Assembly: GCA_964495505.1 (NCBI GenBank)
Contig: CAZBVM010000001.1
Coordinates: 3,783 to 61,620, forward strand
From: an uncultured Candidatus Saccharibacteria bacterium
GTDB lineage: Bacteria; Patescibacteriota; Minisyncoccia; UBA10092
Reading direction: 5' to 3'
Length of the DNA: 57,838 bases
Positions 1 through 57,838 of this stretch are shown here, piece after piece (within the stretch, counting starts at the first letter, position 1; each line of letters begins with the position of its first letter). The notes below the pieces were generated by a model. The model ran no database searches. It was not told where the DNA came from and saw only the letters and a list, made by a program, of their open reading frames with translations. The translations under genes were made by a program, and so were the position numbers.

Positions 1-2334
1 GTGCAGCTTATAGGCGGCTTGGCGCTTCATCAGGGGAAAATCGCCCAAATGGCGACCGGCGAAGGAAAAACTTTAACTGCTACCCTGCCGGTATATTTAA
101 ACGCCTTAAAAAATAGCGTCCATATTATTACCGTTAACGATTATTTGGCGAGGCGGGATACGGCGTGGATGGGGCAGATATATCATTTTCTCGGTTTAAC
201 TGTTGGGTGTATCAATTCGGATGGCAGTTATATATATGACCCGACTCATACGGGAAAAGAACAAGACCAAATGCGCGATGAAAGCGGAGGTTTTAAGATA
301 ATTCATGAATTCTTGCGCCCAGCAGAAAAAAAAGATGTTTACAATCGTGACGTTGTTTATGGCACCAATACCGAATTTGGTTTTGATTATTTGCGGGATA
401 ACCTGGTAGCCGACATATCGCAAATTATCAGTCCCAACCGAAGTTTCGCCATTGTTGATGAAGTTGACAGTATTTTAATTGATGAAGCGCGGACGCCTCT
501 TATAATTTCAATGCCCGATGCCGAGTCGCCGAAACTTTACGAGACCTTTGCTCGCATTGTGCCGCGCCTCAAAGAAAATGAGGATTATAACGTTGATTTA
601 AAAATGCGGGCCGCTGTTATCACTGATCCGGGTCTTAGTAAGGTGGAAAACATACTCGGAATCGGAAATATTTATGATGAAAAAGGGGCGCGCTACGTTC
701 ATCACCTGGAAACTGCATTAAAAGCGCAGTCTTTATTCCACAAAGACAAAGATTACGTTGTCAGAAACGGAGAAGTAATTATTGTTGACGAATTTACCGG
801 CCGGCTTTTAATTGGCCGACGCTACTCTGAAGGGCTTCATCAGGCGATCGAGGCCAAAGAAGGCGTAAAAGTTCAGCAAGAGTCGCGAACTTTAGCCACC
901 ATTACTTTTCAGAATTTTTTCAGGCTTTACGATAAACTATCGGGCATGACCGGAACGGCGGCCACTTCGGCCGAAGAATTTCACAAGGTTTATAATCTTG
1001 GAGTTGTTATTGTGCCAACCAACAAACCGATGATTCGCAAAAATTTGCCTGACCGGATTTATAAAACCGAAAAAGCGAAATTTAAAGCTGTAGTCCAAGA
1101 TATTAAAGAACGGCATGGAAAAGGTCAACCGGTTTTAATTGGTACTATTTCCATTGAAAATAATGAGAAGCTTTCGCAGCTGCTTTTGCGGGAAGGCATA
1201 AAGCATGAGGTCTTAAACGCCAAACAGCACGAAAAAGAAGCGGCGATTCACGCCCAAGCTGGGCGGCCTTTTGCGATTACAGTGGCAACCAATATGGCCG
1301 GACGAGGCGTTGATATTATCCTCGGTGGTAATCCGTCGAACCCTGAGGCAGCTCGAAATGTTAGGGAGCTTGGCGGCCTTCATATTATTGGAACGGAGCG
1401 ACACGAAGCGCGGCGAATTGATAATCAACTAAGGGGGCGAAGCGGGCGGCAGGGCGATCCGGGTTCGTCGCAGTTCTTTGTGTCTTTAGAAGACAGCTTG
1501 CTTCAAGTTTTTGGCGGTGCGCGGATTAAAGGCCTTATGGAAACATTAAATATTCCGGAAGATCAGCCGATTGAAGCCGGTTTAATTTCCAAGGCCCTTG
1601 AATCAGCCCAAACCAAAATAGAAGGATTTAATTTTGACGCCAGAAAGCACGTTTTAGAATATGATGATGTCATGAATCAACATAGGACGCTGGTTTATAA
1701 AAAACGCCGCGATATTTTATCTGGCGTATCTCGAGAAGAAATAACTAAGAATGTAAAAAATCAAATAGAAAATATAATTAGTTTTCATACCGCGGAAAAC
1801 AGCGAAAAACAATGGGACCGCGAAGAAATTTTTGAAAATATTAAAACAATTATTCCAGTTAACGATGAAAGTAAAGAATTTTTAATGACAAACAGCGACC
1901 GGGAAAAAATTATTGATTATTATCAAAATTTAGCAGAAGAAATTTATAATCTTAAAGAAAAAGAAATTGGGGCAGAGTTAATGAGGCAAATTGAAAAAAT
2001 GATAATGCTTAACGTTTTGGATAACCTTTGGACTAATCACTTGGAAGATATGGAATATTTACGCGACAGTGTGCGACTTAGGGCGTACGGCCAGAGAGAT
2101 CCTTTGGTTGAATATAAAAATGAAAGCCAGAAACTGTTTAAGGACTTTATGGCAAATTTTGAGGCACAAGTGGCAGCAGTAGTTTTTAAAATCGCACCAC
2201 CGACTTTATCACAAGTTGCATCGCCGCAATCATTGTCTCATTCGCGCGAATTAGGGGATGCCAAGGCAGTGGGCAGGAATGATCCGTGCCCATGCGGTTC
2301 AAGGAAGAAATATAAGAGGTGTCACGGAGCGTGA
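1..2334 (+). CDS. secA: Preprotein translocase ATPase SecA (5' end cut by window edge)
   Basis: ORF runs from the window edge. It has the MATGEGKTLTATLP Walker A region, DEVDSILIDEARTPLIIS, and the C-terminal zinc tail CPCGSRKKYKRCHG. About 80 N-terminal residues are missing. Confidence 0.97.
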   Translation: MQLIGGLALHQGKIAQMATGEGKTLTATLPVYLNALKNSVHIITVNDYLARRDTAWMGQIYHFLGLTVGCINSDGSYIYDPTHTGKEQDQMRDESGGFKIIHEFLRPAEKKDVYNRDVVYGTNTEFGFDYLRDNLVADISQIISPNRSFAIVDEVDSILIDEARTPLIISMPDAESPKLYETFARIVPRLKENEDYNVDLKMRAAVITDPGLSKVENILGIGNIYDEKGARYVHHLETALKAQSLFHKDKDYVVRNGEVIIVDEFTGRLLIGRRYSEGLHQAIEAKEGVKVQQESRTLATITFQNFFRLYDKLSGMTGTAATSAEEFHKVYNLGVVIVPTNKPMIRKNLPDRIYKTEKAKFKAVVQDIKERHGKGQPVLIGTISIENNEKLSQLLLREGIKHEVLNAKQHEKEAAIHAQAGRPFAITVATNMAGRGVDIILGGNPSNPEAARNVRELGGLHIIGTERHEARRIDNQLRGRSGRQGDPGSSQFFVSLEDSLLQVFGGARIKGLMETLNIPEDQPIEAGLISKALESAQTKIEGFNFDARKHVLEYDDVMNQHRTLVYKKRRDILSGVSREEITKNVKNQIENIISFHTAENSEKQWDREEIFENIKTIIPVNDESKEFLMTNSDREKIIDYYQNLAEEIYNLKEKEIGAELMRQIEKMIMLNVLDNLWTNHLEDMEYLRDSVRLRAYGQRDPLVEYKNESQKLFKDFMANFEAQVAAVVFKIAPPTLSQVASPQSLSHSRELGDAKAVGRNDPCPCGSRKKYKRCHGA

Positions 2335-2370
2335 GGAAAAAGAAAAGAGCCGCTATGTGCGGCCCCGGGA

Positions 2371-2985
2371 TTAGGACAAATTTAGGACTTCCTCAAATGT
2401 GCGAATATAGTGATCTGCGCCGGCAAGCAGCTCATCTGGGATATGGCCGTCGAGAAAAGCAATCACAGTAATACCAGCTTTCTTGGCATGTCGCATATCA
2501 GAAGGTGAATCACCGACAAAAGAACATTGATTTAGGGTTACGCCATTCCGCTGGGCAATTTCTGTAATGACTGACTTTTTATCAAAAATATGAAAGGCAC
2601 ACTCATCGAATAGGTGATCGATGCCAAATTTATTGAGCAGAGGAACAACGAGGGCATTCTGTTGCGATGTGACAAGGACAAGGCGAACACCGTTTTCGTG
2701 AAGTCGATGTAGTGTGGCTGCGACTCCGGGAAAGAGAATCGCATCGGCTAGCCGCTCTTCGTATGCAGGTTCGTATATGGCATTCAGTTCATCTCGCGAT
2801 GCAGTAATGCCGCGTTTCTGGTATACTTCCAGATAATCACCGCTTTCAAGTTCTCGGAAATAGTCAGCCACGGTAGGCGGCTCTACACCGAATGCAAGAA
2901 ATGTTTTCCGTCTCGCCTCATCCCAGATAGGCATATCATCCAACAAAGTGCCGTTCCAGTCGCAGAATAGAATTTTGATCACCAC
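2371..2985 (-). CDS. HAD-superfamily hydrolase (phosphatase-like)
   Basis: HAD motifs are present: I FCDWNGTLLDD (DxN variant), II LVTSQ, III/IV K...GDSPSD. GTG start sits 4 nt after GGAGG. Visibly GC-richer than its flanks. Confidence 0.8.
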   Translation of the reverse strand: MVIKILFCDWNGTLLDDMPIWDEARRKTFLAFGVEPPTVADYFRELESGDYLEVYQKRGITASRDELNAIYEPAYEERLADAILFPGVAATLHRLHENGVRLVLVTSQQNALVVPLLNKFGIDHLFDECAFHIFDKKSVITEIAQRNGVTLNQCSFVGDSPSDMRHAKKAGITVIAFLDGHIPDELLAGADHYIRTFEEVLNLS

Positions 2986-3024
2986 TAACCTCCGAATGTT
3001 TCTGAATTGCTAAGATCTATTAGC

Positions 3025-3053
3025 ATGATAGATTGCGCTTATATGGATGTCAA
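3025..3053 (-). promoter_or_regulatory. Sigma70-like promoter for the HAD gene (TTGACA-N17-TATCAT)
   Basis: The minus strand reads TTGACAtccatataagcgcaatcTATCAT about 40 nt upstream of the GTG start. Confidence 0.45.
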
Positions 3054-3137
3054 ATAATTCGCATGACATTTCCTATAATTTGGCAAATTCGGCAGTGTCA
3101 CAGATAGGAAAATTGCTTAAAACAAGGAAAATCCCCG

Positions 3138-3164
3138 CCTGCGCCGAGGCTTCGGCGGGCAGGC
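3138..3164 (-). terminator. GC-rich hairpin downstream of the 289-aa gene
   Basis: gcctgc-gccga-ggct-tcggc-g-gcaggc forms a stem-loop just past the stop at 3175. A U-rich stretch follows on the minus strand. Confidence 0.45.
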
Positions 3165-3174
3165 CTGCGGTTGG

Positions 3175-4044
3175 TTAAGGTTGTCTTTTAGCAATTCGCT
3201 CGTTGCGTTCGCCTTCTGCCATAGCAAGAAACAGCTCCATTTGCCGTACTCCGGATAGGGTTTTTGCCATCTCGTCGTAAATACTCGCCTCAGAAGCATT
3301 TGAGTATTGGATAAGCAAGGTTCCCAAACGATCGCGCTCGGCCAAAAGACGGCTATTAATCACATCCATTATTTCTCTATAATCCCGCGCAGTTTCTTGA
3401 CCGGTTTCAAAACGCTCAATAGCTGGAATATCGACTAATAGTAGCGACCGGAATGGACGCCTGCCAATACCTTCGCCTTCTTCGGTGCTGCGAAATTTTT
3501 CTTCCTCCTCTTTCGCCAATTTTTTAATCATTTTTTTTGTTTCACTAAGCCATTCAATAAAATCCGGCTTTGACGGAACGCCATACCCGTCATGGCTAAA
3601 AAGAATATCGGCAGCTTTTTGGTAGTGCATATCCTGCCCAAGGTTTTTCTGCCGTTCCGTTTCTATTTTTTGATTTTTTTGGGTATCTTCGGATTCAAGC
3701 TCGTATGATTCCATAATATCTCTAATAAACTGGAGTTCGCCACGAGCGCTCTCAATAATTGAGAGGGCCAGTGTCGCGTTGCCGTTTTCTTTTTTTAATT
3801 CTTCTATCGCAAAGTCACTTGTTCTTTCAGCGTCGTTAACTATCTGAAGCGTACGATTGATTTGTTCACCACGTCTAAAATGCCTATCGTAGAATTCTCT
3901 CATTGCTTCTTTAACTACAGGGAAAGTTTCTCCAATTGATTCTTTTTCAAATTCCTGTTCAAAGATCGGTTGGCCAAGTTCAATACTGGCGCCGCTTTCC
4001 GGGTCTCTAATTTCCGGCCTTCCGATTTTTTCTGTTTTTGACAT
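3175..4044 (-). CDS. Hypothetical protein (acidic, helical, no recognised domain)
   Basis: 289-aa uninterrupted ORF, divergent from the nuclease gene. No family recognised by eye. Confidence 0.6.
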   Translation of the reverse strand: MSKTEKIGRPEIRDPESGASIELGQPIFEQEFEKESIGETFPVVKEAMREFYDRHFRRGEQINRTLQIVNDAERTSDFAIEELKKENGNATLALSIIESARGELQFIRDIMESYELESEDTQKNQKIETERQKNLGQDMHYQKAADILFSHDGYGVPSKPDFIEWLSETKKMIKKLAKEEEEKFRSTEEGEGIGRRPFRSLLLVDIPAIERFETGQETARDYREIMDVINSRLLAERDRLGTLLIQYSNASEASIYDEMAKTLSGVRQMELFLAMAEGERNERIAKRQP

Positions 4045-4075
4045 ATAGTATTAATGTATCATACCATGGAAAAAT

Positions 4076-4750
4076 ATGGACAGCAATAAAAATAAAAATA
4101 AAAAAATTTGGCTGTCGCATTCGGGGATTGAAGGAATGTATCGTTGCCCGCGCTGTTTTTGGCTGCAATATAATAAAGGATTACGCCAGCCGGAAGGGAT
4201 TGTTTCGCGTTTGGCGAACCGATTTGACGTTATTTTAAAAAGATATTTTGATTTATACCGACAAACCGGCGAGCTGCCGCCAATGATTGAGGGAAAAGTT
4301 GAAGGAAAATTGGAAAATCCTTTCCAAGAAAAATATTTTTGGGATTACGGTGAAAAATATGGCCTAACCGGGCGGCTTGACGATTGTTTAATTCGCGAAG
4401 ATGACACTTATACGCCGGTAGATCACAAAACCGCCAGTTCCGATCCTCGTGAAAAAGATATTTTAGAGGCATATCAGCACCAGTTGAATTTTTATGCGTT
4501 TCTTCTTGAAAAAAATGGCAAAAAAACTTCGGGCTTCGGCCACTTGATTTATTATTATCCGGAACATGGAGAAGAGCTTCATAAAGGAGTGCCGATCCAT
4601 GTTCACATTCAAACTTTAAAGACGAATCCAAAACAGGCGGAACAAGAGTTTTTAAAAGCCATAAAAATTTTAGAAGAGAAAATACCAAAGCCATCTTCCG
4701 ATTGTTCTTTTTGCTTCTGGCATGAGCAGTTGAAGGAATTAAAGTTATGA
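4076..4750 (+). CDS. PD-(D/E)XK nuclease, Cas4/RecB-like, with CxxC...CxxC cysteines
   Basis: It has GRLDD...VDHKT (D...DxK), a QHQLNFY QxxxY motif, N-terminal CPRC and C-terminal CSFC. Confidence 0.7.
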   Translation: MDSNKNKNKKIWLSHSGIEGMYRCPRCFWLQYNKGLRQPEGIVSRLANRFDVILKRYFDLYRQTGELPPMIEGKVEGKLENPFQEKYFWDYGEKYGLTGRLDDCLIREDDTYTPVDHKTASSDPREKDILEAYQHQLNFYAFLLEKNGKKTSGFGHLIYYYPEHGEELHKGVPIHVHIQTLKTNPKQAEQEFLKAIKILEEKIPKPSSDCSFCFWHEQLKELKL

Positions 4751-5091
4751 AAACAGGAGATCAATACTCTTGGACCAAGCATTCACAGTATAAAATGCGG
4801 TATTATGGCCTGTCGCCGCAGAGGATTAAAAGAATAATCCGTCATCCGGCGCGGATGGAAGAAGCTATAATTCCAAAGATGATTGCGGCAATGCAGCCCG
4901 CTGGTGGGAAAAATTATTCTGAAATCTGGGCGATATATCAACTCGCGAAGCACGATGATACCAAATACAAAATACAAAATACAAAATACAACCAGATTAA
5001 AGTAATTACCGCTTGGCGCTATCCGGGCAAAAGCCCGGCTCGTGACCCGATTCCTCAAGATATTTTAAATGAAATAAAATCTTTAATATAA
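4747..5091 (+). CDS. DUF4258-like small protein (possible toxin-fold), with in-frame heptamer-repeat insert
   Basis: ATGA overlap with the upstream nuclease. WTKHSQYKMRYYGLSPQRIKRII...IKVITAWRY resembles the DUF4258 pattern. KYKIQNTKY is encoded by (AAATACA)4. Confidence 0.5.
   Translation: MKTGDQYSWTKHSQYKMRYYGLSPQRIKRIIRHPARMEEAIIPKMIAAMQPAGGKNYSEIWAIYQLAKHDDTKYKIQNTKYNQIKVITAWRYPGKSPARDPIPQDILNEIKSLI
4963..4990 (+). repeat. (AAATACA)x4 tandem heptamer inside a CDS
   Basis: Read directly. The same heptamer array recurs in alaS at 20903-20937. Confidence 0.95.
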
Positions 5092-5145
5092 TAACAAGGT
5101 TTGTATAATGTAAATGCTATAGCATAATTATTATACAAATACATA

Positions 5146-5736
5146 ATGATAAAAATTTTAGGAAAAAAATTCTTTAAGCGACCAACTTTGGTTGTAGCAA
5201 AAGATTTATTGGGGAAATATTTAGTAAGGCGCATTGGAGGAAAAACGATGCGTTTTATGATTACCGAAGTTGAGGCGTATGATGGGTTTAAAGACAGGGC
5301 ATCGCATGCGTCGCGAGGAAAAACAAAAAGAAACGCCTCAATGTTTGAAAGTGGTGGTATTTGGTACGTTTATTTTACTTATGGAATGCACTATATGCTT
5401 AATATAGTAACGGGGCCGAAAAATTATCCGGCGGCAATTTTAATACGCAGCGTTGATGGCACTAATGGCCCGGCGAGAACTACCAAACAGCTAAAAATTG
5501 ATAAAAAATTTAATAATAAGATCGCTTCGCAAAAAACAGGTCTCTGGCTGGAAGATAATCCTATGTTAAAAATTGTCCGCCGAAAGCTTCGCATTCAGGC
5601 GGATCCGCCCAAATGCCATTCAGGGCTTTTGGCGGAAAAATTAAAAATTCGCCGATTGCCGAGAATCGGGGTAAATTATGCCGGCCCAATTTGGTCAAAA
5701 AAGAAATGGCGGTTCGTATTACAACAGGTGGTTTAG
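5146..5736 (+). CDS. mpg: DNA-3-methyladenine glycosylase (Mpg/AAG family)
   Basis: VAKDLLGKYLVRR...ITEVEAYDG..DRASHA..GKTKRN..MF..GG..YVYFTYGMHYMLNIV...AILIRS matches the AAG family pattern. Confidence 0.85.
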   Translation: MIKILGKKFFKRPTLVVAKDLLGKYLVRRIGGKTMRFMITEVEAYDGFKDRASHASRGKTKRNASMFESGGIWYVYFTYGMHYMLNIVTGPKNYPAAILIRSVDGTNGPARTTKQLKIDKKFNNKIASQKTGLWLEDNPMLKIVRRKLRIQADPPKCHSGLLAEKLKIRRLPRIGVNYAGPIWSKKKWRFVLQQVV

Positions 5737-5780
5737 TGTTGACACAAATGTTTAAAAATTTTACAGTTTAGTTTGTAATT

Positions 5781-7202
5781 ATGACTTCCGGATACTCTCC
5801 CGACAAATTATTTAAACTGGATGTGACGAGCAAGATACGTTTTACTGTTCTTGCGATATTTATAGTCGCTGTTGCTGCGGCGTTTTTTGTTTACCCAACC
5901 GCGTGGAATAAAACGGTTGAAAAGTTTAATATTATTTCACCGATAAAAATTCCTGATTTTTTTAACATGCCGTTTAAACTCGGTCTTGATTTGGCCGGCG
6001 GCACACGTCTGACTTACTTAGCCGATATATCTTTAGTGGTTGATCAAGATATGGACTCCGCCATGTCTGGTCTGCGCGATGTTATTGAAAGGCGTGTTAA
6101 TCTTTTTGGCGTTAGCGAGCCGGTGGTTGAAGTTGAAAGCGCAGGCGAAGAATGGCGATTGATTGTTGAGCTTGCCGGGATTAAGGATATATCTTCCGCC
6201 ATTGATTTAATAGGCGAGACGCCGTTTTTAGAATTTAAAGAACCAAGAGAAGAAGCCGAAACCCAAAAAATTTTAAGCGAACAAAAAGCCGAAAATAAAG
6301 ATTATTTGGCAATGGATCCGTATTTTAAACCGACAAATTTAAGCGGCAAGTACATAAAAAGCGCTAAAATAGAATTTGACCAAACAACTTATCAGCCGAC
6401 GGTAAGCGTCCAATTTGATGGCGATGGGGCGAAAATATTTGAAAATTTGACCGCAAAAAACGTCGGAAAACCACTTGGCATTTATCTTGACGGACTGCCG
6501 ATTTCGGCGCCTGTTGTCAAAGAACCGATTGCCGGTGGTTCGGCGGTAATTTCCGGCAAATTTACTCTTACAGAAGCTAAAAAATTAGCTGAACGGCTTA
6601 ACGCCGGCGCTCTGCCAGTGCCGATTAAATTAATTTCGCAGGACTCTGTAGGCGCTTCTTTGGGCCGCGACTCGCTTGATAAAAGCCTATTTGCCGGACT
6701 GCTCGGTTTTTTAACGGTGGCGATGTTTATGATTTTATATTATCGTTTTTTTGGAATTGCGGCGGTAGCGGCGCTTTTAATTTACACCGCTTTGGTTTTA
6801 GCTCTATTTAAATTAATACCAGTGACTTTAACTTTGGCTGGAGTGGCCGGATTTATTTTATCAATAGGCATGGCTGTCGATGCCAATATTCTTATTTTTG
6901 AAAGGTTTAAAGAAGAGGTTCGTTCCGGAAAAGAGTTGGGGCTTGCCATTAACGATGGATTTACTCGTGCCTGGCCTTCTATTCGCGATTCCAACGTTTC
7001 AACCTTAATTACTACGGCCGTTTTATATTATTTCACCACAAGTATTGTCCGGGGGTTTGCCTTGACTCTTGGTATTGGTGTTATCGTAAGCATGTTTTCG
7101 GCAATTTTCGTAACCCGTTCATTTTTAAAGCTTTTCCCCACCATATTGCTTGAAAAATTACCGTGGCTGATGGGCGTTAGGCGCAAAATTTCTAATTTCT
7201 AG
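5781..7202 (+). CDS. secD: Protein-export membrane protein SecD
   Basis: N-terminal TM segment, periplasmic domain, and C-terminal 6-TM block with GMAVDANILIFERFKEE. secF follows. Confidence 0.93.
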   Translation: MTSGYSPDKLFKLDVTSKIRFTVLAIFIVAVAAAFFVYPTAWNKTVEKFNIISPIKIPDFFNMPFKLGLDLAGGTRLTYLADISLVVDQDMDSAMSGLRDVIERRVNLFGVSEPVVEVESAGEEWRLIVELAGIKDISSAIDLIGETPFLEFKEPREEAETQKILSEQKAENKDYLAMDPYFKPTNLSGKYIKSAKIEFDQTTYQPTVSVQFDGDGAKIFENLTAKNVGKPLGIYLDGLPISAPVVKEPIAGGSAVISGKFTLTEAKKLAERLNAGALPVPIKLISQDSVGASLGRDSLDKSLFAGLLGFLTVAMFMILYYRFFGIAAVAALLIYTALVLALFKLIPVTLTLAGVAGFILSIGMAVDANILIFERFKEEVRSGKELGLAINDGFTRAWPSIRDSNVSTLITTAVLYYFTTSIVRGFALTLGIGVIVSMFSAIFVTRSFLKLFPTILLEKLPWLMGVRRKISNF

Positions 7203-7299
7203 TTTCTATTAAATTTTCAATGATTCAATTTCTAATGTTTGAAAATTAATAAATTATAAATTTAATGAAAATTGTAAATTGAGAATTGAAAATTAATTT
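7203..7299. repeat. AT-rich GAAAATT/TTTCTAA-type intergenic repeat (family member)
   Basis: aaattttcaatgattcaatttctaatgtttgaaaattaataaatt is about 45 nt and near-identical to 31213-31258. It ends with agaattgaaaatta just before the secF ATG. Confidence 0.8.
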
Positions 7300-8202
7300 A
7301 TGGTAAACATTGTTGAAAATAGAAGAACTTTTTACGCCATCTCCGGGATTTTTGTTGTTTTGAGTATTATCGCGCTGGCGCTATGGGGCCTTCAGTTTGG
7401 CATTGATTTTAAAGGCGGTTCAACTTTGGAAATTAATTATTCTGCTTTGCCAGATTTAAATTCGGTTTACGATTCTTTAAACCCGTTAAAGTTAAGTGAT
7501 TTAAAAATTTCACCGCTTGGATCAAACGGCGCAGTTTTGCGATTTAGAGAAACCGATGAAGCGACTCATCAAAATATCGTTAAAATCCTCGTTGCTGAGG
7601 CGGAAAAAAATAAAATTCAACTTGAAGAAAGAAGATTTTCTTCCATCGGGCCGACTATAGGAGCCGAACTAAAACAGAAGTCAATCAAAGCTATTATTAT
7701 CGTACTTCTCGGAATTTCACTTTATATCGCTTGGGCTTTTAGAAAAGTATCAAGCCCGATAAGTTCCTGGCGTTACGGCGTTGTTACTTTGATAGCTCTT
7801 TTTCACGATTTAATTATTCCTATCGGCTTATTCGCTTTTCTGGGGCATTTTTACGGCGTTGAAGTCGGTGCCAATTTTATCGTCGCCCTTCTCGTTATTC
7901 TCGGTTTTTCGGTTCACGATACAATCGTAGTGTTTGACAGGATTAGAGAAAATCTTAAACGCTTTGGCCAGTTAAATTTTGCATCGCTTATAGATCAAAG
8001 TATTCGCGAAACCCTGGTTCGTTCGCTTAATACTTCGCTTACGGTTTTATTGACTCTGTCAGCTTTATATGTTTTTGGAGGAGAAAGTTTAAAATATTTC
8101 GTGCTGGCGTTAATGATTGGTATTTTTTCCGGAACCTATTCATCAATATTTATTGCGGCCCCGCTTCTCACAACCTGGCTTGCTATTTTAAAAAAAAATT
8201 GA
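7300..8202 (+). CDS. secF: Protein-export membrane protein SecF
   Basis: FHDLIIPIGLF and VHDTIVVFDRIREN SecF motifs, plus position after secD. Confidence 0.93.
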   Translation: MVNIVENRRTFYAISGIFVVLSIIALALWGLQFGIDFKGGSTLEINYSALPDLNSVYDSLNPLKLSDLKISPLGSNGAVLRFRETDEATHQNIVKILVAEAEKNKIQLEERRFSSIGPTIGAELKQKSIKAIIIVLLGISLYIAWAFRKVSSPISSWRYGVVTLIALFHDLIIPIGLFAFLGHFYGVEVGANFIVALLVILGFSVHDTIVVFDRIRENLKRFGQLNFASLIDQSIRETLVRSLNTSLTVLLTLSALYVFGGESLKYFVLALMIGIFSGTYSSIFIAAPLLTTWLAILKKN

Positions 8203-8255
8203 CAATAGTATCATACTATTATACTGTAGAGTTATTAATATTTAAATATTAAAAT

Positions 8256-9293
8256 ATGGCGGGAAAAAATTTAAAAAATATTTTAGACGAAATAATTAAA
8301 ATTACTAACCCAAGGGTTCGGGAAGTTATTGAAAAACGCTTTGGTTTGCGCACCGTATCTTATCAGACCTTAGAGGCCATCGGACAAAATATGGATATTA
8401 CCCGGGAGCGAGTGAGGCAAATTGAGGCCTTAGGCCTTAGGCAATTAACCAATAAGAATGTTTTGGAGCCGATAAAACCGGTTTTTGAGTCAATAGAAAA
8501 ACATTTAATGGCATACGGCGGTGTTAGAAGAGAAGATTTATTTTTAAAAGAATTAACGGAATCATTTTCCTTAAAAGAAAAAAACAAAGAAAATTTGATT
8601 AATTTTATATTGGCATTAGGCAGAGGAAGATTTCTTTATTTTAAAGAAACTCCATCTTGGCGATCGGCCTGGGCGATGAGCAGCAATCATTATAATAAAG
8701 CGGTTGCTTTAGCAGAGGCCTTAAAAGAAAAATTAGCCAGCCAGAGGTCATTGCTCCAGGGTGGGACCTTGTTTAAAATTGCCGCCGAATTAGCTGACAA
8801 AAATTTAACCGAACAAACCCTAAAATCTCATATTGAACTTTGTCGGCATATTTCTCAAAATCCTTTTGGCGAGTGGGGACTCGTGAGTTCTCCAGAAGTA
8901 TCGCCGCGCGGCGTTAAAGATAAGGCCTATCTGGTTTTTAAAAAAGAAAAAAAACCGCTTCATTTTACGGAAGTGGCCGGTTTAATCAATAAGACCGTTT
9001 TTGACGGCCGCAAAGCCCATCCCCAAACGGTTCACAATGAACTTATTAAAGATCCACGTTTTGTTTTGGTGGGGCGGGGGACATACGCTTTAAGCGATTG
9101 GGGTTACGAGCCGGGAACGGTGCGCGATGTTTTGGTTTCGGTTTTGAAAAATGCCGGTAGCGGATTAACCAGAGAAGAAATTATTAAAACCGTTCAATCC
9201 AAGAGATTGGTTAAAGAAAATACAATATTGCTAAATCTTCAAAACCGCAAAATTTTCAAAAAAACCGACGACCATCGTTTTATTTTAGTGTAA
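8256..9293 (+). CDS. DNA-binding protein with sigma-70 region-4-like HTH (N-term) and HARE-HTH-like domain (C-term)
   Basis: TLEAIGQNMDITRERVRQIEALGLRQL resembles region 4.2. DPRFVLVGRGTYALSDWGY resembles the HARE-HTH / RNAP delta N-domain. Confidence 0.6.
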   Translation: MAGKNLKNILDEIIKITNPRVREVIEKRFGLRTVSYQTLEAIGQNMDITRERVRQIEALGLRQLTNKNVLEPIKPVFESIEKHLMAYGGVRREDLFLKELTESFSLKEKNKENLINFILALGRGRFLYFKETPSWRSAWAMSSNHYNKAVALAEALKEKLASQRSLLQGGTLFKIAAELADKNLTEQTLKSHIELCRHISQNPFGEWGLVSSPEVSPRGVKDKAYLVFKKEKKPLHFTEVAGLINKTVFDGRKAHPQTVHNELIKDPRFVLVGRGTYALSDWGYEPGTVRDVLVSVLKNAGSGLTREEIIKTVQSKRLVKENTILLNLQNRKIFKKTDDHRFILV

Positions 9294-9322
9294 TCTATGG
9301 TATAATCCCTGTAAGTAACGGG

Positions 9323-10567
9323 ATGGATATTTTTTATGCAATTATTCAAGTTTTTTTAGGGCTCTGGTGGCTTTGGCTGCCGGTGGTTTTAATCGCGGTT
9401 TTTATAGAACTTTGGACAAAGCATCTTAAAACCGCGGCTATTAAAGCCATTAAATGGACTTTTCTTGAAATTAAGGTTTCTAGAGATATTGAAAAAAGCC
9501 CGAAATCAATGGAACAGATATTTTCCGGACTTCACGGTATTATCACAAAAATAAAATTTCTTGATACATATTGGAAGGGCAAAGTGCAGGAGTGGTTTAG
9601 TTTTGAAATCGCCGGTATTGACGGAGCGGTTTATTTTTTTATAAGAACTCCGGAACAGTTCCGGAACTTAGTTGAAGCCCAAATTCACGCCCAGTATCCC
9701 GACGCGGAAATTTCCGAGGTTTTGGACTACGCTGGCCCTATTGCAAAAAAGGTCCCGTCAAAATCATACGATATCGGCGGCGCCGAACTTATTTTAGACA
9801 AAGACGATTTTTATCCCATCAGAACCTATCCGGCTTTTGAGGAAAAAGAAGAAGAACAGAGAGTTGATCCGATGGCGTCGTTTCTTGAGATTCTTTCAAA
9901 ACTCAAACCCGGGGAAAATATTTTTATAGAATATTTAATGAAACCGACCGTCGAAAAAAAGTGGAAAGAAAAGGGTCAGGAATTTATAAATAAGCTGATG
10001 GGGAAAAAAGTCGCGGTCAAAGAAAACTGGCTTGACAGGGCCTTGGGAGGAGTTGATGAATTCGTGATAAATCTTATAAAGGCCATTTTGATTTATCCTA
10101 TTTGGGGAGAGGAAAAAAAGGAAGAAAGCAAGGCGTCAGTTGCTAATCTTTCTCCCGGAGAAAAAACAGTCGTTGAAGCGATAGAAAATAAAATGGCAAA
10201 ACTGGCTTTTAAGGCGTGCATCCGTTTTGCTTATATTGCCAGAAGCGATGTTTATAACCGTGCCAACATGGCGGCTGTGAGCGGCGCCTTCAAGCAGTTT
10301 AACACCGTCAACCTTAACGCTTTTAAATCAAACGGTAAGGCGGGGACTTCGGCCGACCAGCCTTTTAAAAAAAGAAAAGAGTTTTTAAAAAAGAAAAAAT
10401 TTATTGAACGCTACGCGAACAGAGCGTGGCCCAAAAAGGACTTTATTTTAAATATTGAGGAATTAGCGACCGTTTATCACTATCCGATTTTGACGGTTCT
10501 AACGCCAACTTTGCGCCGGGTTGAGGCCAAAAAAGCAGAACCGCCGGTTTCATTACCAATAGGATAA
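9323..10567 (+). CDS. Membrane-anchored protein homologous to the N-terminal half of the fused ATPase at 49020-51422
   Basis: N-terminal TM segment. Blocks LEIKVSRD...MEQIFSGL, FSFEIAG...YFFIRTPEQF...QYPDAEI and ELATVYHYPIL...AKKAEPP align by eye with residues about 1-390 of the 800-aa protein. Confidence 0.65.
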   Translation: MDIFYAIIQVFLGLWWLWLPVVLIAVFIELWTKHLKTAAIKAIKWTFLEIKVSRDIEKSPKSMEQIFSGLHGIITKIKFLDTYWKGKVQEWFSFEIAGIDGAVYFFIRTPEQFRNLVEAQIHAQYPDAEISEVLDYAGPIAKKVPSKSYDIGGAELILDKDDFYPIRTYPAFEEKEEEQRVDPMASFLEILSKLKPGENIFIEYLMKPTVEKKWKEKGQEFINKLMGKKVAVKENWLDRALGGVDEFVINLIKAILIYPIWGEEKKEESKASVANLSPGEKTVVEAIENKMAKLAFKACIRFAYIARSDVYNRANMAAVSGAFKQFNTVNLNAFKSNGKAGTSADQPFKKRKEFLKKKKFIERYANRAWPKKDFILNIEELATVYHYPILTVLTPTLRRVEAKKAEPPVSLPIG

Positions 10568-10649
10568 AAGCTTCATTAGCTTCGTTAGCTTTTTAGAGAA
10601 ATAAAAATCCATAAGCTAATGCAGCTAAAGAAGCTATAAGCTAAAAGCT

Positions 10650-12302
10650 ATGACTAATAACGATATAACATTTTTTGCTGAAACGACTTTTAGAAACGAA
10701 AGGAAAAAATTCGGCATTAAGACCGACGATCGCCGCCGCCATATGTATATTATAGGGCAAACTGGCACCGGAAAGACCACACTGCAAATGAATATGATGA
10801 TTTCCGATATTTTGGCGGGCCGCGGCATGGGGTTTGTTGATCCTCACGGCGAAATGGCCGAAAGATTGCTTCATTATATCCCTAAGGAACGCATTAAAGA
10901 TGTTATTTATTTTTATCCGGCTGATTTAGAATATCCGATTGCTTTTAACGCCATAGAAAGCATAGACGCAAAAGCGCGCCACCTGATTGCTTCCGGCCTT
11001 ATGGGGGTCTTTAAAAAAATCTGGCCCGATGTTTGGAGCGCTCGGATGGAATATATTTTAAACAACACTATTCTGGCGCTTCTTGAAGTTCCCGGTTCCA
11101 CATTGCTTGGTGTTAACCGGATGTTTTCTGACAAGGCGTTTAGAAAAAACATCGTCAGCCAACTTCAGGATCCGGTTATTAAAGCGTTTTGGACGCAGGA
11201 ATACGCTGCTTATCAGCAAAAATACGAACAGGAAGCGACGGCGGCAATTCAAAATAAAATCGGCCAATTCAGTTCGGCCACGATTATAAGAAACATTATC
11301 GGTCAGCCGACTTCTTCATTTAATTTCAGGGCTGCAATGGACGAAGGAAAAATCGTAATAATGAACTTAAGCAAGGGGCGGCTTGGAGAAGACAACACCA
11401 AACTTTTGGGCGGTATGCTTATTACCAAAATTCAACTTGCTGCCATGAGCCGGGTTGACATACAGGAAGAGGACCGCAAAGATTTTTATCTTTATGTAGA
11501 CGAATTTCAGAATTTTGTAACCGACAGTTTTGCCGACATTTTGTCGGAAGCCAGAAAATTCCGCCTTGACCTTACTATCGCCAATCAATATATCGGCCAA
11601 TTAGTTCATGACCAGAATGTAAAGGTGAAAGACGCGATTTTTGGCAATGTCGGGACGTTTGTCGCTTTTAGGGCCGGCGGCGAAGATGTTGAATTTTTGG
11701 AAGAAAAACAATTCAGTCCCAATATAACGGCTCAAGACCTGCTCAATCTGCCGAATTACAATATCTATCTACGCTTGCTAATTGATGGCGTTCCTTCAAG
11801 GCCTTTTTCGGCGATCACTTTGCCGCCGTATCCAAAGCCGGAAATTTCTTATGCCGATGAAATTATAGAGCACTCCAGAAAAACTTACGGCACGTTAAAA
11901 TCCGATGTAGAAAAAGCCATAGCCGCGGCTGCGGGTGTTGAACTTGCCGCGGCGCCATCAGATATCGGCGAGGTTAAAGTTTCTGCCCCGCAAAGAATGC
12001 CCAGAACGGACACGGATAGTTACGGCACTTCCTATGCCGCTGTTTGCGTAAGTTGCGGAAAAAATACCAAAGTTCCGTTTAAACCCGATCCAAACCGGCC
12101 GGTTTACTGCAAGGATTGTTTTGCGAAAAATCCTGCCCGCCAGCGGCCTAAGCCGCAGGCGATGGCAGGCGGGCGTCCCGCAAGGCCAGTACATTTGTCA
12201 CAGTTGAAGCCACGACTCCAAAAACCACCAGCGCCAAGGCAACGCAAAACCGTTGACACCGAAGGCCTCAAAAAAATTTTGGAAGAGACAATGGAAAAGT
12301 AA
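10650..12302 (+). CDS. TraD/VirD4-like (type IV coupling protein / FtsK-HerA superfamily) P-loop ATPase with C-terminal zinc ribbon and Pro/Arg-rich tail
   Basis: Walker A YIIGQTGTGKT, Walker B LYVDEFQNF, ANQYIGQL, and C-terminal CVSCGK..x17..CKDC. Confidence 0.75.
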   Translation: MTNNDITFFAETTFRNERKKFGIKTDDRRRHMYIIGQTGTGKTTLQMNMMISDILAGRGMGFVDPHGEMAERLLHYIPKERIKDVIYFYPADLEYPIAFNAIESIDAKARHLIASGLMGVFKKIWPDVWSARMEYILNNTILALLEVPGSTLLGVNRMFSDKAFRKNIVSQLQDPVIKAFWTQEYAAYQQKYEQEATAAIQNKIGQFSSATIIRNIIGQPTSSFNFRAAMDEGKIVIMNLSKGRLGEDNTKLLGGMLITKIQLAAMSRVDIQEEDRKDFYLYVDEFQNFVTDSFADILSEARKFRLDLTIANQYIGQLVHDQNVKVKDAIFGNVGTFVAFRAGGEDVEFLEEKQFSPNITAQDLLNLPNYNIYLRLLIDGVPSRPFSAITLPPYPKPEISYADEIIEHSRKTYGTLKSDVEKAIAAAAGVELAAAPSDIGEVKVSAPQRMPRTDTDSYGTSYAAVCVSCGKNTKVPFKPDPNRPVYCKDCFAKNPARQRPKPQAMAGGRPARPVHLSQLKPRLQKPPAPRQRKTVDTEGLKKILEETMEK

Positions 12303-12377
12303 GGATTTTGCTTAATTTACTCTAAACTGTTGATAACCTGCTGAATAAAAGTTGGAAGATTTTGATATAATGAAAAT

Positions 12378-13274
12378 ATGGAACTTGATCAATTTTACAC
12401 AAAAAAAGCTATTGCCAAAGGATGCTATGAGCTTATGCTTTTAAAACTCTCGCAACTTGATGTCAGAAATCCGTTTTTTGTAGAACCATCAGCTGGTTCG
12501 GGTAGCTTCTTTAATCTTCTTAATCCTAAAAAAAGTGTTGGAATAGATATAGAACCAAAAAGTAAAGGCATCAAAAAACAAGATTTTTTAACATGGCAGT
12601 ATAATGGTAGGGGAAAAGACAATGTAGTGGTTATTGGTAATCCGCCATTCGGGAAAAGAGCTAAATTGGCAATAAAATTTTTCAATAAATCAGCTGAATT
12701 CGCTCATACAATTGGATTTATAGTTCCAGTCCAGTTCAGAAAATATTCAGTGCATTCAAAAATTAATTTAAATTACAAACTTATTGCTGAAAGGCTCCTG
12801 CCTAAAAATTCATTTATTACTGACGGCGGAGATAATTTTGATGTCAATTGCGTATTTCAAATCTGGACAAAAAAAGATACCACGCTTCGTAACAAACGAA
12901 TACTATTGGCTCCTCCTATCAAGCATCCAAATTTCAAAATATATCAATATAACAATACAAAAGAAGCATTAAAAGTTTTTCAGTATGATTTCGATTTTGC
13001 AGTTCCAAGACAGGGATATGAAAATTATGCGAGAAGAGAATTTAATGCCCGAAACCTTGAAAAAAATAAGCAGTGGGCGCTTTTTAAGGCGCGCGATGAA
13101 GAAACAAGAAGAAATCTTATTAAATTAGATTTTGCTAAGTTAGCACAGAAGAATACTGTAGTGCCTGGATTTGGTAAGGCAGATGTGGTAGAAGAATATA
13201 TAAGAACATACGAAAACTATGCTTGGCATTTTCGAAGACATAATAAAACACAAAGCAGATTATTTGCGAGCTGA
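12378..13274 (+). CDS. N6-adenine DNA methyltransferase (gamma-type motif order)
   Basis: DQFYT, then motif I VEPSAGSGSF, then motif IV GNPPFG. AT-richer than its neighbours. Confidence 0.8.
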   Translation: MELDQFYTKKAIAKGCYELMLLKLSQLDVRNPFFVEPSAGSGSFFNLLNPKKSVGIDIEPKSKGIKKQDFLTWQYNGRGKDNVVVIGNPPFGKRAKLAIKFFNKSAEFAHTIGFIVPVQFRKYSVHSKINLNYKLIAERLLPKNSFITDGGDNFDVNCVFQIWTKKDTTLRNKRILLAPPIKHPNFKIYQYNNTKEALKVFQYDFDFAVPRQGYENYARREFNARNLEKNKQWALFKARDEETRRNLIKLDFAKLAQKNTVVPGFGKADVVEEYIRTYENYAWHFRRHNKTQSRLFAS

Positions 13275-13893
13275 AACAGGCGAGCATTTTGAAGATAGAT
13301 TTGAGCGTGGTCTTCGTTCAGATGGTTATTCGCCAATACTAAAGCGGGATGTTTCTGCTGATGACTTTAGCATTATTAAAAATTTTATTGTACAGAAACA
13401 AAATGCGGATTTTTTGGTATTTAAGAAATACCCGATGTCGTTTATTCGTGGATCGTTCGGTTCTCAGAATTATCCTGATTTTATTGTTTTTACTGGAAAA
13501 TATGTTATTCCGGTTGAGATTAAGTATTCTAAAGAGAGTCAAACAAGACCAGTTTGGAATAGCGGCATACCAAGGGCAAACGGAATATACATTTTTGGCT
13601 CTTATAAGAAGGGGGATATAACTTTCTTTTTAGGTTGTGATGTACTAAACAAAAGACGAAGAGCCGCTCTTATAAAGTTTTTTGAGGAAATAAAAGCAGA
13701 AGAAAAAAGCTTTAAAAAAATCGCTAAAGAAAAACTTCCCGATACAGAAAAAAGAGGTTTTATGCCTTACGTTAGACGGGCATACGATCAAGAAAAAATT
13801 TCAAGAGATACAGAATTAAATTATTTCTCCCATTCTCAAAGAAAAAGACTTGAAAGAAATGTAATTGCTATTATTAAAAAACTACAAAAATAA
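13219..13893 (+). CDS. Putative type II restriction endonuclease (PD-(D/E)XK)
   Basis: YPDFIVF...VIPVEIKYSK gives a PD...ExK core immediately downstream of the methyltransferase. The first ATG overlaps the MTase by 56 nt, so the start is uncertain. Confidence 0.55.
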   Translation: MLGIFEDIIKHKADYLRAETGEHFEDRFERGLRSDGYSPILKRDVSADDFSIIKNFIVQKQNADFLVFKKYPMSFIRGSFGSQNYPDFIVFTGKYVIPVEIKYSKESQTRPVWNSGIPRANGIYIFGSYKKGDITFFLGCDVLNKRRRAALIKFFEEIKAEEKSFKKIAKEKLPDTEKRGFMPYVRRAYDQEKISRDTELNYFSHSQRKRLERNVIAIIKKLQK

Positions 13894-13913
13894 AAAACAC
13901 CGCAGAGCGCGGT
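13885..13913 (-). terminator. Rho-independent terminator (minus strand; probably efp, bidirectional with the REase gene)
   Basis: On the minus strand, accgcgctctgcggt is followed by gttttttattttt. Confidence 0.6.
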
Positions 13914-14023
13914 ATTCTTTAGTGGTGTTTGGTTACAGCTTAGATAGCCGTGACAGGGCCAAGGCCCTCCAAGCACCAAAAATAGTATAGCATATTTCAA
14001 ATAAAGTTGTCCACAAGTGGTTT

Positions 14024-14596
14024 TTATTCTCCCTTCTCAACTCGCTCCACATATTCCCCAGTTTGGGTGTTGACGCGGATTATGTCTCCTTCGCTAACAA
14101 ACAAAGGCGCGACTATTTGAGCACTGGTTTCTATTGTAATAGTTTTAGTTCCGCCTTGGGCGGTGTTGCCGCGAGTGGCGGGGGGAGCTTCAACAACTTT
14201 AAAATCCATTTTTATCGGCAGGGTGATATTCAAAATTTCGCCGTTAAACTTTAGTGCTTCAACAACAGTGTTTGTTTTTAAAAAATTAATCGCGTTTCCG
14301 ATTTGTTCCTGCGAAAGTTTAAAGCGATTTGATTGGTTATTTTCTTCGGCGAACCAATATTCGCCGCGGTGGTTATATAAATATTTCACTTTCCTTTTTT
14401 CAATATCTGCTTCTTCAAAAGTGTCAGACGGCTTAAAATTCCGCGCCAAAACTTGGCCGGTTTTTAAGTTTTTTAACTTCGTCTGAATACTAGAACCGCC
14501 GCGGCCAATATGAAGATGGCGCGCCTCAAGAACTTCGTAAGGCGTGTTTTCATAGACGATACAGATTCCGTTTTGCAAATCGTTTATTGATAACAT
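14024..14596 (-). CDS. efp: Translation elongation factor P
   Basis: 190 aa. NDLQNG..I.....PYEV......H...GRGGSSIQTKLKNLKTGQ is a typical EF-P N-terminus. Confidence 0.95.
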   Translation of the reverse strand: MLSINDLQNGICIVYENTPYEVLEARHLHIGRGGSSIQTKLKNLKTGQVLARNFKPSDTFEEADIEKRKVKYLYNHRGEYWFAEENNQSNRFKLSQEQIGNAINFLKTNTVVEALKFNGEILNITLPIKMDFKVVEAPPATRGNTAQGGTKTITIETSAQIVAPLFVSEGDIIRVNTQTGEYVERVEKGE

Positions 14597-14658
14597 TATT
14601 CAAATATGTTATCCTTTTTTTATCTTTTTTGCCAAGTTCCTTAAAAAGGAGGAAAAAA

Positions 14659-17055
14659 ATGAGTCGAGCCAAAGTTTATATCGCTCCGATACCAGAGGGT
14701 CTTGTTTCTCCCACTTTCACCGAAGACGCGCTCAAGCTTATTAACGAGCGTTATTTGCGTCGCGATAAGGATGGCCAGATTGTTGAAACTGTTGAAGGAA
14801 TGTGCTGGCGGGTCGCTTATCATATAGCTTCTGCCGATAAAAAACATGGCAAGTCCGATGATGAAGTTATTGAGCTGGCAAAAGAATTTTACGAGGCTTT
14901 AGCGGAAAGAAAATTTTTCCCTAACGCTCCGACGATTTATAACGCCGGCACTGGTAACGGGCTACAGTTTTCCGCGTGTTTTGTACTTCCGATTGAGGAC
15001 TCTATGGATGGGATTTATGATGCCATAAAATGGCAGGCGGTAATCCATAAATCCGGAGGCGGAACCGGTTTTTCGTTTTCGTCTCTTCGGCCAAAAGACG
15101 CTTTGGTTCGGTCAACCCGGGGGAAGTCGTCCGGCCCCGTTTCATTTCTTAAGGTATTCAACACCTCAACAGAATTCGTTAAGCAGGGCGGCATGCGCCG
15201 CGGCGCCAATATGGCGATTATGAGCGTCCATCATCCCGATATTATGGAATTTATTCAGTGCAAGGGAATGTTGACGGATAAAAACCGGACAATTTACGAG
15301 CGCGTAAAGCCGTTTATTTACAGCAAGCGCGCGCTTGATCTTTTGCGAATTTCGCTTCTTGAAACTCAAATTGCCAACTTCAATATTTCCGTAGCGGCAA
15401 CTGACGCTTTCATGGAAGCGGTTAGAAATGATTCCGAATATGACCTAATTGACCCGCAAAACGGCGAAACTGTTTCGCGGCTCAAGGCCAAAATGGTGTT
15501 TGACGCAATCGTTAAGATGGCGTGGGAAACCGGAGACCCCGGCCTTTGGTTTATTGATAAAACCAACAGGTGGCGGGCAAATCCGATTCCATCACTTAAG
15601 ACAATTAACACGACCAATCCCTGCGGGGAACAACCGCTTTTTGATTTTGATGTTTGTAATCTTGGTTCCATTAATCTTTCTAAATTTCTTCTCAAAGAGG
15701 GTGATAAATACAAAATTGATTTTAAGGAATTGGAAAAGGCCACGCGGTTAGCCGTCCACTTTTTGGACAATGTTATTGAGCTTAATCCTTATCCGCTTCC
15801 TCAAATTATGGATTTGTCTCATAAAATCCGGCGAATTGGACTTGGGATTATGGGTTGGGCCGATATGCTGACCTATCTTGATACTCCCTACGCGTCAAAC
15901 GATGCCGTTAAACTGGCGGAACAGGTTTCAAAGTTTATCAACACTGTCGGTCATGACGAGTCGCAAAAACTTGCCGTGGAGCGCGGGCCGTTCCCGCTCT
16001 GGGAGCAAAGCATTTATAAGGATGACAAGCCGATAAGAAACTGTACCGTTACAACTATCGCCCCGACCGGCGAAATCAGAATTTTAGCCGGTTGTTCCGG
16101 AGGCATTGAACCTTTTTATGGCCTTACGGAAATTCATAAGTTTGAAAGTCGGGTTTTACATCGTATCCAGCCCGGGTTTGAAAGATTTCTTGAAGTCGCC
16201 AAAAAGCGCGGATTTTATTCCGAAAAGCTTGAAGAGGAAGTCAAGAGCCGGGGCCGCATTGATGATTTGGACGGTATTCCCGATGATATCAGAAAAATTT
16301 TTGTTACTACCCACGAGATAAAGCCCGAGTGGCATGTCAAAATTCAGTCTGCTTTTCAAAAGAACACTGATAATGGAGTAAGTAAAACAATCAATCTGCC
16401 TAATTCAGCCACGCTAGCCGATGTGGAAAGAGTTTATTGGCTTGCATATGAAACCAGCTGCCTCGGAATCACAGTTTTTCGAGACGGCTGCAAGGGCGGA
16501 GTGCTTTCGGTCGGGATAGATGATAATCAAAAAGGCAAGCTGACTTACCGCGATTTTATCCGTTCAAGGCCAAAACCGGCCCATGGTATTACCACGCGGG
16601 TGGAAACGCCCGATGGCGCCGCTTTTATCACTATCAATTATGATATTGAAATCGGACCGGTTGAACCGTTTGAGATTTTCATTAATGTCGCTAAAGCGGG
16701 AACCGATGCCGCGGCCGATGCCGAGGCCATTGGACGACTCGCTTCGGCCCACTTGCGGATTGAATCGCCGAAAACGCCGATTGAACGTTTAACACAGCTC
16801 AGAGATCAGCTTAGGAGTATTGGCGGAAGCCGAGTTTCCGGCTTCGGAAAAGAAAAAGTCACCTCTTTGGCCGACGGTGTCAGTAAGGCTATTGATTTTT
16901 ATCTCAAGTACTTTGATTTCATTGACGATGAAGATATTAAAGAAAAAAATGTTGCGATTTTTCGCGGCAATCGGTGTCCAAAATGTCAGCAAGGAACATT
17001 GATTTATGAAGAGGGCTGTAGCCGCTGCAATAATTGCGATTACAACGTTTGTTAG
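14659..17055 (+). CDS. nrdJ: Adenosylcobalamin-dependent (class II) ribonucleotide reductase
   Basis: TNPCGEQPL active-site loop, FSACFVLP, and C-terminal CPKC...CSRCNNC. I chose the start at ATG 14659, 6-8 nt after AAAGGAGG. The track start at 14587 overlaps efp. Confidence 0.9.
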   Translation: MSRAKVYIAPIPEGLVSPTFTEDALKLINERYLRRDKDGQIVETVEGMCWRVAYHIASADKKHGKSDDEVIELAKEFYEALAERKFFPNAPTIYNAGTGNGLQFSACFVLPIEDSMDGIYDAIKWQAVIHKSGGGTGFSFSSLRPKDALVRSTRGKSSGPVSFLKVFNTSTEFVKQGGMRRGANMAIMSVHHPDIMEFIQCKGMLTDKNRTIYERVKPFIYSKRALDLLRISLLETQIANFNISVAATDAFMEAVRNDSEYDLIDPQNGETVSRLKAKMVFDAIVKMAWETGDPGLWFIDKTNRWRANPIPSLKTINTTNPCGEQPLFDFDVCNLGSINLSKFLLKEGDKYKIDFKELEKATRLAVHFLDNVIELNPYPLPQIMDLSHKIRRIGLGIMGWADMLTYLDTPYASNDAVKLAEQVSKFINTVGHDESQKLAVERGPFPLWEQSIYKDDKPIRNCTVTTIAPTGEIRILAGCSGGIEPFYGLTEIHKFESRVLHRIQPGFERFLEVAKKRGFYSEKLEEEVKSRGRIDDLDGIPDDIRKIFVTTHEIKPEWHVKIQSAFQKNTDNGVSKTINLPNSATLADVERVYWLAYETSCLGITVFRDGCKGGVLSVGIDDNQKGKLTYRDFIRSRPKPAHGITTRVETPDGAAFITINYDIEIGPVEPFEIFINVAKAGTDAAADAEAIGRLASAHLRIESPKTPIERLTQLRDQLRSIGGSRVSGFGKEKVTSLADGVSKAIDFYLKYFDFIDDEDIKEKNVAIFRGNRCPKCQQGTLIYEEGCSRCNNCDYNVC

Positions 17056-17063
17056 TTTCTATA

Positions 17064-17090
17064 CCCCGCGAAACGCGGGGTTTTATATTT
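17064..17090 (+). terminator. Rho-independent terminator after nrdJ
   Basis: ccccgcg-aaa-cgcgggg followed by ttttatattt. Confidence 0.75.
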
Positions 17091-17129
17091 GATTTTAATA
17101 AAAAGTTTTGATACAATAAAGTTTATTTT

Positions 17130-18263
17130 ATGTCAAGACAACAGAAGAAAATTTTTGTAGCAATGAGTGGCGGCGTTGATTCCTCAGTCGCCGCTTTATT
17201 GTTGAAGCAAAAAGGATACGATGTTACCGGTGTTTATATGAAAGGATGGTCTTTAACAGACTGCGCCGAGGAAGACGTGATTGACGCGAGGCGCGTTGCC
17301 GGCGTTTTAGATGTTCCATTTTATGTTTTTGATTTTGAAAACGAATTTAAAAAAACCGTGGTTGATTATATGGTTGGCGAATACGCTGCCGGCCGGACGC
17401 CCAACCCAGATGTAATGTGCAACCGGGAAATTAAATTTGGTTTATTTCTTAAAAAAACGCTTAAACTTGGCGCTGACTATATCGCCACCGGACATTATGT
17501 TAACTTGGAAACGGAGTTTCCAAGTGGAAACTCCGTTTCCAAGTTGCTGCCGGCGAAAGATAGCAGTAAAGACCAGAGTTATTTTTTATGGACTCTAACG
17601 CAAGAACAACTTAAACATTGTTTGTTTCCAATAGGCGATTATACAAAGCCGCAAGTGCGGGCTATAGCTAAAAAATATAAATTACCGACGGCGGAAAAAC
17701 CTGATTCGCAGGGCGTTTGTTTTGTCGGCGAAATTAATGTTGCCGAATTTTTAAAGGAAAAACTCGGAAAAAATCCGGGACCGATAAAAACACTTAATGG
17801 TAAAACTATAGGAACTCACGACGGAGCGACTTTTTACACCATCGGCCAGAGAAGGGGAATCGGCATCAAAGGCAGTTTGCCGGGCGAACGAGGGAAAATT
17901 TATTATGTCGCGGCAAAAGATTTAAAAACCAATACCATCCTTGTAGCCGAAGGCAAAGACGAAAATTTATTCTCAGATAATTTAACGGTAAAAAACATCA
18001 ACTGGATTTCTGGAAGACAACCAAAATTGCCGTTAAATTGTTTTGCGCGCATCCGCTATCGCCAGCCGCTGCAACAAGCACGGCTTGTTGAATTTCCAAT
18101 TTCCAATTTCCAATTTCCAAAAAAATCTAAAACATCAAATTCGAATTTAAAAACTTTCAAAGTAATTTTTGATACTCCACAGCGTGCCATAACTCCCGGC
18201 CAAAGTGCGGTTTTCTATACAAAAAACGACACCATGCTCGGCGGCGGGGTTATTGACAGATAA
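17130..18263 (+). CDS. mnmA: tRNA 2-thiouridine(34) synthase MnmA
   Basis: PP-loop VAMSGGVDSSVAA, ATGHY, KDQSYFL, and C-terminal PGQSAVFY...LGGG. Confidence 0.93.
   Translation: MSRQQKKIFVAMSGGVDSSVAALLLKQKGYDVTGVYMKGWSLTDCAEEDVIDARRVAGVLDVPFYVFDFENEFKKTVVDYMVGEYAAGRTPNPDVMCNREIKFGLFLKKTLKLGADYIATGHYVNLETEFPSGNSVSKLLPAKDSSKDQSYFLWTLTQEQLKHCLFPIGDYTKPQVRAIAKKYKLPTAEKPDSQGVCFVGEINVAEFLKEKLGKNPGPIKTLNGKTIGTHDGATFYTIGQRRGIGIKGSLPGERGKIYYVAAKDLKTNTILVAEGKDENLFSDNLTVKNINWISGRQPKLPLNCFARIRYRQPLQQARLVEFPISNFQFPKKSKTSNSNLKTFKVIFDTPQRAITPGQSAVFYTKNDTMLGGGVIDR
17504..17543. repeat. Perfect 19-bp-arm palindrome inside the mnmA coding region
   Basis: cttggaaacggagtttcca-ag-tggaaactccgtttccaag. Encodes ...LETEFPSGNSVSKL... 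Confidence 0.95.
18091..18120 (+). repeat. (ATTTCCA)x4 tandem heptamer inside mnmA
   Basis: aatttccaatttccaatttccaatttccaa encodes EFPISNFQFP. Confidence 0.95.
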
Positions 18264-18329
18264 TTTATTTCCTGTTACTATTTAGATATAGATTAACATC
18301 GCTCTTTAAATTTAAAAAAGGGGAAGCAC

Positions 18330-18857
18330 GTGGCCGAACAAATAACCGTTCCTCTTGTAGGTCAGGAAATATATATTCCTTCGGCTCTTTATATATCTCA
18401 TGGAAGAGACGATATAATGGGTGGTCGCGTAGTTGTTACTAAAGTTATCCAGGAAAAACATGGCGATAGAATCGTGCACAGCATTCAAGTAACGGGATTT
18501 CCAAATATAACTTATTATTGGGAAAATGGTCTTGCACAACAGCAAGAAGATTTGCGAGAACAATTTGGCGATCAGTTGGCTCATCCCGACCCTGATAAAA
18601 GAGAAGAGTTTAATTCCCATTCAGTTATTACGCGCGATGTTATCCGGCGTTGGCTTACAGAGGGGAAAGAAAGAGGCGCCACACATGTTATTGTGGTTTC
18701 TGATACCTTTTATTATACTTACTGTCCGACTTATGTGATGCCCGGTGAAGACCCACGACAAAAAGCCAAAGAAGTTGGCTCTGTAAAAGAAGTTTACTCG
18801 CTATCGCGCGATATTGAATCACAACTCGCAGAAAATCGAGCATTTCATTACGATTGA
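18330..18857 (+). CDS. Hypothetical protein (orphan, 175 aa)
   Basis: GTG start after AAGGGGA, and its own terminator. No recognised domain. Confidence 0.5.
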   Translation: MAEQITVPLVGQEIYIPSALYISHGRDDIMGGRVVVTKVIQEKHGDRIVHSIQVTGFPNITYYWENGLAQQQEDLREQFGDQLAHPDPDKREEFNSHSVITRDVIRRWLTEGKERGATHVIVVSDTFYYTYCPTYVMPGEDPRQKAKEVGSVKEVYSLSRDIESQLAENRAFHYD

Positions 18858-18881
18858 TTTTTTATTAGTTAATCATTTCGA

Positions 18882-18914
18882 CCACAGGATTCAATACAAG
18901 CCTGTGGTTTTTTT
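18882..18914 (+). terminator. Rho-independent terminator of the 175-aa ORF
   Basis: ccacagg-attcaatacaag-cctgtgg followed by ttttttt. Confidence 0.7.
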
Positions 18915-18930
18915 ATCTTTCAATTTTCAT

Positions 18931-18970
18931 TTTTCGGAAATCAGCAACGATCGTTCGGATATTACGAAAA
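18931..18970 (+). repeat. Conserved 40-nt box, copy 1
   Basis: ttttcggaaatcagcaacgatcgttcggatattacgaaaa. Copies are at 33999-34038 (inverted) and 53563-53602. The centre is the palindrome AACGATCGTT (CAACGATCGTTG in copies 2 and 3) and the ends are inverted (TTTTCG...CGAAAA). Confidence 0.9.
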
Positions 18971-18986
18971 TTAAAAATTAAAAATT

Positions 18987-19016
18987 ATAATAAATTAGCT
19001 ATAGCTAATTTATTAT
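18987..19016. repeat. Perfect 30-bp palindrome, copy 1
   Basis: ataataaattagctatagctaatttattat. It follows (AAAAATT)~3. Confidence 0.95.
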
Positions 19017-19019
19017 ATA

Positions 19020-19076
19020 AGCGCGGTTTTTTACACTAAAACCGGCGAAATGCTCGGCGGTGGAATTATTGAATAA
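19020..19076 (+). pseudogene. Orphaned, diverged duplicate of the mnmA 3' end
   Basis: It encodes SAVFYTKTGEMLGGGIIE*, against SAVFYTKNDTMLGGGVIDR* at 18204-18263. 13 of 18 residues are identical and 6 differences are synonymous. There is no upstream coding continuity. Confidence 0.7.
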
Positions 19077-19166
19077 GTTTAATTTTAATTTGACAGATAT
19101 TTTTGTTTATTGTAGCATACTAAATATTAATTTTTTTGGTCTTTTTATTTATAAAAGGAGGCACAA

Positions 19167-19481
19167 ATGTTCTACTGGCTGTTTGGTAAGCGCAATAGAG
19201 CCATTAGCGCATTAAAAACAGAATTAAAAAAAGAAGATTTTGGTGTAAAATATCCACCCGATGAATCTACAATAGAGTACAAAGTTGGGGCTGAAATTTG
19301 GGTGCCAATGCCTGAGAAAGCTACCGCTGAAGATCGTACTAATAATTTAAATAGAATTCGTGCAATAAATGAAAAAATTGCCATACTATTTGGTCTTGTT
19401 GCTGTAGGCAGAGGTCCGGTTCTGTTAGAAAATGCTCTTTATTTCGCTTGTTGCGGCTTTAGAAGAAAGCCGCTTACATAA
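19167..19481 (+). CDS. Hypothetical protein (orphan, 104 aa)
   Basis: ATG lies 6 nt after AAAGGAGG. It has its own terminator. Confidence 0.5.
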   Translation: MFYWLFGKRNRAISALKTELKKEDFGVKYPPDESTIEYKVGAEIWVPMPEKATAEDRTNNLNRIRAINEKIAILFGLVAVGRGPVLLENALYFACCGFRRKPLT

Positions 19482-19511
19482 CAAACTTTCGATTATACCG
19501 TCTGGGTTCAT

Positions 19512-19538
19512 CCACTGGGTTTACCCAGCGGTTTTTTT
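19512..19538 (+). terminator. Rho-independent terminator of the 104-aa ORF
   Basis: ccactggg-ttta-cccagcgg followed by ttttttt. Confidence 0.6.
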
Positions 19539-19636
19539 ATTTCAAATTAATATCCATGTCACATCATTTGTCCGATCGGACAAATAGTGTTACGCTTTGT
19601 TGATTTTTCTGTTATAAATCTGATAAAATTAGTCGC

Positions 19637-21406
19637 ATGACTTCTAAAGAAATAAGGGAAAAATTTTTAGAATTTTTTGAAAAGAGGGGACATAAAGTCG
19701 TTCCGGCTTCTTCGCTTGTGCCGGAGGGCGATCCGTCGGTGCTTTTAACGACCGCCGGAATGCAACAATTCAAGCCGTATTTTACCGGTGACAAAGATCC
19801 AATGACAGATTTTGGTTCGCGGAGGACAGTTTCAATACAAAAATCTTTTCGCACCTCCGATATTGATGAGGTGGGAGACGAGTCGCATCTTACGTTCTTT
19901 CAAATGTTAGGCCAGTTTTCCTTCGGCGATTATTTTAAAAAAGAAACTATTGAGTGGACTTTTGAATTGCTAACTAAAATTTTTAGAATTGCCGAAGAAC
20001 GAATATCGGTTTCGGTTTTTGAAGGGGATAAAAAAATTCCTAAAGACCAAGAATCGTATGACGCTTGGTTGCGATTTTTGCCATCAGATAGAATAAAACT
20101 TGGGACAAGAGAAGAAGGTAATGTTTGGGGTCCGGCCGGGCCGGAAGGCCCATGTGGTGCCTCAAATGAGGTTTACGTTGATAATCTTGAAGTGGCGACG
20201 CTCGTGTTTATGGAATATTATTGCAAAAGCGATGGAAAAATTTCTCCATTGCCCAAAAAGGGAGTTGATGTCGGTTGGGGATTTGAGCGGCTTACTAAAG
20301 TAGTCCAAAACACGCCAACAATTTTTGAAACCGATTTATTTGAACCCCTCATTCAGGCAATCCCTCATAAAGATATAGAAAATGAAGCGCGTTCAGTTAG
20401 AATCATTGCCGATCATATAAGAGCCGCTAATTTTCTTATTGCCGATGGAGTTTTACCGTCTAATATGGCCCAAGGTTATATTTTGCGCCGACTTTTGCGT
20501 CGCGCCATTCGCCATGGCCTTATTTTAAATCTTGATAAAAACTTTTTAATTCCTTTATCGCAAAAAGTTATAGAAATATATAAAGAATTTTATCCTGAAT
20601 TATCTATTAAAAATAATGATATTCTAACAGTTATAGAAAAAGAAGAAGAAAAATTTAGGAAAACTCTCAAAAACGGATTAAGAGAGCTCGAAAAAATACT
20701 GAAAACAAGAACTGATAAAATAATTTCAGGGAACGACGCTTTTTATCTTTACGAGAGCTATGGCTTTCCAATGGAGCTGACGCGGGAATTGGCAACAGAA
20801 AGAGGATTTTCCATTGACGAATCTGGTTGGGAAACCGCGCTTAAAAAACACCAGGAAATTTCCCGTGCCGGAGCAGGAAAGAAGTTTGGCGGCCATGGAC
20901 TTATACAAAATACAAAATACAAAATACAAAATACAAACCAAAAAGATGTTGAAAAAATTACGCGACTCCATACCGCAACCCATCTTTTGCATCAGGCGCT
21001 TCATGATGTTTTGGGGAAAGAGGCGGATGTCAAACAAATGGGATCAGACATTACGCCGGAGCGCACCCGTTTTGATTTTACTTTTCAGAGAAAATTGACG
21101 GTGGAAGAAATTAAAAAAATTGAAAATATCGTCAATGAAAAAATAAAAATGAATTTGCCAGTTTACGCGCAAAAAATGCCTAAAGAAAGAGCTCTAAAAT
21201 TAGAGGCCAGGGCATTTTTTAAAGAAAAATATCCTGATGAGGTCAATGTTTATTCCGTTGGCGATTCAGATTTAAGCAAGGCCTACTCAAAAGAATTTTG
21301 CGATGGGCCGCATGTTAAGGGTACCGGCGAAATCGGCCGTTTTAAAATTATAAAAGAAGAATCTTCCAGCGACGGGGTAAGAAGAATTAGGGCTGTTGTG
21401 GAATGA
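19637..21406 (+). CDS. alaS: Alanine--tRNA ligase (short form, ends after editing domain)
   Basis: FLEFFEKRGHKVVPASSLVP, FFQMLGQFSFGDYFK, GPCGASNE, editing HTATHLLH and CDGPHV. Contains an (ATACAAA)5 insert. Confidence 0.93.
   Translation: MTSKEIREKFLEFFEKRGHKVVPASSLVPEGDPSVLLTTAGMQQFKPYFTGDKDPMTDFGSRRTVSIQKSFRTSDIDEVGDESHLTFFQMLGQFSFGDYFKKETIEWTFELLTKIFRIAEERISVSVFEGDKKIPKDQESYDAWLRFLPSDRIKLGTREEGNVWGPAGPEGPCGASNEVYVDNLEVATLVFMEYYCKSDGKISPLPKKGVDVGWGFERLTKVVQNTPTIFETDLFEPLIQAIPHKDIENEARSVRIIADHIRAANFLIADGVLPSNMAQGYILRRLLRRAIRHGLILNLDKNFLIPLSQKVIEIYKEFYPELSIKNNDILTVIEKEEEKFRKTLKNGLRELEKILKTRTDKIISGNDAFYLYESYGFPMELTRELATERGFSIDESGWETALKKHQEISRAGAGKKFGGHGLIQNTKYKIQNTNQKDVEKITRLHTATHLLHQALHDVLGKEADVKQMGSDITPERTRFDFTFQRKLTVEEIKKIENIVNEKIKMNLPVYAQKMPKERALKLEARAFFKEKYPDEVNVYSVGDSDLSKAYSKEFCDGPHVKGTGEIGRFKIIKEESSSDGVRRIRAVVE
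20903..20937 (+). repeat. (ATACAAA)x5 tandem heptamer inside alaS
   Basis: Encodes IQNTKYKIQNT. Same unit as 4963-4990. Confidence 0.95.
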
Positions 21407-21434
21407 TAATTGAAAATGTGTTAAAATATCATCA

Positions 21435-23090
21435 ATGTCTCAAGGTTTTGAAATAATTAGAGCGAGAATTAAAGATGGCGCTGTCATTTTGATCAATCGT
21501 CTGATGCGGTCAAAACAACAGGAAGTTGTTTTGGTTTTACCGAAAAATTCCATTATTGCTGCCGATTTAAATTCTCTCAAAATTTTAAAAGAAGAGGCCG
21601 AAAGTATTGGAAAGATATTGTCGCTCAGCACTGAAAATAACGAAATAAAGTCATTTGCCAAAAAAATAAAAATGTTGATTTATGACCCTTCTGATAAAGA
21701 TGAAAAACAAGCAAAATCTAATAAAAAAATAAAAATCATGATGGACATTTTGCCGCCATCTTTTAATCGGGCGCCGGAAGAGGATAACATTTCAGAAAAA
21801 GAAGAGCACGCCGTTTTAGAAGAGCCGATTATCTATGAAGCAGCGAGTCGTGATTCAGATTTAGAAAAAAATCTTGAAAATTTCTATAACAGCAAACCGC
21901 GTCTGTCGGCCATGCCTACCGTCAGGCAGGCAGGCAGGTGGCACAGTTTTTATTTAAATCACACCTTGCCTACCGGCAGGCAGGCAATATCCCTTTTTTT
22001 CATCAGCGGACTTTTGCTATTTGGAGCAACAATGTATCTGATTTTACCAAAAGCCGACCTAAGGATTTCTTTAAAGGAAATCTCGCTTAAAGCCCAGATT
22101 CCCATTGCCGTAAGCAAAAATATAAGTTCTTCTAATTTAGCAAGCGGCATTATACCTGGCCAATATTTTTCATTAAATAAAACTGGTTCAAAAATAATAG
22201 AAGGCCATCCTAAAATCGGCGGCGTTATAGAAATTTACAACGCTTACAGTGCTGTCTCTCAAAAATTAATCGCAGAAACGCGATTTGAAACAAAAGACGG
22301 AAAAATTTTCCGAATTAAAAATCCAGTTATTGTTCCAGGTGCAAAAATGTTAGACAGTAAATTAGTACCCAGCTCTATTAAAGCGGAAGTTATTGGCGAA
22401 AGTACCTCCGATGAATATTTAATCGGCCCGTCGTATTTTACTATCCCCGGTTTTAAAGAAACGCCTAAGTATGCCGGTTTTTACGCTAAAAGTATTGAAC
22501 CAATGGCAATTTTAGGAAATACTTTTATAAGCGAAGAAGAGTTAGAAAAAAATAAAAATGAGCTTAAAGACAAATTAGCGCAGGAATTAAAATCAGATAT
22601 TCTGGGTACGCTGAAAGATTCAGATTTAAAATTACTTGATGGCGCTTCTGTAATTAAAATTGATTATTTTAAAATTAACGTCAACAAGGTTAACGTTAAT
22701 GAAAAATCTCTTGACATGAAAATTACCTGGCAAGCCCTGTTTTTTAAAGAAAGGGACTTAAAAACAGTAATTAATTATTTTATATCAAACCACTATTCGG
22801 ACTTAAAAAATTTTATTTTTGAAGATAAAATCGAGTATCCAAAAGCCAGCCGTGTTGATTTTAAAAAAGGAGAATTATTTTTTACATTTAATATTGATAA
22901 AAACAATGCTTTACCATTTGATCTTGACAGTTTAAAAAAGGAATTAGCCGGACGCAATGAAAACGGAATGAGAACAATTATTTCTGATAAAACTTATATC
23001 AACAGCGCTTCTATTTCTCTTTGGCCGTTTTGGGTGAGTCGCGCACCAAACAACCTAAAAAAGATTAATATTACTATTGACAACAAATAA
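21435..23090 (+). CDS. Hypothetical membrane protein (551 aa, single central TM)
   Basis: Long uninterrupted ORF with TM segment [20 protein letters not shown]. No family recognised. Confidence 0.6.
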
Positions 23091-23095
23091 TTATT

Positions 23096-23308
23096 GTGAT
23101 AGATAATAAAAGATTAGTACTTACGGGTTCTATTACGGAGGCCTTACCAAATACAACATTTAGGGTTAAATTAGAAGACAGCTCGGAAATTTTAGCCCAT
23201 TTATCGGGTAAAATGCGGCTGAATTTTATTCGTGTTTTGGTTGGTGACCAGGTGGAGGTTGAACTATCGTCTGATAAAAGACGGGGTCGGATAATAAGAC
23301 GATTATGA
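23096..23308 (+). CDS. infA: Translation initiation factor IF-1
   Basis: GTG start. G.I.EALPN..FRV.LE......AH.SGKMR.NFIR.L.GD.V.VELS..D..RGRI..R. Confidence 0.93.
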
Positions 23309-23418
23309 AAGTGAGAGCAAGTGTTAAAAAAATTTGCGCTAAATGCAAAATCATTCGCCGTGAGAGGCGTCTTTATGTTGTTTGCTTAAATCCAAAACAT
23401 AAACAGAGACAAGGTTGA
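23305..23418 (+). CDS. rpmJ: 50S ribosomal protein L36
   Basis: Not in the ORF track (37 aa). [41 protein letters not shown] overlap with infA. Confidence 0.9.
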
Positions 23419-23560
23419 AGCGAGCCCCGCACAACAACAAGTTGTATGCGGGGCGAGCAAGCGAGCTTCAACGGGTTGCCTGAAAATTTTTAGTAGCGAA
23501 GCGGGAAAAAAATTTTCTGTCAACACAGTAAACATATGATAAATTATAATTTGTAAATAT

Positions 23561-23950
23561 ATGCCAAGAATTGCTGGAGTTAATATTCCGGAAAATAAAA
23601 AAATCATTGCTTCACTTGCGTATATTTATGGCATCGGTCGTCCTTTAGCGTCTAAAATTATAAAACATGTTAAAATTGATTCCGTTAAAAAAGCCAAAGA
23701 ATTAACCAACGAAGAGTTAACACGTTTAAAAGATTTTGTAGAAAAAAATTATAAAATTGAAGGAGATTTAAAAAGAATAATTCAAGGTAATATTAAAAGA
23801 TTGAAAGAAATTGGTGCCTACAAAGGTTATCGCCACAGCAGGGGATTGCCAGTAAGGGGACAGAGAACCCGGACAAATTCTAGAACCAGAAGGGGCAACG
23901 TAAGAAAAACTGCCGGCTCGGGTCGTAAAAAAGCAGCGGAAAAAACCTAA
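23561..23950 (+). CDS. rpsM: 30S ribosomal protein S13
   Basis: MPRIAGVNIPENKK...YGIG....I......L....L......Y..EGDL; canonical position in the cluster. Confidence 0.95.
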   Translation: MPRIAGVNIPENKKIIASLAYIYGIGRPLASKIIKHVKIDSVKKAKELTNEELTRLKDFVEKNYKIEGDLKRIIQGNIKRLKEIGAYKGYRHSRGLPVRGQRTRTNSRTRRGNVRKTAGSGRKKAAEKT

Positions 23951-24402
23951 TGGGAAAAAAGAAAATAAAAAAACAAACAGAAGCTGAACTTTTGAAAGAA
24001 AGCGAAAAATTGGGGGTTGAACAGACGGGTGTTATCAGCGGGAAAGCTGGTCGGCAAATTGTTAAGGGAAAAATTTATATACAAGCCAGCTATAATAACA
24101 CGACGATTGCGGTTACTGATGAGGGAGGTGGAGTTTTGGCATGGTCTTCGGCCGGAGCCCTTGGTTTTAACGGCCCTAAAAAAGCCACACCTTATGCCGC
24201 GGCCAAAGTGGCAGAAGCGATTTTAGAAAAAATTAAAAAAACAGGATTTTTAGAAGTTGAAATTTTTGTAAAAGGCATTGGTTCTGGACGAGAATCGGCT
24301 ATAAGAGCCCTTGCCAGCCACGGATTAAATATTGTGTCCATTAAAGATATAACCCCGATTCCTCATAATGGTCCTAGGCCCAAAAAAGTGAGAAGAGTAT
24401 GA
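23950..24402 (+). CDS. rpsK: 30S ribosomal protein S11
   Basis: IYIQASYNNTTIAVTDEGG..LAWSSAG..GF.G.KK.TPYAA; cluster order. Confidence 0.95.
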   Translation: MGKKKIKKQTEAELLKESEKLGVEQTGVISGKAGRQIVKGKIYIQASYNNTTIAVTDEGGGVLAWSSAGALGFNGPKKATPYAAAKVAEAILEKIKKTGFLEVEIFVKGIGSGRESAIRALASHGLNIVSIKDITPIPHNGPRPKKVRRV

Positions 24403-25025
24403 GATACACCGGACCAAAAGAAAAATTATCAAGAAAAGTCGGAGAAAATCTAGGCCTTAAAGCCGAGAGATCTTTTTCGCCTAAGTCATCTTTTCTGAAA
24501 AAACCTTATCGGCCGGGCCAACATGGGAAAGCTCGTCGGCGCGCCTTATCCGAATTCGGGACGCAACTTTTGGAAAAACAAAAGATAAAATTTACCTACG
24601 GTATAAGCGAGAAACAACTTAAAAAGTGTTTTAATGAAGCCAAGCAGCTTAAGGGCATAACAGGCAATTTAATACTAAGCGCTTTAGAACGACGTTTTGA
24701 TAATGTAATTTACAGAAGCGGCTTTGTCGGATCAAGAAATATATCGCGGCAGCTGGTAGGTCACGGCCATTTTTTGATTAATAATAGAAAAGTTACCATT
24801 CCGTCATACCAAGTTAAAATTGGCGATACCATAAGCATAAAACCACGAAGTAAGCCCAAACAAATATTTTTTGATTTAATAAATAAATTAAAAAAACACG
24901 AGATGCCCTCTTGGATGGAAGTTGATAAAAAAAATTTAGAAATAAAAATAAATAACGAACCTGGCAATAATGATTTGCCGAAAAATTTCAACATAAACGC
25001 AATCACTGCTTTTTATTCAAAATAA
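24399..25025 (+). CDS. rpsD: 30S ribosomal protein S4
   Basis: MRYTGPK.K.SR..G.NL...YRPGQHG, plus the S4 domain LERRLDNV-like ALERRFDNVIYR. Confidence 0.95.
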   Translation: MRYTGPKEKLSRKVGENLGLKAERSFSPKSSFLKKPYRPGQHGKARRRALSEFGTQLLEKQKIKFTYGISEKQLKKCFNEAKQLKGITGNLILSALERRFDNVIYRSGFVGSRNISRQLVGHGHFLINNRKVTIPSYQVKIGDTISIKPRSKPKQIFFDLINKLKKHEMPSWMEVDKKNLEIKINNEPGNNDLPKNFNINAITAFYSK

Positions 25026-25042
25026 AAATTAACATTAATTTT

Positions 25043-26005
25043 ATGAATACAAATATTTCTTTGCCAAAAACACCGAGATTGATAGAACAAATTTCTAAAA
25101 ACAGAGCCATTTTTGAAATAGAAGAGCTTTATCCCGGATATGGCTTGACTTTAGGCAACGCTTTGCGCCGCGTAATATTATCGTCTCTTTCCGGAGCGGC
25201 TGTAACATCTGTAAAAATAAAAGATGTTAATCACGAATTTTCCACTATTCCCGGCGTTTTGGAAGATGTTGTTGAAATAATTCTGAATTTAAAACAGATA
25301 AGATTTAAGGTTTATGATGAAACGCCGCAGACTATCATCTTAAAAGCTAGGGGCGAAAAAGAAGTTAAAGCCGGCGATATAAAACTACCATCGCAAGTTG
25401 AAATCGCGAATCCCGACGCCTTGATTGCCACGCTTACTTCTAAAAACGCTTCTTTAGAAATAGAAATTCAAGTTGAAAGAGGTCTTGGCTACTCCGAACG
25501 GGAAACCCGCAAAAAGGATAAACAAGAAATAGGCAGTATTGCAGTTGACGCTATTTTTACGCCCATTAAAATGATTAATTATGACGTTGAAGATATGCGC
25601 GTTGGCGATAAAACTAACTATAATAGATTAAAGTTTGACATTGAAACCGATGGCACGATAACTCCTACCGAAGCTCTTATAAGCGCTGCTCAAATTTTAA
25701 TTGAGCAATTTCATGTTATTACCGCTCCAGTGGGCAAAGTTGAAAAAGTTGAACGTAAAGAAGAAATTAAGGAAAAGTTAGTTGAGAAGGAAAAAGAAGA
25801 AGACGTAACAAAAAATAAAATAGAAGACCTTAAACTTTCAAATCGCGCCCAAAACATTCTCTTGGATAGTCGCATAAAAACTATTGCAGGACTTCTGCGG
25901 CTGAAAGAACGTGATTTACTAGAACTTGAAGGTTTAGGCAAACATGCGGTAAAAGAAATAAAAAAGGCATTAGGTAAACTTGGTTTAACCTTAAAACAGG
26001 AATAA
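25043..26005 (+). CDS. rpoA: DNA-directed RNA polymerase subunit alpha
   Basis: GYGLTLGNALRRVLLSS-like motif, and C-terminal CTD with LSNRAQNILLDSRIKTIAGLL. Confidence 0.95.
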   Translation: MNTNISLPKTPRLIEQISKNRAIFEIEELYPGYGLTLGNALRRVILSSLSGAAVTSVKIKDVNHEFSTIPGVLEDVVEIILNLKQIRFKVYDETPQTIILKARGEKEVKAGDIKLPSQVEIANPDALIATLTSKNASLEIEIQVERGLGYSERETRKKDKQEIGSIAVDAIFTPIKMINYDVEDMRVGDKTNYNRLKFDIETDGTITPTEALISAAQILIEQFHVITAPVGKVEKVERKEEIKEKLVEKEKEEDVTKNKIEDLKLSNRAQNILLDSRIKTIAGLLRLKERDLLELEGLGKHAVKEIKKALGKLGLTLKQE

Positions 26006-26008
26006 TGA

Positions 26009-26151
26009 CCCAGTAATACAACTTGCCGATCGGCTCGCCGCAAAATACATAATCCAACCAAAATATGATTATACTAACTAATAAGTTAATAATTAACAAA
26101 GAATCAATATTGCTCGCCGTAATTTTGCGTGCGGCAAGTTGATATACTGGG
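26009..26151. repeat. 143-bp element bounded by about 20-bp terminal inverted repeats, filling the rpoA-rplQ spacer
   Basis: cccagtaatacaacttgccg (26009-26028) pairs with cggcaagttgatatactggg (26132-26151). A second pairing is cgcaaaat with attttgcg. The interior is AT-rich. Confidence 0.8.
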
Positions 26152-26502
26152 ATGAAACATTTAAGAAAACATCGAAAATTTGGAAGACCCGCTGATTACA
26201 GAAAAACTTTTTTAGGAAATCTGATTAACGGTTTGATTTTAAAAGAGCGCATAAGAACAACCGAAGCTAGGGCAAAAGAAATTAGACCTATGATTGAAAA
26301 AGCCATTACCAGAGCGAAAGTTGAAAATTTGGCAAACCGCCGATTATTGCTTAAAAAATTGAATTTAAAGTCGGTAAATAAATTATTTAAAGATTTATCA
26401 CCGCGTTTTACAGAGCAAGGCGGTGGTTACTGTAGGATAATAAAATTAGGAGCTAGAAAAAATGATGGCGCAAAAATGGCAATTATAGAAATAATTAAAT
26501 GA
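26152..26502 (+). CDS. rplQ: 50S ribosomal protein L17
   Basis: MKHLRKHRKFGRPADYRK.....L...L..ERI.TT.A.AKE.RP; follows rpoA. Confidence 0.95.
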   Translation: MKHLRKHRKFGRPADYRKTFLGNLINGLILKERIRTTEARAKEIRPMIEKAITRAKVENLANRRLLLKKLNLKSVNKLFKDLSPRFTEQGGGYCRIIKLGARKNDGAKMAIIEIIK

Positions 26503-26514
26503 AATATAGCTTTT

Positions 26515-26874
26515 ATGCCTGAAAACAAAAAACCAAAAACTTATAACATCGATGCGACGGAAAAATCTTTAGGCCGGTTGGCCAGTGAAATTGCGGTTAT
26601 TTTAAGAGGAAAAAAAGAAGTAATTTATCTCCCGCATTTAGACCCTATGATAATAGTTAAGGTAACTAATATAGGCAAAGTACTGCTGACCGGTAAGAAA
26701 GCGGTTCAGAAAATCTATAAATACCATACTGGTTATCCCGGCGGTTTAAAAAAAGTTGGTTATCTTGAATTAACCAAAAAAAATCGGGGAAAAGCTTTAA
26801 AGTTAGCGGTTTTAAGGATGCTTCACAAAAATCGACTGCGAGCTAAACTAATAAAGCGATTAATAGTTGAATAA
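26515..26874 (+). CDS. rplM: 50S ribosomal protein L13
   Basis: GRLAS.IA..LRGK, YKYHTGYPGGLK, MLHKNRL. Confidence 0.93.
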   Translation: MPENKKPKTYNIDATEKSLGRLASEIAVILRGKKEVIYLPHLDPMIIVKVTNIGKVLLTGKKAVQKIYKYHTGYPGGLKKVGYLELTKKNRGKALKLAVLRMLHKNRLRAKLIKRLIVE

Positions 26875-26875
26875 T

Positions 26876-27295
26876 ATGGCGCTAAAAACCAAAATATCAC
26901 AACTCAATAAATATTACGAGGCCATAGGCAGAAGAAAAACGGCGGTGGCCAGAGTTAGATTTTGGCCAAACAGTAGTAAACAGGAAATAATTGTAAATAA
27001 CAAAAATTATCTTGATTATTTCCCAGGGAAAGAAATGCAGGATGTATTAATGGAGCCGATTGCTAAAAGCGAGATTAAAAATTACAAAATTTCTGTCAAA
27101 GTTTTTGGCGGCGGGCTTAGGGCCCAGGCCTATGCCCTGCGACACGGATTGAGCCGAGCCATTGTTTTGGCGCATCCGGAATCTAAAAATATTTTAAAAA
27201 CATTCGGTTTTCTAACCCGTGATCCACGGATGAAAGAAAGGAAAAAAGCTGGCCTAAAAGGTGCTCGCCGCGCTCCCCAATGGTCGAAGAGGTAA
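26876..27295 (+). CDS. rpsI: 30S ribosomal protein S9
   Basis: GRRKTAVARV, GGG...QA.A.RHG.SRAL, and C-terminal RDPR.KERKK.GLKGARRAPQWSKR. I prefer ATG 26876 over the track's TTG 26867. Confidence 0.93.
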   Translation: MALKTKISQLNKYYEAIGRRKTAVARVRFWPNSSKQEIIVNNKNYLDYFPGKEMQDVLMEPIAKSEIKNYKISVKVFGGGLRAQAYALRHGLSRAIVLAHPESKNILKTFGFLTRDPRMKERKKAGLKGARRAPQWSKR

Positions 27296-27351
27296 ACAAA
27301 TTCAACAGACGTATAATATTTTAAAAGAAATAGCCGCGATTTTCGCGGCTA

Positions 27352-27381
27352 TTGACTTTATGACTATATACGTGATATAAT
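27352..27381 (+). promoter_or_regulatory. Sigma70-like promoter (TTGACT-N18-TATAAT) for the lipoprotein gene
   Basis: Read directly. It lies about 100 nt upstream of an AAGGAG SD and ATG 27481. Confidence 0.5.
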
Positions 27382-27480
27382 GTCATCAATATTAGTTCCT
27401 TGGCGTCGAGCGGTATCCCATAGCGAGGTATCGTTGATCGATGCAAAAAACCTTTAAAGTTAAGCAGAAGGAGACACCCG

Positions 27481-27849
27481 ATGAAGAGAGGAATAATCTT
27501 ATTGTTAGTTCTAATGCCTGTCGCATTACTCACGGGCTGTGGCCTCAACCCCAGGCCTGGCAGTGGCGAGAAGATCGGACAAATCGTCAAGCTCAGCAAA
27601 CAGGGTATGTTTTGCCAGACGTGGGAGGGGCAGCTCATCCGTGGCGGAATGATAAGTGGCAGCGGCGCCTTCGGTATCGTACCTTTCGACTTCACCGTCG
27701 AGAACGATGAGCTTGCCCAAAAGGTCCTGAAGTATATGCAAGACCAGACGGAAGTCGTCATCAAGTACCGCATGGAGGGCGTTTACGCTGTATGCCGTAG
27801 CGACAGCAGGGGCCACTTCCTCGTCAGCATCGAACCCGCCAAGAAGTAA
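27481..27849 (+). CDS. Putative lipoprotein (strongly GC-rich orphan)
   Basis: Signal peptide plus lipobox MKRGIILLLVLMPVALLTGC. It has its own promoter, SD and terminator. Composition differs sharply from the flanks, and the GC-rich sequence generates long shadow ORFs on the other strand. Confidence 0.75.
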   Translation: MKRGIILLLVLMPVALLTGCGLNPRPGSGEKIGQIVKLSKQGMFCQTWEGQLIRGGMISGSGAFGIVPFDFTVENDELAQKVLKYMQDQTEVVIKYRMEGVYAVCRSDSRGHFLVSIEPAKK

Positions 27850-27867
27850 GCCGCAATGACCTAAAAG

Positions 27868-27917
27868 GCGCGTGGGAAATCGCATCAAGCGATTCTCTCC
27901 CACGCGCTGTTTTTTTT
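27868..27917. terminator. Strong hairpin terminator (likely bidirectional)
   Basis: gcgcgtggga...tcccacgcgc (10-bp stem) followed by tgtttttttt. It sits between convergent genes. Confidence 0.75.
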
Positions 27918-27918
27918 A

Positions 27919-28806
27919 TTATTCTATATTTATTTTGTATAGAGTTGATTTTTCTTTGCCGGTTTCGAAAAAATAAATATCAGAGTTTTTATTGTCCCAA
28001 AAAATTGGTGGGCTAATGTTTAAATAAAATTTAACGCTATTTCGCTTGCCGCCGCGGTTATCTCTTTCGGTAATTGTTAATTCGCTGCCGGTAGACCAGA
28101 TGATGTGCTCCGAATCTTTAAGCCAATCTAAAAACAATATTGGTGACTCCAAAATGGCAATCATTTCTTTTTCTCCCGCTTTTTTAGACGGTTCTTCTTT
28201 TACATCATTCAAATAATCAATCCAAATCTGGTTATCTGCGATATAAAGTTTTTTATTTTTATCGGGAGATACTAGTTCGGTGGAAGTCGCAACTTCAAGT
28301 TTTTCTTTTGATATAAACTGTCCTTTAGTATCATAAACCCTAGTAGCTCCAGTTTTTTTATTGTTTATTACTTTTATTGTTTTGTCTGTAACTTCAAAAT
28401 CTGATATTTTTTGCGCTGGCAATTCGGCTACTTTAACTCTTTTAAGGTCTAAAGGAAGTAAGATTACGGAAACTAATTCAGTTACAAGGCCATTTTTAAC
28501 TTGAACCATTTTGTTCCACGGATAATATCCATCCTTATAAATAAAAAGATTATAATTTTTAGGAGCAAGATTGTCTATTAGTTTTGTGTAATTTAGCAGA
28601 CCAGAGGTTAAACCGGCATATTGGTCGTTAACATATATTTTAGCGCCGGAAACTGTAGTTTTAATAAAAATGCCGCCGGTTTTAACTGCTTTAAAGGAGT
28701 CAAAATCAAAACGCCACCCTTGGGCAAAAAGGATTATGATAATGCTGGCAATGGCAAACAGAGCAACAAAAATCCAAAAAATAAAACGTCTAAATTTTAT
28801 AGTCAT
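27919..28806 (-). CDS. PEGA-domain membrane-anchored protein
   Basis: N-terminal TM segment. GAKIYVNDQYAGLT...NLFIYKDGYYPWNKMVQV is PEGA-like. I prefer ATG 28806 (MTIKFRRF); the track's GTG 28827 is also possible. Confidence 0.6.
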   Translation of the reverse strand: MTIKFRRFIFWIFVALFAIASIIIILFAQGWRFDFDSFKAVKTGGIFIKTTVSGAKIYVNDQYAGLTSGLLNYTKLIDNLAPKNYNLFIYKDGYYPWNKMVQVKNGLVTELVSVILLPLDLKRVKVAELPAQKISDFEVTDKTIKVINNKKTGATRVYDTKGQFISKEKLEVATSTELVSPDKNKKLYIADNQIWIDYLNDVKEEPSKKAGEKEMIAILESPILFLDWLKDSEHIIWSTGSELTITERDNRGGKRNSVKFYLNISPPIFWDNKNSDIYFFETGKEKSTLYKINIE

Positions 28807-28883
28807 ACGGAAATTACCGTAACACACTTTCTAAACTCGCGCAATTTGAAACGACAACAAATTTATCATATAATATTCGCACT

Positions 28884-30131
28884 ATGGCTGAATATTTCAT
28901 TATAAACGGCGGGGAAAAATTAGAGGGTGAGATCACTGTCGGTATTGCTAAAAACGCGGTTTTGAAAATTTTAGCCGCTTCTATTTTAGCGTCGCAACCC
29001 GTTAAAATTGCTAAATTTCCGGAGATTGAAGATGTCAGCCGAATGAAAGAACTTCTTACTGATTTGGGCGCTAAATTTTCTGGCAATTTTATAAATTCTT
29101 CGGAAATAAAAAAAACAGATTTAAATTACAAAATTGCCGATAAATTCAGAGCTTCTATTGTTTTGACGGGACCGCTTCTTGCAAAGTTCGGCAAGGTTTC
29201 GTTCCCTCATCCCGGTGGCTGTACTTTAGGTAAACGGCCAATTGATTTTTTTATCGACGGCTTTAAGTCCTTCGGAGCTAATGTTAAAAGAAAGGGATCT
29301 ATTTTTACCGTATTTGCCAACAAACTTATTGGCAATAAATTTGTTTTTCCGATAATAAGTGTAACTGGAACCGAAAATTTAATGATGGCGGCGGCGCTGG
29401 CTCGGGGGAAAACAATTTTAAAAAATGCCGCTTGCGAACCGGAAATAGAAGATCTGGCCGTTTTTTTAAATTCTTTGGGAGCTAAAATTTCCGGAGCTGG
29501 CACGCCCTCAATTTCAATTGAAGGTGTGAAAAAACTTAATGGCGGCGTTTGGAATGGTTTTCCTGACAGAATTGAATCCGGAACTTTTGTAATTCTGGCA
29601 GTCGCCAGTAAAAGCAATATCAAAATAAAAAATTGCAATTCCGATCACTTGGAAGTGCTATTGACACTGCTTCAAAAAGCCGGCGCTGACCTTGAAATTG
29701 GCGCTGACTATGTTATAGTAAAACCCGTCAGAAATCTTCGCGCTATTAACGTTAAAACCCGTGAATATCCCGGTTTTGCCACCGATCTCCAAGCGCCGCT
29801 TACCGTTCTGTTGACGCAAGCCAGCGGCAATTCATTGGTTCATGAAACAATTTATGAGGGTCGTTTGTTTTACACCGATATCTTAAATCAGATGGGCGCG
29901 AATATTATTATAGCTGATCCGCACCGGGTTATTGTGCAAGGTCCCAGTAAATTACATGGTAAAAAAATTTACAGTCCTGATATTCGCGCCGGAATGGCTT
30001 TAATTATTGCGGCACTTTTAGCAAAAGGCCAAAGCATTGTGGATAATATTTACCAAATTGATAGGGGATACGAAAAAATTGATGAACGCTTGCGAGCATT
30101 GGGAGCGGATATCCAACGCGTAAAAAAATAA
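28884..30131 (+). CDS. murA: UDP-N-acetylglucosamine 1-carboxyvinyltransferase
   Basis: GEI.V.G.KNA.L.ILAA..LA, active-site PGGCTLGKRPID, and DRGYEKIDERLRALGA. Confidence 0.95.
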   Translation: MAEYFIINGGEKLEGEITVGIAKNAVLKILAASILASQPVKIAKFPEIEDVSRMKELLTDLGAKFSGNFINSSEIKKTDLNYKIADKFRASIVLTGPLLAKFGKVSFPHPGGCTLGKRPIDFFIDGFKSFGANVKRKGSIFTVFANKLIGNKFVFPIISVTGTENLMMAAALARGKTILKNAACEPEIEDLAVFLNSLGAKISGAGTPSISIEGVKKLNGGVWNGFPDRIESGTFVILAVASKSNIKIKNCNSDHLEVLLTLLQKAGADLEIGADYVIVKPVRNLRAINVKTREYPGFATDLQAPLTVLLTQASGNSLVHETIYEGRLFYTDILNQMGANIIIADPHRVIVQGPSKLHGKKIYSPDIRAGMALIIAALLAKGQSIVDNIYQIDRGYEKIDERLRALGADIQRVKK

Positions 30132-30162
30132 TTTTCAATTTCTAATTTCTAATTTTCAATTT
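30132..30162. repeat. AT-rich TTTCAATTTCTAA repeat (inverted copy of the TTAGAAATTGAAAAT motif)
   Basis: attttcaatttctaatttctaattttcaattt abuts the mreB ATG. Confidence 0.8.
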
Positions 30163-31176
30163 ATGAGTTTATTTACTAAAAAAATTGGAATTGATCTCGG
30201 CACTGTTAATACTCTGGTATTTATTCCCGGACACGGCATTATCTTAAACGAGCCCACCGTAGTAGCGATTTCTCCTGATAACAACGCCGTTTTAGCTATT
30301 GGTATAGAAGCTCAAACGATGATTGGTCGTACTCCTGAAAACATAATTGCCAAAAAACCGATGCGTGACGGTGTTATTGCTGATTATAAAATTACCGAAG
30401 CCATGCTTAGATACTTTATTGGTAAAAGTATGGGCAGATTCCAATTAATAAAACCAGAAGTTTTAGTGACCGTGCCGTCCGGCTCCAGTTCAACAGAAAG
30501 AAGAGCCGTTATTGATGCTGCCGTCAATGCCGGCGCTAGAGCTGCTTATATTGTTAAAGAACCGGTTTTAGCCGCCATAGGAGCCAACGTGCCAATTAAT
30601 TCGGCTTCTGGCAATTTAATTATGTCAGTTGGCGGCGGTACTACCGAGGTGGCGGTTATTTCTTTGGGTGGCATAGTGACTTCTCACTCAAGAAGAGTGG
30701 GAGGCAATAAACTCGACCAAGCAATTATTGATTATTTAAAACGGCGGCACAATTTAGCTATCGGTGAAAGAACCGCGGAAAGGATAAAAATTGAAATTGG
30801 TTCGGCTCTGCCGATAAAAGATGAACTTCACATCGGTGTTCGGGGTCGGGATATATTAACTGGCTTACCGCGGAACATTAACATTAGTACCAATGAAGTT
30901 GTTGAAGCGATTTCCGAACGGCTTAAAGAAATTGTCGGAGCTGTCAAACTGGTATTGGCTCAAACTCCGCCCGAATTGTCAGCCGATATAATGGATAAAG
31001 GAATAATTTTATCCGGCGGAACAGCACTCTTAAGGAATTTTGACGAGCTAATAATAAAGGCCACCGGAGTTCCGGTATACGTTGCCGAAGAACCACTATT
31101 TTGCGTCGCTAAAGGCGCGGGCTTGGTTTTAGAAAATTTGGATTTTTATAAACAAAGTATTATGGCCAGACGATAA
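30163..31176 (+). CDS. mreB: Rod-shape protein MreB (canonical motifs)
   Basis: IGIDLGTVNTLVF, EPTVVA, VGGGTTEVAVISLGG. Confidence 0.93.
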   Translation: MSLFTKKIGIDLGTVNTLVFIPGHGIILNEPTVVAISPDNNAVLAIGIEAQTMIGRTPENIIAKKPMRDGVIADYKITEAMLRYFIGKSMGRFQLIKPEVLVTVPSGSSSTERRAVIDAAVNAGARAAYIVKEPVLAAIGANVPINSASGNLIMSVGGGTTEVAVISLGGIVTSHSRRVGGNKLDQAIIDYLKRRHNLAIGERTAERIKIEIGSALPIKDELHIGVRGRDILTGLPRNINISTNEVVEAISERLKEIVGAVKLVLAQTPPELSADIMDKGIILSGGTALLRNFDELIIKATGVPVYVAEEPLFCVAKGAGLVLENLDFYKQSIMARR

Positions 31177-31341
31177 ATAAAATTTACAATTATCAATTTA
31201 CAATTTTCACTAAATTTTCAATAAATCAATTTTCAAATCGTTTGAAAATTAAAAATTAAATCATTGATTGAAAATTGTTCCGACCTTGTCGAGAATCCTC
31301 GATAAAATCGGGAAAAATTAGAAATTGAAAATTAGATATCT
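31177..31341. repeat. AT-rich intergenic repeat (longest family member) with embedded GC hairpin
   Basis: An imperfect long palindrome is centred on caaatcgtttg. It shares about 45 nt with 7212-7256. The hairpin is ccgaccttgtcgagaatcctcgataaaatcgg. TTAGAAATTGAAAATTA lies 9 nt before the ATG. Confidence 0.8.
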
Positions 31342-32127
31342 ATGAATCGTTATCAAAAAATTATTAACTATCTAGAGTTATGTGTACAGAAAGATATGCT
31401 GTCACATGCCTATATTTTTTACGGGCCCGATGAATCGGCTAAAAAAGCAGTTGCTTTAAAGTTTGCAGATAAAATTTTCAATCGAAGTATCAACGACAAC
31501 TTTAGTTTTAATCCGGATTTAATTTTAACTTCGGCCGATGCCGATGAAGAGAGGTCTATAAATTTAATCAGACAACTCAAAAAGTTCCTGAATCTGAGTC
31601 CCTGTTGTGGACGCTATAAAATAGCGATAATAGATGCGGCCCACAAGTTAAATATTTATGCGCAAAGTGCTTTGCTTAAAATTTTTGAAGAGGCGCCCAT
31701 TCACGCAATTATTATACTCTGCGCTAAAACAATCGATGGGATCCCTGAAACTATCGCTTCTCGCGGCGTAAAATTGCCTTTTTGGGGTCAAAATAACAAT
31801 CTGCCGCCGGCGGACTTCGTCACGCCAAAGGCTGACTTCGTCCAGCCGACGGCGGATGAAAAGATTATTGAAACTTTTAACGAAATTATTGTCGGCGACC
31901 CAAAAGATCCGCACCGTATCTTTGAAAAGTTTAATGACTATGCGGCAATTGAAATTTTCAAATCATGGCTTTGGTATTTGCGAACTAAATTTTTACTTAA
32001 TCCGAATCAAAAATTATATAATTTATTAAAAATAAGCCAAAATATTTTTTTTAAATTAAATGAAACAAACATTAATCCGAAATTCGCTTATGATGAATTA
32101 TTATTAGGTTTAGCCATTACAAACTAA
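31342..32127 (+). CDS. holB: DNA polymerase III delta' subunit (degenerate P-loop)
   Basis: HAYIFYGPDESAKK (no GxGK), IIDAAHKLN, ALLKIFEEAP, ASRG. Confidence 0.75.
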   Translation: MNRYQKIINYLELCVQKDMLSHAYIFYGPDESAKKAVALKFADKIFNRSINDNFSFNPDLILTSADADEERSINLIRQLKKFLNLSPCCGRYKIAIIDAAHKLNIYAQSALLKIFEEAPIHAIIILCAKTIDGIPETIASRGVKLPFWGQNNNLPPADFVTPKADFVQPTADEKIIETFNEIIVGDPKDPHRIFEKFNDYAAIEIFKSWLWYLRTKFLLNPNQKLYNLLKISQNIFFKLNETNINPKFAYDELLLGLAITN

Positions 32128-32217
32128 TGGAATATATTTTTAAAATTGTAGGTGGGGGCGAGCCAAATTTGCGAAGCAAATTTGGGGCTAAGCAATTTTA
32201 AAAATATATTCCATTAG
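32124..32217. repeat. Nested hairpin with 25-bp perfect inverted repeats overlapping the holB stop codon
   Basis: ctaatggaatatatttttaaaattg ... caattttaaaaatatattccattag. The inner stem is ccaaatttgc-gaa-gcaaatttgg. Confidence 0.95.
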
Positions 32218-32230
32218 TTTGAACTTTTTC

Positions 32231-32782
32231 ATGGAAATCTTAGAAATATTTAAAAATGAATTAGAAAAAATAGAGGAGTCTTTGAAAGTTGAATTTTCTT
32301 CTTTGCGTATCGGTCGCGCCACGCCAGCGCTTGTTGAAAACATTTTGGTTGATTGTTACGGCTCAAAAGTTCCCGTAAAACAACTGGCTTCTATTTCCGC
32401 TCCGGAGCCCAGAATTTTAATCATTGAGCCGTGGGATAGAACCGTTTTACCCAATCTGGAAAAAGCTATTATAACTTCCGATTTGAATTTAAACCCCGTT
32501 GTTGACAAAAATTTAATCAGGATAAGCATTCCGCCTCTGACCGAAGAACGAAGAAAAGCTTTAATCAAAATTCTCGGTTCTAAATTAGAAGAAGCTAAAA
32601 TCAAATACCGCGGCAGCCGGGATAAGATAATGAAAGAAATCAACGAGCTGTTTGATGCCAAAAAAATTACCGAGGATGAAAAATTCAAAATGAAAGAAGA
32701 GGTTCAAAAATTAATTAATTCAACCAATCAAAATTTGGAAAATTTATTAAAATCTAAAGAAGAAGAAATCAAGAGGGGATGA
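32231..32782 (+). CDS. frr: Ribosome recycling factor
   Basis: LRIGRATPALVENI.V..YG...P..Q.A.IS.PE.R...I.PWD, and LTEERRK. I prefer ATG 32231 over the track's TTG 32219. Confidence 0.93.
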   Translation: MEILEIFKNELEKIEESLKVEFSSLRIGRATPALVENILVDCYGSKVPVKQLASISAPEPRILIIEPWDRTVLPNLEKAIITSDLNLNPVVDKNLIRISIPPLTEERRKALIKILGSKLEEAKIKYRGSRDKIMKEINELFDAKKITEDEKFKMKEEVQKLINSTNQNLENLLKSKEEEIKRG

Positions 32783-32796
32783 CCCAATAATAAAAG

Positions 32797-33885
32797 ATGA
32801 TTACTTTACTTATATTTATTTTAATTTTAGTAATTTTGGTTTTAGTTCATGAATTCGGCCATTTTATTATTGCCAAAAAAAGCGGTTTAACGGTGGAAGA
32901 ATTTGGTTTTGGTTTTCCTCCGAGAATTTTCAGCTGGAAATCCGGTGAAACAATTTATTCAATAAATCTTTTGCCTTTGGGCGGTTTCGTTAAAATTTTG
33001 GGCGAAAATGACGGAGAGACCGGTAATCCAAAAAGTTTTGCTTCAAAATCAGCCGGGGTGCGCGGCTTGATTACTTTTGCTGGAGTCGCGATGAATTTCG
33101 CGCTCGGCGCGCTACTTTTAATTATTGGATTTTACATCGGATTGCCTCAAGTTTTAAGCAAAGAAACTGAGGCGCTTGCTAAAAATATTCAAATTCAAAT
33201 TGTTGCGATAGCTCACGATTCACCGGCGGAAAAAGCGAACTTAAAGCTCGGCGATTCCATAGAAGGTTTTTCCGCCAAAGGCGAGATCTCGCCCCTTTGG
33301 GGCGGAGAAGAAGTTTCAATTCTTCAAGGTTTCATCGGTGAAAATAAGGGCAAAGAAATAATTTTAAAAATTAAAAGAGGGGAAGAAAATTTAGAAATAA
33401 AAACCATTCCCAGAGTAAATCCGCCGGAAGGAGAAGGCGCTTTGGGAGTAGCGCTGGCAAAAACAGGAATCGTTTCTTATCCATGGTATCAGAGCATTTG
33501 GCTGGGCGTAAAATCAGCGTTTATTATAACCTGGGAAATAATAAAAGGATTTTTTGGACTGATTAAAAATCTTGTAACTGCCGGGAAGATACCCCAAGAA
33601 GTTTCCGGCCCGGTGGGGATTGCGGTATTGGCCGGTCAGGCGACGGCTCTCGGGTTTGTTTATCTTTTGCAACTAGTGGCTTTAATTTCACTTAATCTCG
33701 CTGTTTTAAACTTAATTCCTTTTCCGGCTTTGGACGGCGGCCGGTTGTTATTTTTAGGCATAGAAAAAATCAAGGGCAGTAAGGTCAACCCCAAGATTGA
33801 AAACGCCATTCATTCAGTCGGCATCGTTTTGCTCCTCACCCTCGTCGCGCTGATAACCTACAGGGATATCTTAAAACTTCTGTAA
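32797..33885 (+). CDS. rseP: RIP site-2 metalloprotease RseP (M50) with PDZ
   Basis: HEFGHFIIAK, NLLPLGGFV, and C-terminal NLIPFPALDGG. Confidence 0.92.
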   Translation: MITLLIFILILVILVLVHEFGHFIIAKKSGLTVEEFGFGFPPRIFSWKSGETIYSINLLPLGGFVKILGENDGETGNPKSFASKSAGVRGLITFAGVAMNFALGALLLIIGFYIGLPQVLSKETEALAKNIQIQIVAIAHDSPAEKANLKLGDSIEGFSAKGEISPLWGGEEVSILQGFIGENKGKEIILKIKRGEENLEIKTIPRVNPPEGEGALGVALAKTGIVSYPWYQSIWLGVKSAFIITWEIIKGFFGLIKNLVTAGKIPQEVSGPVGIAVLAGQATALGFVYLLQLVALISLNLAVLNLIPFPALDGGRLLFLGIEKIKGSKVNPKIENAIHSVGIVLLLTLVALITYRDILKLL

Positions 33886-33938
33886 CTTTCGTATATCGCA
33901 TGATCGTTTGTTATACGACATTAAGTTTAATCAACTGT

Positions 33939-33968
33939 ATAATAATTTAGCTATAGCTAAATTATTAT
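33939..33968. repeat. Perfect 30-bp palindrome, copy 2
   Basis: ataataatttagctatagctaaattattat. It differs from copy 1 at positions 8 and 23, which are mirror positions, so it remains a perfect palindrome. Confidence 0.95.
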
Positions 33969-33998
33969 AATTTTTAATTTTTAATTTTTAATTTTTAA

Positions 33999-34038
33999 TT
34001 TTCGTAATATCCCAACGATCGTTGCTGATTTCCGAAAG
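33999..34038 (-). repeat. Conserved 40-nt box, copy 2 (inverted orientation)
   Basis: The reverse complement reads (c)tttcggaaatcagcaacgatcgttgggatattacgaaaa. It is joined to the palindrome by (AAAAATT)~5. Confidence 0.9.
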
Positions 34039-34099
34039 ATGAAAAATAAATAAACCGCTGGGCGAACCATGCGGTAGTGTAATCAGAGGCGTTTAAATG

Positions 34100-34342
34100 T
34101 TATTTAAAAAGCCTTTCTTTACTCATATAAACGTAATTCGGAGGATATTCCGCAGGCGGGATGTCGTCAAGAGGCATGTCAGTTACAAAAGCCACAATGG
34201 CTTCAGACGCCAATTCTTCTAATTTTCTCTCTCTTTCGGAACATGCGAGACATTTTTCTCCGTGTTCGATATATTCATCTAGCTTACGATCAAGTTCCCG
34301 CATAGGTAAGCTATAAAAATTCTTATGTTCCTCGCACGTCAT
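34100..34342 (-). CDS. Hypothetical protein (orphan, 80 aa, CxxC-containing)
   Basis: ATG after GGAGGGG, with its own near-consensus promoter. No recognised domain. Confidence 0.5.
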   Translation of the reverse strand: MTCEEHKNFYSLPMRELDRKLDEYIEHGEKCLACSERERKLEELASEAIVAFVTDMPLDDIPPAEYPPNYVYMSKERLFK

Positions 34343-34380
34343 TTGGCCCCTCCATATTTATAGTCTAATTGTTTATTATA

Positions 34381-34409
34381 AGTATATAACAATTATTTAT
34401 CATTGTCAA
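34381..34409 (-). promoter_or_regulatory. Near-consensus sigma70 promoter (TTGACA-N17-TATACT) for the 80-aa ORF
   Basis: The minus strand reads ttgacaatgataaataattgttatatact. Confidence 0.55.
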
Positions 34410-34474
34410 TGTTTTCGGAGTGGCGAGATTTGTTGTAGAATATAAATACTTAATTTAAATAAACACAAAATTAT

Positions 34475-35719
34475 ATGCGTCAATCACAACTTTTTGGAAA
34501 AACTTTAAGAGAGACACCGAAAGATGAAGTCAGCGCGAACGCCAAGCTCTTAGAAAGAGGGGGGTTTATTTTTAAAAATTCTGCCGGCGTTTATTCATAT
34601 CTGCCGCTTGGGTGGCGGGTGCTTTCTAAAATTGCTAATATTATTCGCGAAGAAATAAATGCTATTGGCGGGCAAGAAATGTTTATGCCGGCGCTGGTAG
34701 AAAAAAAATATTTAAACGCTACCGGTAGGTGGGACGTAGAAATCGGTTTTGAGGCGCGTGGTAAAAAAGAAAAAACGGCCAATTTTGTTCTCGGCTGGAC
34801 TCACGAAGAGGTCTTAACGGTCATCGCCTTAAAATACGTAAATTCGTATAAAGATCTGCCTTTGGCTGCTTATCAAATCCAAACGAAATTTCGCAACGAG
34901 CCGCGAGCCAAATCTGGATTATTGCGGGGCCGGGAGTTTATTATGAAAGACCTGTATAGTTTTCACGCGTCGGAATCAGATTTTATACGTTATTACGAAG
35001 CAGTTAAAAAAGCATATTTTAAGATATTTGAGCGCTGTGGCCTGAAGCCGGTTTATACGTTGGCTGGCGGCGGCGTTTTTACAGCCGAAAATACCCACGA
35101 ATTTCAAGTTCCAAGCCCCGTTGGCGAAGATACTATTCTGGTTTGCTCAAAATGCGGCTGGGCGGAAAATAAAGAAATTTCCAAATTAAAAGCCGGCAGC
35201 AAGTGCTCCAAGTGCGGCGGAAAAATTAAAGCGGAAAATGCGATTGAAGTAGGAAATCTTTTTCCGCTTGGAACCAAATACTCCGACGCTTTAAATTTAA
35301 AATTTTTGAATTCAAAAGGGAAAAAAGAATCCGTAATCATGGGTTCGTATGGGATAGGATTGGGACGGACAATGGGAGCCGTGGTTGAAACGCACTATGA
35401 CGGTAACGGGATAATTTGGCCGGAATTGGTGGCGCCGTTTCAATTTCATCTGATCGAGCTAAAAAGTTCTAATTCAATCGTTAAAAAGGAAGCGGGGAAA
35501 ATATACAAAATACTTCTTGATAAAGGCGTTGAAGTATTATACGATGACCGCGATGATAAATCGCCCGGCGAGAAATTTGCCGACGCCGATTTAATTGGGA
35601 TTCCAAAACGAATAGTTGTAAGCGATAAAACTTTAGCCAAAAATTCGGTTGAAATAAAAGATAGAAAAACCGGTAAAATTAATTTAGTTAAAATATCTAA
35701 TTTAAAAAATGCTAAATAG
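34475..35719 (+). CDS. proS: Proline--tRNA ligase (short bacterial type, no INS editing domain)
   Basis: MRQSQLFGKTLRE.PKD, YQIQTKFRNEPR...GLLRGREFIMKD.YSF, IEVGN.F.LGTKYS. Confidence 0.92.
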   Translation: MRQSQLFGKTLRETPKDEVSANAKLLERGGFIFKNSAGVYSYLPLGWRVLSKIANIIREEINAIGGQEMFMPALVEKKYLNATGRWDVEIGFEARGKKEKTANFVLGWTHEEVLTVIALKYVNSYKDLPLAAYQIQTKFRNEPRAKSGLLRGREFIMKDLYSFHASESDFIRYYEAVKKAYFKIFERCGLKPVYTLAGGGVFTAENTHEFQVPSPVGEDTILVCSKCGWAENKEISKLKAGSKCSKCGGKIKAENAIEVGNLFPLGTKYSDALNLKFLNSKGKKESVIMGSYGIGLGRTMGAVVETHYDGNGIIWPELVAPFQFHLIELKSSNSIVKKEAGKIYKILLDKGVEVLYDDRDDKSPGEKFADADLIGIPKRIVVSDKTLAKNSVEIKDRKTGKINLVKISNLKNAK

Positions 35720-36743
35720 ATTATTCAAAATTTTGTCTCGCGATATAGGAATTGAGCTCGTGACAGCTAATACCTTAGTTTACGTACGGGGTCGGGGCAT
35801 TATTATTAATGAACCGTCTATCGTGGCCGTAAATAAGAAAACTAATCAGGTGTTAAGCATTGGAGCGGAAGCCAAAAAAATGATCGGCAGAACTCCCGGC
35901 CATATAGTAGCAATACGTCCCCTAATCGAGGGAGTTATTTCTGATTTTGAAGTAACAGAACAAATGCTTAAATATTTTTTTAATAAGGTTCATAAGGACT
36001 CTTATAGTTTTTTAGTGAGGCCGCGAGTGGTTATTGGCATTCCTTCCGGGGTTACTGAAGTGGAACGGCGAGCTGTTAAAGATGCGGCTAAAAATGCCGG
36101 CGCCCGGGAAGTTTATCTCGTGGAAGAACCAATGGCGGCGGCTATCGGATCGCAGCTTCCTATTTCCGAGGCCGTGGGAAACATGATTGTTGATATTGGA
36201 GGCGGCACTACAGATGTGGCAGTAATATCTTTAGGAGGCATTGTTGTGTCGCGCAATTTACGAATAGCTGGCGAAAAAATGAATGAGGATATTATTCAAT
36301 ACGCCAGAGATGAATTTCAACTTCTTTTGGGAGAAAAAACAGCGGAAGAAGTCAAAATTTTAATCGGGTCAGTATCACCCTTAACCGAAAGGTTAACAGC
36401 AACAGTAAAGGGTCGCGATTTGATAAGTGGTTTGCCAAAAGAGATTTTACTAAGCGATGCTGAAATTTGCAAAGCTATTGCCCCGTCAGTTAATGCTATT
36501 ATTTCAGAAATTCGTTCCGTAGTCGAAGAAACGCCTCCAGAACTCTTAAGCGATTTAATGGTTAGGGGAATAGTTTTAGCGGGAGGTGGCAGTATGCTGC
36601 GCGGTCTTGCGGAGATGGTTGCCGAAACTACCGGAATTCCAACAAAACTTGCCGAAGATCCTTTAACTGCGGTAGTTCGCGGTTGCGGCATTATTCTTGA
36701 GGACGTTGAGTCGTTACGAGAAATTTTGGTTAATAATGATTAA
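35709..36743 (+). CDS. mreB: MreB paralog heading the mreCD-mrdA operon (non-canonical phosphate-1 motif)
   Basis: DIGIELVTANTLVY (DLGT replaced by ELVT), IGGGTTDVAVISLGG, VLAGGGSMLRGL. Confidence 0.9.
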   Translation: MLNRLFKILSRDIGIELVTANTLVYVRGRGIIINEPSIVAVNKKTNQVLSIGAEAKKMIGRTPGHIVAIRPLIEGVISDFEVTEQMLKYFFNKVHKDSYSFLVRPRVVIGIPSGVTEVERRAVKDAAKNAGAREVYLVEEPMAAAIGSQLPISEAVGNMIVDIGGGTTDVAVISLGGIVVSRNLRIAGEKMNEDIIQYARDEFQLLLGEKTAEEVKILIGSVSPLTERLTATVKGRDLISGLPKEILLSDAEICKAIAPSVNAIISEIRSVVEETPPELLSDLMVRGIVLAGGGSMLRGLAEMVAETTGIPTKLAEDPLTAVVRGCGIILEDVESLREILVNND

Positions 36744-36774
36744 CATTGGTAAAAATTAGTAATTTAGTATTATC

Positions 36775-37560
36775 ATGAAGTCAAAATTGGTTGTGTTTTT
36801 CATTTTGTTTTTGCTTAGCGCGGCTATCATTTTTTTTAGCCAAAACAGGCCAGTTTTATTATTTAAAAATTATCTTAGCGAAACACTAAGGCCTTTTGAA
36901 ATTGTTTTTAGCCACCTTGGAAACAGATTCTTATTTTGGCAAAATGCTTTTTTGGAAGTAAAGATGTTAAAAGAATCGAATATTAAATTGGCGGCAGAAA
37001 ATCTTGAATTATATGGAAAATTGGCAAAATTACCGCAAATAGAAGCCGAAAACGAGCTCTTAAGGGAAAAATTAAACTTAGCCGATAAAAATTTTTGGAG
37101 CACCAGTTTAGCAAATATTATTGGAAGAGATTTTGAAAATAACCGTTCTTTTATTATAGATAAAGGTATTAATGACGATATTGCAGTTGGCATGTCAGTT
37201 ATTCTTAAGGGAGGCGTGGTTGTTGGAAAAATAAGTGATGTACATTACAATAATTCTAAAGTTAAAACCATAGTTGACACTTCAAGCAAAATTGCGGCCG
37301 TTAGTTCTGCCGGCAAAGTTTCGGGATTAGTGCGCGGTTTGGGCTCTGATATAATTTTTGAGCTTATCGCTAAAAATAAGAAACCAGAAATAGGGGACTT
37401 AATTATTTCTTCTGGTACGGACGGCTTATGGCCGCGCGGTCTTCTTATTGGAAAAGTTAATCAAGTAAAATCAGAAGACAATCAAGTATTTAATACAGCC
37501 GATATTGAATTACTCGCCGATTTTCGAAATTTTGATAGCGTTTTTGTGATTTTAAAATGA
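36775..37560 (+). CDS. mreC: Rod-shape protein MreC
   Basis: N-terminal TM segment, coiled coil with ENLEL..KL, and C-terminal beta-barrel motifs GD.I.SSG.DG..P.GL.IGKV. Position after mreB. Confidence 0.85.
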   Translation: MKSKLVVFFILFLLSAAIIFFSQNRPVLLFKNYLSETLRPFEIVFSHLGNRFLFWQNAFLEVKMLKESNIKLAAENLELYGKLAKLPQIEAENELLREKLNLADKNFWSTSLANIIGRDFENNRSFIIDKGINDDIAVGMSVILKGGVVVGKISDVHYNNSKVKTIVDTSSKIAAVSSAGKVSGLVRGLGSDIIFELIAKNKKPEIGDLIISSGTDGLWPRGLLIGKVNQVKSEDNQVFNTADIELLADFRNFDSVFVILK

Positions 37561-38063
37561 GCAACGACTATAAAAAGTTATTTTTGGTTTTTTCTGCTGC
37601 TTTTTTTCTATTTTTTTTAGCTGGTTTCCAGATAGCCTTTATAAACCGTTTTAGCTGGGGATTTAATATTTTTTTAGTTCTAATTTTATTCTTAATACTT
37701 TCCAAAAATATTTACAGCGCCATTTTTTTAGGATGGTTTGGCGGTTTTTTAATTGACACAGCCCATTTTTCTATATTTGGAATTACCAGTTTAACACTGC
37801 TTTTTATATCGGCTTTTTTAATGATTTTTCAAAAAAAAGCATTACTAATTTCAAAAAATGAAAGCATTTTAATTACAAGTATCTTAGCGGTATTCTTTTA
37901 TCATTTTTTTGAATGGGCAGTAAATAATTTATTTACGGGAGGGCAGGAAAAATTTAGTTTTTACTTTTTAAACAGCGGGATCATGATTGAATTGTTGCTT
38001 ACAGCTATCCTGCTTATGATAATATTTTCCGCTCGCGAGCACCATTTTAGATTAAATGTTTAG
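37557..38063 (+). CDS. mreD: Rod-shape protein MreD (polytopic membrane)
   Basis: 168-aa protein with multiple TM segments, between mreC and mrdA with overlapping stops and starts. Confidence 0.7.
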   Translation: MSNDYKKLFLVFSAAFFLFFLAGFQIAFINRFSWGFNIFLVLILFLILSKNIYSAIFLGWFGGFLIDTAHFSIFGITSLTLLFISAFLMIFQKKALLISKNESILITSILAVFFYHFFEWAVNNLFTGGQEKFSFYFLNSGIMIELLLTAILLMIIFSAREHHFRLNV

Positions 38064-39948
38064 AAATTCATATTTAAAAAAAAATAAAAGTGAAATAGAA
38101 CCGGAAGAAATTCTTCTTGACAAAAAACTGAGAATGAAATTAGAAATTCCTCTTAAAAACAACGGATTTCTGATTATTTTTACCGTTTTTATTTTAATCT
38201 TGGGTTTATTTTGGGGCCGCGCTTTTTGGCTTCAAATTAAAAACGGTAATTATTACGCGTCAAGATCAAATAAAAATAGCATTCGCTTTTATCATATTCG
38301 GTCTCCAAGGGGCATTATTTATGACGTTAATAACCAAGTTTTGGTTTCTAATATTCCGGATTTTAGTTTATTAGTCATCCCGGCTGATTTACCAAAGCAG
38401 GTTGATAAACTAAATGAATGGATAAATCAACTTGCGAAGATCCTTGGAAAAGATAATTTCGAAATAGAAAATTTTGTAAAAAATTTAAATAAGAATTCAA
38501 CGGAACCAGCGCTTTTAAAATCTAATCTGGATAGGGAAACTTTAGTTTCTTTAGAAACTAATTCAGCTACTCTCCCCGCGATATTTGTGAACAAGGAAAC
38601 TCGTCGTGATTATAAAGGAGACGGCTATTTTTCTCATATAATCGGATATGTTGGCAAGACATCTGGAGCTGATTTCAAAAGTAATCCCAATTATTCCATT
38701 TTGGATTTTGTTGGTAAAGACGGACTTGAGGCGCAATATGAAAAAGAATTGCGAGGACTACCCGGGAAAATTGCTGTTTCAGTTGATTCTGAAAACACCG
38801 TTTTAAAAACTTTAACCGCAAAAGAGGCGACGGTTGGCAATAATTTAGTCTTAAATATTGACAGTAATCTACAAAAACTTTTAACCAATGCTCTTAAGGC
38901 CAAAATAACTGAAACCGGTTCAACCGGTGCCGCTGCTATTGTTTTAGACGTTAAATCGGGAGGAATTATTTCTTTAGTAAGTTTGCCGAGTTTTGATTTC
39001 AGTAGCAGAACTTATGAGGAAATTATTCAAGATAAAAATAAACCATTTTTTAATCGCGCTATCAGCGGTTTTTATCCCGCTGGGTCAACAATAAAACCAT
39101 TTGTGGCTTCGGCCGCTTTAGCCGAAAATATCATTAGTCCTGATTCTAAAATTGATGACACATTAGGATACATTAAGATAGAAAACCAATATGATCCCAG
39201 TATCGTTTACACTTATCGTGATTGGAAAGCTCATGGATTTGTAGACATGAGGCGCGCTATCGCAGTTTCAGCTAACGTTTACTTTTACGTTATCGGCGGC
39301 GGTTACAAAAACTTTAAAGGGCTGGGCATAGATCGAATTAAAAAATATTTAAACCTTTTTGGTTTTGGTTCCGATCTCGGAATTGATTTACCTGGTGAAG
39401 CTTCGGGGCTTGTACCGGATCCTTTGTGGAAAAAATCAGCAAAAAACGAAGGATGGTTTACCGGTGACACTTACAACGTTTCCATCGGCCAAGGAGATGT
39501 TTTGGTAACCTCTCTTCAAATGGCCAGCGCCGTTGCTGCGATCGCTAATAATGGCACGCTGTGGAGACCGAGAATTGTCAGAAAAATTACCGATCCCGCC
39601 GGCCAGACAGTAAAAGAATTTAAACCGGAAATTATAAGAAATAATTTTATTGACGCTCATAATCTTCAAATCGTTCGCGAAGGGATGAGAAGGGCGATCA
39701 CTGAAGGTTCGGCCTATCTTTTAAATGATTTACCGATTAAAGTCGCCGGTAAAACTGGTACCGCCCAAATAACCAGTACTTTTAGAAAAACAAACGCTTG
39801 GTTTGTTGGATTTGCTCCTTACGATAATCCGGAAATCGCTTTAGCTATCATTGTTGAGGGCGCTGGCGAAGGTTCAATCGCGGCGGTTCCGGTCGCCAAA
39901 GAAGTTTTTAATTGGTATTATAATAAAAATTATGATAAACTAAAATAA
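38056..39948 (+). CDS. mrdA: Penicillin-binding protein 2 (transpeptidase)
   Basis: SxxK AGSTIKP, SxN SANVY, KTGTAQ. Operon context. Confidence 0.92.
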   Translation: MFRNSYLKKNKSEIEPEEILLDKKLRMKLEIPLKNNGFLIIFTVFILILGLFWGRAFWLQIKNGNYYASRSNKNSIRFYHIRSPRGIIYDVNNQVLVSNIPDFSLLVIPADLPKQVDKLNEWINQLAKILGKDNFEIENFVKNLNKNSTEPALLKSNLDRETLVSLETNSATLPAIFVNKETRRDYKGDGYFSHIIGYVGKTSGADFKSNPNYSILDFVGKDGLEAQYEKELRGLPGKIAVSVDSENTVLKTLTAKEATVGNNLVLNIDSNLQKLLTNALKAKITETGSTGAAAIVLDVKSGGIISLVSLPSFDFSSRTYEEIIQDKNKPFFNRAISGFYPAGSTIKPFVASAALAENIISPDSKIDDTLGYIKIENQYDPSIVYTYRDWKAHGFVDMRRAIAVSANVYFYVIGGGYKNFKGLGIDRIKKYLNLFGFGSDLGIDLPGEASGLVPDPLWKKSAKNEGWFTGDTYNVSIGQGDVLVTSLQMASAVAAIANNGTLWRPRIVRKITDPAGQTVKEFKPEIIRNNFIDAHNLQIVREGMRRAITEGSAYLLNDLPIKVAGKTGTAQITSTFRKTNAWFVGFAPYDNPEIALAIIVEGAGEGSIAAVPVAKEVFNWYYNKNYDKLK

Positions 39949-39965
39949 GTAATAAAATGTGGGCT

Positions 39966-40004
39966 ATCCGCCTTCGCAAAGCTTCGGCGGATGCTCATAT
40001 TTTT
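39966..40004 (+). terminator. Hairpin terminator after mrdA
   Basis: atccgcc-ttcgcaaagcttc-ggcggat followed by gctcatattttt. Confidence 0.5.
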
Positions 40005-40044
40005 AACTAAAATTTATTCATTTCATTCTAAATTTTAGAAAAAT

Positions 40045-40506
40045 ATGGCAAATCAAACTTATTTAAGTCCGGAGGGGATAGAAACTCTCAAAAAAGAGCT
40101 TCAGGAATTAAAAACCAAAAAACGCCAGGAAATCGCCAAGCGTCTGCAAGAAGCGAAAGATCTCGGCGATCTTTCTGAAAACGCCGAGTATTTTGAAGCC
40201 AAGGAAGCGCAGTCATTAAACGAAAATCGCATTGCCGAACTGGAAGAGCTTTTAAAAAATGCCGTGGTAATTAAAACGCCTAGTACTGAAGACATTATTA
40301 GAATCGGATCAACAGTAGAAACAAAACTAAACAATAGTGCGGAAGTATTTAGCATAGTCGGTTCCGCTGAGGCTAAACCCCAAGAAGGGAAAATATCCAA
40401 TGAATCACCTTTGGGGCGGGCTTTTTTAGGGAAAAAAGTGGGTGACGAAGTTGAGGTTAAAACACCGGGCGGCATCGTTAAATATAGAATCATTAAAATT
40501 TATTAG
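40045..40506 (+). CDS. greA: Transcription elongation factor GreA
   Basis: GDLSENAEY..AKE.Q, and C-terminal SP.G.A.LGKKVGDEV.V..P.G. Confidence 0.95.
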   Translation: MANQTYLSPEGIETLKKELQELKTKKRQEIAKRLQEAKDLGDLSENAEYFEAKEAQSLNENRIAELEELLKNAVVIKTPSTEDIIRIGSTVETKLNNSAEVFSIVGSAEAKPQEGKISNESPLGRAFLGKKVGDEVEVKTPGGIVKYRIIKIY

Positions 40507-40518
40507 ACGTTATAATAT

Positions 40519-41883
40519 ATGCCAACGTTAGAAGAACTTCGTCATACGAGGATTCAAAAACTTGAACGTTTAAAAAATAACGGCGTTAATCCTTATCCAG
40601 CAAAAATCAGACGTGATTTTGAAATTAAAAAGATTCTCGATAAATTCTGGTTTTGGCGGCTTACTAAAAAAATATTTTATCTCACCGGTAGGATAAAAAC
40701 TCAGCGCGTCCATGGTAAAGCGACTTTTTTCGACCTTGAAGATACGAGTGGAGAAATCCAGTGTTTTGTAAACCCCGCTGATTTAGACAATAAAAAATCT
40801 TATGATGAATTTACCGCCAATTACGATGTTGGAGATTTTGTTGAGGTTGGGGGATCTATTTTTAAAACTAAGAAGGGCGAAAAAACCGTCAGAGTTAAAA
40901 ACTTTAAATTGCTGGTCAAGACATTACTTCCACTTCCAGAAAAATGGTATGGCTTAAAAGATGTTGAAGAGCGTTATCGTAAAAGATATTTAGATCTTTT
41001 AATGAATAGCGAGGTGAAAGAAAAGTTTTTAAAACGTTCCTTAATTATAAAAGAATTAAGAAATTTTTTTGACGAACGGAGATTTTATGAATTTGAAACT
41101 CCGATGCTCCAGACGATTCCTGGCGGCGCCACTGCCAAACCTTTTAAGACCTACTTAAATGCTTTAAACATGGATTTGTATTTGCGCGTCGCGCCCGAAC
41201 TTTATCTTAAGCGGCTTTTGGTAGCCGGTTTTGAAAAAATTTATGAAATTGGGCGCAATTTCAGAAACGAGGGAATGGACGCGCATCATAATCCGGAATT
41301 CACTATGCTCGAGGCCTATATCGCCTACAAAGATTCCCGCTATTTAGAATATTTCGTGCAGGAATTATTTGAATGTCTGATTAAAAAATTAAATAATGGT
41401 AATCTGATCATAGAATACGAAAGTAATCGCATTGATTTTAGCAAACCTTGGCAACAAAAAAGTTACGATGAGCTGATAAAAGAATATGCTGATTTTGACT
41501 TGGCTAAAAAAAATCTTATTCACCCAACTTTCGTTGTTGGCTTTCCAGCAGAAATTCTGCCACTTTCAAAAACTATGGAAAAAAATCCCGGTAAAGCCGA
41601 TGCTTTTCAAGTTTTTGCCGGAGGATTAGAACTTATAAAAGCTTTTACCGAACAAAACGATCCGCTACAGCAGCGTCAAAAGTTTGAACAACAGGAAAAA
41701 TTAAGAGAAAGCGGGGAAGAAGAAGCGCAACGCTTAGATGAAGATTTTTTAAAGGCCCTAGAGTATGGAATACCACCGGCTGCTGGATTTGGTCTTGGTG
41801 TAGACCGATTGACAATGCTTTTAACAAATTCTCATACCGCGCGGGAAGTGATATTGTTTCCAACAATGAAACTAAAGGAATAA
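40519..41883 (+). CDS. lysS: Lysine--tRNA ligase (class II)
   Basis: R..K...L...G.NPYP, FRNEGMDAHHNPEFTMLE, GLGVDRLTMLLT. Confidence 0.95.
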   Translation: MPTLEELRHTRIQKLERLKNNGVNPYPAKIRRDFEIKKILDKFWFWRLTKKIFYLTGRIKTQRVHGKATFFDLEDTSGEIQCFVNPADLDNKKSYDEFTANYDVGDFVEVGGSIFKTKKGEKTVRVKNFKLLVKTLLPLPEKWYGLKDVEERYRKRYLDLLMNSEVKEKFLKRSLIIKELRNFFDERRFYEFETPMLQTIPGGATAKPFKTYLNALNMDLYLRVAPELYLKRLLVAGFEKIYEIGRNFRNEGMDAHHNPEFTMLEAYIAYKDSRYLEYFVQELFECLIKKLNNGNLIIEYESNRIDFSKPWQQKSYDELIKEYADFDLAKKNLIHPTFVVGFPAEILPLSKTMEKNPGKADAFQVFAGGLELIKAFTEQNDPLQQRQKFEQQEKLRESGEEEAQRLDEDFLKALEYGIPPAAGFGLGVDRLTMLLTNSHTAREVILFPTMKLKE

Positions 41884-41889
41884 GCGTTT

Positions 41890-43104
41890 ATGCCGGATAT
41901 AAAATACATAAGAGAAAATAAAAAAGAAGTAGAAAGAGGCATAAAGGCCAAGGGTTTTGACGCCGATTTGGATTTAACGTTGGGATTGGATGAAAAAAAC
42001 CGGGTACTTGAGCAAGAAATTGAAAAACTTAATTCTGAACGCAAAAAAACTGCTCGGGAAAAAAATATTAAACATGGAAAAGAAATCAGAGAGCAATTAG
42101 TGAATCTTGAAGAAAAAAAGAGAACAGTTCAGAACGAACTAAATGAACTATTTTTAAAATTGCCAAATCTGCCACTTCCGGAAGTGCCGCTCGGGAAAGA
42201 CGAATCTGAAAATGTTATTTTGCGAGAAGTAGGGGAAAAGCCAAAATTCAATTTTTCAGTAAAGGATTATATGGCGCTTGGTGAAAAACTCGGCTGGATA
42301 GATATAGAAAAAGCGGGTAAAGCCATCGGCAGCCGTTTCGGTTATCTTTTGCGCGACGCTGTAGATTTGGAATTTGCTCTTGTGCGTTTTGCCTTTGATG
42401 TTTTGAAGAAAGAGAACTTTATTCCTATTGTTCCACCGGTATTTTTAAAACCGGAAGCAATGCGCGATATGGGATATCTGGATTACAACGAAGACGAAGT
42501 TTATCATCTGGAAAAAGACAATCTGTATTTAATTGGAACTTCGGAACAGGCAATTGGCGCGATGCATATGAACGAAATTCTTGATGCCAAAAAACTGCCG
42601 CTCCGCTATGCCGGATTTTCATCATGCTTCAGGCGGGAAGCCGGCTCTTACGGCAAGGACACAAAAGGAATTTTGCGCGTTCATCAATTTGATAAAATTG
42701 AAATGTTCAGTTTCACTCGCCCAGAAGATTCCAAAAAGGAACATAAATTTTTGCTTTCAATGCAAGAAAAACTAATGAAAGCACTGGAATTGCCTTATCA
42801 TGTGCTTCAGATGTGCGCTGGCGACTTAGGTTTTCAAGCGGCAAATAAAATAGACATTGAAGCATGGCTTCCCGGACAAAACCAATATCGCGAAACCCAC
42901 TCAACCTCAAACGATACAGATTTTCAATCACGACGTCTTAATATAAAATATAAAAATGAAAAAACTGGAAAAAACGAATTTGTTTACACTTTGAATGGCA
43001 CAGCATTTGCCATAGGCCGCATGATAATCGCTATAATGGAAAATTATCAGCAAAAAGACGGCACGATAAAAGTTCCAACAGTGCTTGAAGGATATATGCG
43101 TTGA
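41890..43104 (+). CDS. serS: Serine--tRNA ligase
   Basis: N-terminal coiled coil, FRREAGSYGKDTKGILRVHQF.K.E, TLNGTA.A.GR. Confidence 0.95.
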   Translation: MPDIKYIRENKKEVERGIKAKGFDADLDLTLGLDEKNRVLEQEIEKLNSERKKTAREKNIKHGKEIREQLVNLEEKKRTVQNELNELFLKLPNLPLPEVPLGKDESENVILREVGEKPKFNFSVKDYMALGEKLGWIDIEKAGKAIGSRFGYLLRDAVDLEFALVRFAFDVLKKENFIPIVPPVFLKPEAMRDMGYLDYNEDEVYHLEKDNLYLIGTSEQAIGAMHMNEILDAKKLPLRYAGFSSCFRREAGSYGKDTKGILRVHQFDKIEMFSFTRPEDSKKEHKFLLSMQEKLMKALELPYHVLQMCAGDLGFQAANKIDIEAWLPGQNQYRETHSTSNDTDFQSRRLNIKYKNEKTGKNEFVYTLNGTAFAIGRMIIAIMENYQQKDGTIKVPTVLEGYMR

Positions 43105-43136
43105 AAATCCAAATTTCAAAATCCAAATTTCAAAAA
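43104..43136 (+). repeat. Tandem direct repeat AAAATCCAAATTTC x2 after serS
   Basis: Read directly. AT-rich family flavour. Confidence 0.8.
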
Positions 43137-43174
43137 AGTTCCCTTTCCGGTAATTTTTTGTTATTTTATAAGTA

Positions 43175-44296
43175 ATGAAATTACGTGAAAAAAACCGGCT
43201 CCGAACCTGGATTGAAGTTGATAAGCATGCGATTTTTAGTAATATTTCCGAGTTTCGCAAGCTGATAAAACCGCGAGTGAAATTAATGGCGGTAATTAAA
43301 TCCAATGCTTATGGACATGGCTTGATTGACTTCGCTAAAACGACGGAAAACAAAGTTGATTGGTTTGGGGTGGATTCTATTACGGAAGGGCTAAAATTAC
43401 GCCAAAAAGGCCTTAAAAAGCCTATTTTAGTGCTTGGATACACCTTGCCATCGCGAGTAGTAGAAGCCGCTCAAAATGACATCAGTTTGACCGTTTCAAC
43501 TTTAGACACCATAAAGCATTTGACTGCGCTAAAACATCGACCAAAATTTCATCTAAAAATTGATACCGGAATGCACCGGCAGGGGTTTTTTATCAAAGAT
43601 TTGCCGAAATTTACTAAACTTCTTAAACAATTTAAATTTTTTCCGGAAGGCATTTACACCCATCTGGCGGCCGCCAAAGACCGAGTGTATCCTTCTTACA
43701 GCTTTAAACAAATAGAAGATTTCAAAATAGCTGATGATTTTTTAAAAAAATCCGGATTCGCGAAATATTTACGGCATGCCGCAGCTTCAGCAGGTACTAT
43801 GTTATATCCAGAGTCACATTTTGATATGGTAAGAATTGGCATTGGTCTTTATGGAATGTTTCCGACAAAAGAAACGGAAATTCAAACTAATGTAAAATTA
43901 AAACCGGAGCTGACATGGAAATCAATAGTGGGCGAAATTAAAAACGTTCCGAAAGATGCCTACATCGGTTACGATTTTACGGGGAAAACCCTAAAAGCAT
44001 CTAAATTAGCAATTGTGCCGATTGGCTATTGGCATGGTTTTGACCGGGGTTTTTCAAACTGCGGTGAAATTCTAATAAGGGGCAAAAGATGTAAAGTTCT
44101 GGGACGAGTTAATATGGATATGATTGCAATTGATGTCTCTAACGTTCGAAATGTTAAAATTAATGATGAAGCAATAATTTTGGGTAGTTTTGGAAAAGAA
44201 AAAATAACTGCCGAGGATATGGCGCTGAAAATCGGCACGACAAATTACGAAATTATCACCCGAATTAACCCTCTTATTAAGCGTTTTTATATTTGA
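43175..44296 (+). CDS. alr: Alanine racemase
   Basis: PLP-lysine motif AVIKSNAYGHG. The C-terminal half has PIGYWHGF and RV.MDM. Confidence 0.93.
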   Translation: MKLREKNRLRTWIEVDKHAIFSNISEFRKLIKPRVKLMAVIKSNAYGHGLIDFAKTTENKVDWFGVDSITEGLKLRQKGLKKPILVLGYTLPSRVVEAAQNDISLTVSTLDTIKHLTALKHRPKFHLKIDTGMHRQGFFIKDLPKFTKLLKQFKFFPEGIYTHLAAAKDRVYPSYSFKQIEDFKIADDFLKKSGFAKYLRHAAASAGTMLYPESHFDMVRIGIGLYGMFPTKETEIQTNVKLKPELTWKSIVGEIKNVPKDAYIGYDFTGKTLKASKLAIVPIGYWHGFDRGFSNCGEILIRGKRCKVLGRVNMDMIAIDVSNVRNVKINDEAIILGSFGKEKITAEDMALKIGTTNYEIITRINPLIKRFYI

Positions 44297-44329
44297 AAAT
44301 TGAAAATTAGAAATTGAAAATTAAACTCT
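44297..44329 (+). repeat. AT-rich GAAAATTGAAAATTAGAAATTGAAAATTA repeat abutting the next start codon
   Basis: Contains TTAGAAATTGAAAATTA, shared with 31318-31334. Confidence 0.85.
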
Positions 44330-45115
44330 ATGCCCTCAAGCCGTTATTATAGGTTTAAAACGACAGGTCGGGAAGAAAAAATTAAAAAATTAAAAATTTT
44401 ATTTTTTTTATTATCTGTATTTGGCTTTACTGCGGTTGTATTTTGGCTAATTTTTTTATCATCTCTTTTTAACATTAAAAATATAAATACTTCTGACTAT
44501 ACCGTCCTAAGCCGTGACAATGTTGAAAACATAATTTTAAATATCGCGCCGTTTAAGTTTGGTAAGAATCTATTAATTTTGTCAAAATCTAACCTTAAAT
44601 TAGAACTTGCCGCCGTTTTCCCATCTATAACCGATATAACAATCAAAAAAAAATTATTTCACACTATTATAATTAATTTCAATAAAAGAATTCAGATTGG
44701 CATTTGGTGCAGCGATAATTGTTATTATTTTGACAAAGATGGCGTTGCGTTTGCCAAGACACCTGAAACCGAAGGCAGTTTAATACTAAAAGTAGAAGAT
44801 AAATCAAAAAATAATGTTTCTTTGAGTGATCAAGTGTTAAGCAGCGACCAGATAAATTTTATACTTGCTTTCAGCGGAAAAGTTGCGGAGAATAATAAAT
44901 TTAAAATCTTGGAATTTAAAATAAAACCAAATTCTTCTGTTAATTTAGAAGCTGTAACCGATAAAAATTGGTCAATTTATCTTGACGAAAAACAAGAACC
45001 GATAGAGGCGGTTGGTAATTTATTTTCTATTTTAGAAGAGGCGGTTAAAAACATTGAAAATATAGAGTATGTGGATTTAAGAATTTCCAGCCGCGTTTTT
45101 TATAAATTAAGATAA
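44330..45115 (+). CDS. FtsQ/DivIB-like cell-division protein (TM + POTRA-like)
   Basis: Single TM segment, then a beta-rich region. Position near cell-wall genes. Sequence-level support is weak. Confidence 0.5.
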   Translation: MPSSRYYRFKTTGREEKIKKLKILFFLLSVFGFTAVVFWLIFLSSLFNIKNINTSDYTVLSRDNVENIILNIAPFKFGKNLLILSKSNLKLELAAVFPSITDITIKKKLFHTIIINFNKRIQIGIWCSDNCYYFDKDGVAFAKTPETEGSLILKVEDKSKNNVSLSDQVLSSDQINFILAFSGKVAENNKFKILEFKIKPNSSVNLEAVTDKNWSIYLDEKQEPIEAVGNLFSILEEAVKNIENIEYVDLRISSRVFYKLR

Positions 45116-45117
45116 TA

Positions 45118-46983
45118 TTATTCTATTTTATAAACAAAAATTGAATAACCGATTTTTGCAACTGGCTTATATTGATCAAGCCAGGTGTAAGCGCGCTCGT
45201 TGTAAGAGCAGGGAACTTTGTCGCCCTTGCAAGCGCCTTGCAAAATTGTAGCCGAAACCGCCAGCCATCCCTTTTGTGGTATTTCGCGGTTGAAAGATTC
45301 TATTTTTACATTTTTAATATAATATTCCGCCGGAGCGCCGGAAAAATAATCCATCTTAACTTCTTTTATATTATTTTTCTCTATAAATTCTGCCAGGCGC
45401 AAAATATCCTGCCCCCAGTCAAGGTTGGAATCCACCACCCATTTATAACCCTTATCAGGCCCACCCGCGATCTCGTTAAAGTAAGCAAGAAATGATGGAT
45501 AAATAAAAACCACCGATAAAACCGCCCATGTAAAAAGAATCATGATTACAAAACACCTTTTTATTTTTCCCCAATATAAAACAAGCAGCTGCCAAAACCC
45601 GGTATAGTTAGGGATTCTTTCGGTTACGCCTCCTTTGATCCAATTTGCAATTTGCCGCGCCGCCAATGCATAGATAAATGGAATCGTCGGCAGTATATGC
45701 CGCACGCCAATATTTAGCCGCGAGTTTATTGAAAAAGACCAGTAAATTAAAATAATAATTATCATTCCCATTTCCGCGGAATTGTTTTTTATTAAATCAA
45801 GAGCGTCGGATAACCAATTTTTAATCGCTCGATTACGACAATGGTTAATGCATTTTTTAATCACCAGAAAAAAAGCAAAAAATAAGAGAATAATATAAGC
45901 TAACGGTTCTTTAATCAGATAAACAACAAGAAAGTACGTCATTGAACCGGCCGCTGAAACTTCACCAAGATAATAAGTAGTATTGCCACCACTAGAACGC
46001 TGGATAACCATTAAAAACCCCAGTAAATATTGTCCCCATGTCCTTAAATACGACACGCCAGAAAGCCAGATGTTAAAATCAACGAGCGGCTTAAACCCGA
46101 AAGTGCTTAAAATAAATGCCGTATCAATTTGCTGCTTTTCTGGTGGGTAGTTCCAGATGTGATAGCCGTAAACCAGTCCGACAACCACGTAAGCGATAAT
46201 TAAAGAAAAAATAAATCCGCTGATGTATTTTCTAAACCAGAACCATTTTTTTTGATTTTGTGTCCCTTCGGGACATCTCCCGCAGGGAGAAACTATGGCA
46301 TAAATTAAAATAATTAATCCAAAAATTGGCAGCAAAAGAAAGGTAGAAAATTTAGTTAAAAGTGCTAAACCAAGAACAATGCCAAAAACCCATAAATTTC
46401 TTTTTGTCGGCGTTTTAAGCCAATGATACAAATAATAAAAACTGATAAAAAACGCGGCCGCGGCGGCAACGTCGGTTGTTACAAGCCGTGTGTGGGCTAA
46501 AACGGTTGGTGAGAAGGAATAAAAAATTAAAGCAATAATGCCGACTAAATTGCCCCATAATTCCTTGGTAAACCGCCAAATATAAAATCCTAAAAGAATA
46601 CCGATTAAAATAATAGGAATTCTTCCATAGCGCATAATATTTTGCGCGTCATTTCCGGAGTAGTAAAGTAGGTCATTGCCAAATTGAACATCGGTCTGCC
46701 AGCTCGGCGTTCTACTATTGATGTCCGACATCAATAGTGTGTTCCAGCCGGGACTTTGATAGGGGAATTTGATATCTAAAAGTAAAAGCGGCAAGGCGGC
46801 TAAATCTTTTACCAGGGGCGGATGTTCCGGATTAAGACGCATATCTTTTTGCGTCAGGTAGGAATATCCGGCCGGAAGATGGATTCTTTCATCGTAATTT
46901 GCGGTGTCATTCCACATGCTGGTTGTGGCAAGTACGCCAAAAACCGCTAAAAGAAAAAAAACAATAATATTGACAATTTTCAT
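45118..46983 (-). CDS. GT39/PMT-ArnT-like phospholipid-carrier-dependent glycosyltransferase
   Basis: Polytopic protein with a DE motif (ANYDERIH) in the first loop. I chose the start at ATG 46983 because the track start at 47025 overlaps tRNA-Lys. Confidence 0.75.
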   Translation of the reverse strand: MKIVNIIVFFLLAVFGVLATTSMWNDTANYDERIHLPAGYSYLTQKDMRLNPEHPPLVKDLAALPLLLLDIKFPYQSPGWNTLLMSDINSRTPSWQTDVQFGNDLLYYSGNDAQNIMRYGRIPIILIGILLGFYIWRFTKELWGNLVGIIALIFYSFSPTVLAHTRLVTTDVAAAAAFFISFYYLYHWLKTPTKRNLWVFGIVLGLALLTKFSTFLLLPIFGLIILIYAIVSPCGRCPEGTQNQKKWFWFRKYISGFIFSLIIAYVVVGLVYGYHIWNYPPEKQQIDTAFILSTFGFKPLVDFNIWLSGVSYLRTWGQYLLGFLMVIQRSSGGNTTYYLGEVSAAGSMTYFLVVYLIKEPLAYIILLFFAFFLVIKKCINHCRNRAIKNWLSDALDLIKNNSAEMGMIIIILIYWSFSINSRLNIGVRHILPTIPFIYALAARQIANWIKGGVTERIPNYTGFWQLLVLYWGKIKRCFVIMILFTWAVLSVVFIYPSFLAYFNEIAGGPDKGYKWVVDSNLDWGQDILRLAEFIEKNNIKEVKMDYFSGAPAEYYIKNVKIESFNREIPQKGWLAVSATILQGACKGDKVPCSYNERAYTWLDQYKPVAKIGYSIFVYKIE

Positions 46984-47010
46984 AAAGTATGATAAATTAA
47001 TTAGTGAGGT

Positions 47011-47085
47011 GCCGTCGTGACGCAATGGTAGCGTAGCGGCCTTTTAAGCCGAGAGTTGGGGGTTCAAGTCCCTCCGGCGGCACCA
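47011..47085 (+). tRNA. tRNA-Lys (anticodon UUU), CCA encoded
   Basis: Hand-folded cloverleaf. Acceptor stem gccgtcg/cggcggc. D arm acgc-aatggta-gcgt. Anticodon loop cTTTTaa. T arm ggggg-ttcaagt-ccctc. Confidence 0.85.
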
Positions 47086-47102
47086 AATCCCTTCAATTGG
47101 CC

Positions 47103-47179
47103 AGGCCCGTAGCTCAGTGGCAGAGCAGGCGCGCCTTATAAGCGCCAGGTCGGAGGTTCAAGTCCTCCCGGGCCTACCA
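47103..47179 (+). tRNA. tRNA with UAU anticodon context (Ile-like) and 2 extra nt in the anticodon arm, CCA encoded
   Basis: Acceptor stem aggcccg/cgggcct. D arm gctc-agtggca-gagc. T arm ggagg-ttcaagt-cctcc. The anticodon region is ggcgc-GC-cuUAUaa-gcgcc, which gives either a 9-nt loop or a bulged stem. Confidence 0.7.
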
Positions 47180-47213
47180 CTCCTTCGCTCAGCGAGCTAT
47201 GGAGTGCGCGCAA

Positions 47214-47242
47214 CCCCCGCAAACGCGGGGGAATTTCTTTTT
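47214..47242 (+). terminator. Rho-independent terminator after the tRNA pair
   Basis: cccccgc-aaac-gcggggg followed by aatttcttttt. Confidence 0.65.
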
Positions 47243-48782
47243 ATGGAACTATTAAAACGGGAGTGTTTAAATAAATAAATTCAACTTTTCCGTTCGAAAA
47301 CTTTTTGTTTAAATCGCGAGGTAATTCTAAATCAAAATAAATCGGAGCGATAACCGTGCCATTTTTTCCTAAGTTTATTTTATCAAATTTGTCAAATTTC
47401 AAATAATTTATTTCTGATTTTTTATAAGTAAGAAAAAATACTGTCTGCGCGGAAATTGGCAAACCATTCTCCGTTGGCTGATCATTCGAAGGCCAAATTG
47501 CGTATTTTTTAACATCTTGAGGCAGTCGGTTAAGATAGTCGGCAATTTTAACCTGATTTTGCGAGAAGGCCTCGACAGTGTGAATGTCTGAAGCCCATTT
47601 AACAAAATACTTGTTAAATTCCGAAAAACCTATAAATAGTAAGAAAATAATCAGCAATATAAAAACTTTTTTATATCTTTGTACCTTTCCCCAAATCCAA
47701 ACTAATCCAATTCCAGCAAAAACCATTGCTGCGGGCATTGCTCCCAAAGCCCGCAGGGCGTGGGGATTGCCCTCGGCTGCTAAAATATTTGGTAAAAGAA
47801 AAATGCCCAGCCACATCAGCATAAATTTTTCACTAAATCTTAAACGCTTAATACTAATACCTAATCCTATAAGAAATAAGATTCCTACCGGCCAAAATAA
47901 TTGCGGTGAATTGGCAAAATTATGCCGCCAATTAAAATCTCCGATGATATTAAACATCCCAAGTGTTGAAACGATGCTCAATATGGCAGCTTTAAACGGA
48001 TTTTCCGCCGACCAAATTGCCACTTGCCCGCTTCGGCCAAAGAAATCGCCGGGATTATTAAGAAAATAAAGCCCGATTGGCAAAGCAACGATAAAAGCTA
48101 CAATTGCAAAAATCACAAATCCCAACCAAAGATTTTTCACGCGGCGCCTTATAAGATAAGGAATAAAAAACATGGCGACTAAAACTGGCGCGAATCTATA
48201 TGAAATATAGGTGTAAAATCCTAAACCGAATAAAATCCCCGCAATGATAAAATCCGGTGTCCGACACCAAAATCCTCCGGTGTCGGACACCGGTTTTTTG
48301 TCTAGTCCTCGCCAAAGAAAATAAAAAGACCAAATTAAAAATGGCAGCATTAAACCGGCTCTGAAACCGATACGGCTGAAATTCACTGCCCAAAAACTAA
48401 TGGCTATAAAAAAGCTGGAAGCCAAAGCAACGTGCGGGTTAAAAAGTAATTTGGTTAAAAAATAAAGGCCTAAAACGGCCAAAACCCCTGCTGCGGCAGG
48501 AAAAACTCTTAAAACCCATGGCTCTGTACCGAAAAGTTTAATTGCCAAAACGTCGAGCCAAACAATCATTCCTTCGCGGCCGTTGTTATTAGAATAAAAA
48601 ACTCTGAAATTGCCTGATTCTAGAGAGGTAAGAGCATCGGCTCCATTCATCGCTTCATCCTGATAAAGTCCCGACGGAACTGAACCAAACTGCCAAAATC
48701 TAAAAAAAATCGCAATGGCGATAATTAAAATTAAAGAAAGCAGATACTTGTGTTTATAAATAAACTTTGTCATGCCTGCCAT
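47241..48782 (-). CDS. Second GT39/ArnT-like glycosyltransferase
   Basis: Polytopic protein with GLYQDEAMNG in the first loop. Contains an in-frame GC palindrome at 48254-48293. Confidence 0.75.
   Translation of the reverse strand: MAGMTKFIYKHKYLLSLILIIAIAIFFRFWQFGSVPSGLYQDEAMNGADALTSLESGNFRVFYSNNNGREGMIVWLDVLAIKLFGTEPWVLRVFPAAAGVLAVLGLYFLTKLLFNPHVALASSFFIAISFWAVNFSRIGFRAGLMLPFLIWSFYFLWRGLDKKPVSDTGGFWCRTPDFIIAGILFGLGFYTYISYRFAPVLVAMFFIPYLIRRRVKNLWLGFVIFAIVAFIVALPIGLYFLNNPGDFFGRSGQVAIWSAENPFKAAILSIVSTLGMFNIIGDFNWRHNFANSPQLFWPVGILFLIGLGISIKRLRFSEKFMLMWLGIFLLPNILAAEGNPHALRALGAMPAAMVFAGIGLVWIWGKVQRYKKVFILLIIFLLFIGFSEFNKYFVKWASDIHTVEAFSQNQVKIADYLNRLPQDVKKYAIWPSNDQPTENGLPISAQTVFFLTYKKSEINYLKFDKFDKINLGKNGTVIAPIYFDLELPRDLNKKFSNGKVEFIYLNTPVLIVP
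48254..48293. repeat. Perfect 15-bp-arm GC-rich palindrome inside a CDS
   Basis: ccggtgtccgacacc-aaaatcctcc-ggtgtcggacaccgg. The minus-strand frame encodes ...KPVSDTGGFWCRTPD... Confidence 0.95.
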
Positions 48783-48803
48783 TATCAGTTATAATTGTAA
48801 CAT

Positions 48804-48995
48804 ATGACTATCGAACAAGAAAAACAACATACGCCGGAAATTGAAGCATTAGTTCAAATTGCTTTTGAGAAGGGGATAAGTGAAGCAATAAAAGCGGCAA
48901 AAGCCAAAAATGATCCCCACCTTTTGGATGATTTTCACGATGTTTTAATTGACCGTTTTTATCAAAAATTAGTTGAAGCGAAAATCATTGAATAG
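48804..48995 (+). CDS. Small hypothetical protein (63 aa)
   Basis: ORF immediately upstream of the fused ATPase gene. No recognised domain. Confidence 0.4.
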   Translation: MTIEQEKQHTPEIEALVQIAFEKGISEAIKAAKAKNDPHLLDDFHDVLIDRFYQKLVEAKIIE

Positions 48996-49019
48996 CGAAT
49001 CTGATACGAATAAACGAAC

Positions 49020-51422
49020 ATGATTTTTTATATTATCTTTATTCTAATAATCGCTATTACTTTATGGTTTGTCTGGTTTTTGTTTAACAGGGCCTGGCAA
49101 AAAGGATTAATTTTTAGCGCTTTAAATTTTGTGTTGCTTGAAGTTAAGTTCCCTCGCGTTCTTGAGGCAATTGACGCTTCAAAAGAAAAAGAAAAACTCC
49201 TGACAATGGAACAGTTTTATAATTCTTTATCAAGTATTCTTAGGGGGAAAAGTGGCTTATTTAAGCCAAAGCCATGTTTAATTTTTGAAATCGCCGTACC
49301 CGAAGAGGGTGAAGAAATCGGATTTTACGCGGCTATGCCAAAAAAATTTCAATCGGCGATTCAAAGGCAAATTCAAGGATTTTTCCCGGAAGCTGCAATT
49401 AACGCAGTCAATGATTATAATATTTTTAATAAAGAAGGCATAAGTATCGGTTCGGTTTTAAAAACTAAAAGAAATTATATCCTACCTTTTAAAACCTATA
49501 AAAAATTGGAAGCGAGCACCCTGGGGCTTATTACTAACTCTATGGCCTTGCTCAAAGAACGTGGCGAAGGAGTAGCGCTTCAAATTTTAGTAAAACCCAC
49601 CAATGCATCTTCCAAAGGTGATGCCGTAAAAATTATTAAAAATCTTTTTGCCGGAAAAAGTTTAGATGACGGTCTGGGAGAATTAGAAAGTCCAATTTCT
49701 TTTATTGACAATGTCCGAAAATTTTTTAATGTTAAGCCTCCGGAGGAAGTAAAAAAGCCAACTGCAGTCGAGTTGACACCACTTGTTAAAGAACTTATTG
49801 AAGAAATAGACAATAAGGCCAAACACAATTTATTTGAAGTCAATATAAGAATATTAGTTTCGGCCGAAAATGAAGAAAGTGCTCTTCAAGTTTTATCAAA
49901 TATTGAAAATGCTTTTTCCCAATTTGAGGCACCGGATTCAAATTACTTTTACAGTTACCGGCCGGTTAAATCGGTTCTAAAAAATTTAATTTATAATTTT
50001 TCTTTCAGAATATTTAATAAAAAAGAAACAGTTTGGCTTTCTGGAGAAGAGTTAACCAGTATATATCACTTCCCAATAATTAAAATTGAAACGCCGAAAG
50101 TAAAGTTTCTAAAAGCCAAGGCAGCAGCACCGCCGGCCGTTATGCCGTCCTCCGGCGTTATTTTGGGTAAAAATCAATTCAGAGGCCAAGAAGCGATTAT
50201 TAAATTAAATCCGCTTGACCGCCGGCGCCATCTTTATATTGTCGGCCAAACCGGCACCGGGAAAAGTTATCTTTTGAGAAATCTGATTAAGCAAGATATT
50301 GATGGCGGCGCCGGCGTTGGCGTGATTGATCCTCACGGTGATTTGGTTGAAGCGATTTTGGGTCTTGTGCCGCGCCATCGTTATAACGATGTGGTCTTGT
50401 TTGATCCGGCCGATACCGAATGGCCGATTGGTTTAAATCTTTTAGAAGCTGCTACTCCCACCGAAAAAGATTTCGCTATCCAGGAAATGATTGCCACTTT
50501 TCAAAAGCTTTTTTTAGCCGAACACCTAGGGCCCGTTTTTGAACACAGCATGAGAAACGCCATGCTGACGCTGATGGCGGGTGACAGTCCGGGAACTTTA
50601 GTTGATATCCCCAGAATTTTTACCGACCCGGTATTCGTTCGTCAACTTTTAATAAAAGTCACCGATCCTCTGGTGCGGGATTTTTGGGAAAAAGAGATGC
50701 TGAAAATGTCGGAACAAACCAAATCGGAAATGATTGGATATCTAGTTTCTAAAGTAGGCCGATTTGTTGAAAATTCAATGATGAGAAATATAATCGGCCA
50801 AAGCCGTTCCGGAATTGATTTTAACGATATTATGAATAATGGCAAAATTTTATTGGTTAATCTCTCAAAAGGCCGAGTAGGAGAAATGAACAGCGCTCTT
50901 TTGGGACTGATCGTAACTGCTAAGCTTCAAATGGCGGCTTTCAGAAGAGCCGAAGAACGCAATGAAGAATCTCGTCGGGACTTTTACTTGTATATGGATG
51001 AGTTTCAAAATTTTACGACCGATTCTATTGCCACCATTCTTGCTGAAGCCAGAAAGTATCGCCTTAATCTTATTTTGGCCCATCAGTTTATCGGGCAACT
51101 TACCGATAAAATCCGCGATTCGGTTTTTGGCAATGCCGGCTCCGTTATCTCATTCAGAGTTGGGCCAGAAGACGCAAAGTTTTTGGTTAAATACTTTGAA
51201 CCGGTTTTTAGTGAAACTGACCTTATAAACATTGATAATCGTCACGCTTACGCTAAACTTTTAATCAATGGCGCCACCACTATGCCATTTAACATCACAA
51301 CCGAAGATTCTCCAGAGAGCAGTTTGGATGAAGCCGAAAACTTAAGAGAACTTAACCGGCAAAAATATGCCCGGTCGCGCGCTGAAGTAGAACAAATTAT
51401 TAGTAATAGATTTGGAAAATAA
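49020..51422 (+). CDS. Fused membrane-anchor + TraD/VirD4-like P-loop ATPase (paralog of 9323-10567 + 10650-12302)
   Basis: N-terminal TM segment plus a domain colinear with the 414-aa protein. Walker A YIVGQTGTGKS, Walker B LYMDEFQNF, AHQFIGQL. Confidence 0.75.
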   Translation: MIFYIIFILIIAITLWFVWFLFNRAWQKGLIFSALNFVLLEVKFPRVLEAIDASKEKEKLLTMEQFYNSLSSILRGKSGLFKPKPCLIFEIAVPEEGEEIGFYAAMPKKFQSAIQRQIQGFFPEAAINAVNDYNIFNKEGISIGSVLKTKRNYILPFKTYKKLEASTLGLITNSMALLKERGEGVALQILVKPTNASSKGDAVKIIKNLFAGKSLDDGLGELESPISFIDNVRKFFNVKPPEEVKKPTAVELTPLVKELIEEIDNKAKHNLFEVNIRILVSAENEESALQVLSNIENAFSQFEAPDSNYFYSYRPVKSVLKNLIYNFSFRIFNKKETVWLSGEELTSIYHFPIIKIETPKVKFLKAKAAAPPAVMPSSGVILGKNQFRGQEAIIKLNPLDRRRHLYIVGQTGTGKSYLLRNLIKQDIDGGAGVGVIDPHGDLVEAILGLVPRHRYNDVVLFDPADTEWPIGLNLLEAATPTEKDFAIQEMIATFQKLFLAEHLGPVFEHSMRNAMLTLMAGDSPGTLVDIPRIFTDPVFVRQLLIKVTDPLVRDFWEKEMLKMSEQTKSEMIGYLVSKVGRFVENSMMRNIIGQSRSGIDFNDIMNNGKILLVNLSKGRVGEMNSALLGLIVTAKLQMAAFRRAEERNEESRRDFYLYMDEFQNFTTDSIATILAEARKYRLNLILAHQFIGQLTDKIRDSVFGNAGSVISFRVGPEDAKFLVKYFEPVFSETDLINIDNRHAYAKLLINGATTMPFNITTEDSPESSLDEAENLRELNRQKYARSRAEVEQIISNRFGK

Positions 51423-51423
51423 A

Positions 51424-52059
51424 ATGACTAAAAAAGATTTTTGGTTGGCAATTTTAGCCGGAGAAACATCGGCCTGGCTTTCCTTGCCGATACTGAAAAA
51501 TTTGAAAATTTTTGATATTTTAACTAGTCGAGGGATAAATCCAATAGGTTTTTCTGTTTTTTGGATTTTCTTTATTCCCACCGGAGCAGTAATAGCGCTT
51601 AGTTTTTTTTATTTTTTGGCAAAATATAAAAACCGCGTTGGATTTTTTGAGCTTGGCAAATACGGAATTATCGGCGTTTTAAATACAATGCTCAACGCGG
51701 GAATTTATAATTTTTTTATTTTTATAACCGATATTTCTTTTGGTTTTATATTGGACTTGTTTTTTGTTGTCGCTTTTATTATTACCATCGCAAATAGTTT
51801 TATTTGGAATAAATTCTGGGCCTTTGCCGAAAACGAGGTGAAAGATATTAAAAGTGAAGCCATTAAATTTTTCACCATTTCTACGGCTGTAGCCGCGGTT
51901 AACGCAGTTATTTTACATACAATAGTAAACGTTATCGGCGCGCCTGTGGGGCTAGATCCAAAAATCTGGGCCAATATAGCATTAAGTTTTACTATCATTA
52001 CCGCCTTTTTGGGAAACTTTTTTTCTTACAAATATATTGTGTTTAGGGATAAAAAATAA
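51424..52059 (+). CDS. GtrA-family membrane protein
   Basis: 4 TM segments, with the GtrA-like pattern YGIIGVLNTMLNAGIYNFF...SFIWNKFWAF. I prefer ATG 51424. Confidence 0.7.
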   Translation: MTKKDFWLAILAGETSAWLSLPILKNLKIFDILTSRGINPIGFSVFWIFFIPTGAVIALSFFYFLAKYKNRVGFFELGKYGIIGVLNTMLNAGIYNFFIFITDISFGFILDLFFVVAFIITIANSFIWNKFWAFAENEVKDIKSEAIKFFTISTAVAAVNAVILHTIVNVIGAPVGLDPKIWANIALSFTIITAFLGNFFSYKYIVFRDKK

Positions 52060-52082
52060 GGGGTTTAATACCCCTTATTTTA

Positions 52083-52775
52083 TCAAAAGTCTTTAATCGA
52101 TTCCGGCGGCCGGTGAAATTCTTCCATAAATGATTTGATTTCTGCTGATCTTATAGCGTAAGATCTATTGTCGTCTAAAGAAGTTTTAATTGCGGCTGTG
52201 CTAATGCTCATTCCCATCAATTCACCATTTTCATCGATTAAAGGACTACCGCTAAAGCCTTTCGGTATAGAAATATTGTATTCTATTACGGTAAATATCA
52301 GACCGTTGTCTTCTAGGGTTATTTTCATGTGTAAATTTCTAATATTGCCGTAAATAACTTGCCATAAACTGCCATAGCTGTTGCCAACTACAGCAATCGG
52401 TTGGCCGACGACAAAGTTATGAGTGTTGCCAAACTTTAAATAAGAAAAAACTATTTTCTCATTCTCAGGCATTATAGGCAGCATTACGGCTAAATCATTG
52501 TTCTCCTCAAACCGATCCAAAATTAATTCTAGTTTTTTGCCATTATACAGTTGTGCCCATAATCTTTCATAGTTTTCTACCGCATGTTTAGCGGTAATTA
52601 GTGTGCCCAGAGAATCTATAAAAAATCCACTGCCGCGAAAACCGGTTAAATCTTCTTTTAAATAAAGCGCCACCACGGCCGATTTGACGTTTTCAATTAC
52701 TTCATTGGGAAAAGCCGCAAAAACAGACAGTGGGTAAAAGACAATAAAACAAACAATAGCCGCCAATTTTCTCAT
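52083..52775 (-). CDS. Secreted trypsin-like serine protease (S1 fold)
   Basis: Signal peptide MRKLAAIVCFIVFYPLSVFA. Triad context TAKHAV, NDLAVM, GFSGSPLID. Confidence 0.75.
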   Translation of the reverse strand: MRKLAAIVCFIVFYPLSVFAAFPNEVIENVKSAVVALYLKEDLTGFRGSGFFIDSLGTLITAKHAVENYERLWAQLYNGKKLELILDRFEENNDLAVMLPIMPENEKIVFSYLKFGNTHNFVVGQPIAVVGNSYGSLWQVIYGNIRNLHMKITLEDNGLIFTVIEYNISIPKGFSGSPLIDENGELMGMSISTAAIKTSLDDNRSYAIRSAEIKSFMEEFHRPPESIKDF

Positions 52776-52916
52776 TTCCCGCTCCAATTTTTAAAGAGCA
52801 ACTGCTTTAAGTAAATTTTAACACAAGCTGACAATTCTTATCAATTTTTTCTTACCATGATATACTACACTTAACTTAAATAAGTGGTTCATTAAAATAA
52901 TTATTAGGAGGCAACT

Positions 52917-53501
52917 ATGCGCGTAATCATTATCGCGGCATTTGCGATTTTTATTATTATTCCTTCTGTGTTGTCTGCGATTGACGAAAAGCCACCGCTT
53001 ACTGTGAGTATTGTCGTGGATCCGCTTCTTTACGACCGCTTTAAGAGTCCGGAGGAGCTTGAGGTACACCTTCTCAACATCATCAGCCGCGCCTCGCTCA
53101 TCTTCAACGCAGATATCGGCAGACAACTGGTGCTTGACGTAATCGAGGTCGGTCTTCCGCCGAATGCGGGACTCTCAATTGACGACAAGAGCGCTTTTGC
53201 GTGGTTGAAGGAGAAAGTAAAGAGACATCCGTCCCGATTCTGGGTTTTCCTCATTGACCGTCCGCTTGCTTCATGCAACATTTCAGGCACCTGGAGCGGT
53301 TGCGGGATGATGAATAATTCCATCTCCATAGTAGTGTACAATTCTGATCTTGCCCTTACCCTTCGGAATCTTCTTCACGAGCTTGGCCACAATTGCGGGG
53401 CGGATCACAGCGAATCAAAAATTTCTATTATGTATCCATGGGGCGGGAACAACGTGACCTACAGTGACAAAGTGGTCATCATTCGGGATACATGCGAGTG
53501 A
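52917..53501 (+). CDS. Secreted metzincin-type zinc metalloprotease (GC-rich orphan)
   Basis: Signal peptide, HELGHNCGADH (HExxHxxGxxH), and the Met-turn-like SIMYPW. ATG follows AGGAGG. Confidence 0.8.
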   Translation: MRVIIIAAFAIFIIIPSVLSAIDEKPPLTVSIVVDPLLYDRFKSPEELEVHLLNIISRASLIFNADIGRQLVLDVIEVGLPPNAGLSIDDKSAFAWLKEKVKRHPSRFWVFLIDRPLASCNISGTWSGCGMMNNSISIVVYNSDLALTLRNLLHELGHNCGADHSESKISIMYPWGGNNVTYSDKVVIIRDTCE

Positions 53502-53562
53502 CAACAAGGCCCGAGGAACATATTTCACGGGTTTTTTATTTTTGCGACCTTTGATTGAATTC

Positions 53563-53602
53563 TTTTCGGAAATCAGCAACGATCGTTGGGATATTACGAA
53601 AA
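53563..53602 (+). repeat. Conserved 40-nt box, copy 3 (no microsatellite or palindrome after it)
   Basis: ttttcggaaatcagcaacgatcgttgggatattacgaaaa, starting 61 nt after the metzincin stop. Confidence 0.9.
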
Positions 53603-53637
53603 CTAAATATCAAATTAGTATATCAAATTTTATTTTA

Positions 53638-53673
53638 AACGCACTAAAATCCTATAGGTCATTCGTGCGTTCA
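53638..53673 (+). repeat. 36-nt hairpin repeat, copy A
   Basis: aacgcactaaaatcctataggtcattcgtgcgttca. Copy B is at 57655-57690. Confidence 0.85.
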
Positions 53674-53688
53674 TATAATATATTAAAA

Positions 53689-54135
53689 TTATTTTCTTTC
53701 GAGAACGAGAACTAAGCGGGGCTCGCCATCGCCATAATAGTTTTCTATACGCGATTCAACAATAAAACCTAAAGATTTATAAAGTGCTAATGCCGGCGCG
53801 TTATCCGGATGGGTATCCAGTTCTATTCTTTTTGCGTCTTTAACTTCGTCCAATATCTGGATCATAACTTCGCGGCCGATGCCTTGTCCCTGAAAGAAGG
53901 GATTAATAGCTAATCCGTTTATGTAAACCCTGCCTTCTCCTTTTCTTTCGTAGGAAATGTTGCCGACTACTGCGCCATCTTTCTCAATAAGATAAACGGT
54001 ATTGTTTTCAATTTCGTACTTCCACTCATCTTCCTTAAGCATCGGAGAATATATTTTCGTTCCGGCAACGCTCTTTTCAATTGATATCAATATAGGTATA
54101 TCTGCGCTTGTGGCTTTTTTTAAATTTATTGACAT
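53689..54135 (-). CDS. GNAT-family N-acetyltransferase
   Basis: FQGQGIGREVM (Q/RxxGxG/A) and overall GNAT layout. Confidence 0.85.
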   Translation of the reverse strand: MSINLKKATSADIPILISIEKSVAGTKIYSPMLKEDEWKYEIENNTVYLIEKDGAVVGNISYERKGEGRVYINGLAINPFFQGQGIGREVMIQILDEVKDAKRIELDTHPDNAPALALYKSLGFIVESRIENYYGDGEPRLVLVLERK

Positions 54136-54138
54136 ATA

Positions 54139-54606
54139 TTATTGTTGCAATTTTTGAATATAATCAACTCCGAGTTCTGAATATATAATTCCTTTTTCAA
54201 CATTTTGTATCGCTTCTCTTACATGGTGCACCGTATTTTTCGGAAGAGCGCCTATTGGGAACCATTTGATGTCATCGCATTTATGAGATTCCATAATTTT
54301 TATTTCTCCGGACCATTTTGTGGATAAGAAAAATAAATCCGTCCTGTCGCCGGTTTCATCAATTTTTGTGCGGTACATCGTGTGAACTAGTGTGATGTCT
54401 TTTGGGGTAATATCAATTCCCAATTCTTCCTTCATTTCCCTTATCAATCCTTCTACTGGCAATTCCCCGGCTTCAACATGGCCGGCTGGAACAGAATACC
54501 ACCCATCATAATAACCAGAACCTCGCCGTCGTCCAAGCAAAATTTTATCTCCTTTTTTAAGGAAAAGATAAACCGCTGGCACTGCTTTATTTCTTTCTTT
54601 TAGCAT
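54139..54606 (-). CDS. NUDIX hydrolase
   Basis: Nudix box GHVEAGELPVEGLIREMKEELGI. Confidence 0.88.
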   Translation of the reverse strand: MLKERNKAVPAVYLFLKKGDKILLGRRRGSGYYDGWYSVPAGHVEAGELPVEGLIREMKEELGIDITPKDITLVHTMYRTKIDETGDRTDLFFLSTKWSGEIKIMESHKCDDIKWFPIGALPKNTVHHVREAIQNVEKGIIYSELGVDYIQKLQQ

Positions 54607-54621
54607 AATATTGGTTTTGAT

Positions 54622-55218
54622 TTATGCATTTTTGTACATTTTAGGTTTTCTTAGTAATTTCATCAAAATCAGAATCCATCCGCCGAGAAATATCATAATT
54701 GGATTTATTAAAATATTGCTAATATCAAAATTTATTGTGGAAAATCCAAGAATAAACAATATGCCCGTGATAAATAATAGCTGAGCATTATTTAATGAAA
54801 TACTGATATTAGTTATAGCAATATTGTAATTCTCTAACGCATTATTTTCTAATATTTGATTTGGTTCATTATTTCCTAATTTTTTTAAAAAATATAAGGA
54901 CTTAAATAGTTCTTTGTCTGTAAAAGCGGCACGATAATGAATTTGATTCCATATAATAATCATAATGCCAGATGTAAAACTGAGCCAACTTATTAACAGA
55001 AATATTTTAAAATTTGCATTTGGTAATAACTTAATAAAAGAAAAACTTGCAACTAAAATCGCAGAAGATAATGTAATAAATAATTTTTCGCTATTATGAG
55101 AAATTTCGTATAATTTTTCAAATGAATCCAGGGACTCAAAAAGCCGTCTTTCTGATTTTAAAAGTCTATCTTTTGTTTTTTGAATAATTTTTGTATTTTT
55201 AAGACTGAAATTTTGCAT
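54622..55218 (-). CDS. Hypothetical membrane protein (about 4 TM)
   Basis: Uninterrupted 198-aa hydrophobic ORF. No family recognised. Confidence 0.5.
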   Translation of the reverse strand: MQNFSLKNTKIIQKTKDRLLKSERRLFESLDSFEKLYEISHNSEKLFITLSSAILVASFSFIKLLPNANFKIFLLISWLSFTSGIMIIIWNQIHYRAAFTDKELFKSLYFLKKLGNNEPNQILENNALENYNIAITNISISLNNAQLLFITGILFILGFSTINFDISNILINPIMIFLGGWILILMKLLRKPKMYKNA

Positions 55219-55330
55219 TTTAATTTTTCTAATATATTAAATTAATGTATCTCAATCAACTGAATTAGTATATGACGGCTACCGAGCAGAGAATCCGTTT
55301 TTCGTTAAAGCCCATCATAAAATTCTCAAT

Positions 55331-55495
55331 TTAATACCAATTCATCCAATAAAATAAAAGGGGTATTAAATTTTCTTGACATTCTGGTTTGGGATACTTT
55401 GCGCAACTATCCGTAGTAATATAAAAAGTTAAAAATAGTAAAACAATAAAAATAACTATAATATACACAAAAATATTTTTAAAATTTATTTTCAT
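55331..55495 (-). CDS. Possible small membrane protein (54 aa)
   Basis: Not in the ORF track. MKINFKNIFVYIIVIFIVLLFLTFYITTDSCAKYPKPECQENL... The ATG starts 2 nt after the tRNA-Gln 3' end and there is no SD. Speculative. Confidence 0.25.
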   Translation of the reverse strand: MKINFKNIFVYIIVIFIVLLFLTFYITTDSCAKYPKPECQENLIPLLFYWMNWY

Positions 55496-55497
55496 AG

Positions 55498-55568
55498 CTC
55501 GGGGGTAGGGATTCGAACCCCAATAAATACCTTCAAAGGGTACTGTCCTACCGTTAGACGACCCCCGA
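55498..55568 (-). tRNA. tRNA-Gln (anticodon UUG), CCA not encoded
   Basis: Hand-folded. U1-A72 acceptor stem tcggggg/cccccga. Discriminator G. Anticodon loop cuUUGaa. T arm tgggg-ttcgaat-cccta. Confidence 0.85.
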
Positions 55569-55571
55569 ATA

Positions 55572-56603
55572 TTATTTGTTATTAATTACTTCTACTACTG
55601 CTAGTTCAAGCGGCAGGGAGGGGATTGGGCTGCGCTTGATGTCGTTTTGGGCAATCATAAATATTTTTATCGCCCGGGCAGCGCTATCAATTGAGAATTT
55701 TTCTGCTTGTGTTTTAACGATTTCAAACTGGTCCGGCGTTAATTCTTGCGCTATTAGTTCCGATAAAGAACTTTCAACTTTTAGAAGCATTATTTTTCTT
55801 AAGTGATTAATGAGCGCTTTGGTAAAAACTTCTAAATCTGTTCCGCTTTCGCATAATTTTCCGATATAATCTATCGCTTCTTTGGGATTAGAAGTTGAAA
55901 GATGGTCGGTCATAATTTTTACTTTTTCAAAATCAACCGCGCCCAAAAGTTCTTCTATGTCTTCCTTAGCAATGATTTTATCACTCCAAACCCGAAGTTG
56001 TTCAAGCATTGATTCGGCGTCGCGATAACTGCCACCGGCAAAAGAGGCGACAAGCCGCAACGCATCCGGCTCAATTTTTATTTTTTCAGCCGCTATAATT
56101 TTTTCAAGTTTTTTGATAATTTCCGATACGGCAAGTTTCCTGAAAGGAAACGACTGAACGCGGGAAAGGATTGTTGCCGGAACTTTGTTAATTTCGGTAG
56201 TCGCCAGAACAAAAACGGCGTGTGCCGGCGGTTCTTCTAGAGTTTTTAGTAACGCGTTAAAGGCCTCTTTGGTTAACTGATGAACTTCGTCAATGATAAA
56301 GACCTTGTATTTTCCGGCAGTCGGAGCGAATTTTATGCCGTCGCGGAGTTCTCTTATTTCATCAATGCCGCGGTTACTAGCCGCGTCAATTTCTATAAGG
56401 TCAAGGTCGCCGCAGCCGAGCGATTTTGCGAGCAAGCGGGCAACGGTTGTTTTTCCGGTGCCTCGCGGTCCACTAAATAAATAAGCATGGCTTACGCGGC
56501 CCAGTTTTAAAGCGTTGGTAAGCGTTCGCACCACATGCTCCTGTCCGATAACTTCTTCCCAGCTTTGCGGCCGGTATTTGCGATATAAAACAAGATTCAT
56601 CAT
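55572..56603 (-). CDS. dnaX: DNA polymerase III gamma/tau subunit (short form)
   Basis: YRP..W.EVIGQEHV...L.NAL..GR.SHAYLFSGPRGTGKTT, IIDEVHQLT, ALLKTLEEPP. Confidence 0.93.
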   Translation of the reverse strand: MMNLVLYRKYRPQSWEEVIGQEHVVRTLTNALKLGRVSHAYLFSGPRGTGKTTVARLLAKSLGCGDLDLIEIDAASNRGIDEIRELRDGIKFAPTAGKYKVFIIDEVHQLTKEAFNALLKTLEEPPAHAVFVLATTEINKVPATILSRVQSFPFRKLAVSEIIKKLEKIIAAEKIKIEPDALRLVASFAGGSYRDAESMLEQLRVWSDKIIAKEDIEELLGAVDFEKVKIMTDHLSTSNPKEAIDYIGKLCESGTDLEVFTKALINHLRKIMLLKVESSLSELIAQELTPDQFEIVKTQAEKFSIDSAARAIKIFMIAQNDIKRSPIPSLPLELAVVEVINNK

Positions 56604-56761
56604 ATTTTACGGGTTTACATTATCATATTTTTAACATAAAATAAAGACATGAAAAATTATTCAAGAAACAACGCCGGAAAAGGCAAAACAACTTTTAGAA
56701 CCGGCGACAAGTGGCGAGCCAGAAAAAATATTTTTACCCGCGATATTAAAAGTTTACATAG

Positions 56762-57631
56762 ATGGAAAAGCAGATTACCCCAAAAAAAATCGGCTTAGCG
56801 CTAGGCGGCGGAGGAGCTAAGGGACTGGCTCATATCGGAATTATTAAAGCGCTTGAAACGGCGGAAATTAAAATTGATTATATCGCCGGTACCAGCATGG
56901 GAGCTTTAGTCGGCGGCTGGTATGCTGCCACCGGAGATATCAAGGCCTTAGAAAATTTTATCGTTCACATTAAAAGAGACAATATTTTTCCTATAAAAGA
57001 AATAATCAAGCGCAAAGACGGCGCGCTTTTTAAAGGAGAATCCATTGCTGATAAATTAAGAAAAGAACTAAAAAACATTAAAATTGAGGATTGTAAAATT
57101 CCTTTTACCGCCTTAGCAACCGATGCTAAAAACGGAGACGAAGTTCGCCTTAAAAATGGCGATTTAGTTGACGCTATCAGAGCTAGCATCGCTCTTCCGA
57201 TAGTTTTCGCACCAGTGGCCGTTAGCAACCGGTTATTAATAGATGGTGGGCTAGTCAATCCGGTTCCAGCCGATGTGGTAAAAGATATGGGCGCCGAATA
57301 CATTATCGCTGTTGATGTTTCAAGCAGATGGTTTGTAGCGCCTGAAGAATTGGTGACCACTCACGATATATATGGAGTTATTTCAAGCGCGCTTTCCATT
57401 ATTGAATATCAAATCGCTAAAAATATTTTAAAGAACGCTAACTTAGTTTTGCGGCCGCCGGTAATAAACTACAATTGGATAGAATTTGATAAAGCTCAAG
57501 AAATAATTAAAAAAGGCGAAGAAGAACTAGAACTAAGCTTGCGGAAAATTCGCCGCAAAACCGGATACAAAAAACCGGCTCAAACTTTAGCCGAAAAATT
57601 CTTGGATTTCATACTAAACAAACCGGATTAA
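56762..57631 (+). CDS. Patatin-like phospholipase
   Basis: GLALGGGGAKG oxyanion motif, GTSMGALVGG (GxSxG), and a DGG catalytic Asp motif. Confidence 0.88.
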   Translation: MEKQITPKKIGLALGGGGAKGLAHIGIIKALETAEIKIDYIAGTSMGALVGGWYAATGDIKALENFIVHIKRDNIFPIKEIIKRKDGALFKGESIADKLRKELKNIKIEDCKIPFTALATDAKNGDEVRLKNGDLVDAIRASIALPIVFAPVAVSNRLLIDGGLVNPVPADVVKDMGAEYIIAVDVSSRWFVAPEELVTTHDIYGVISSALSIIEYQIAKNILKNANLVLRPPVINYNWIEFDKAQEIIKKGEEELELSLRKIRRKTGYKKPAQTLAEKFLDFILNKPD

Positions 57632-57654
57632 ATTAATTTGATAAATATTTTATG

Positions 57655-57690
57655 AACGCACTAAAATCCTATAGGCAGTTTATGCGTTCA
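57655..57690 (+). repeat. 36-nt hairpin repeat, copy B
   Basis: aacgcactaaaatcctataggcagtttatgcgttca. Confidence 0.85.
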
Positions 57691-57728
57691 GCAAGAATAA
57701 ATTGAATTAAATTTTTAAAAATTAGAAA

Positions 57729-57753
57729 CCCCGGCGCGCGTCGCGCGCCGGGG
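57729..57753 (-). terminator. Very GC-rich hairpin terminator for the partial minus-strand gene at the window edge
   Basis: ccccggcgcgcg-t-cgcgcgccgggg. On the minus strand it is followed by tttctaattttt. Confidence 0.6.
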
Positions 57754-57773
57754 CGGTTTGTCCGATGACCGGA

Positions 57774-57838
57774 CTACTTCTTCAAGCGAGGAGTCACGGC
57801 CTTACGGCCGGCATTGAAATGATGCAGGAAACTCTCGG
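57774..57838 (-). CDS. 3' end of an unidentified GC-rich gene (truncated by window)
   Basis: The minus-strand frame reads ...ESFLHHFNAGRKAVTPRLKK*. The GC-rich composition and downstream terminator support it, but it is too short to identify. Confidence 0.3.
   Translation of the reverse strand, partial: ESFLHHFNAGRKAVTPRLKK

Follow-up and report, generated by a model that had tools for sequence, protein, structure and literature searches.

The 3′ end of mnmA, the gene for a tRNA 2-thiouridine synthase, occurs twice in the 57,838-nucleotide stretch of DNA that we analyzed (the window), and this duplication is real. With moderate confidence, we take the second mnmA tail to be the scar of a 3′-end displacement in an mnmA–alaS insertion hot spot of an Azambacteria-like lineage. 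The locus reads as a recombination scar and is not clearly a mobile element of a new kind.

The live gene is intact (17130..18263, plus strand; 377 aa, three Pfam domains). Its C-terminal Pfam domain model is matched over positions 1–77 of 77, and the ORF terminates in the family-typical MLGGGVID motif. Local alignment delimits two copies of its end, both on the plus strand: the live tail (18203..18263, SAVFYTKNDTMLGGGVIDR) and a displaced, non-coding copy (19019..19076, SAVFYTKTGEMLGGGIIE), offset from each other by 816 nt as direct repeats. A preliminary description of this DNA had reported that the last 19 codons at 18204–18263 recur at 19020–19076. It gave 13 of 18 identical residues, six synonymous nucleotide differences, a common 11-nt core ATGCTCGGCGG (18234–18244 and 19050–19060) and no coding continuity 5′ of the second copy. 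Alignment bore out these points, with six codons that differ only synonymously, and in-frame stops lie just upstream of copy 2. The perfect palindrome said to precede copy 2 is indeed perfect, but it measures 32 nt (18986–19017) instead of 30, and the DNA similarity starts at 19019. The idea that a substitute 3′ end had kept the target gene whole also stood, as the live tail is different yet intact and its C-terminal domain is complete.

Similarity between 18204–18263 and 19020–19076 lies well beyond chance. Thirteen of the 54 aligned nucleotides differ (41/54 identical, 76%), copy 2 has no indels and its frame is still open. When mnmA was aligned locally with the 1.3 kb downstream, the score was 51, compared with 24.0 ± 2.5 (maximum 37) for 200 shuffles, and the z-score of the window was 17.9 among 159 mnmA loci scanned. 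Such echoes are rare: among 146 genes from the window and ten related loci, mnmA alone was followed by one, and with 12 tRNAs included in the scan they were found only at mnmA (in two genomes) and at one tRNA-Trp. On these counts we rejected echoes as a general trait of cassette sites. A tblastn search of 80 genome loci (E ≤ 1e-3) did not find a second mnmA tail.

We then compared both tails with the live tail of a relative, L001. Copy 2 differs from it at 8 of 54 nucleotides, and 7 of these 8 differences are synonymous (P = 8e-4 for 6/7 under random substitution; a hand recount for 7/8 gives about 2e-4), so copy 2 was coding until recently. At all five positions where the two window tails differ in amino acid, L001 agrees with copy 2, which places the replacements on the branch of the live tail. 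Compared between the window and L001, alaS is identical at only 58% of four-fold sites; a copy that had been decaying neutrally since that split could therefore not resemble copy 2 as it does. Judged by these substitution patterns, the comparison shows the two tails to be xenologous and not recent in situ duplicates.

The DNA just upstream of copy 2 is made of repeats. A conserved box, described earlier as 40 nt and here 41 nt long, lies at 18932..18972 on the plus strand, forms an imperfect palindrome centered on AACGATCGTT and recurs in the window at 33997–34037 (minus strand) and 53564–53604 (plus strand). In all three window copies the box module comes after the terminator of a co-oriented small ORF. 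The box is also present in L001, L092, L094/95, L098 (two copies) and the L099-type genome. It is followed by AAAAATT repeats (18967..18985, plus strand; 2–3 units here, compared with 5 in the copy at 33970–34000), which had rightly been placed between the two tails, and then by the perfect 32-nt palindrome (TATAATAAATTAGCTA followed by TAGCTAATTTATTATA; 18986..19017, plus strand), which folds as a DNA hairpin. L001 has an identical palindrome core and L099 one with a single mismatch; a second window copy of the palindrome at 33938–33969 carries two mirrored changes. Box and palindrome occur without any target echo at the cargo-free mnmA site of L001 and at two other window loci. Neither the box nor the palindrome matched an Rfam family, and the box had no match in IMG/VR viral contigs. 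Their distribution shows them to be intergenic repeats shared across the clade. The repeat search also returned an imperfect palindrome centered on CCGATCGG further downstream (19558..19593, plus strand).

Two small genes occupy the space between the live mnmA end and alaS. The predicted promoter of the first, orf175 (18253..18281, plus strand; TTGACA, 17 nt, TACTAT, with an upstream TG), was identified in a promoter scan, and its −35 element (TTGACA, 18253–18258) overlaps the last mnmA codons, ATT GAC AGA TAA. The gene itself (18330..18857, plus strand) encodes a conserved cargo protein with a β-barrel and an α/β domain in the AF2 model (pLDDT 80). The preliminary description had called this 175-aa ORF an orphan with its own terminator. 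The terminator is present (18883..18915, plus strand; CCACAGG, 12-nt loop, CCTGTGG, T7); it was read from the sequence, as the terminator scan skips loops >8 nt and so missed it. The orphan status did not hold: there are 20 homologues, 16 of them full-length and 58–85% identical, and 48 columns are invariant among 17 aligned sequences. In 11 other loci the homology ends at the CDS borders, and flanks and neighbors are unrelated. The orf175 protein itself (P0001) is present on one contig, and its N-terminal ~90 aa have relatives of 33–41% identity on five IMG/VR contigs. Searches with the AF2 model against PDB and BFVD gave no structural match, Pfam returned only a sub-threshold hit to Nmad2 (E = 0.015) and PHROGs nothing significant. 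We rejected orf175 as a candidate recombinase because its model shows no recombinase-like fold.

The second gene, orf104 (19167–19481), belongs to an independent cassette of promoter and 5′UTR, ORF and terminator (19090..19545, plus strand), recognized by its homology to L092–L095. Its predicted promoter is TTGACA, 17 nt, TAGCAT and its terminator lies at 19515–19538. The homology runs from 19088–19090 to 19522–19542 and includes the conserved promoter and 5′UTR. In these four relatives the homologue sits in the SMC–FtsK spacer, adjoining tRNA-Trp, and not at mnmA. The orf104 protein was found on two contigs, and no family was found for it in Pfam or PHROGs. A TTGACAGATAwTTT motif heads both cassettes. 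By their homology borders and predicted signals, orf175 and orf104 are shown to be separate promoter-to-terminator cassettes. It is conceivable that copy 2 was carried in with orf104 from a donor in which orf104 followed mnmA, but the orf104 homologues of the four relatives are not beside mnmA. Downstream lies alaS with its predicted promoter (TTGATT, 18 nt, TAAAAT; together 19600..21406, plus strand), the ancestral neighbor of mnmA.

Relatives show this site in several states. The empty-site alleles that had been suggested do exist: L096/L097 have RNR–mnmA, 15 nt and alaS, and the spacers in L100, L011, L104 and L140 are 15–20 nt. Across Parcubacteria the mnmA–alaS spacer ranges from 15 nt to 2.4 kb. 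The close-relative alleles retrieved were those of L001, L096 and the L099 type only. In L001, mnmA is followed by 37 nt, box, palindrome, about 50 nt and alaS, without orf175, orf104 or a second tail; an 8-nt direct repeat, GTGAAATT, flanks its box and palindrome and could be a target duplication or due to chance. The L099-type layout is mnmA, orf89, box, palindrome, 37 nt, a 29-nt tail copy (27/29 identical) and rplF, and its spacer is identical on eight independent contigs from different samples. It shares its layout with the window and differs from it in cargo and downstream operon. The flanks 3′ of the second tail in the window and L099 and the corresponding L001 sequence look alignable, but they are short and AT-rich and we did not rely on them. 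In L101, the mnmA ORF extends nine codons into inserted DNA, which marks the conserved mnmA end as a recurrent breakpoint. The window arrangement itself is known from one contig of one assembly.

Inter-lineage recombination within mnmA, as read from identity profiles, is frequent. The window gene is 74–79% identical to those of L001, L096 and L179, sliding identity gives a mosaic in every pair, with a 3′ third that is hypervariable throughout. L001 and L179 are 97–98% identical over about 200 nt and 59–65% identical just downstream. A single recombination breakpoint inside mnmA was considered and rejected, since the mosaic profiles in all pairs yield no clean breakpoint.

In the displacement that we favor, two diverged versions of the locus would have been joined. 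The left block would comprise mnmA with the live tail, the orf175 cassette, box, A-tract repeats and palindrome; the right block would comprise copy 2, the orf104 cassette and alaS. One side would most likely have been exchanged by ordinary homologous recombination in mnmA, or in alaS if the polarity were the mirror image. The other side would be an illegitimate join at an AAG microhomology, 1–2 nt past the 32-nt perfect palindrome, which probably set the DNA end, whether by cleavage of a hairpin or cruciform or by stalled strand exchange. The AAG occurs at TATAAG/CGCGG in the window, CCAAAG/CGCGG in mnmA and, after the palindrome, CACAAG/TG in L001; at 3 nt in AT-rich DNA this is not significant. 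Such an event would retain one working mnmA end, the last codons of which (ATT GAC AGA TAA) would double as the orf175 −35 element, and would move the other 816 nt downstream, where it is now untranslated. Homology-facilitated illegitimate recombination, with no recombinase, accounts for the data at least as well as an integrating element. We infer the role of the palindrome, that a dedicated recombinase is unneeded and which block was the newcomer.

Several observations count against displacement. Clean double crossovers outnumber events of homology-facilitated illegitimate recombination by orders of magnitude (PMC5361080), yet two of the three mnmA loci that bear box and palindrome carry an echo. 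In both of these the foreign block ends ≤40 nt from the same palindrome, which also fits a defined cassette end. Directly after the core, both live tails (window and L099) read GGCGG-C-GG and both dead copies GGCGG-T-GG, a split that is predicted by a crossover inside a fixed core. The mosaic mnmA identity without a clean breakpoint and the single assembly weigh in the same direction.

These features could be accommodated by an 816-nt circular, integrase-less cassette that inserted into the mnmA 3′ end by site-specific, Campbell-type recombination with a recombinase supplied in trans. The circle would have carried mnmA-tail homology, stop, promoter, orf175, terminator, box, A-tract and palindrome. 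The crossover would fall in or near ATGCTCGGCGG, and later insertions would push older cassettes downstream, each with a copy of the target end. This sharpens the model of the preliminary description and is possible, if rather unlikely. It would explain why direct repeats of the target end flank the insert, why the gene is restored, why relatives have empty sites and why the C/T difference separates live from dead copies in both genomes. The L099-type arrangement would be a second such unit, of 623 nt, with other cargo, the same box-and-palindrome 3′ module and a repeat spanning the same core, and the position of the box modules after small-ORF terminators in 3/3 window copies would follow as well. 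Two tRNA sites also speak for it. In L093, a cassette is preceded by a copy of the tRNA-Trp 3′ end (18/19 identical) that lies 1 nt after a 16-nt GC-rich palindrome. L086 and L087 share a 98.8% identical cassette downstream of different tRNA genes, and in L087 the shared stretch already starts in the final 5 nt of the tRNA.

The circle fares less well on other counts. The echoes are of unequal length (57 nt in the window and 29 nt in L099), box and palindrome occur without an echo at the L001 mnmA site and two other window loci, and mnmA is alone among 146 genes in showing an echo. The L099 and L093 echoes also count as recurrences in favor of displacement. The L093 palindrome has no sequence relationship to the one beside the window echo, which points to a process driven by structure and not by specific sequence. 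The supposed crossover core is simply the MLGGG codons, the most conserved mnmA codons across about 120 homologues. The preliminary description had seen here the footprint of an element that integrates at a gene 3′ end. The target-end repeats, the restored gene and the empty sites remain; a discrete 0.8-kb cassette with defined ends does not, because box and palindrome occur at cargo-free sites and orf175 homology stops at the CDS borders. It was correct that the unit lacks an integrase, and we detected no tyrosine or serine recombinase or DDE enzyme among the 30 window proteins scanned, nor is there a recombinase-like fold in orf175. The same cassette ends were not found elsewhere: the searches gave no second copy of the unit, and the orf175 homologues in 11 loci, with their unrelated flanks, share the CDS only.

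A broader version of the cassette reading, which we consider improbable, is that Azambacteria may carry a family of integrase-less, self-contained cassettes that a hairpin-recognizing recombinase inserts in trans at mnmA and tRNA-gene 3′ ends. A member of the family may consist of a σ70 promoter and 5′UTR, a small ORF, a terminator, the 41-nt CGATCG-centered box, an A-tract and a perfect palindrome, and its insertion may rebuild the end of the target and shift earlier cassettes further downstream.

It is very unlikely that the mnmA end was duplicated locally in tandem long ago, without any foreign DNA, and that divergence and insertion of the small genes followed later. The copies are direct repeats 816 nt apart, the L099 copies are 27/29 identical as would suit a young in situ duplication, and long palindromes promote template switching. 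However, only 8 differences, 7 of them synonymous, separate the dead copy from the live tail of L001, fewer than the 13 that separate it from its own neighbor, despite the large neutral distance to L001 (58% at four-fold sites). All amino-acid changes lie on the live branch, the opposite of what a decaying duplicate would show, and the dead copy has kept an open frame without indels. Chance resemblance, or a chimeric metagenome assembly of two strains, is hardly credible: the window arrangement is on one contig only and regional repeats could mislead assemblers, but the alignment score is far beyond that of the shuffles, the join between palindrome and copy 2 has no shared k-mer able to cause a chimera, the orf104 protein is on two contigs and the sister L099-type architecture was assembled identically eight times from different samples.

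The closest parallel to displacement is found at Rhs, CDI and T6SS effector loci, where displacement of the 3′ (C-terminal) end is attributed to homology-facilitated illegitimate recombination (PMC5361080, which cites Jackson et al, 2009; de Vries & Wackernagel, 2002; Prudhomme et al, 2002). There, as in our reading of mnmA, the conserved upstream part anchors the exchange, the incoming DNA supplies a new 3′ end and downstream genes, and the resident 3′ end and downstream gene are shifted and kept as orphans; further rounds build arrays. The mnmA locus differs in that the target is a housekeeping tRNA-modification gene outside any polymorphic-toxin logic, the displaced piece measures just 57 nt and the join, whose mechanism we infer, lies beside a perfect palindrome.

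Mobilization in trans of a unit without an integrase, which had been thought unusual, is already known for CIMEs, integron cassettes and Xer-dependent modules. CIMEs are integrase-less derivatives of elements that integrate at tRNA-gene or protein-gene 3′ ends (PMC5704250; ICEberg 2.0, PMC6323972), and an mnmA-adjacent hot spot has been described in Erysipelothrix (PMC12785378). Like a CIME, the mnmA locus has direct repeats of the target 3′ end, element-borne gene restoration and no integrase, and tandem accretion is possible. Unlike a CIME, it has no cognate integrase or parent element among the window proteins, the unit measures 0.8 kb and holds one gene, the arm of box and palindrome is repeated genome-wide, also at places that lack an echo, and the repeats are 76% identical instead of near-identical. 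Integron cassettes resemble the mnmA units as small, single-gene, trans-mobilized cassettes with a palindromic end in stacked arrays. However, each mnmA-site cassette has its own promoter, and integron insertion does not duplicate 29–57 nt of a target gene. IntI, attI and Pc were not found in the window, and GTTRRRY/RYYYAAC cores, looked for by reading the sequence, are absent from 18932–19017. Oliveira et al (2017) reportedly described core-gene-flanked integration hot spots without mobility genes. The mnmA–alaS interval is like these in its variable spacer (15 nt to 2.4 kb), unrelated small genes and lack of an integrase; when such hot spots turn over by double homologous crossover, no gene end is left in duplicate, and the mnmA echo is an unusual extra.

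Candidate-phyla bacteria have tiny genomes with few recognizable mobile elements, and their gene gain is poorly documented. The mnmA–alaS interval offers a dated, sequence-level example in which a core-gene spacer acquires single-gene cassettes from related lineages, and the displaced mnmA end records the join left by one event. The locus also exposes strongly conserved, clade-wide intergenic elements without an Rfam match: the box, the perfect palindromes and a shared promoter and 5′UTR. If a dedicated recombinase acts at mnmA, this would be a new cassette system; otherwise, it would be a clean case of 3′-end displacement outside toxin loci. Should the cassette-family reading be true, Azambacteria would harbor an integron- or CIME-like system without a linked integrase, in a phylum for which none has been described.

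The mnmA gene (17130–18263) lies downstream of the RNR gene (14587–17055) and is followed by orf175 (18330–18857, terminator at 18883–18915), a conserved 41-nt intergenic repeat (the box, 18932–18972), AAAAATT repeats, a perfect 32-nt palindrome (18986–19017), a second copy of the mnmA end (tail2, or echo; 19019–19076), orf104 (19167–19481) with its terminator, an imperfect palindrome (19558–19593) and alaS (19637–21406). Our translations of the live 3′ end (tail1, 18203–18263) and of tail2 matched those of the preliminary description: the tails agree at 13 of 18 residues and at 41 of 54 nt, and six codons show synonymous-only differences. The resemblance is well beyond chance (local score 51 versus 24.0 ± 2.5, maximum 37, for 200 shuffles), and in-frame stops upstream of tail2 bear out its lack of coding continuity. 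Across 159 mnmA loci scanned, the window echo reached z = 17.9. Of 146 genes from the window plus ten related loci, only mnmA has a downstream 3′-end echo.

Of 54 nt, 13 differ between the two tails. Between tail2 and the live tail of L001, a relative's locus, there are 8 nt differences, 7 of them synonymous, and L001 sides with tail2 at all five non-synonymous tail1/tail2 differences. The excess of synonymous changes over random substitution has P = 8e-4 (6/7; a hand recount of 7/8 gives about 2e-4), and the window and L001 agree at only 58% of four-fold sites in alaS. Since neutral decay after the window/L001 split could not yield tail2, this tail belonged to a working mnmA until recently. 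The pair is thus no recent in situ duplicate, and one of the two tails came from another lineage. Nearest relatives are discordant, L096 for the mnmA 3′ half and L001 for tail2 and alaS, which fits either polarity.

orf175 and orf104 are independent cassettes, each a single gene with its own promoter and terminator. The former, previously called an orphan, turned out to have 20 homologues, 16 of them full-length and 58–85% identical, with 48 invariant columns in an alignment of 17 sequences. Nucleotide homology to the window ends at the borders of its CDS (18336–18855) in 11 other loci, where the gene is flanked by TrmB and an HD-domain gene or comes immediately after tRNA genes. A pair of contigs sharing 98.8% identity across 1051 nt (L086 231–1280 and L087 335–1385) carry the homologue behind different tRNA genes: in one it follows tRNA-Thr plus a 100-nt hairpin, and in the other it comes immediately after tRNA-Gly. 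Cassettes at L088–L091 follow tRNA-Arg and are spaced by repeats containing GGTTCTAAC. The AF2 model of orf175 (pLDDT 80) had no match in PDB or BFVD, and the protein is not a recognisable recombinase. Homologues of orf104 are found in the SMC-FtsK spacer, beside tRNA-Trp; homology to the window extends from a conserved promoter and 5′UTR at 19088–19090 through the terminator, and the same promoter module also heads neighbouring small ORFs in these loci. The last live mnmA codons (18253–18266) form the −35 motif TTGACAGATAATTT, the same as that of the orf104 cassette, so the working mnmA reads into the orf175 cassette promoter; together with TACTAT 17 nt downstream, TTGACAGATAATTT makes a good predicted promoter for orf175.

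Source names attached to the mnmA homologues assign the lineage to Candidatus Azambacteria, a group of Parcubacteria. Adjacency of mnmA and alaS is widespread, with spacers of 15 nt to 2.4 kb. The empty site sought in relatives is present in L096/L097 (RNR 87% and mnmA 79% identical to the window), where the mnmA stop is separated from the alaS start by 15 nt. L001 (RNR 86%, mnmA 74%, alaS 86% identical) has the order mnmA, 37 nt, box, A-tract, the same palindrome as the window, ~50 nt, alaS; its spacer lacks orf175, orf104 and a second tail, so neither box nor palindrome is restricted to the 0.8-kb piece. That this piece is a discrete mobile unit was not supported: we found no second copy of it as a unit, and box and palindrome also occupy the cargo-free L001 site. 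At L101 a 163-aa gene in reverse orientation lies flush against the mnmA end and the mnmA ORF extends 9 codons into the inserted DNA, with no echo of the mnmA end. Because of this run-in and the odd extensions after GGGII in many mnmA homologues, the end of the conserved mnmA sequence is taken as a recurrent breakpoint.

Several repeats lie within the coding sequences themselves. A 44-nt in-frame stretch of mnmA (17502–17545), encoding part of NLETEFPSGNSVSKL, is built from two 21-nt arms of perfect complementarity with 2 nt between them; L001 retains it in the corresponding position (84% identity, reverse-strand match), and the L099-type sequence differs there. AATTTCCAATTTCC occurs twice in mnmA as a short in-frame tandem repeat at 18091–18118 (FPISNFQFP), and an in-frame repeat in the NTKYKIQNTNQ region of alaS (20903–20937) cross-matches one in the 3′ part of L096 mnmA (3554–3588). 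The tandem repeats look like variable low-complexity inserts in conserved proteins. Elsewhere the window encodes a PD-(D/E)XK nuclease (4076–4750) and a zinc-finger-bearing coupling ATPase of TrwB/TraG type (10650–12302), and six of its proteins (198–551 aa) had no Pfam match.

A second echo occurs in the L099-type genome, represented by eight contigs (RNR about 87–90%, mnmA 74% identical to the window). Its order is mnmA, orf89, the orf89 terminator, box and A-rich repeats, a palindrome matching that of the window with 1 mismatch, 37 nt, the tail copy and rplF-rplR-rpsE-rplO-secY-adk-map, so that the rplF operon stands where alaS would be. Here orf89 is an unrelated small ORF (98 aa in the ORF listing, from an upstream start), and the echo comprises 29 nt of the genome's own mnmA tail (27/29 identical, z = 15.8). 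These rplF-to-map genes, which form the distal half of the ribosomal operon spc, come directly after the mnmA locus (L179/L180 6837–11152), and the copied tail supplies their promoter −35 (TTGACT). A miniature analogue exists at L093 (752–831): after the 19-nt tRNA-Trp 3′ end come 26 nt, the perfect, GC-rich 16-nt palindrome CCCCGCAGCTGCGGGG, 1 nt, an 18/19 copy of the tRNA end and a cassette promoter; this copy lies 42 nt downstream of the original. At L092 the same cassette comes after a similar tRNA-end-like remnant, GAGCCCCTGC, with a protein gene upstream. Downstream of mnmA at L098 (6156–6480), the tail's TTGACT, 16 nt and TATAAT read into a GC-rich, structured-looking stretch of ~300 nt, terminator-ended, which had no ORF call and no Rfam match and could be an unannotated RNA.

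Besides 18932–18972, the window has box copies at 33997–34037 (−) and 53564–53604 (+), and at ≤4 mismatches in 35 the box was also counted in L001, L092, L094/95, L098 (two copies) and the L099-type genome. A second palindrome copy (33938–33969) has two changes relative to the one at 18986, mirrored in both arms. As single-stranded DNA, box and palindrome fold into two hairpins; neither matched an Rfam family. The module at 33938–34410 (−) is made up of the box, five AAAAATT units and the 32-nt perfect palindrome after an 80-aa ORF (34342–34100) with a TTGACA, 17 nt, TATACT promoter and a terminator, and that at 53464–53604 (+) has the box only, after a 194-aa metalloprotease-like ORF. All three window boxes sit 3′ of the terminator of a co-oriented small gene. 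CGATCG occurs ten times in the window, five of them (18948, 19573, 26027, 34016 and 53580) in non-coding DNA, which makes up 7.5% of it. These five all centre longer palindromes (AACGATCGTT three times, GTCCGATCGGAC and GCCGATCGGC); similar ones lie in the same kinds of spacer in L001 and L094, and they may be a protein-binding or methylation motif.

The simplest account, to which we give about an even chance, is 3′-end displacement by homologous and illegitimate recombination. DNA from a related lineage would recombine homologously within the conserved gene on one side and be joined illegitimately beside the palindrome on the other, and therefore both mnmA ends would be retained. L001 and L179 are 97–98% identical over ~200 nt of mnmA and 59–65% just downstream, which makes inter-lineage homologous recombination at this locus evident. 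The echo-adjacent palindromes of the window and L093 are unrelated in sequence, favouring a break or stall driven by structure rather than an enzyme with sequence specificity. We consider it rather doubtful that, as first proposed, a recombinase acting in trans inserted a small circle in Campbell fashion. Both echo cases do share the box-and-palindrome 3′ module, the echo covers the same 11-nt core in the window and the L099-type genome, and a C/T site right after this core splits live from dead copies in both. However, a scan of 30 window proteins turned up no recombinase, the unit was never met as such elsewhere, box-and-palindrome copies occur without echoes, echo lengths are unequal (57 versus 29 nt) and the "core" is merely mnmA's most conserved codons. 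Little likelihood is left for an old tandem duplication, set against the synonymous excess, for chance resemblance, set against the shuffles, or for an assembly artefact: the L099-type layout is not chimeric, because its 740-nt spacer is identical in eight contigs from different samples.

Displacement of 3′ ends is the model put forward to explain orphan 3′ ends at T6SS, Rhs and CDI loci (PMC5361080), and the mnmA locus shows two of its features: recombination between lineages in the conserved anchor gene, and an orphaned 3′ end xenologous to the live one. The architecture also resembles the attL/attR of CIMEs and elements integrating at gene 3′ ends (PMC5704250), but the mnmA unit holds no integrase and showed no unit-wise mobility. 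Unlike integrons, the locus is without attC cores and IntI, and its cassettes have their own promoters. An mnmA-adjacent hot spot has been reported in Erysipelothrix, with the integration site described merely as near mnmA (PMC12785378). More intriguing than the echo itself, as a by-product of the analysis, are the clade's strongly conserved, unexplained intergenic elements.

Follow-up and report, generated by a model that had tools for sequence, protein, structure and literature searches.

A conserved 40-base palindrome of small groundwater bacteria beside a PaaX-family gene, at the edges of accessory-gene slots and within efp

A 40-base imperfect palindrome, termed the box, was found to recur nearly unchanged in several tiny groundwater bacteria (Parcubacteria), where its dispersed copies form the outer edge of segments inserted or exchanged beside core genes. 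The reading preferred here, with a probability of roughly 45%, is that the box is a dimeric binding site of a PaaX-family protein, and that its dispersed copies would mark recombination junctions of accessory-gene slots. Recognisable mobile elements are scarce in the tiny genomes of the CPR (Patescibacteria), and the gain and exchange of accessory genes in these organisms are poorly understood.

The box and its genes in the window

The window, the whole stretch of 57,838 nt that was analysed, was scanned with the 40-mer at up to one mismatch, which returned exactly three matches, while 100 dinucleotide-preserving shuffles of the window returned none. These are the same three copies that had been reported in the initial annotation. 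A looser scan with up to 13 mismatches added no further copies and gave only opposite-strand readings of the same three sites, which follows from the imperfect palindromic symmetry of the box (14 of 20 positions). The copies, spaced 15-20 kb apart, and the genes that precede them are as follows.

18931-18970, + strand: box copy 1, TTTTCGGAAATCAGCAACGATCGTTCGGATATTACGAAAA, 73 nt beyond the stop of the 175-aa ORF
33999-34038, - strand: box copy 2, CTTTCGG...CGAAAA, the G variant, 61 nt beyond the stop of the 80-aa ORF
53563-53602, + strand: box copy 3, solo, without the AT-rich palindrome on its 3' side, 61 nt beyond the stop of the metzincin-like ORF
18330-18857, + strand: 175-aa orphan ORF; TTGACA of its own promoter at 18253, terminator at 18882-18915
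34100-34342, - strand: 80-aa orphan ORF, with a promoter (TTGACA at 34409) and a terminator at about 34044-34076
52917-53501, + strand: 194-aa secreted metzincin-like ORF, with HELGHNCGADH and a GC3 of 0.56

The distances of 73, 61 and 61 nt were re-measured and proved identical to those given before, and each window copy has, as previously stated, the orientation of its upstream gene. The further claim of a fixed distance did not survive comparison, with boxes of other genomes lying 9, 23, 23, 41, 64, 82 and 83 nt past the stops of orphan and core genes alike; the equal 61-nt distances in the window are a coincidence of terminator length. It had also been suggested that all three genes look foreign, the metzincin gene being GC-rich. 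By composition only the metzincin-like gene stands out, with a GC3 of 0.56 against 0.35 +/- 0.05 in 36 core ORFs; the composition of the 175-aa and 80-aa genes is not odd. Searches of Pfam, PHROG and NCBIfam gave no family for any of the three proteins, the 194-aa protein having sub-threshold metzincin matches only, and an exact-sequence look-up returned nothing for the 175-aa protein and a single short identical contig for the 194-aa protein.

The AT-rich box consists of two arms of approximately 16 bp each flanking an invariant ACGATCGT core, with termini (TTTTCG/CGAAAA) that are inverted repeats. Its symmetry bears out the earlier description of the architecture as that of a dyad-symmetric protein-binding site. 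As DNA it folds into an imperfect hairpin (-7.2 kcal/mol, z -3.6) and as RNA it folds at -8.2 kcal/mol (z -2.0), with a centre that is perfectly self-complementary, the signature of a DNA palindrome. Copies 1 and 2 have a clear stem-loop and T-run directly on their 5' side, as had been noted for all three; at copy 3 the preceding stem has only about 4-5 pairs and the terminator there is therefore weak. The box itself was rejected as an intrinsic terminator, being followed by A-rich sequence with no U-run and lying mostly 3' of a separate stem-loop and T-run. At least seven further good terminators between genes of the window have no box beside them, and the box is not a generic terminator-associated repeat.

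Accessory-gene slots and their junctions

Copies 1 and 2 extend into a composite module of the box, a (TTAAAAA)n tract and a perfect 32-nt palindrome, TATAATAAWTTAGCTATAGCTAAWTTATTATA, and the same composite was found at three loci of relatives (L002, L017 and L025). The features surrounding these two copies are as follows.

18203-18256, + strand: intact mnmA 3' end, the left copy of a 54-nt direct repeat, encoding SAVFYTKNDTMLGGGVIDR and a stop
18971-19017, + strand: (TTAAAAA)2 tract and the perfect 32-nt AT palindrome (18986-19017), joined to copy 1
19019-19072, + strand: remnant of a second mnmA 3' end, encoding SAVFYTKTGEMLGGGIIE and a stop, directly abutting the AT palindrome
19559-19592, + strand: CGATCG-centred palindrome of a sequence unrelated to the box, 3' of the terminator in the following slot, that of a 104-aa ORF
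33889-33918, - strand: box-prime, a diverged box-like palindrome, TCGTATAACAAACGATCATGCGATATACGA, located after copy 2 and 4 nt from the RseP stop
33938-33998, - strand: (TTAAAAA)4 tract and the AT palindrome (33938-33969), joined to copy 2

Relatives of box-prime were located in L025 (at 9370 and 18688) and in L017 (at 5717), where the element overlaps the mnmA stop codon. The CGATCG-centred palindrome is present as a single copy and is of the same class of element as the box. The slots themselves are built as promoter, ORF, terminator and box.

The unit containing copy 1 is bracketed by the 54-nt direct repeat, the two copies of which (18203-18256 and 19019-19072) are 78% identical, with many of the differences between the mnmA remnant and the intact end being synonymous. 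The junction at this copy is thus a duplicated mnmA 3' end. At L029 a secA 5' remnant abuts the palindrome, and at L011 a probable mnmA remnant directly follows the box, with a marginal score of 26 against a shuffle maximum of 22. There are therefore two clear examples, and a probable third, of a box edge paired with a duplicated core-gene end; a search for a core-gene remnant beside copy 3 found none. Comparison of L004 with L005 showed homology beginning and ending at the box edges, which answers the earlier question of whether box positions coincide with synteny breakpoints between related contigs: they do so exactly. Across these two loci, a unit lying between two directly oriented boxes occurs in two contexts, the left-arm variants go with the left flank, and a rare A28 variant is common to both. 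L001 and L002 are syntenic, yet unlike on both sides of the box, and the flanks likewise vary around a conserved box in the window, L011 and L017. In three genomes a box lies in the mnmA-alaS gap, where the small genes flanking it differ and slots are arranged in tandem, in agreement with the initial view that the box sits where gene content varies.

A site of true cassette recombination, of the attC or Acinetobacter pdif-like kind, in which a recombinase of the host would use the box as its crossover point and move units of gene plus box between slots, could account for the flanks that vary on both sides (L001/L002; window/L011/L017), for the unit between direct boxes whose arm variants segregate with their flanks (L004/L005) and for the tandem slots of the mnmA-alaS gap. 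An arrangement of arm, arm and inverted arm in L010 and L025 also recalls FRT-type sites. Against this, no recombinase was found near any copy, and none of the approximately 45 window ORFs scanned encodes a recombinase or transposase, whether Y1/HUH or integrase. The 12-18-bp palindromic centre does not fit the cores of tyrosine recombinases (a 6-8-bp asymmetric spacer), and the central dinucleotide is symmetric, which would therefore give a serine recombinase no directionality. Cargo and box are moreover uncoupled in the RseP-ProRS gap. A homologue of the 80-aa gene occupies this locus in L021-24 without a box, whereas L025 has an orthologue of copy 2 after a different gene, and a module of about 190 nt is absent in L021 and present in the window and L025 between conserved flanks. 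The presence of the module is independent of the gene there, the ORF having been swapped between a conserved promoter and a conserved terminator and not at the box. The box is also borne in frame by the essential gene efp, and duplicated core-gene ends are better explained by homologous integration at one side than by a conservative, site-specific exchange. Cassette recombination at the box is thus considered quite unlikely.

The likeness to integron attC that had been proposed could not be upheld. The attC sites, Vibrio VCRs and Acinetobacter pdif sites do resemble the box in being conserved sites beside variable and often orphan genes at which homology breaks. However, the box has no R'' (RYYYAAC) or R' (GTTRRRY) at its ends, its AAC/GTT being central only (CAACGATCGTTG) and its GTTGGGA failing at the final Y. 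It is 40 nt long and not arrayed, and neither the window ORFs scanned nor the neighbourhoods of copies in the fetched loci yielded an integrase; attC sites range from roughly 55 to 140 nt. The cassettes here also have their own promoters and terminators. Xer dif/pdif sites (28-31 bp, with 11-bp arms and a 6-8-bp centre) were rejected since the box arms are not arranged as 11-6-11 but stand 12-18 bp apart around a palindromic centre, with several copies within 35 kb. A CRISPR repeat was ruled out on anatomy and a DNA-uptake sequence on copy number. A Ter-like fork trap or parS-like centromere was considered, since the copies are few, conserved and partly intragenic, and was rejected as copies 1 and 2 have opposite orientations on the same side of the GC-skew maximum, and as the box bears no resemblance to parS. 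A comparison of GATATTAC with TAATATTAC gives what we take to be a resemblance to an HUH/Rep nick site, for which no HUH protein was found.

The varied cassettes in the same gap between conserved genes, and the homology anchor on one side with a duplicated gene end, are reminiscent of the minimal mobile elements of Neisseria and of homology-facilitated illegitimate recombination in transformable bacteria. In contrast to these, the non-homologous junction here coincides with a specific conserved palindrome (in the two clear cases and the probable one).

Distribution among relatives and the copy in efp

The box is 92-100% identical across genomes, including at unpaired positions, while the EF-P and ProRS proteins of those genomes are 75-85% identical. 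Copy number is low, with two exact matches in the only representative assembly having more than one and 0-2 boxes per 20-kb syntenic block; the full-genome scans were for exact matches only, and the count per genome is hence a lower bound. Of 12 independent intergenic loci, 9 have the box in the orientation of the upstream gene, as does efp. Four pattern scans of the viral contigs of IMG/VR (box centre, left half, right half and AT palindrome) gave one chance-like coding match (L014), and the box is therefore not phage-borne in IMG/VR.

The tie to foreign cargo that had been proposed was lost in these comparisons. The box follows core-like genes without a terminator in L002, L006 and L004a, lies upstream of gdh in L003, flanks the conserved PaaX-family gene in L004, L005, L029 and L030, and stands in frame within efp in L009, L013, L016 and L017. 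The initial annotation had conceded that a box found after ordinary core genes or in other such positions would be a generic REP or terminator-associated repeat. This concession is therefore partly borne out, in that the box does follow ordinary core genes, but not as to a generic terminator repeat.

The efp gene of the present genome has the loop in its empty state.

14024-14596, - strand: efp, 190 aa, the empty state of the loop that bears the box in relatives

In those relatives the box is a 36-nt in-frame insertion that adds 12 aa to EF-P and is patchy among EF-P relatives. Among L013, L016 and L017, 12-13 of its 13 third codon positions are identical, in comparison to about 49-61% of those in the rest of efp. 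Other hairpin elements have been inserted in the same EF-P loop. The box shares 9 nt with native efp sequence, which leaves its point of insertion ambiguous, and among these sequences P0009 appears mosaic. An origin of the box by local inverted duplication in efp was rejected, since the right arm is a reverse complement neither of the left arm nor of upstream efp.

A rival reading, held to be unlikely, is that the box is a selfish REP/REPIN- or MITE-like element copied in trans by a putative transposase (e.g., of RAYT or IS200-IS605 type acting on a single-strand hairpin), with insertion favouring gaps after terminators and at times tolerant coding loops. The imperfect DNA hairpin, the presence or absence of the 190-nt module between conserved flanks, the patchy efp insertion with other hairpin elements in its loop, and the partial left-arm duplications adjoining full copies in L010 and L025 would all suit such an element. 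Opposed to it are the low copy number, and both the near-identity of the box across genomes with 15-25% protein divergence and the retention of the orthologous efp copy at synonymous sites, which are atypical of decaying selfish repeats. Target-site duplications were not seen at the junctions examined, including the flanks of the copies and the empty and filled sites of L021 and the window/L025, and the approximately 45 window ORFs scanned yielded no Y1/HUH transposase. The position of the palindrome beside the PaaX-family promoter is also fixed to the nucleotide in three diverged orthologues. The REP/REPIN elements with RAYT of enterobacteria and Pseudomonas are similarly short imperfect palindromes, mostly extragenic, located after gene ends and made of two inverted half-elements, and most copies of the box are likewise intergenic. 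They number tens to hundreds per genome, however, whereas the box occurs in a few copies, without a neighbouring RAYT gene; it is also AT-rich, keeps its sequence from species to species and holds a fixed position at one promoter. The Rickettsia palindromic elements (RPE) also occur both between genes and in frame within them, adding a peptide loop as the box does in EF-P, but these are numerous and 100-150 bp long, while the 36-nt box insert has one known host gene and is constrained at synonymous sites.

The PaaX-family gene and the proposed role of the box

The PaaX-family gene, a conserved Patescibacteria gene with a 184-aa product, does not lie in the window and is known here from the loci of relatives. 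In L004/L005/L007, L029 and L030-32 it is accompanied by a palindrome of the form 16 + ACGATCGT + 16, followed by a T and then by T(G/A)TGATTATAAT, a 12-mer that occurs nowhere else in the approximately 400 kb of fetched DNA. Exactly one nucleotide separates the end of the 40-bp palindrome from a conserved TRTGATTATAAT, probably a -10 region, in three diverged orthologues (protein identities of 100%, 82% for L029 and 68% for L030-32). On the 3' side of the gene, 35-50 nt after its stop, is a second palindrome; in L004/L005 and L030 this is nearer to its own upstream palindrome than to those of other genomes, with a tie in L029. The leader of the gene contains half-sites that are inverted copies of the palindrome arm. 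The L004 arm matches its own leader at 14/16 positions and that of L029 at 11/16, and the L029 arm matches its own leader at 15/16 and that of L004 at 12/16; the short leader of L030 has no arm-like half-site (8/16), giving co-variation of arm and half-site in two of three orthologues (L004 and L029). One hallmark of the operator of an autoregulated transcription factor, a fixed dyad site in the promoter of the factor's own gene that co-varies with the factor, is present here.

The protein has a winged-helix-like N-terminus and a Cas2-like C-terminal domain. All 38 family members match PaaX_M, and 25 of the 38 match Cas2. The winged-helix-like assignment is suggested by weak matches in several members (HTH_27, HxlR, TFIIE_alpha, HTH_12 and Rep3 WH2) and by weak profile matches of residues 17-94 to the winged-helix regulators QsrR and YodB. 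In an AlphaFold model (pLDDT 86.5), the C-terminal half matches Cas2, VapD and E. coli PaaX. A search of the literature on CPR palindromic repeats and on PaaX/Cas2-like proteins found nothing relevant.

The home site also bears on a role as an RNA hairpin, which an RNA-binding protein or an RNase would recognise in read-through 3' UTRs and in efp mRNA, with an effect on stability, processing or termination. The home palindrome lies upstream of the -10-like motif and on the opposite strand, so it is outside the transcript of the PaaX-family gene, and most copies elsewhere are 3' of intrinsic terminators and would therefore be seldom transcribed. The orientation shared with the upstream gene at most loci and in efp, the RNA fold and the nucleotide-level constraint of the efp copy do speak for such a role. 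The fold is only modestly stable, however, with a self-complementary centre and no U-run after it, and the invariant copies offer no covariation and no Rfam match. An Rfam 15 gathering scan of the window gave three tRNAs only, and in a permissive E-value scan all matches were far below the gathering threshold (the best 24.7 bits against a gathering score of 195). An RNA role is considered highly improbable.

The protein-binding site of the preferred reading resembles the palindromic operators of autoregulated winged-helix repressors (E. coli PaaX; MarR/HxlR-type), in which the dyad site overlaps the factor's own promoter, the arms co-vary with the protein across genomes and extra leader sites occur. 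E. coli PaaX shares the Cas2-like domain as its middle domain, while the 184-aa protein lacks the PaaX C-terminal domain. The operator of PaaX, roughly 15 bp in length, is shorter than the 40-bp box. The extra boxes differ from the sites of such repressors in lying away from promoters: they are found 3' of terminators, at junctions of inserted DNA and within a coding gene. The promoter geometry of the home locus was found at none of the dispersed copies, which are therefore not ordinary operators.

Under the preferred reading, the box would belong to a family of lineage-specific palindromes with its home at the PaaX-family gene. Speaking for it are the home locus with its co-varying half-sites, the domains of the protein, the near-identity of the box across genomes and its constraint in efp, the low copy number and the box-edge junctions. 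The protein is predicted to bind the box as a dimer and to autoregulate its own gene, with the dispersed copies, including the three in the window, as further predicted sites. The palindrome, bare or protein-bound, may be a preferred point of breaking and joining, and box-ended segments would integrate by homology at their other end, which would leave a duplicated piece of the neighbouring core gene. The dispersed sites could possibly serve as insulation or as a transcription roadblock, or be a mere recombination scar. It should be noted that several points count against this reading, among them the absence of the PaaX-family gene from the window, the weakness of the winged-helix matches, the marginal score of the L011 remnant and the difference in promoter geometry described above. 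In regulatory terms it is not obvious why a protein would bind 3' of terminators and within efp; the orientation bias in intergenic loci (9/12) and efp is more readily explained by a role at the RNA level, or one coupled to transcription, than by a symmetric operator; and the three box-edge junctions could arise from the fragility of any long palindrome.

A bolder proposal, held to be very doubtful, is that the winged-helix and Cas2-like protein together with the 40-bp palindromes constitutes a previously undescribed CPR gene-mobilisation system. The protein would recognise the box edges and perhaps nick them or recruit breakage, and box-ended segments, that of its own gene included, would insert beside core genes, homology serving to resolve the opposite end. 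The slots of orphan genes would be built and reshuffled in this way, and the efp copy would be a domesticated landing.

The box in efp is a rare case of a non-coding DNA element under nucleotide-level constraint inside the gene of an essential translation factor. For the widespread family of Cas2-like proteins in Patescibacteria, sometimes annotated as Cas2, the finding gives a first testable role. The box would provide a sequence-defined marker, usable across genomes, of the places where orphan genes come and go, and with a candidate protein that can be tested in vitro, the exchange of accessory genes in the CPR may become experimentally approachable.

Box copies in the window and box anatomy

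The 40-nt imperfect palindrome (the box) matched three sites in the window with at most one mismatch each, none being expected in shuffled sequence, which bears out the three near-identical copies of the initial annotation. The distances from stop to box, and the strand shared by each copy with its upstream gene, were likewise confirmed by reading the sequence.

18931–18970 (+): box copy 1, 73 nt past the stop of a 175-aa ORF (18330–18857)
34038–33999 (−): box copy 2, 61 nt past the stop of an 80-aa ORF (34342–34100)
53563–53602 (+): box copy 3, 61 nt past the stop of a 194-aa ORF (52917–53501)
33889–33918: box-prime, a diverged box-like palindrome after copy 2, ending 4 nt from the RseP stop

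A stem-loop with a T-run could be read between gene and box at all three copies. The proposed position just after a terminator holds clearly for copies 1 and 2, while the stem at copy 3 has only about 4–5 pairs. Family searches gave no match for the 175-aa and 80-aa proteins; the 194-aa protein had sub-threshold metzincin matches and contains the motif HELGHNCGADH. All three genes had been thought to look foreign, but in composition this applies solely to the metzincin-like gene (GC3 of 0.56 vs. 0.35 ± 0.05 for 36 core ORFs), the other two not being compositionally odd. The gene content of the window is housekeeping, from a Parcubacteria (Azambacteria-like) genome, and includes SecDF, sigma-70, efp, RNR, mnmA, alaS, ribosomal proteins, MreBC, PBP2, dnaX and several aminoacyl-tRNA synthetases, with the nearest database proteins carrying the names Azambacteria or Parcubacteria. 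No recombinase or transposase was detected among the scanned window ORFs. It should also be noted that a tRNA-Ile gene (47103–47179) adjoining tRNA-Lys(TTT) has the anticodon TAT, uncommon in bacteria, and that a 198-aa ORF of 24.6% GC between NUDIX/GNAT genes and tRNA-Gln (54622–55218, −) had no family match.

The box is symmetrical at 14 of 20 positions, with outer ends TTTTCG/CGAAAA and centre CAACGATCGTTG. Its hairpin is modest, folding at −7.2 kcal/mol as DNA (z −3.6) and −8.2 kcal/mol as RNA (z −2.0). Copies 1 and 2 are extended by (TTAAAAA)n and, after it, a perfect AT palindrome of 32 nt, TATAATAAWTTAGCTATAGCTAAWTTATTATA, a composite that also follows boxes in three other genomes (loci L002, L017 and L025 of relatives). 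Sequences related to box-prime sit right at the mnmA stop in L017 and the SerRS stop in L025. Many single-copy palindromes of about 34 nt with a CGATCG or CTATAG centre also occur just past stop codons (window 5103–5136, 19559–19592, 53638–53671 and 57645–57688; also L013, L016 and L017), and at one orthologous gap the window has the CTATAG type where L017 has CGATCG. Within this class, the box alone was seen in multiple copies and across genomes. The centres are always self-complementary, which would be the signature of a DNA palindrome rather than of an RNA loop, and a role of the box as an RNA element is very improbable despite its RNA fold. GATC is about two-fold under-represented in the whole window (105 observed vs. 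~202 expected from base composition) whereas CGATCG is not (10 vs. 7.5), four of these ten sites lying inside intergenic palindromes. Short tandem motifs of the AATTTCT/AATTTTC type were also found in both orientations in intergenic gaps (repeat families D1, I3 and I6; window 7187–7299, 30125–30174, 31181–31237 and 44293–44325).

Box copies in other genomes and within efp

Exact-pattern scans of representative genome assemblies, metagenomes and phage contigs gave matches in two representative assemblies (three loci) and ten metagenome stretches, with no box in the phage contigs bar one chance-like coding match; syntenic regions of relatives were added through protein-anchored look-ups. Ten distinct copies are 92–100% identical across all 40 positions, while proteins of the box-bearing genomes are only ~75–85% identical.

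Contexts of the box
After an orphan gene and terminator: window (three copies), L001, L011, L025
Directly after a core-like gene, without terminator: tRNA-binding protein (L002, 9 nt); VirD4-like ATPase (L006, 23 nt)
After a SIS-domain gene: L004a
After a 170-aa gene: L005a
In a divergent promoter region, upstream of gdh: L003
On either side of the PaaX-family gene: L004, L005, L007
Inside efp: L009, L013, L016–L019

The box is thus real, conserved and of low copy number, and is bound neither to particular cargo nor to a fixed distance, as had been proposed. Across loci it lies 9–83 nt past the stop, so the 61/61/73 spacing reflects terminator length and follows no rule. In most loci the box has the orientation of the gene upstream of it. 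Positions after core genes or elsewhere, named beforehand as the mark of a generic repeat, do occur, but the box is missing from at least seven further good intergenic terminators of the window. A selfish element of the REP/MITE type is an unlikely explanation; the box shares the palindrome of REP elements but was found with neither their copy number nor a RAYT gene.

In one group of relatives EF-P is 202 aa long rather than 190, and the 12 extra residues, ISNDR(W/S/R)DI(T/S)KLT, are the box translated in the sense orientation in a surface loop; the efp of the window (14024–14596) is without this insert. Among L013, L016 and L017, whose efp genes share 75–81% nucleotide identity, third codon positions match at 49–61% outside the box and at 12–13 of 13 inside it (probability of 13/13 at p ~0.52, ~2e-4), and the variable box positions are non-synonymous only. 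The box in efp is therefore under constraint at the nucleotide level, maintained either through selection or through conversion by box copies elsewhere, which argues for sequence-specific recognition and not mere hairpin formation. With the loop masked, the box-bearing EF-Ps are not mutual nearest neighbours, suggesting at this low resolution that the insert was gained, lost or transferred more than once; one relative (P0009) has the appearance of a mosaic.

In further relatives this loop holds two more in-frame inserts that are unrelated to the box, one of them a 42-nt GC-rich hairpin, NPAQQGEARPTQVGR, at a different point from the box. The third insert is of the PRLRQGFDGQ type, and the distribution of the three is patchy (window efp compared with L013, L016, L017, L027 at 420–461, and L028). 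The PMT_2 glycosyltransferase ORF 47241–48782 contains a nearly perfect, GC-rich hairpin of 40 nt, CCGGTGTCCGACACCGG...CCGGTGTCGGACACCGG (48254–48293, −), which may be a further palindromic insert in frame.

Variable gene slots and junctions of inserted DNA

Arrangement of two variable gaps
mnmA–alaS, window: mnmA, 175-aa gene, terminator, box, palindrome, mnmA remnant, 104-aa gene, alaS
mnmA–alaS, L011: mnmA, 76-aa and 71-aa genes, terminator, box, probable mnmA remnant, 146-aa gene, same terminator with box vestige, alaS
mnmA–alaS, L017: mnmA overlapping box-prime, promoter and Shine-Dalgarno site without gene, terminator, diverged box, palindrome, three other small genes, alaS
mnmA–alaS, L016: neither mnmA nor slot present
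RseP–ProRS, L026: empty, 21-nt gap
RseP–ProRS, L021–L024: 80-aa gene, same promoter and terminator, without box module
RseP–ProRS, L025: same promoter and terminator, different 95-aa membrane protein gene, box, palindrome and box-prime
RseP–ProRS, window: 80-aa gene and box module

A direct repeat of 54 nt (18203–56/19019–72, 78% identical) flanks the copy-1 unit on both sides; it is the mnmA 3′ end present twice, encoding SAVFYTKNDTMLGGGVIDR* and SAVFYTKTGEMLGGGIIE* with many synonymous differences. A segment bringing an mnmA end with it was therefore inserted ahead of the old one, and the right-hand junction of this segment is the box/palindrome module. The probable remnant in L011 is identical to that of the window at 22 of 28 positions (score 26 vs. 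a shuffle maximum of 22). The upstream palindrome of L029 directly borders a diverged duplicate of the secA start (MSILSSIFGDANERYLNGVK...; 4235–4320), comprising the promoter and ~25 initial codons, with the intact secA starting at 5965, 1.6 kb downstream, past the PaaX-family gene and a 234-aa gene. The same junction pattern is thus seen clearly at copy 1 and L029 and probably at L011: an inserted segment has one junction within a duplicated core-gene end, which served as homology anchor, and its other junction coincides precisely with the outer border of a palindrome of the box type.

A coincidence of box positions with synteny breaks, suggested as a check, was found between L004 and L005, where homology comprises the left box alone, then, after 60 unrelated nt, the PaaX-family gene with its promoter (84–99% identical), and runs precisely to the final base of the right box, the outer flanks on both sides being unrelated. 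The left-arm variants T1/G7 and A1/T7 segregate with the left flanks, and the rare right-arm A28 is common to both. L001 and L002 are syntenic on a larger scale, yet both box flanks differ, and the gene upstream of the box is truncated in L001. The box is thus found at the boundaries of DNA that has been inserted or exchanged.

Such junctions could indicate a dedicated cassette recombination site. This is improbable: between RseP and ProRS, the ORF was replaced between two conserved elements, a −35 region and a terminator, and not at the box, and by its presence/absence pattern the ~190-nt module is an indel independent of cargo. The box also lacks those defining features of attC, dif/pdif, intrinsic terminators and Rfam families that were tested. 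A promoter-like TTGACAGATA(T/A)TTT precedes different small ORFs in two genomes (window 18253–18281, overlapping the mnmA stop, and 19090–19118; L002 1–40, where the ORF carries in-frame TAA and TAG codons). The terminator family ACCG...CCAGCGGTTTTTTTATTT lies behind different small genes within and across genomes (window 19490–19540 and 34044–34076; L011 3636–3665 and 4367–4396; L021; L025) and is part of the conserved slot scaffold.

The PaaX-family gene as proposed home of the box

In L004, L005 and L007 the two boxes enclose a 184-aa gene that encodes a PaaX_M (Cas2-like) domain and belongs to a large Patescibacteria family (779 matches). Two further orthologues were examined in other contexts, in L029 (82% identical) and L030–L032 (68% identical). 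All three orthologues have a palindrome of 16 + ACGATCGT + 16 nt, one T and then T(G/A)TGATTATAAT, a 12-mer found nowhere else within ~400 kb of fetched DNA. The PaaX-family unit occupies four different contexts in four genomes, whereas other core genes are strongly syntenic. The window box is the L004-type palindrome.

Upstream palindrome arms
L004: TTTTCGTAATATCCCA / TGCTGATTTCCGACTT
L029: TATTCTGAATATCCTA / TTCCGATTTACGATTT
L030: TTTTCTAACAATTCAG / TGTTATTCTTAGAATT

These arms vary from genome to genome, and the leaders of L004/L005 and L029 contain half-sites that are inverted copies of their own genome's arm (L004 arm, 14/16 against its own leader vs. 11/16 against that of L029; L029 arm, 15/16 vs. 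12/16 against that of L004). No such half-site was detected in the short leader of L030 (8/16). A second palindrome, 35–50 nt past the stop, is nearest to its own upstream palindrome in L004/L005 and L030, with a tie in L029. The box is thus fixed at the promoter and 3′ flank of this gene with co-varying arms; a constant promoter position combined with co-variation is what classically marks the operator of a DNA-binding protein that regulates its own gene. The predicted structure of the protein has high confidence (pLDDT 86.5), with a C-terminal half matching Cas2, VapD and E. coli PaaX, and the N-terminal 95 residues give weak but recurrent matches, all to winged-helix families (HTH_27, HxlR, TFIIE_alpha, HTH_12 and Rep3 WH2; structures QsrR and YodB). 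In L017 (18418–20190), the orthologue of a conserved PD-(D/E)XK, weakly Cas4-like ORF of the window (4076–4750) adjoins a 232-aa PaaX_M (Cas2-like) paralogue, a Cas4-like and Cas2-like neighbourhood without CRISPR.

Position and co-variation are those of an autoregulatory operator, and the box is predicted, at slightly under even odds (about 0.45), to be the binding site of the PaaX-family protein. Full-text literature searches gave nothing relevant on such an element or on a role for this protein family. The box would be a palindromic repeat that binds a protein and behaves in the manner of REP and RPE elements, for which membership of an undescribed gene-mobilisation system is a minority chance, and its edges may act as preferred break-and-join points that shape accessory-gene slots.

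Follow-up and report, generated by a model that had tools for sequence, protein, structure and literature searches.

Dispersed palindrome pairs in a Saccharibacteria genome as putative docking sites for PaaX-like proteins

Introduction

Between rseP and proS in an uncultured Candidatus Saccharibacteria bacterium lies a small ORF and, beside it, a 40-nt box, a run of A/T heptads and a perfect palindrome, elements that recur elsewhere in the same genome. A first-pass annotation, made from the sequence alone, took the whole arrangement, ORF included, for the second full copy of a gene module, and read two mirror-image substitutions in its palindrome as a sign of selection on symmetry, for either a hairpin or a dimer site. 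What exactly is it that recurs here, and what keeps its palindrome symmetric? We looked at both questions in the window, i.e. the whole stretch of 57,838 nucleotides that contains the locus, in the 642-kb, Parcubacteria/Azambacteria-like CPR genome to which it belongs (G000), and in related genomes and metagenome contigs.

Results

Read from the rseP side, the spacer opens with a degenerate, shorter copy of the box (box', 33886-33918), which abuts the rseP stop codon and has a local alignment score of 31, reached by 0 of 500 shuffles. Box' was found at the rseP-proS locus and not beside the other composites examined. The palindrome follows at 33938-33969; it is indeed perfect, and with TATAATAATTTAGCTATAGCTAAATTATTATA spans 32 bp rather than the 30 bp first given. 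We refer to it as the B/B variant of a type-1 palindrome. Next to it, on the minus strand, Tandem Repeats Finder delimits the A/T linker at 33968-34002 (period 7, 5.0 copies, 100% match, score 70), written (TAATTTT)x5.0 and equivalent to a perfect (AAAATTA)x5. The box itself, a solo copy, occupies 33999-34038 of the same strand, in the order given at first reading, and is an imperfect palindrome with CAACGATCGTTG as its core.

Beyond the box, and also on the minus strand, the 80-aa ORF (34100-34342) encodes a protein with three cysteines and no family match. Its expression signals, at 34349-34409, are as originally described: GGAGG (34353-34349) stands 6 nt ahead of the ATG, and TTGACA (34409-34404) and TATACT (34386-34381), 17 nt apart, match 11 of 12 consensus promoter positions. 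The terminator noted earlier corresponds to a terminator-like hairpin with a bulged stem (ACCGC-A-TGG / CCA-GCGGT, 34054-34075) that leads into a T-rich run (34040-34053), both recognized by eye and missed by a simple terminator scan. Its motif gatta.ac / cccagcggttt is, as had been noticed, common to the 80-aa and 104-aa ORFs. Further instances at C8:14487 and in relatives show the hairpin to be one of a family of terminators used by several orphan-gene cassettes. The 80-aa, 104-aa and 175-aa ORFs, the last of which adjoins the first copy of the composite, had no match in Pfam, NCBIfam or PADLOC, and a large protein search returned a single relative of the 80-aa ORF, 82% identical and located on a groundwater contig. 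An Rfam scan of the whole window reported three tRNAs only, and nothing at the composite. The composite here sits between convergent transcripts.

The other composites delimit the repeated part. Copy 1 (18923-19017, plus strand) consists of a box at 18931-18970, (AAAATTA)x3 at 18967-18987 and the A/A palindrome variant at 18986-19017; its heptads are as perfect as those of copy 2, so that the reported difference in repeat number (5.0 versus 3.0) stands. Between copies 1 and 2, inverted-repeat matches extend over 72 nt (93%) and 51 nt (96%), far above chance. Copy 3 (53563-53673, plus strand) has a solo box at 53563-53602, no type-1 palindrome, and a type-2 palindrome, AACGCAC..CCTATAGG..GTGCGTT, at 53637-53673. 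Only solo boxes occur in this genome. At its four box-bearing loci homology begins approximately 8 nt before the box and extends to the outer end of the palindrome, except at copy 3, where it breaks off soon after the box. What recurs is thus a non-coding stretch of about 100-115 nt comprising the box, an A/T linker and the 32-bp palindrome. The idea of a repeated gene module does not survive this comparison: the 80-aa and 175-aa ORFs are unrelated (BLASTP E 0.3), and the shared DNA is non-coding only. Moreover, contig L115 from a close relative carries the same ORF and terminator without box, heptads or palindrome. In the pairwise alignment with this otherwise collinear contig, a 160-nt block (33884-34043) is missing that runs from box' over 19 nt, the palindrome and the linker to the box, box' forming one of its ends; the present/absent junctions show AA microhomology only. 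The ORF can thus be parted from the palindrome pair, and the composite at 33886-34038 is not a gene module.

The surroundings of the composite vary as well. The suggested check on relatives shows rseP and proS to be neighbours in all four genomes of the genus, with a different gene content in the spacer of each; it is not conserved throughout the clade, since each of the relatives compared has other genes there, and the idea of an insertion hot-spot holds. The stretch at 34349-34409 lies within a divergent promoter region shared with proS that is kept in relatives bearing other genes, and homology with the genus genome G003 restarts at window position 34373. The orthologous G000 and G003 copies of the composite are identical at 38 of 40 box and 31 of 32 palindrome positions, compared with 79% for rseP. 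In both G001 and G003, this same spacer harbors a PaaX-like gene bracketed by the type-2 palindrome; palindromes of several types accumulate in the same variable spacers.

Such bracketing turned out to be the rule. The type-1 palindrome, of the form TATAAT-N6-GCTATAGC-N6-ATTATA, occurs 9-10 times in G000, and stands on both sides of a 184-aa PaaX-like gene located between leuS and glmS (C3:18367-18921), not only here but also in G001, G003 and contig L038. Within these four genomes the palindrome ends 4-41 nt upstream of the orthologous start codon. Three of the four genus genomes have both gene and palindrome (9(+1) type-1 copies in G000, 4 in G001 and 5 in G003), and G002 has neither; more distant relatives yielded 0 in 57. 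Where leuS and glmS are directly adjacent, in G002 and G006, gene and palindromes are both absent, and the nearest paralog of G002, 48% identical, has different palindrome arms. Throughout the genus, 29 of 34 PaaX-like paralogs are bracketed by a palindrome of their own, taking as criterion that the similarity of a gene's upstream flank to its downstream flank exceeds the 95th percentile for pairs drawn across genes. Around the genes, the palindromes form direct repeats of 30-50 bp; their 6-bp core may be CTATAG, CGATCG or CTCGAG, among others, and paralog-specific palindromes are also visible at class level. Each genome of 0.5-0.8 Mb carries 7-11 such paralogs. The box fits the same scheme: in four metagenome contigs (L120, L122, L131 and L142) it lies on either side of a gene for a 184-aa PaaX-like protein, and a locus that is box-paaX-box in one organism has a solo box in another. 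G000-G003 yielded no cognate gene for the box (best match 54-60% identity), and for that reason the boxes here may be functionless remnants or sites for a different paralog.

The 184-aa protein matches PF20803 (PaaX_M) with E 4.7e-23 and 81.5 bits (cut-off 24). Residues 38-152 align with positions 26-136 of the PaaX model TIGR02277 (E 2.6e-10, far under the family cut-off), and residues 28-89 give a weak match to SlyA. The ligand-binding domain PF08223 (PaaX_C) gave no match, the protein stopping at residue 184, and neither Pfam nor NCBIfam profiles reveal a transposase-type or recombinase domain. The AF2 model is of low confidence (pLDDT 60 overall, 48-68 in the N-terminal region); with this caveat, the best Foldseek matches are Cas2 and E. 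coli PaaX (8a39), with a TM-score of 0.62-0.68 on target for Cas2 5zyf, and the fold of this low-confidence model also matches the PaaX-like Rv0674. Every sequence in the family alignment keeps the Cas2-type residues FD(I/V)PE and QxSV. Our literature search found no paper joining PaaX with Parcubacteria or with Cas2-like; for its pairing with Patescibacteria or Candidate Phyla Radiation, the results were screened only.

Is it then a folded nucleic acid that keeps the palindrome symmetric? The A/A and B/B palindromes differ, as claimed, only at mirror positions (9 and 24 of 32, the earlier 8 and 23 of 30) and are both perfect. Folding energies are -9.2 kcal/mol for the perfect copies (z -3.7 and -4.3) and -7.2 kcal/mol for the box (z -3.6). 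Furthermore, all nine box-linked palindrome copies are perfect or a single base off, and include three mirror-complementary double changes; some symmetrising force is therefore real at these copies. Together with the frequent location of sites at gene 3' ends, this is what speaks for palindrome and box being hairpins (a cruciform, a terminator or an RNA-stabilising stem-loop) whose pairing is under selection. However, arms differ at 3-4 positions, without compensation, in five of the nine type-1 copies of G000, and at 1-6 positions in relatives; such uncompensated changes are what the first-pass annotation had named as refuting its reading. The copies flanking the PaaX-like gene keep one asymmetric form across four genomes, and these asymmetric forms fold at -2.4 and -0.9 kcal/mol, no better than shuffles. 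With a lasting asymmetry and no folding in the copies beside the gene, selection for a hairpin is not general. The central pair of the box shows no covariation either (C..G, C..C or T..C, depending on the copy), the stems are AT-rich and placed after separate GC-rich terminators, and no Rfam family matches. Finally, all G001 sites carry TGTAAT..ATTACA-type ends, and the same end change at different loci points to a trans-acting reader. We consider the hairpin reading quite improbable for these reasons. Of the two options that the first-pass annotation offered for selection on symmetry, the hairpin thus falls away as a general account, and the dimer site gains new evidence. A predicted dimer site is supported by the PaaX-like gene that the palindrome encloses, and by the joint occurrence of the two across the genus; of the functions considered, it fits the palindrome best.

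The double change that sets copy 2 apart is no novelty of this site, as the B/B variant is also found at the orthologous G003 site and at the mnmA locus of the relative contig L138; it is inherited or shared. Quasi-palindrome correction by template switching is established in E. coli and phage T4 mutagenesis, and allows one event to convert a one-sided change into a mirror-complementary pair such as those at 9/24 and 2/31. It is a mutational route and implies no function, and it leaves the lasting asymmetry of the gene-flanking copies unexplained.

The heptads raise the separate possibility of a phase-variation switch, in which slippage would alter the distance from a -35-like TTACGA, located within the box, to the TATAAT end of the palindrome, and a promoter would be on with 3 units (18 nt) and off with 5. 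By inspection copy 1 does read TTACGA-N18-TATAAT, and both G000 arrays are perfect, with 3.0 and 5.0 units. Against this, the key A of TATAAT is replaced in relatives (TCTAAT, TGTAAT, TTTAAT), linkers measure 19, 20, 28, 32, 33 and 35 nt, lengths whose differences are not multiples of 7, and are mostly no heptad arrays, and at two of the three loci a downstream transcription target is missing, which makes a switch very improbable. A sigma-70 promoter within the palindrome (TATAAT as -10, or TTGTAT-N17-TAATTT) was dropped as main reading, because position 2 takes all four bases in relatives and the distance to the start codon of the orthologous gene ranges over 4-41 nt. Helical phasing of box and palindrome found no common phase among linkers of 19-35 nt.

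Several further candidates were set aside. A chromosomal dif/Xer site was rejected in view of the 9-10 copies and the paralog-specific arms; an attC site, a MITE and a tRNA-like terminator were unsupported by sequence inspection. A viral origin was likewise rejected: in IMG/VR the box had 0 matches, and the 50 matches to a loose palindrome pattern were unrelated, none having type-1 arms.

Discussion

We propose that the composite is probably made up of two adjacent putative protein-docking palindromes, joined by a slippage-prone A/T spacer and cognate to PaaX-like proteins. The 32-bp palindrome would be the site type of the 184-aa paralog between leuS and glmS, and the 40-nt box that of a different paralog, known only from relatives; a dimer of the cognate protein would bind each palindrome, with one winged helix per arm. 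The mirror substitutions are consistent with two identical half-sites read by one dimer, and arm-to-arm templated correction would be their likely mutational route. The dimer model alone does not predict such double changes when both half-site variants share one genome.

In this reading, the function of a site would depend on its location. Type-1 palindromes end 6-11 nt before the start codon at their own paralog gene, murD and mpg, 24 nt before that of map, and approximately 105 nt before that of glmS. One of these, a type-1-like palindrome with asymmetric arms at 5104-5135 of the window, ends 11 nt before the ATG (5147) of the methylpurine DNA glycosylase gene. The palindrome could serve as an operator both for its own gene and for mpg, map, murD and glmS, which it precedes by 10-105 nt. 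Solo sites such as those between rseP and the orphan gene would have been brought in via duplication or recombination, and between convergent transcripts might form a roadblock at most. As such, the rseP-proS copy is most likely a set of two stray docking sites beside an unrelated orphan gene, at a spot where genes are often swapped. Three observations sit uneasily with an operator reading: there is nothing downstream to regulate at two of the three composite loci; operators on both sides of nearly every paralog would be unusual for ordinary autoregulation; and boxes are identical over the whole 40 nt, non-symmetric positions included, and share their flanks, which looks like copying by descent rather than a regulon built site by site.

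The closest described counterpart of the protein is PaaX, the repressor of the phenylacetate pathway (E. coli W, 8a39; PF07848, PF20803 and PF08223), with which it has the central Cas2-like domain in common. The N-terminal winged-helix region of the PaaX model aligns too, albeit far under the family cut-off, and in both systems inverted-repeat sites adjoin the protein's own gene; here, the distribution of sites tracks that of the gene (present in G000, G001 and G003, absent from G002). Unlike PaaX, the protein is only about 184 aa long and lacks the PaaX_C ligand domain, the paa genes are absent, and there are 7-11 paralogs, each with its own palindrome on both sides and further solo copies, all of them predicted sites.

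Could the palindromes instead be ends that act in cis for a unit able to move or recombine, whose movement, excision or cassette exchange is promoted by the PaaX-like/Cas2-like protein on recognizing its own palindrome? In that case one would take the composite for a non-autonomous remnant at a place where such a unit had landed. Direct palindrome copies bracket nearly every paralog gene, occupied and empty leuS-glmS spacers differ by the exact unit, and solo and gene-containing boxes alternate at one locus among organisms. Moreover, a close relative lacks the 160-nt block that box' and box delimit here, near-identical composites stand at three unrelated loci in G000, several palindrome types pile into the same variable spacers, and the Cas2-type residues are invariant. 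Like the REP/REPIN sequences and their RAYT (TnpA-REP), a single-copy gene is flanked by cognate palindromic repeats that are dispersed in intergenic DNA, often at 3' ends, with different repeat families for different paralogs. However, the protein here is winged-helix/Cas2-like, with matches to PaaX_M and Cas2 only, and not an HUH Y1 transposase; flanking copies are direct, copy numbers are 4-10 per genome, and no inverted REPIN doublets were seen. Integron attC cassettes and the XerC/D-dependent pdif modules of Acinetobacter plasmids are likewise small one-gene units bounded by imperfect palindromes with a short core, vary at one locus among relatives, and leave solo sites after gene loss. 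In contrast to an integron, there is no tandem cassette array, single cassettes being dispersed among housekeeping genes, and the core of the box is contiguous instead of divided into separated R''/L'' and L'/R' boxes. Furthermore, cassettes carry their own promoters and terminators, and arms differ wholly between site types, so that one recombinase could not read all. A MITE differs as well, in that the ends of the composite are unrelated and no target-site duplication was seen.

What makes a mobile unit rather unlikely, despite these parallels, is that the protein lacks any transposase-type or recombinase domain, that no terminal inverted repeats or target duplications were seen, the L115 junction offering just its AA microhomology, and that no dedicated enzyme is required for 40-nt direct repeats to delete what lies between them, or for cassettes to be exchanged via flanking homology. 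In addition, box' is found at one composite only, copy numbers are low, and the leuS-glmS unit is syntenic in three species and is therefore not visibly moving now. By analogy with REP/RAYT one may go further, and suppose that PaaX-like proteins and palindromes form an undescribed self-propagating unit of the CPR, whose nicking or recombination activity scatters solo sites and creates orphan-gene hot spots such as rseP-proS and mnmA-alaS; we regard this as unlikely.

To return to the docking sites that we favor, almost nothing is known about gene regulation and genome plasticity in CPR/Patescibacteria. The present comparisons suggest that one expanded PaaX-like family provides these bacteria with a major system for sequence-specific DNA binding, with protein-site pairs that are readable directly from the genome and amenable to in vitro tests. 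The position of type-1 sites upstream of glmS, murD, map and mpg suggests a small regulon. At the same time, the palindromes mark variable orphan-gene spacers, and are therefore either passengers or agents of exchange. Learning which of these they are would show how minimal genomes gain new genes.

Results

Every feature that the first-pass annotation listed between rseP and proS (33886-34409, copy 2) is present, in minus-strand orientation: a promoter at 34409..34381 (TTGACA-N17-TATACT) that matches the consensus at 11 of 12 positions, a GGAGG 6 nt 5' of the start codon, an 80-aa ORF (34100-34342), a bulged hairpin (ACCGC-A-TGG/CCA-GCGGT, then a T-rich run) that a simple terminator scan missed, a 40-nt imperfect palindrome or "box" (33999-34038), a perfect (AAAATTA)x5 array (33968-34002) and a perfect 32-bp palindrome (33938-33969), here called type 1. 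Copy 1 (18923-19017, plus strand) repeats this element in inverted orientation over 72 nt (93% identity) and 51 nt (96%). The heptad counts, five here versus three in copy 1, agree with the annotation, as does the symmetry-preserving change of the palindrome, since the two copies differ solely in one mirror-image pair (positions 9 and 24 of 32) and are both perfect. The terminator motif common to the 80-aa and the 104-aa ORF is also real, and recurs at C8:14487, on another contig, and in relatives.

What did not survive is the description of copy 2 as a second full copy of a module, because the flanking ORFs are unrelated: the 175-aa ORF upstream of copy 1 shows no relationship to the 80-aa ORF (E 0.3), and when the four loci of this genome that contain a box are aligned, the homology begins ~8 nt before the box and stops at the far edge of the palindrome. 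In copy 3 (53563-53673, plus strand), which comes after a 194-aa metalloprotease-like ORF, it stops soon after the box, and the type-1 palindrome is absent. That ORF (52917-53501) carries an HELGH motif and weak matches to zinc metallopeptidases M10/M12, all under Pfam cut-offs, and resembles another orphan cassette, ending in a terminator and a box. A single relative of the 80-aa ORF was found, 82% identical, on a groundwater contig that is collinear in the order proS, promoter, ORF, terminator, rseP, and that lacks the 160-nt block at 33884-34043. This block consists of a degenerate box copy (33886-33918, its score reached by 0 of 500 shuffles) and, after 19 nt, palindrome, linker and box. 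As the ORF occurs there without the block, the ORF and the palindrome pair are separable units.

The genome under study (G000; 642 kb, 40% GC, 49 contigs) is one of four in its genus. Palindrome and box were each detected in only three of the four, and 57 relatives at a greater distance yielded neither. Each of the four genomes has rseP next to proS, with different spacer content: the 80-aa orphan ORF and the palindrome pair in G000, a 193-aa PaaX-like gene without a composite of box, linker and type-1 palindrome in G001, a 150-aa ORF on the other strand in G002, and a 207-aa PaaX-like gene, a 120-aa ORF and an orthologous box-linker-palindrome in G003. Between the G000 and G003 orthologs, the box is identical at 38/40 and the palindrome at 31/32 positions, with rseP at 79% and a diverged linker. 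The G003 site has the same AATTTA/TAAATT arms as copy 2, so the supposedly compensatory pair is older than the split of these species; this variant also occurs at the mnmA locus of another relative.

The mnmA-alaS spacer is as variable as that of rseP-proS, and in G001 it holds a composite by itself, immediately upstream of alaS. In G000, CATTTGTCCGATCGGACAAATAG lies just upstream of alaS (~19563-19597) and belongs to the palindrome type found on both sides of the PaaX-like paralog of contig C44, which means that this spacer holds three site types: box, type 1 and C44 type. The G001 spacer (contig C3, L027, 2001-2140) carries three palindromes in a row with no ORF between them, namely the TTCCGATCGGAA type, which is the site type of a G003 PaaX-like paralog, a box and a type 1. 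The copy-1 palindrome is followed by a dead duplicate of the 3' end of mnmA (19018-19076). Metagenome contigs L116 and L124 have this remnant behind their orthologous palindromes as well, so the rearrangement predates this species. One G003 contig (C6, L028, ~3560-3800) has a solo box 12 nt behind a tRNA gene; beyond this box come TTGACA-N17-TAATGT and GC-rich sequence that looks structured.

Type 1 has nine copies in G000 plus a degenerate one, and a 184-aa gene that separates leuS from glmS (C3:18367-18921) has one of these on either side. The flanked gene recurs in both G001 and G003 and on a small contig assigned to Nanoarchaeota, and its flanking copies, in direct orientation, both retain one asymmetric form, TATAATAAATTAGCTATAGCATAATTATTATA. 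The protein contains the central Cas2-like domain of PaaX (PF20803, E 4.7e-23) and aligns with the PaaX model over its N-terminal and central portions; its low-confidence structure model (pLDDT 60) matches Cas2 and E. coli PaaX. In G002 and G006, a further relative, leuS and glmS are adjacent with just a terminator between. No type-1 palindrome was found in the G002 genome, where the nearest paralog (48% identical) has a downstream palindrome with different arms and the same core, and on a distant Paceibacterota chromosome a homolog adjoins a perfect palindrome with quite different arms. The Nanoarchaeota-filed contig (L038) carries type-1 palindromes and the leuS/PaaX-like arrangement of this bacterial genus, and a Pacearchaeota-filed one (L054) a type-1-like palindrome only; both may be mis-binned. 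Between the 184-aa gene of G001 and its downstream palindrome sits an expanded tandem repeat with a ~30-nt unit, tagaaagatattttaatattacc (C10, L034, 5560-5872), part of which is N-masked in the record.

PaaX-like genes, coding for short proteins with a probable winged helix and a Cas2-like domain, number seven in G000 and 9-11 in each of the other genus genomes, and the family is present in 36 of 61 relatives. Every paralog has a palindrome of its own on its flanks, 30-50 bp long and built around a 6-bp core, for instance CTATAG, CGATCG, CTCGAG, CGGCCG or CATATG. When the 180-nt upstream and downstream flanks of 34 genus paralogs were compared, in 29 of them the two flanks of one gene scored above the 95th percentile for flank pairs from different genes (median 21 versus 11). 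A second palindrome type, AACGCAC-N-CCTATAGG-N-GTGCGTT, occurs at 53637-53673 and 57653-57690, 4 kb apart, and brackets the PaaX-like gene of the rseP-proS spacer in G001 and G003; its cognate gene was not found in the G000 assembly. The box in turn brackets another 184-aa paralog in four metagenome contigs, as two direct boxes ~730 bp apart. No close ortholog of that paralog was found in G000-G003 (best 54-60% identity), which makes the boxes in G000 solo copies. At one locus, box-paaX-box comes behind a 128-aa ORF in L132 and behind a different one (170 aa) in L122, and in G003 that 128-aa ORF precedes just one box.

Discussion

So what is conserved in these palindromes? The first-pass annotation argued for selection on symmetry, which holds only in part: the box-linked type-1 copies, all nine of which are perfect or one base off, do point to some symmetrising force, but in five of the nine G000 copies of type 1 the arms are unlike at 3-4 positions. 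Hairpin formation is a weak explanation. While the perfect A/A (copy 1) and B/B (copy 2) palindromes would form DNA hairpins of -9.2 kcal/mol (z versus shuffles -3.7 and -4.3), the conserved gene-flanking form reaches -2.4 kcal/mol (z -0.36), and the form that precedes the PaaX-like gene in G000 -0.9 kcal/mol (z +0.46). Together with the asymmetric copies, this poor folding indicates that hairpin formation is not what the family conserves. The box-linked copies show three mirror-complementary double changes (9/24 A-T; 2/31 to G/C in G001; 2/31 to C/G in L116), which is far above expectation from independent substitutions. One end change is repeated at three different loci in G001, which points to a trans-acting reader. 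A single genome carries both variants of the 9/24 pair. Arm-to-arm templated correction of palindromes is a mutational mechanism, and would be the simplest route to this pair.

Measured from the ACG of the box to the palindrome, the linker spans 19 nt in copy 1, 33 nt in copy 2 and 28 nt on contig C8 of G000, 20 nt on C3 of G001, 19 and 35 nt on C2 and C19 of G003, 35 nt in each of L116 and L124, 20 nt in L140 and 32 nt in L138; no helical phase is common to these copies (19-35 nt). That the heptads act as a phase-variable promoter is likewise a weak proposal, given that length differences between orthologous loci are not multiples of seven, and that most linkers are A-tract-rich rather than arrays. 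Local slippage, in a spacer that tolerates it, appears to have produced the perfect G000 arrays. In-frame perfect heptad arrays also lie within coding sequences (4958-4991, 20903-20937 and 18091-18120), with (ATACAAA)x5 in the gene preceding mpg, a methylpurine DNA glycosylase gene, and in alaS, and (AATTTCC)x4 in mnmA. These short arrays match scattered places in related genomes, and the G003 gene preceding mpg is without one.

Palindrome and box are probably docking sites of two PaaX-like dimers. The type-1 sites would serve as operators, both at the gene for the protein itself and a short distance upstream of mpg, map, murD and glmS. The two sites that separate rseP from the orphan gene would be a solo remnant within a recombination hot spot, and at most a roadblock where convergent transcripts meet. 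In the chief alternative, which we consider rather unlikely, the units of protein and palindrome would be mobile or recombinogenic in their own right, as REP/RAYT systems are. The direct repeats that bracket genes, the occupied versus empty sites, the solo sites, the 160-nt block bounded by two box copies and the near-identical composites at three loci would all fit such mobility; the protein, however, has no transposase or recombinase domain, and neither terminal inverted repeats nor target duplications are present.

Compared with PaaX, the 184-aa protein is a truncated relative, keeping the Cas2-like domain and probably the winged helix, and lacking PaaX_C. The architecture has four parts: many paralogs, a long bracketing palindrome specific to each, solo copies and variable spacers. 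REP/RAYT systems and site-flanked cassettes resemble it in layout but differ from it in protein type. A literature search found no paper joining PaaX with Parcubacteria or Cas2-like proteins, PaaX was absent from the best 15 of 434 matches of a broader one, and a search of IMG/VR gave no copy. In kind, the arrangement would be that of a regulator plus operator; a novel class of selfish unit is a real but unproven alternative.

Follow-up and report, generated by a model that had tools for sequence, protein, structure and literature searches.

A tRNA-Ile(UAU) gene with a two-nucleotide expansion of the anticodon arm: probably a private GC insertion in a redundant gene of a TilS-less Patescibacteria family

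The window, i.e., the whole analyzed stretch of 57,838 nucleotides, encodes at 47103-47179 a tRNA of the tRNA-Ile(UAU) type, here named X, whose anticodon arm is two bases longer than normal. With moderate confidence, we regard X as a redundant tRNA-Ile(UAU) that is derived from an Ile2-like gene and has suffered a private GC slippage insertion, rather than as an evolved decoding device. The window is part of contig C1 of genome G000, which comprises 642 kb in 49 contigs, has a GC content of 40%, and is 94.8% complete. Genomes, contigs, and loci are denoted by G, C, and L, respectively, followed by our running numbers.

ARAGORN called the 77-nt gene on the forward strand as tRNA-Ile(tat) with the anticodon at position 35, and the Rfam tRNA model (RF00005) scored it with 61.1 bits (E 7.8e-11, model positions 1-71), where the gathering threshold is 29 bits. 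Its sequence is AGGCCCG-TA-GCTC-AGTGGCA-GAGC-A-GGCGC-GCCTTATAA-GCGCC-AGGTC-GGAGG-TTCAAGT-CCTCC-CGGGCCT-A-CCA. Coordinates and letters agree exactly with those of the first-pass annotation, which had proposed a UAU-anticodon tRNA with a 2-nt-expanded anticodon arm and otherwise canonical acceptor, D, and T arms. This description is borne out: Watson-Crick pairing is complete in the 7-bp acceptor, 4-bp D, and 5-bp T stems, CCA is encoded, the cloverleaf folds with a minimum free energy (MFE) of -35.9 kcal/mol (z -3.2, ViennaRNA), and an Infernal alignment places a 2-nt insert 'gc' within the 5' strand of the anticodon stem. The gene and its canonical parts are the following:

47103..47179, forward strand: tRNA X, tRNA-Ile(UAU)-type, 77 nt (ARAGORN, Rfam 61.1 bits, cloverleaf MFE)
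47103-47109 / 47169-47175, forward strand: acceptor stem of X
47112-47126, forward strand: D arm of X
47128-47132 / 47142-47146, forward strand: anticodon stem of X
47152-47168, forward strand: T arm of X
47176 and 47177-47179, forward strand: A73 and CCA of X

X is preceded by a tRNA-Lys(UUU) gene, and the cluster is flanked by two glycosyltransferase genes on the opposite strand:

45118..47025, reverse strand: GT39/PMT_2-type glycosyltransferase on one side of the tRNA cluster (78-84% amino acid identity to the flanking gene of G002 and L152)
46970..46998, forward strand: sigma-70-like promoter TTGACA-17-TAAATT with extended -10 TG (consensus scan, 10/12 matches)
47011..47085, forward strand: tRNA-Lys(UUU), 75 nt, CCA encoded, upstream partner of X (ARAGORN; Rfam 64.8 bits)
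47214..47241, forward strand: intrinsic-terminator-like hairpin CCCCCGC-AAAC-GCGGGGG with T tract, 3' of the tRNA pair
47241..48782, reverse strand: second GT39/PMT_2-type glycosyltransferase, other flank

The putative promoter is situated 12 nt 5' of tRNA-Lys and, judged by its match to the consensus, probably drives the Lys-Ile(UAU) pair. The terminator-like hairpin is also kept in L152. The GT39 ORF at 45118-47025 (reverse strand) is listed with a TTG start that overlaps tRNA-Lys; translation probably starts at the ATG near 46983 instead, and given this start the -35 box of the tRNA promoter (46970-46975) lies inside the first codons of the opposite-strand GT39 gene.

The anticodon arm of X reads GGCGC-GCCUUAUAA-GCGCC. 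Two structures had been offered for it, a 5-bp stem with a 9-nt loop or a 7-nt loop on a GCGC/GCGC stem, and the computed folds clearly favor the first over the second. In the MFE fold, the 5-bp stem GGCGC/GCGCC encloses all nine bases, the computed probability of the closing pair of this loop being 0.996, whereas the best register with a 7-nt loop has 4 bp only and is 4.6 kcal/mol worse. X in its predicted fold thus departs from the canonical combination of a 5-bp stem and a 7-nt loop. The loop core CUUAUAA, already recognized in the first-pass annotation together with U33 and A37, is located at 47135-47141, with the anticodon TAT at 47137-47139, U33 at 47136, and A37 at 47140. The two features that set this arm apart are:

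47133..47141, forward strand: predicted 9-nt anticodon loop GCCTTATAA (MFE fold)
47133..47134, forward strand: extra GC dinucleotide, not distinguishable from the other GC units of the GCGCGC run at 47129-47134 (MAFFT alignment)

An alternative register that would read UUA, making X a stop-codon reader with the 7-nt loop CCUUAUA and a G-A closing pair, has C at 33 and U at 37; it was rejected because the UAU register has the universal U33 as well as A37.

The expansion is a singleton in all comparisons. In a MAFFT alignment of 24 related CAU, UAU, and GAU tRNAs, the two insert columns are filled by the X row only, and the 23 other sequences lack them. Along this line, the spacing from D stem to loop is the canonical 6 nt in 198 of the 201 distinct tRNAs of this genome and its relatives, and 8 nt in X only. 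An exact 27-nt search of the genome contig collection gave no match. The degenerate arm pattern GGCGCNNCTTATAAGCGCC, which allows any two inserted bases, matched 42 times in the metagenome, 41 times in the genome, and 3 times in the viral collection, never within a tRNA; by our own arithmetic, these counts fit chance, as a pattern with 17 fixed bases should occur about 70 times in 596 Gb. As a separate case of an unusual loop size, L022 (G051:C6, c1577-1652) harbors beside a tRNA(CAU) a tRNA-like gene with an apparent 6-nt anticodon loop (GTTGG-TTAGCA-CCAAT), reported by ARAGORN as tRNA-???(ag).

When one GC is removed, the arm becomes GGCGC-CTTATAA-GCGCC, the cloverleaf is canonical at -35.0 kcal/mol, and a single base-pair difference separates the arm from that of the orthologue in L179. 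Since removal of a single GC restores a perfect arm, GC-dinucleotide slippage represents the simplest origin of the expansion. The same restoration would also be expected if the canonical arm were the true one and the GC had been added by the assembler, or by a mixed-strain consensus, in the GCGCGC run. The insert indeed lies within a dinucleotide repeat, is a singleton, and stems from a 49-contig draft with 100 N. However, outside the insert the locus is colinear with that of relatives and displays no other anomaly, and short-read assembly does not commonly add two bases to a 3-unit GC run. We therefore consider an assembly or consensus artefact distinctly unlikely, and less likely than a private lesion in a redundant gene.

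Orthologous loci were located via the second GT39 gene (47241..48782). The GT39-tRNAs-GT39 synteny is common to the same-genus genomes G002 and G003, to G006, and to L152, an ENA contig that represents the closest public relative and whose GT39 genes are 77-84% identical. No exact match to the flanking GT39 protein was found in other assemblies, the nearest homologue being 77% identical, and public records of the flanking-protein homologues are assigned to Candidatus Azambacteria, Parcubacteria, or Patescibacteria. The cluster is composed of Leu(UAA)-Lys(UUU)-X in G002 and G003 and of X alone in G006. Orthologues of X in G002, G003, G006, and G046 have the anticodon CAU and the arm CCGG-CTCATAA-CCGG. 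L152 contains a 5'-truncated Leu, Lys, and X(UAU) with the normal arm GACGA-CTTATAA-TCGTC, while in L179 an X(UAU) with the equally normal arm GTCGC-CTTATAA-GCGAC is fused to a tRNA-Lys 5' half (4250-4300); neither of these two nearest orthologues shares the expansion. L180 retains Lys only, and no tRNA was found between the two GT39 genes in L153, L154, and L178. Orthologues of tRNA-Lys adjoin X in G002, G003, and L152 and are solitary in L180. Because the cluster has been lost piecemeal in relatives, it is dispensable there. The truncated tRNA-Leu(UAA) of L152 (1890-1990, minus strand) is overlapped by a called 50-aa ORF.

X of the window is the positional orthologue of the Ile2-like tRNA(CAU) that sister genomes carry between these two GT39 genes, and its anticodon was switched from CAU to UAU in one sublineage, composed of this genome, L152, and L179. 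In the alignment, the acceptor stem GGGCCCG/CGGGCCY and the T arm are common to the X orthologues; compared with L152, the anticodon stem of the window gene reveals two compensatory double changes, A28-U42 to G-C and A31-U39 to C-G. We read X as an Ile2-type gene because it is the third CAU tRNA of G002, besides the initiator and the Asp-linked elongator Met, because its orthologues resemble in the alignment the tRNA(CAU) of G025, a TilS-positive genome of the same class, and because it carries C4-G69, U12-A23, C29-G41, and A73, which we take to be the E. coli Ile identity set. We also rejected a translocation, in which the end of contig C38 would hold the original and the Lys-X pair would be its copy, because the tRNA-Leu(UAA) of C38 is a different gene, the assembly holds no second Lys or X fragment, and the synteny in G002, G003, and G006 shows this to be the ancestral locus. 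In a check for phage origin, the acceptor/T-arm pattern matched 5 viral tRNAs only, all of them unrelated.

The abundance of AUA codons, pointed out earlier for the window, holds for the genome: in a crude set of 479 ORFs, AUA amounts to 21.3 per 1000 codons and 24% of the Ile codons. Profile searches identified no TilS over the cut-off, neither in 21 relatives with TIGR02432 nor in the 12 family genomes with PF01171, and neither profile revealed a tilS gene over its cut-off in G000 (94.8% complete) and its 11 family relatives. A weak TilS-profile match within the window is MnmA and not TilS. The search is sensitive, since it was positive in 72 of 151 Patescibacteria genomes, including G025 from the same class. 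Canonical tRNA-Ile(UAU) genes are present in the relatives G001, G002, G003, G005, G026, G029, and G038. The genomically encoded UAU anticodon, which the first-pass annotation had called a minority solution that dispenses with TilS, applies to the whole family. In the literature library searched, no paper dealt with TilS in the Candidate Phyla Radiation or in Patescibacteria. The IleRS of G000 has a type-2 C-terminus (DUF5915), the type that Bifidobacterium and Neorickettsia, which lack TilS, are reported to have (PMC3575796). It is encoded at C3:33673-37236 (reverse strand, locus L216) by a 1188-aa open frame, in which the class I catalytic domain is interrupted midway by an inserted histidine-phosphatase domain (His_Phos_1, 99.9 bits).

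Descent from a CAU tRNA allows for the alternative that X is no Ile acceptor and is still charged with Met, such that Met would be inserted at AUA. MetRS identity reportedly depends on C34 of CAU, according to Muramatsu in 1988, but X has U at this position, and its body carries the Ile identity set. Furthermore, a UAU tRNA is present in every fully examined relative, so that the family's IleRS must already be able to accept such tRNAs. Consistent with Met charging are the CAU anticodons of the sister orthologues in TilS-less genomes and the finding that unmodified tRNA-Ile(CAU) is charged by MetRS (PMC13752280). Taken together, we find a Met-charged X hardly credible. For the CAU orthologues themselves, the same finding suggests by analogy that an Ile2-type CAU tRNA in TilS-less cells would be Met-charged and would read AUG harmlessly (PMC13752280). 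Such Ile2-like tRNA(CAU) genes occur in the TilS-less G002:C12 (L004/L039), G003:C19 (L027), and G006:C6 (L005) besides initiator, elongator Met, and tRNA-Ile(UAU), and they probably work as a second tRNA-Met, although they may carry an unknown C34 modification. G002 (0.8 Mb) encodes 53 distinct tRNAs (loci L157-L174), many of which are diverged duplicates (3 Leu-UAA, 2 His, 2 Cys, 2 Lys-UUU, 2 Val-GAC, 2 Val-UAC, and 2 Ser-CGA); this suggests that accessory tRNA sets were acquired.

As an AUA decoder, X is probably redundant. A canonical tRNA-Ile(UAU) with the arm TGCGA-CTTATAA-TCGCA is located at G000:C10:447-519 and, with 76.4 bits, is the best-scoring tRNA of the genome. The ancestral tRNA-Ile(UAU) beside tRNA-Val on C10 carries a 54-nt insert, and the redundancy of X hence rests on one canonical copy. 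The G000 assembly contains 29 tRNAs, compared to 40-54 in congeners, among them no Met or Ile(GAU) tRNA; at least 10 tRNAs are missing and the inventory is incomplete. The first-pass annotation had named a pseudogene score together with a normal AUA decoder elsewhere as grounds for refutation. The normal decoder, an intact isoacceptor, does exist on C10, but the covariance model does not score X as a pseudogene: its stems are not degraded and its score is not low.

The surroundings of the canonical gene are peculiar in their own right. After ftsH, the minus strand of C10:1-620 (L156) carries a 5' tRNA fragment, the canonical tRNA-Ile(UAU), a GIY-YIG-like ORF, a second tRNA(UAU), and tRNA-Val(GAC). 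The second tRNA(UAU), with the loop CTTATAC, is the orthologue of the Ile-UAU that adjoins tRNA-Val(GAC) in G002 and G003. It shares with the 5' fragment the same 52-54-nt GC-rich double-hairpin insert directly after 'GTAG' (tRNA positions 7-10), an arrangement that looks like a mobile insert or a recombination scar inside tRNA genes. A related GC-hairpin insert with 84% identity to that of C10 follows 'GTAG' in L214 (G005:C40, 1500-1620), within degenerate tRNA-like sequence that is flanked by tRNA-Leu(GAG) and tRNA-Phe.

Our favored scenario for the emergence of X would run as follows. The ancestor was presumably an Ile2-like tRNA(CAU) beside tRNA-Lys(UUU) between two GT39 genes in a TilS-less, Azambacteria-like family. 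Replacement of C34 by U34 in one sublineage would have created a direct AUA reader and a lineage-specific second tRNA-Ile(UAU). In this genome only, one GC unit would have been added to the (GC)n run at the 5' anticodon stem/loop junction, probably by replication slippage, with a 5-bp stem and a 9-nt loop as the predicted outcome and the extra bases 5' of C32 (positions 31.5/31.6). We infer that the lesion was tolerated through redundancy with the canonical tRNA-Ile(UAU) of C10. If X is transcribed and charged, its UAU would probably pair with AUA in the zero frame, as in tRNA-SufJ with a single insertion at 31.5; decoding would likely be less efficient, with some risk of +1 slippage. The closest relative available for dating the insertion shares only 77-84% identity in the flanking proteins, and the insertion is either recent or tolerated.

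One set of observations speaks against this scenario. All four stems of X are perfectly paired and include compensatory changes, the promoter-like and terminator-like signals are intact, and apart from the insert X shows no decay. This implies that X was under selection until recently and that it may still work. It could then be a tolerated AUA decoder that is kept by AUA demand (AUA represents 2.1% of codons), either with a 9-nt loop that keeps the 33-38 geometry or with the 4-bp/7-nt register on the ribosome. The good Rfam score fits a working gene, and A73, C4-G69, U12-A23, C29-G41, A35, U36, A37, and A38 are all present in X; these follow the identity elements of E. coli-type IleRS reportedly defined by Nureki et al. 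in 1994, whose rules we applied to X. Moreover, A-site binding of the SufJ anticodon stem-loop, which carries the insertion at 31.5, is normal, and its decoding stays in the zero frame (PMC4238358). However, the stem of tRNA-SufJ is distorted and +1 shifts are promoted (PMC4238358), and such frameshifting would be costly at about 21 AUA per 1000 codons. Likewise, the expansion is conserved in no relative, and the 7-nt register comes at a cost of 4.6 kcal/mol. We regard a tolerated working decoder as unlikely. The claim that X is a working natural tRNA-Ile with a nine-membered loop, which reads AUA as a triplet or engages in +1 or extended-codon reading at AUAN, appears very doubtful to us.

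At the far end of this range stands the proposal that X evolved as an expanded-loop tRNA, i.e., as a reader of the four- or five-base codons AUAA or AUAAG or as a programmed +1 frameshifter at AUA. Eight- and nine-membered loops can reportedly cause +1 frameshifting or extended-codon reading, as in the work of Tuohy et al. from 1992 and Anderson et al. from 2002 and in SufJ. A crude and noisy genome-wide scan of 84 adjacent +1 ORF pairs (at least 100 codons) gave no signal of AUA-linked +1 frameshift sites: among the 812 codons of the overlap windows, ATA occurs 4 times, less often than in the genome on average, and ATAA does not occur. Of the features typical of Suf tRNAs, X has a loop of more than 7 nt in the predicted fold, but the loop is not conserved in L152 and L179, where the orthologues are normal. 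In addition, the extra bases are placed two positions 5' of U33 and do not adjoin the anticodon. Since the weak scan of +1 pairs remained without signal and the expansion is not conserved, a programmed frameshift role of X finds no support, and we consider an evolved frameshifter or extended-codon reader highly improbable. The first-pass annotation had treated the expansion as a potentially meaningful decoding feature; with normal arms in L152 and L179, no other such tRNA in the collections, and no AUA-linked +1 candidates, this view is not supported.

As a decoding oddity, X matters little unless a 9-nt-loop tRNA proves to be real and used. Of wider relevance is that a whole Patescibacteria family without TilS reads AUA, i.e., 2% of its codons, via tRNA-Ile(UAU), while some of its members keep an Ile2-like tRNA(CAU). 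The conversion of CAU to UAU is directly visible at one orthologous locus and parallels in nature the 'life without TilS' suppressors that were obtained in the laboratory (PMC3919564). Accessory tRNA clusters in reduced genomes of this kind turn over quickly, and odd tRNAs of draft genomes should therefore be compared with their orthologues before they are called recoding devices.

Nine-membered anticodon loops are known from laboratory suppressors. The tRNA-Arg2 mutants reportedly described by Tuohy et al. in 1992 and the tRNAs that Anderson, Magliery and Schultz are said to have engineered for five-base codons in 2002 have a 9-nt loop on a 5-bp stem, as is predicted for X. In contrast to X, a natural singleton with extra bases distal to the anticodon, they are laboratory mutants or library members with extended anticodons. 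With tRNA-SufJ, a tRNA-Thr with a C31.5 insertion (PMC4238358), X shares the place of the insertion between 31 and 32, and its residues 33-38 are canonical in sequence. SufJ has one extra base and an 8-nt loop and is a laboratory-selected suppressor of ACCN sites, whereas X has two extra bases and neither a selection history, nor matching sites, nor conservation. The yeast mitochondrial tRNA-Thr1 with its 8-nt loop is, like X, a natural tRNA with an enlarged loop, and it still reads triplets (PMC4267643). Budding yeasts have kept its loop, which is tied to a codon reassignment (PMC4267643), while that of X is not conserved.

With the tRNA-Ile2(CAU)/TilS lysidine system, X is linked through its orthologues in G002, G003, and G006, which are Ile2-like CAU tRNAs (C4-G69, U12-A23, C29-G41, A73) and resemble the tRNA(CAU) of G025. 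The X family differs from this system by the lack of TilS, and X itself has the anticodon UAU, such that no lysidine is needed. The closest likeness in decoding is given by the tRNA-Ile(UAU) of the TilS-less Mycoplasma mobile, Bifidobacterium, and Neorickettsia (PMC3575796). X is alike in the encoded UAU, the loop sequence CUUAUAA, the lack of a detected tilS, and the frequent use of AUA, and G000 shares with Bifidobacterium and Neorickettsia the type-2 IleRS C-terminus. X differs from these tRNAs by its two extra nucleotides 5' of C32 with a predicted 9-nt loop, and by being a second copy that was derived in place from an Ile2-like CAU gene.
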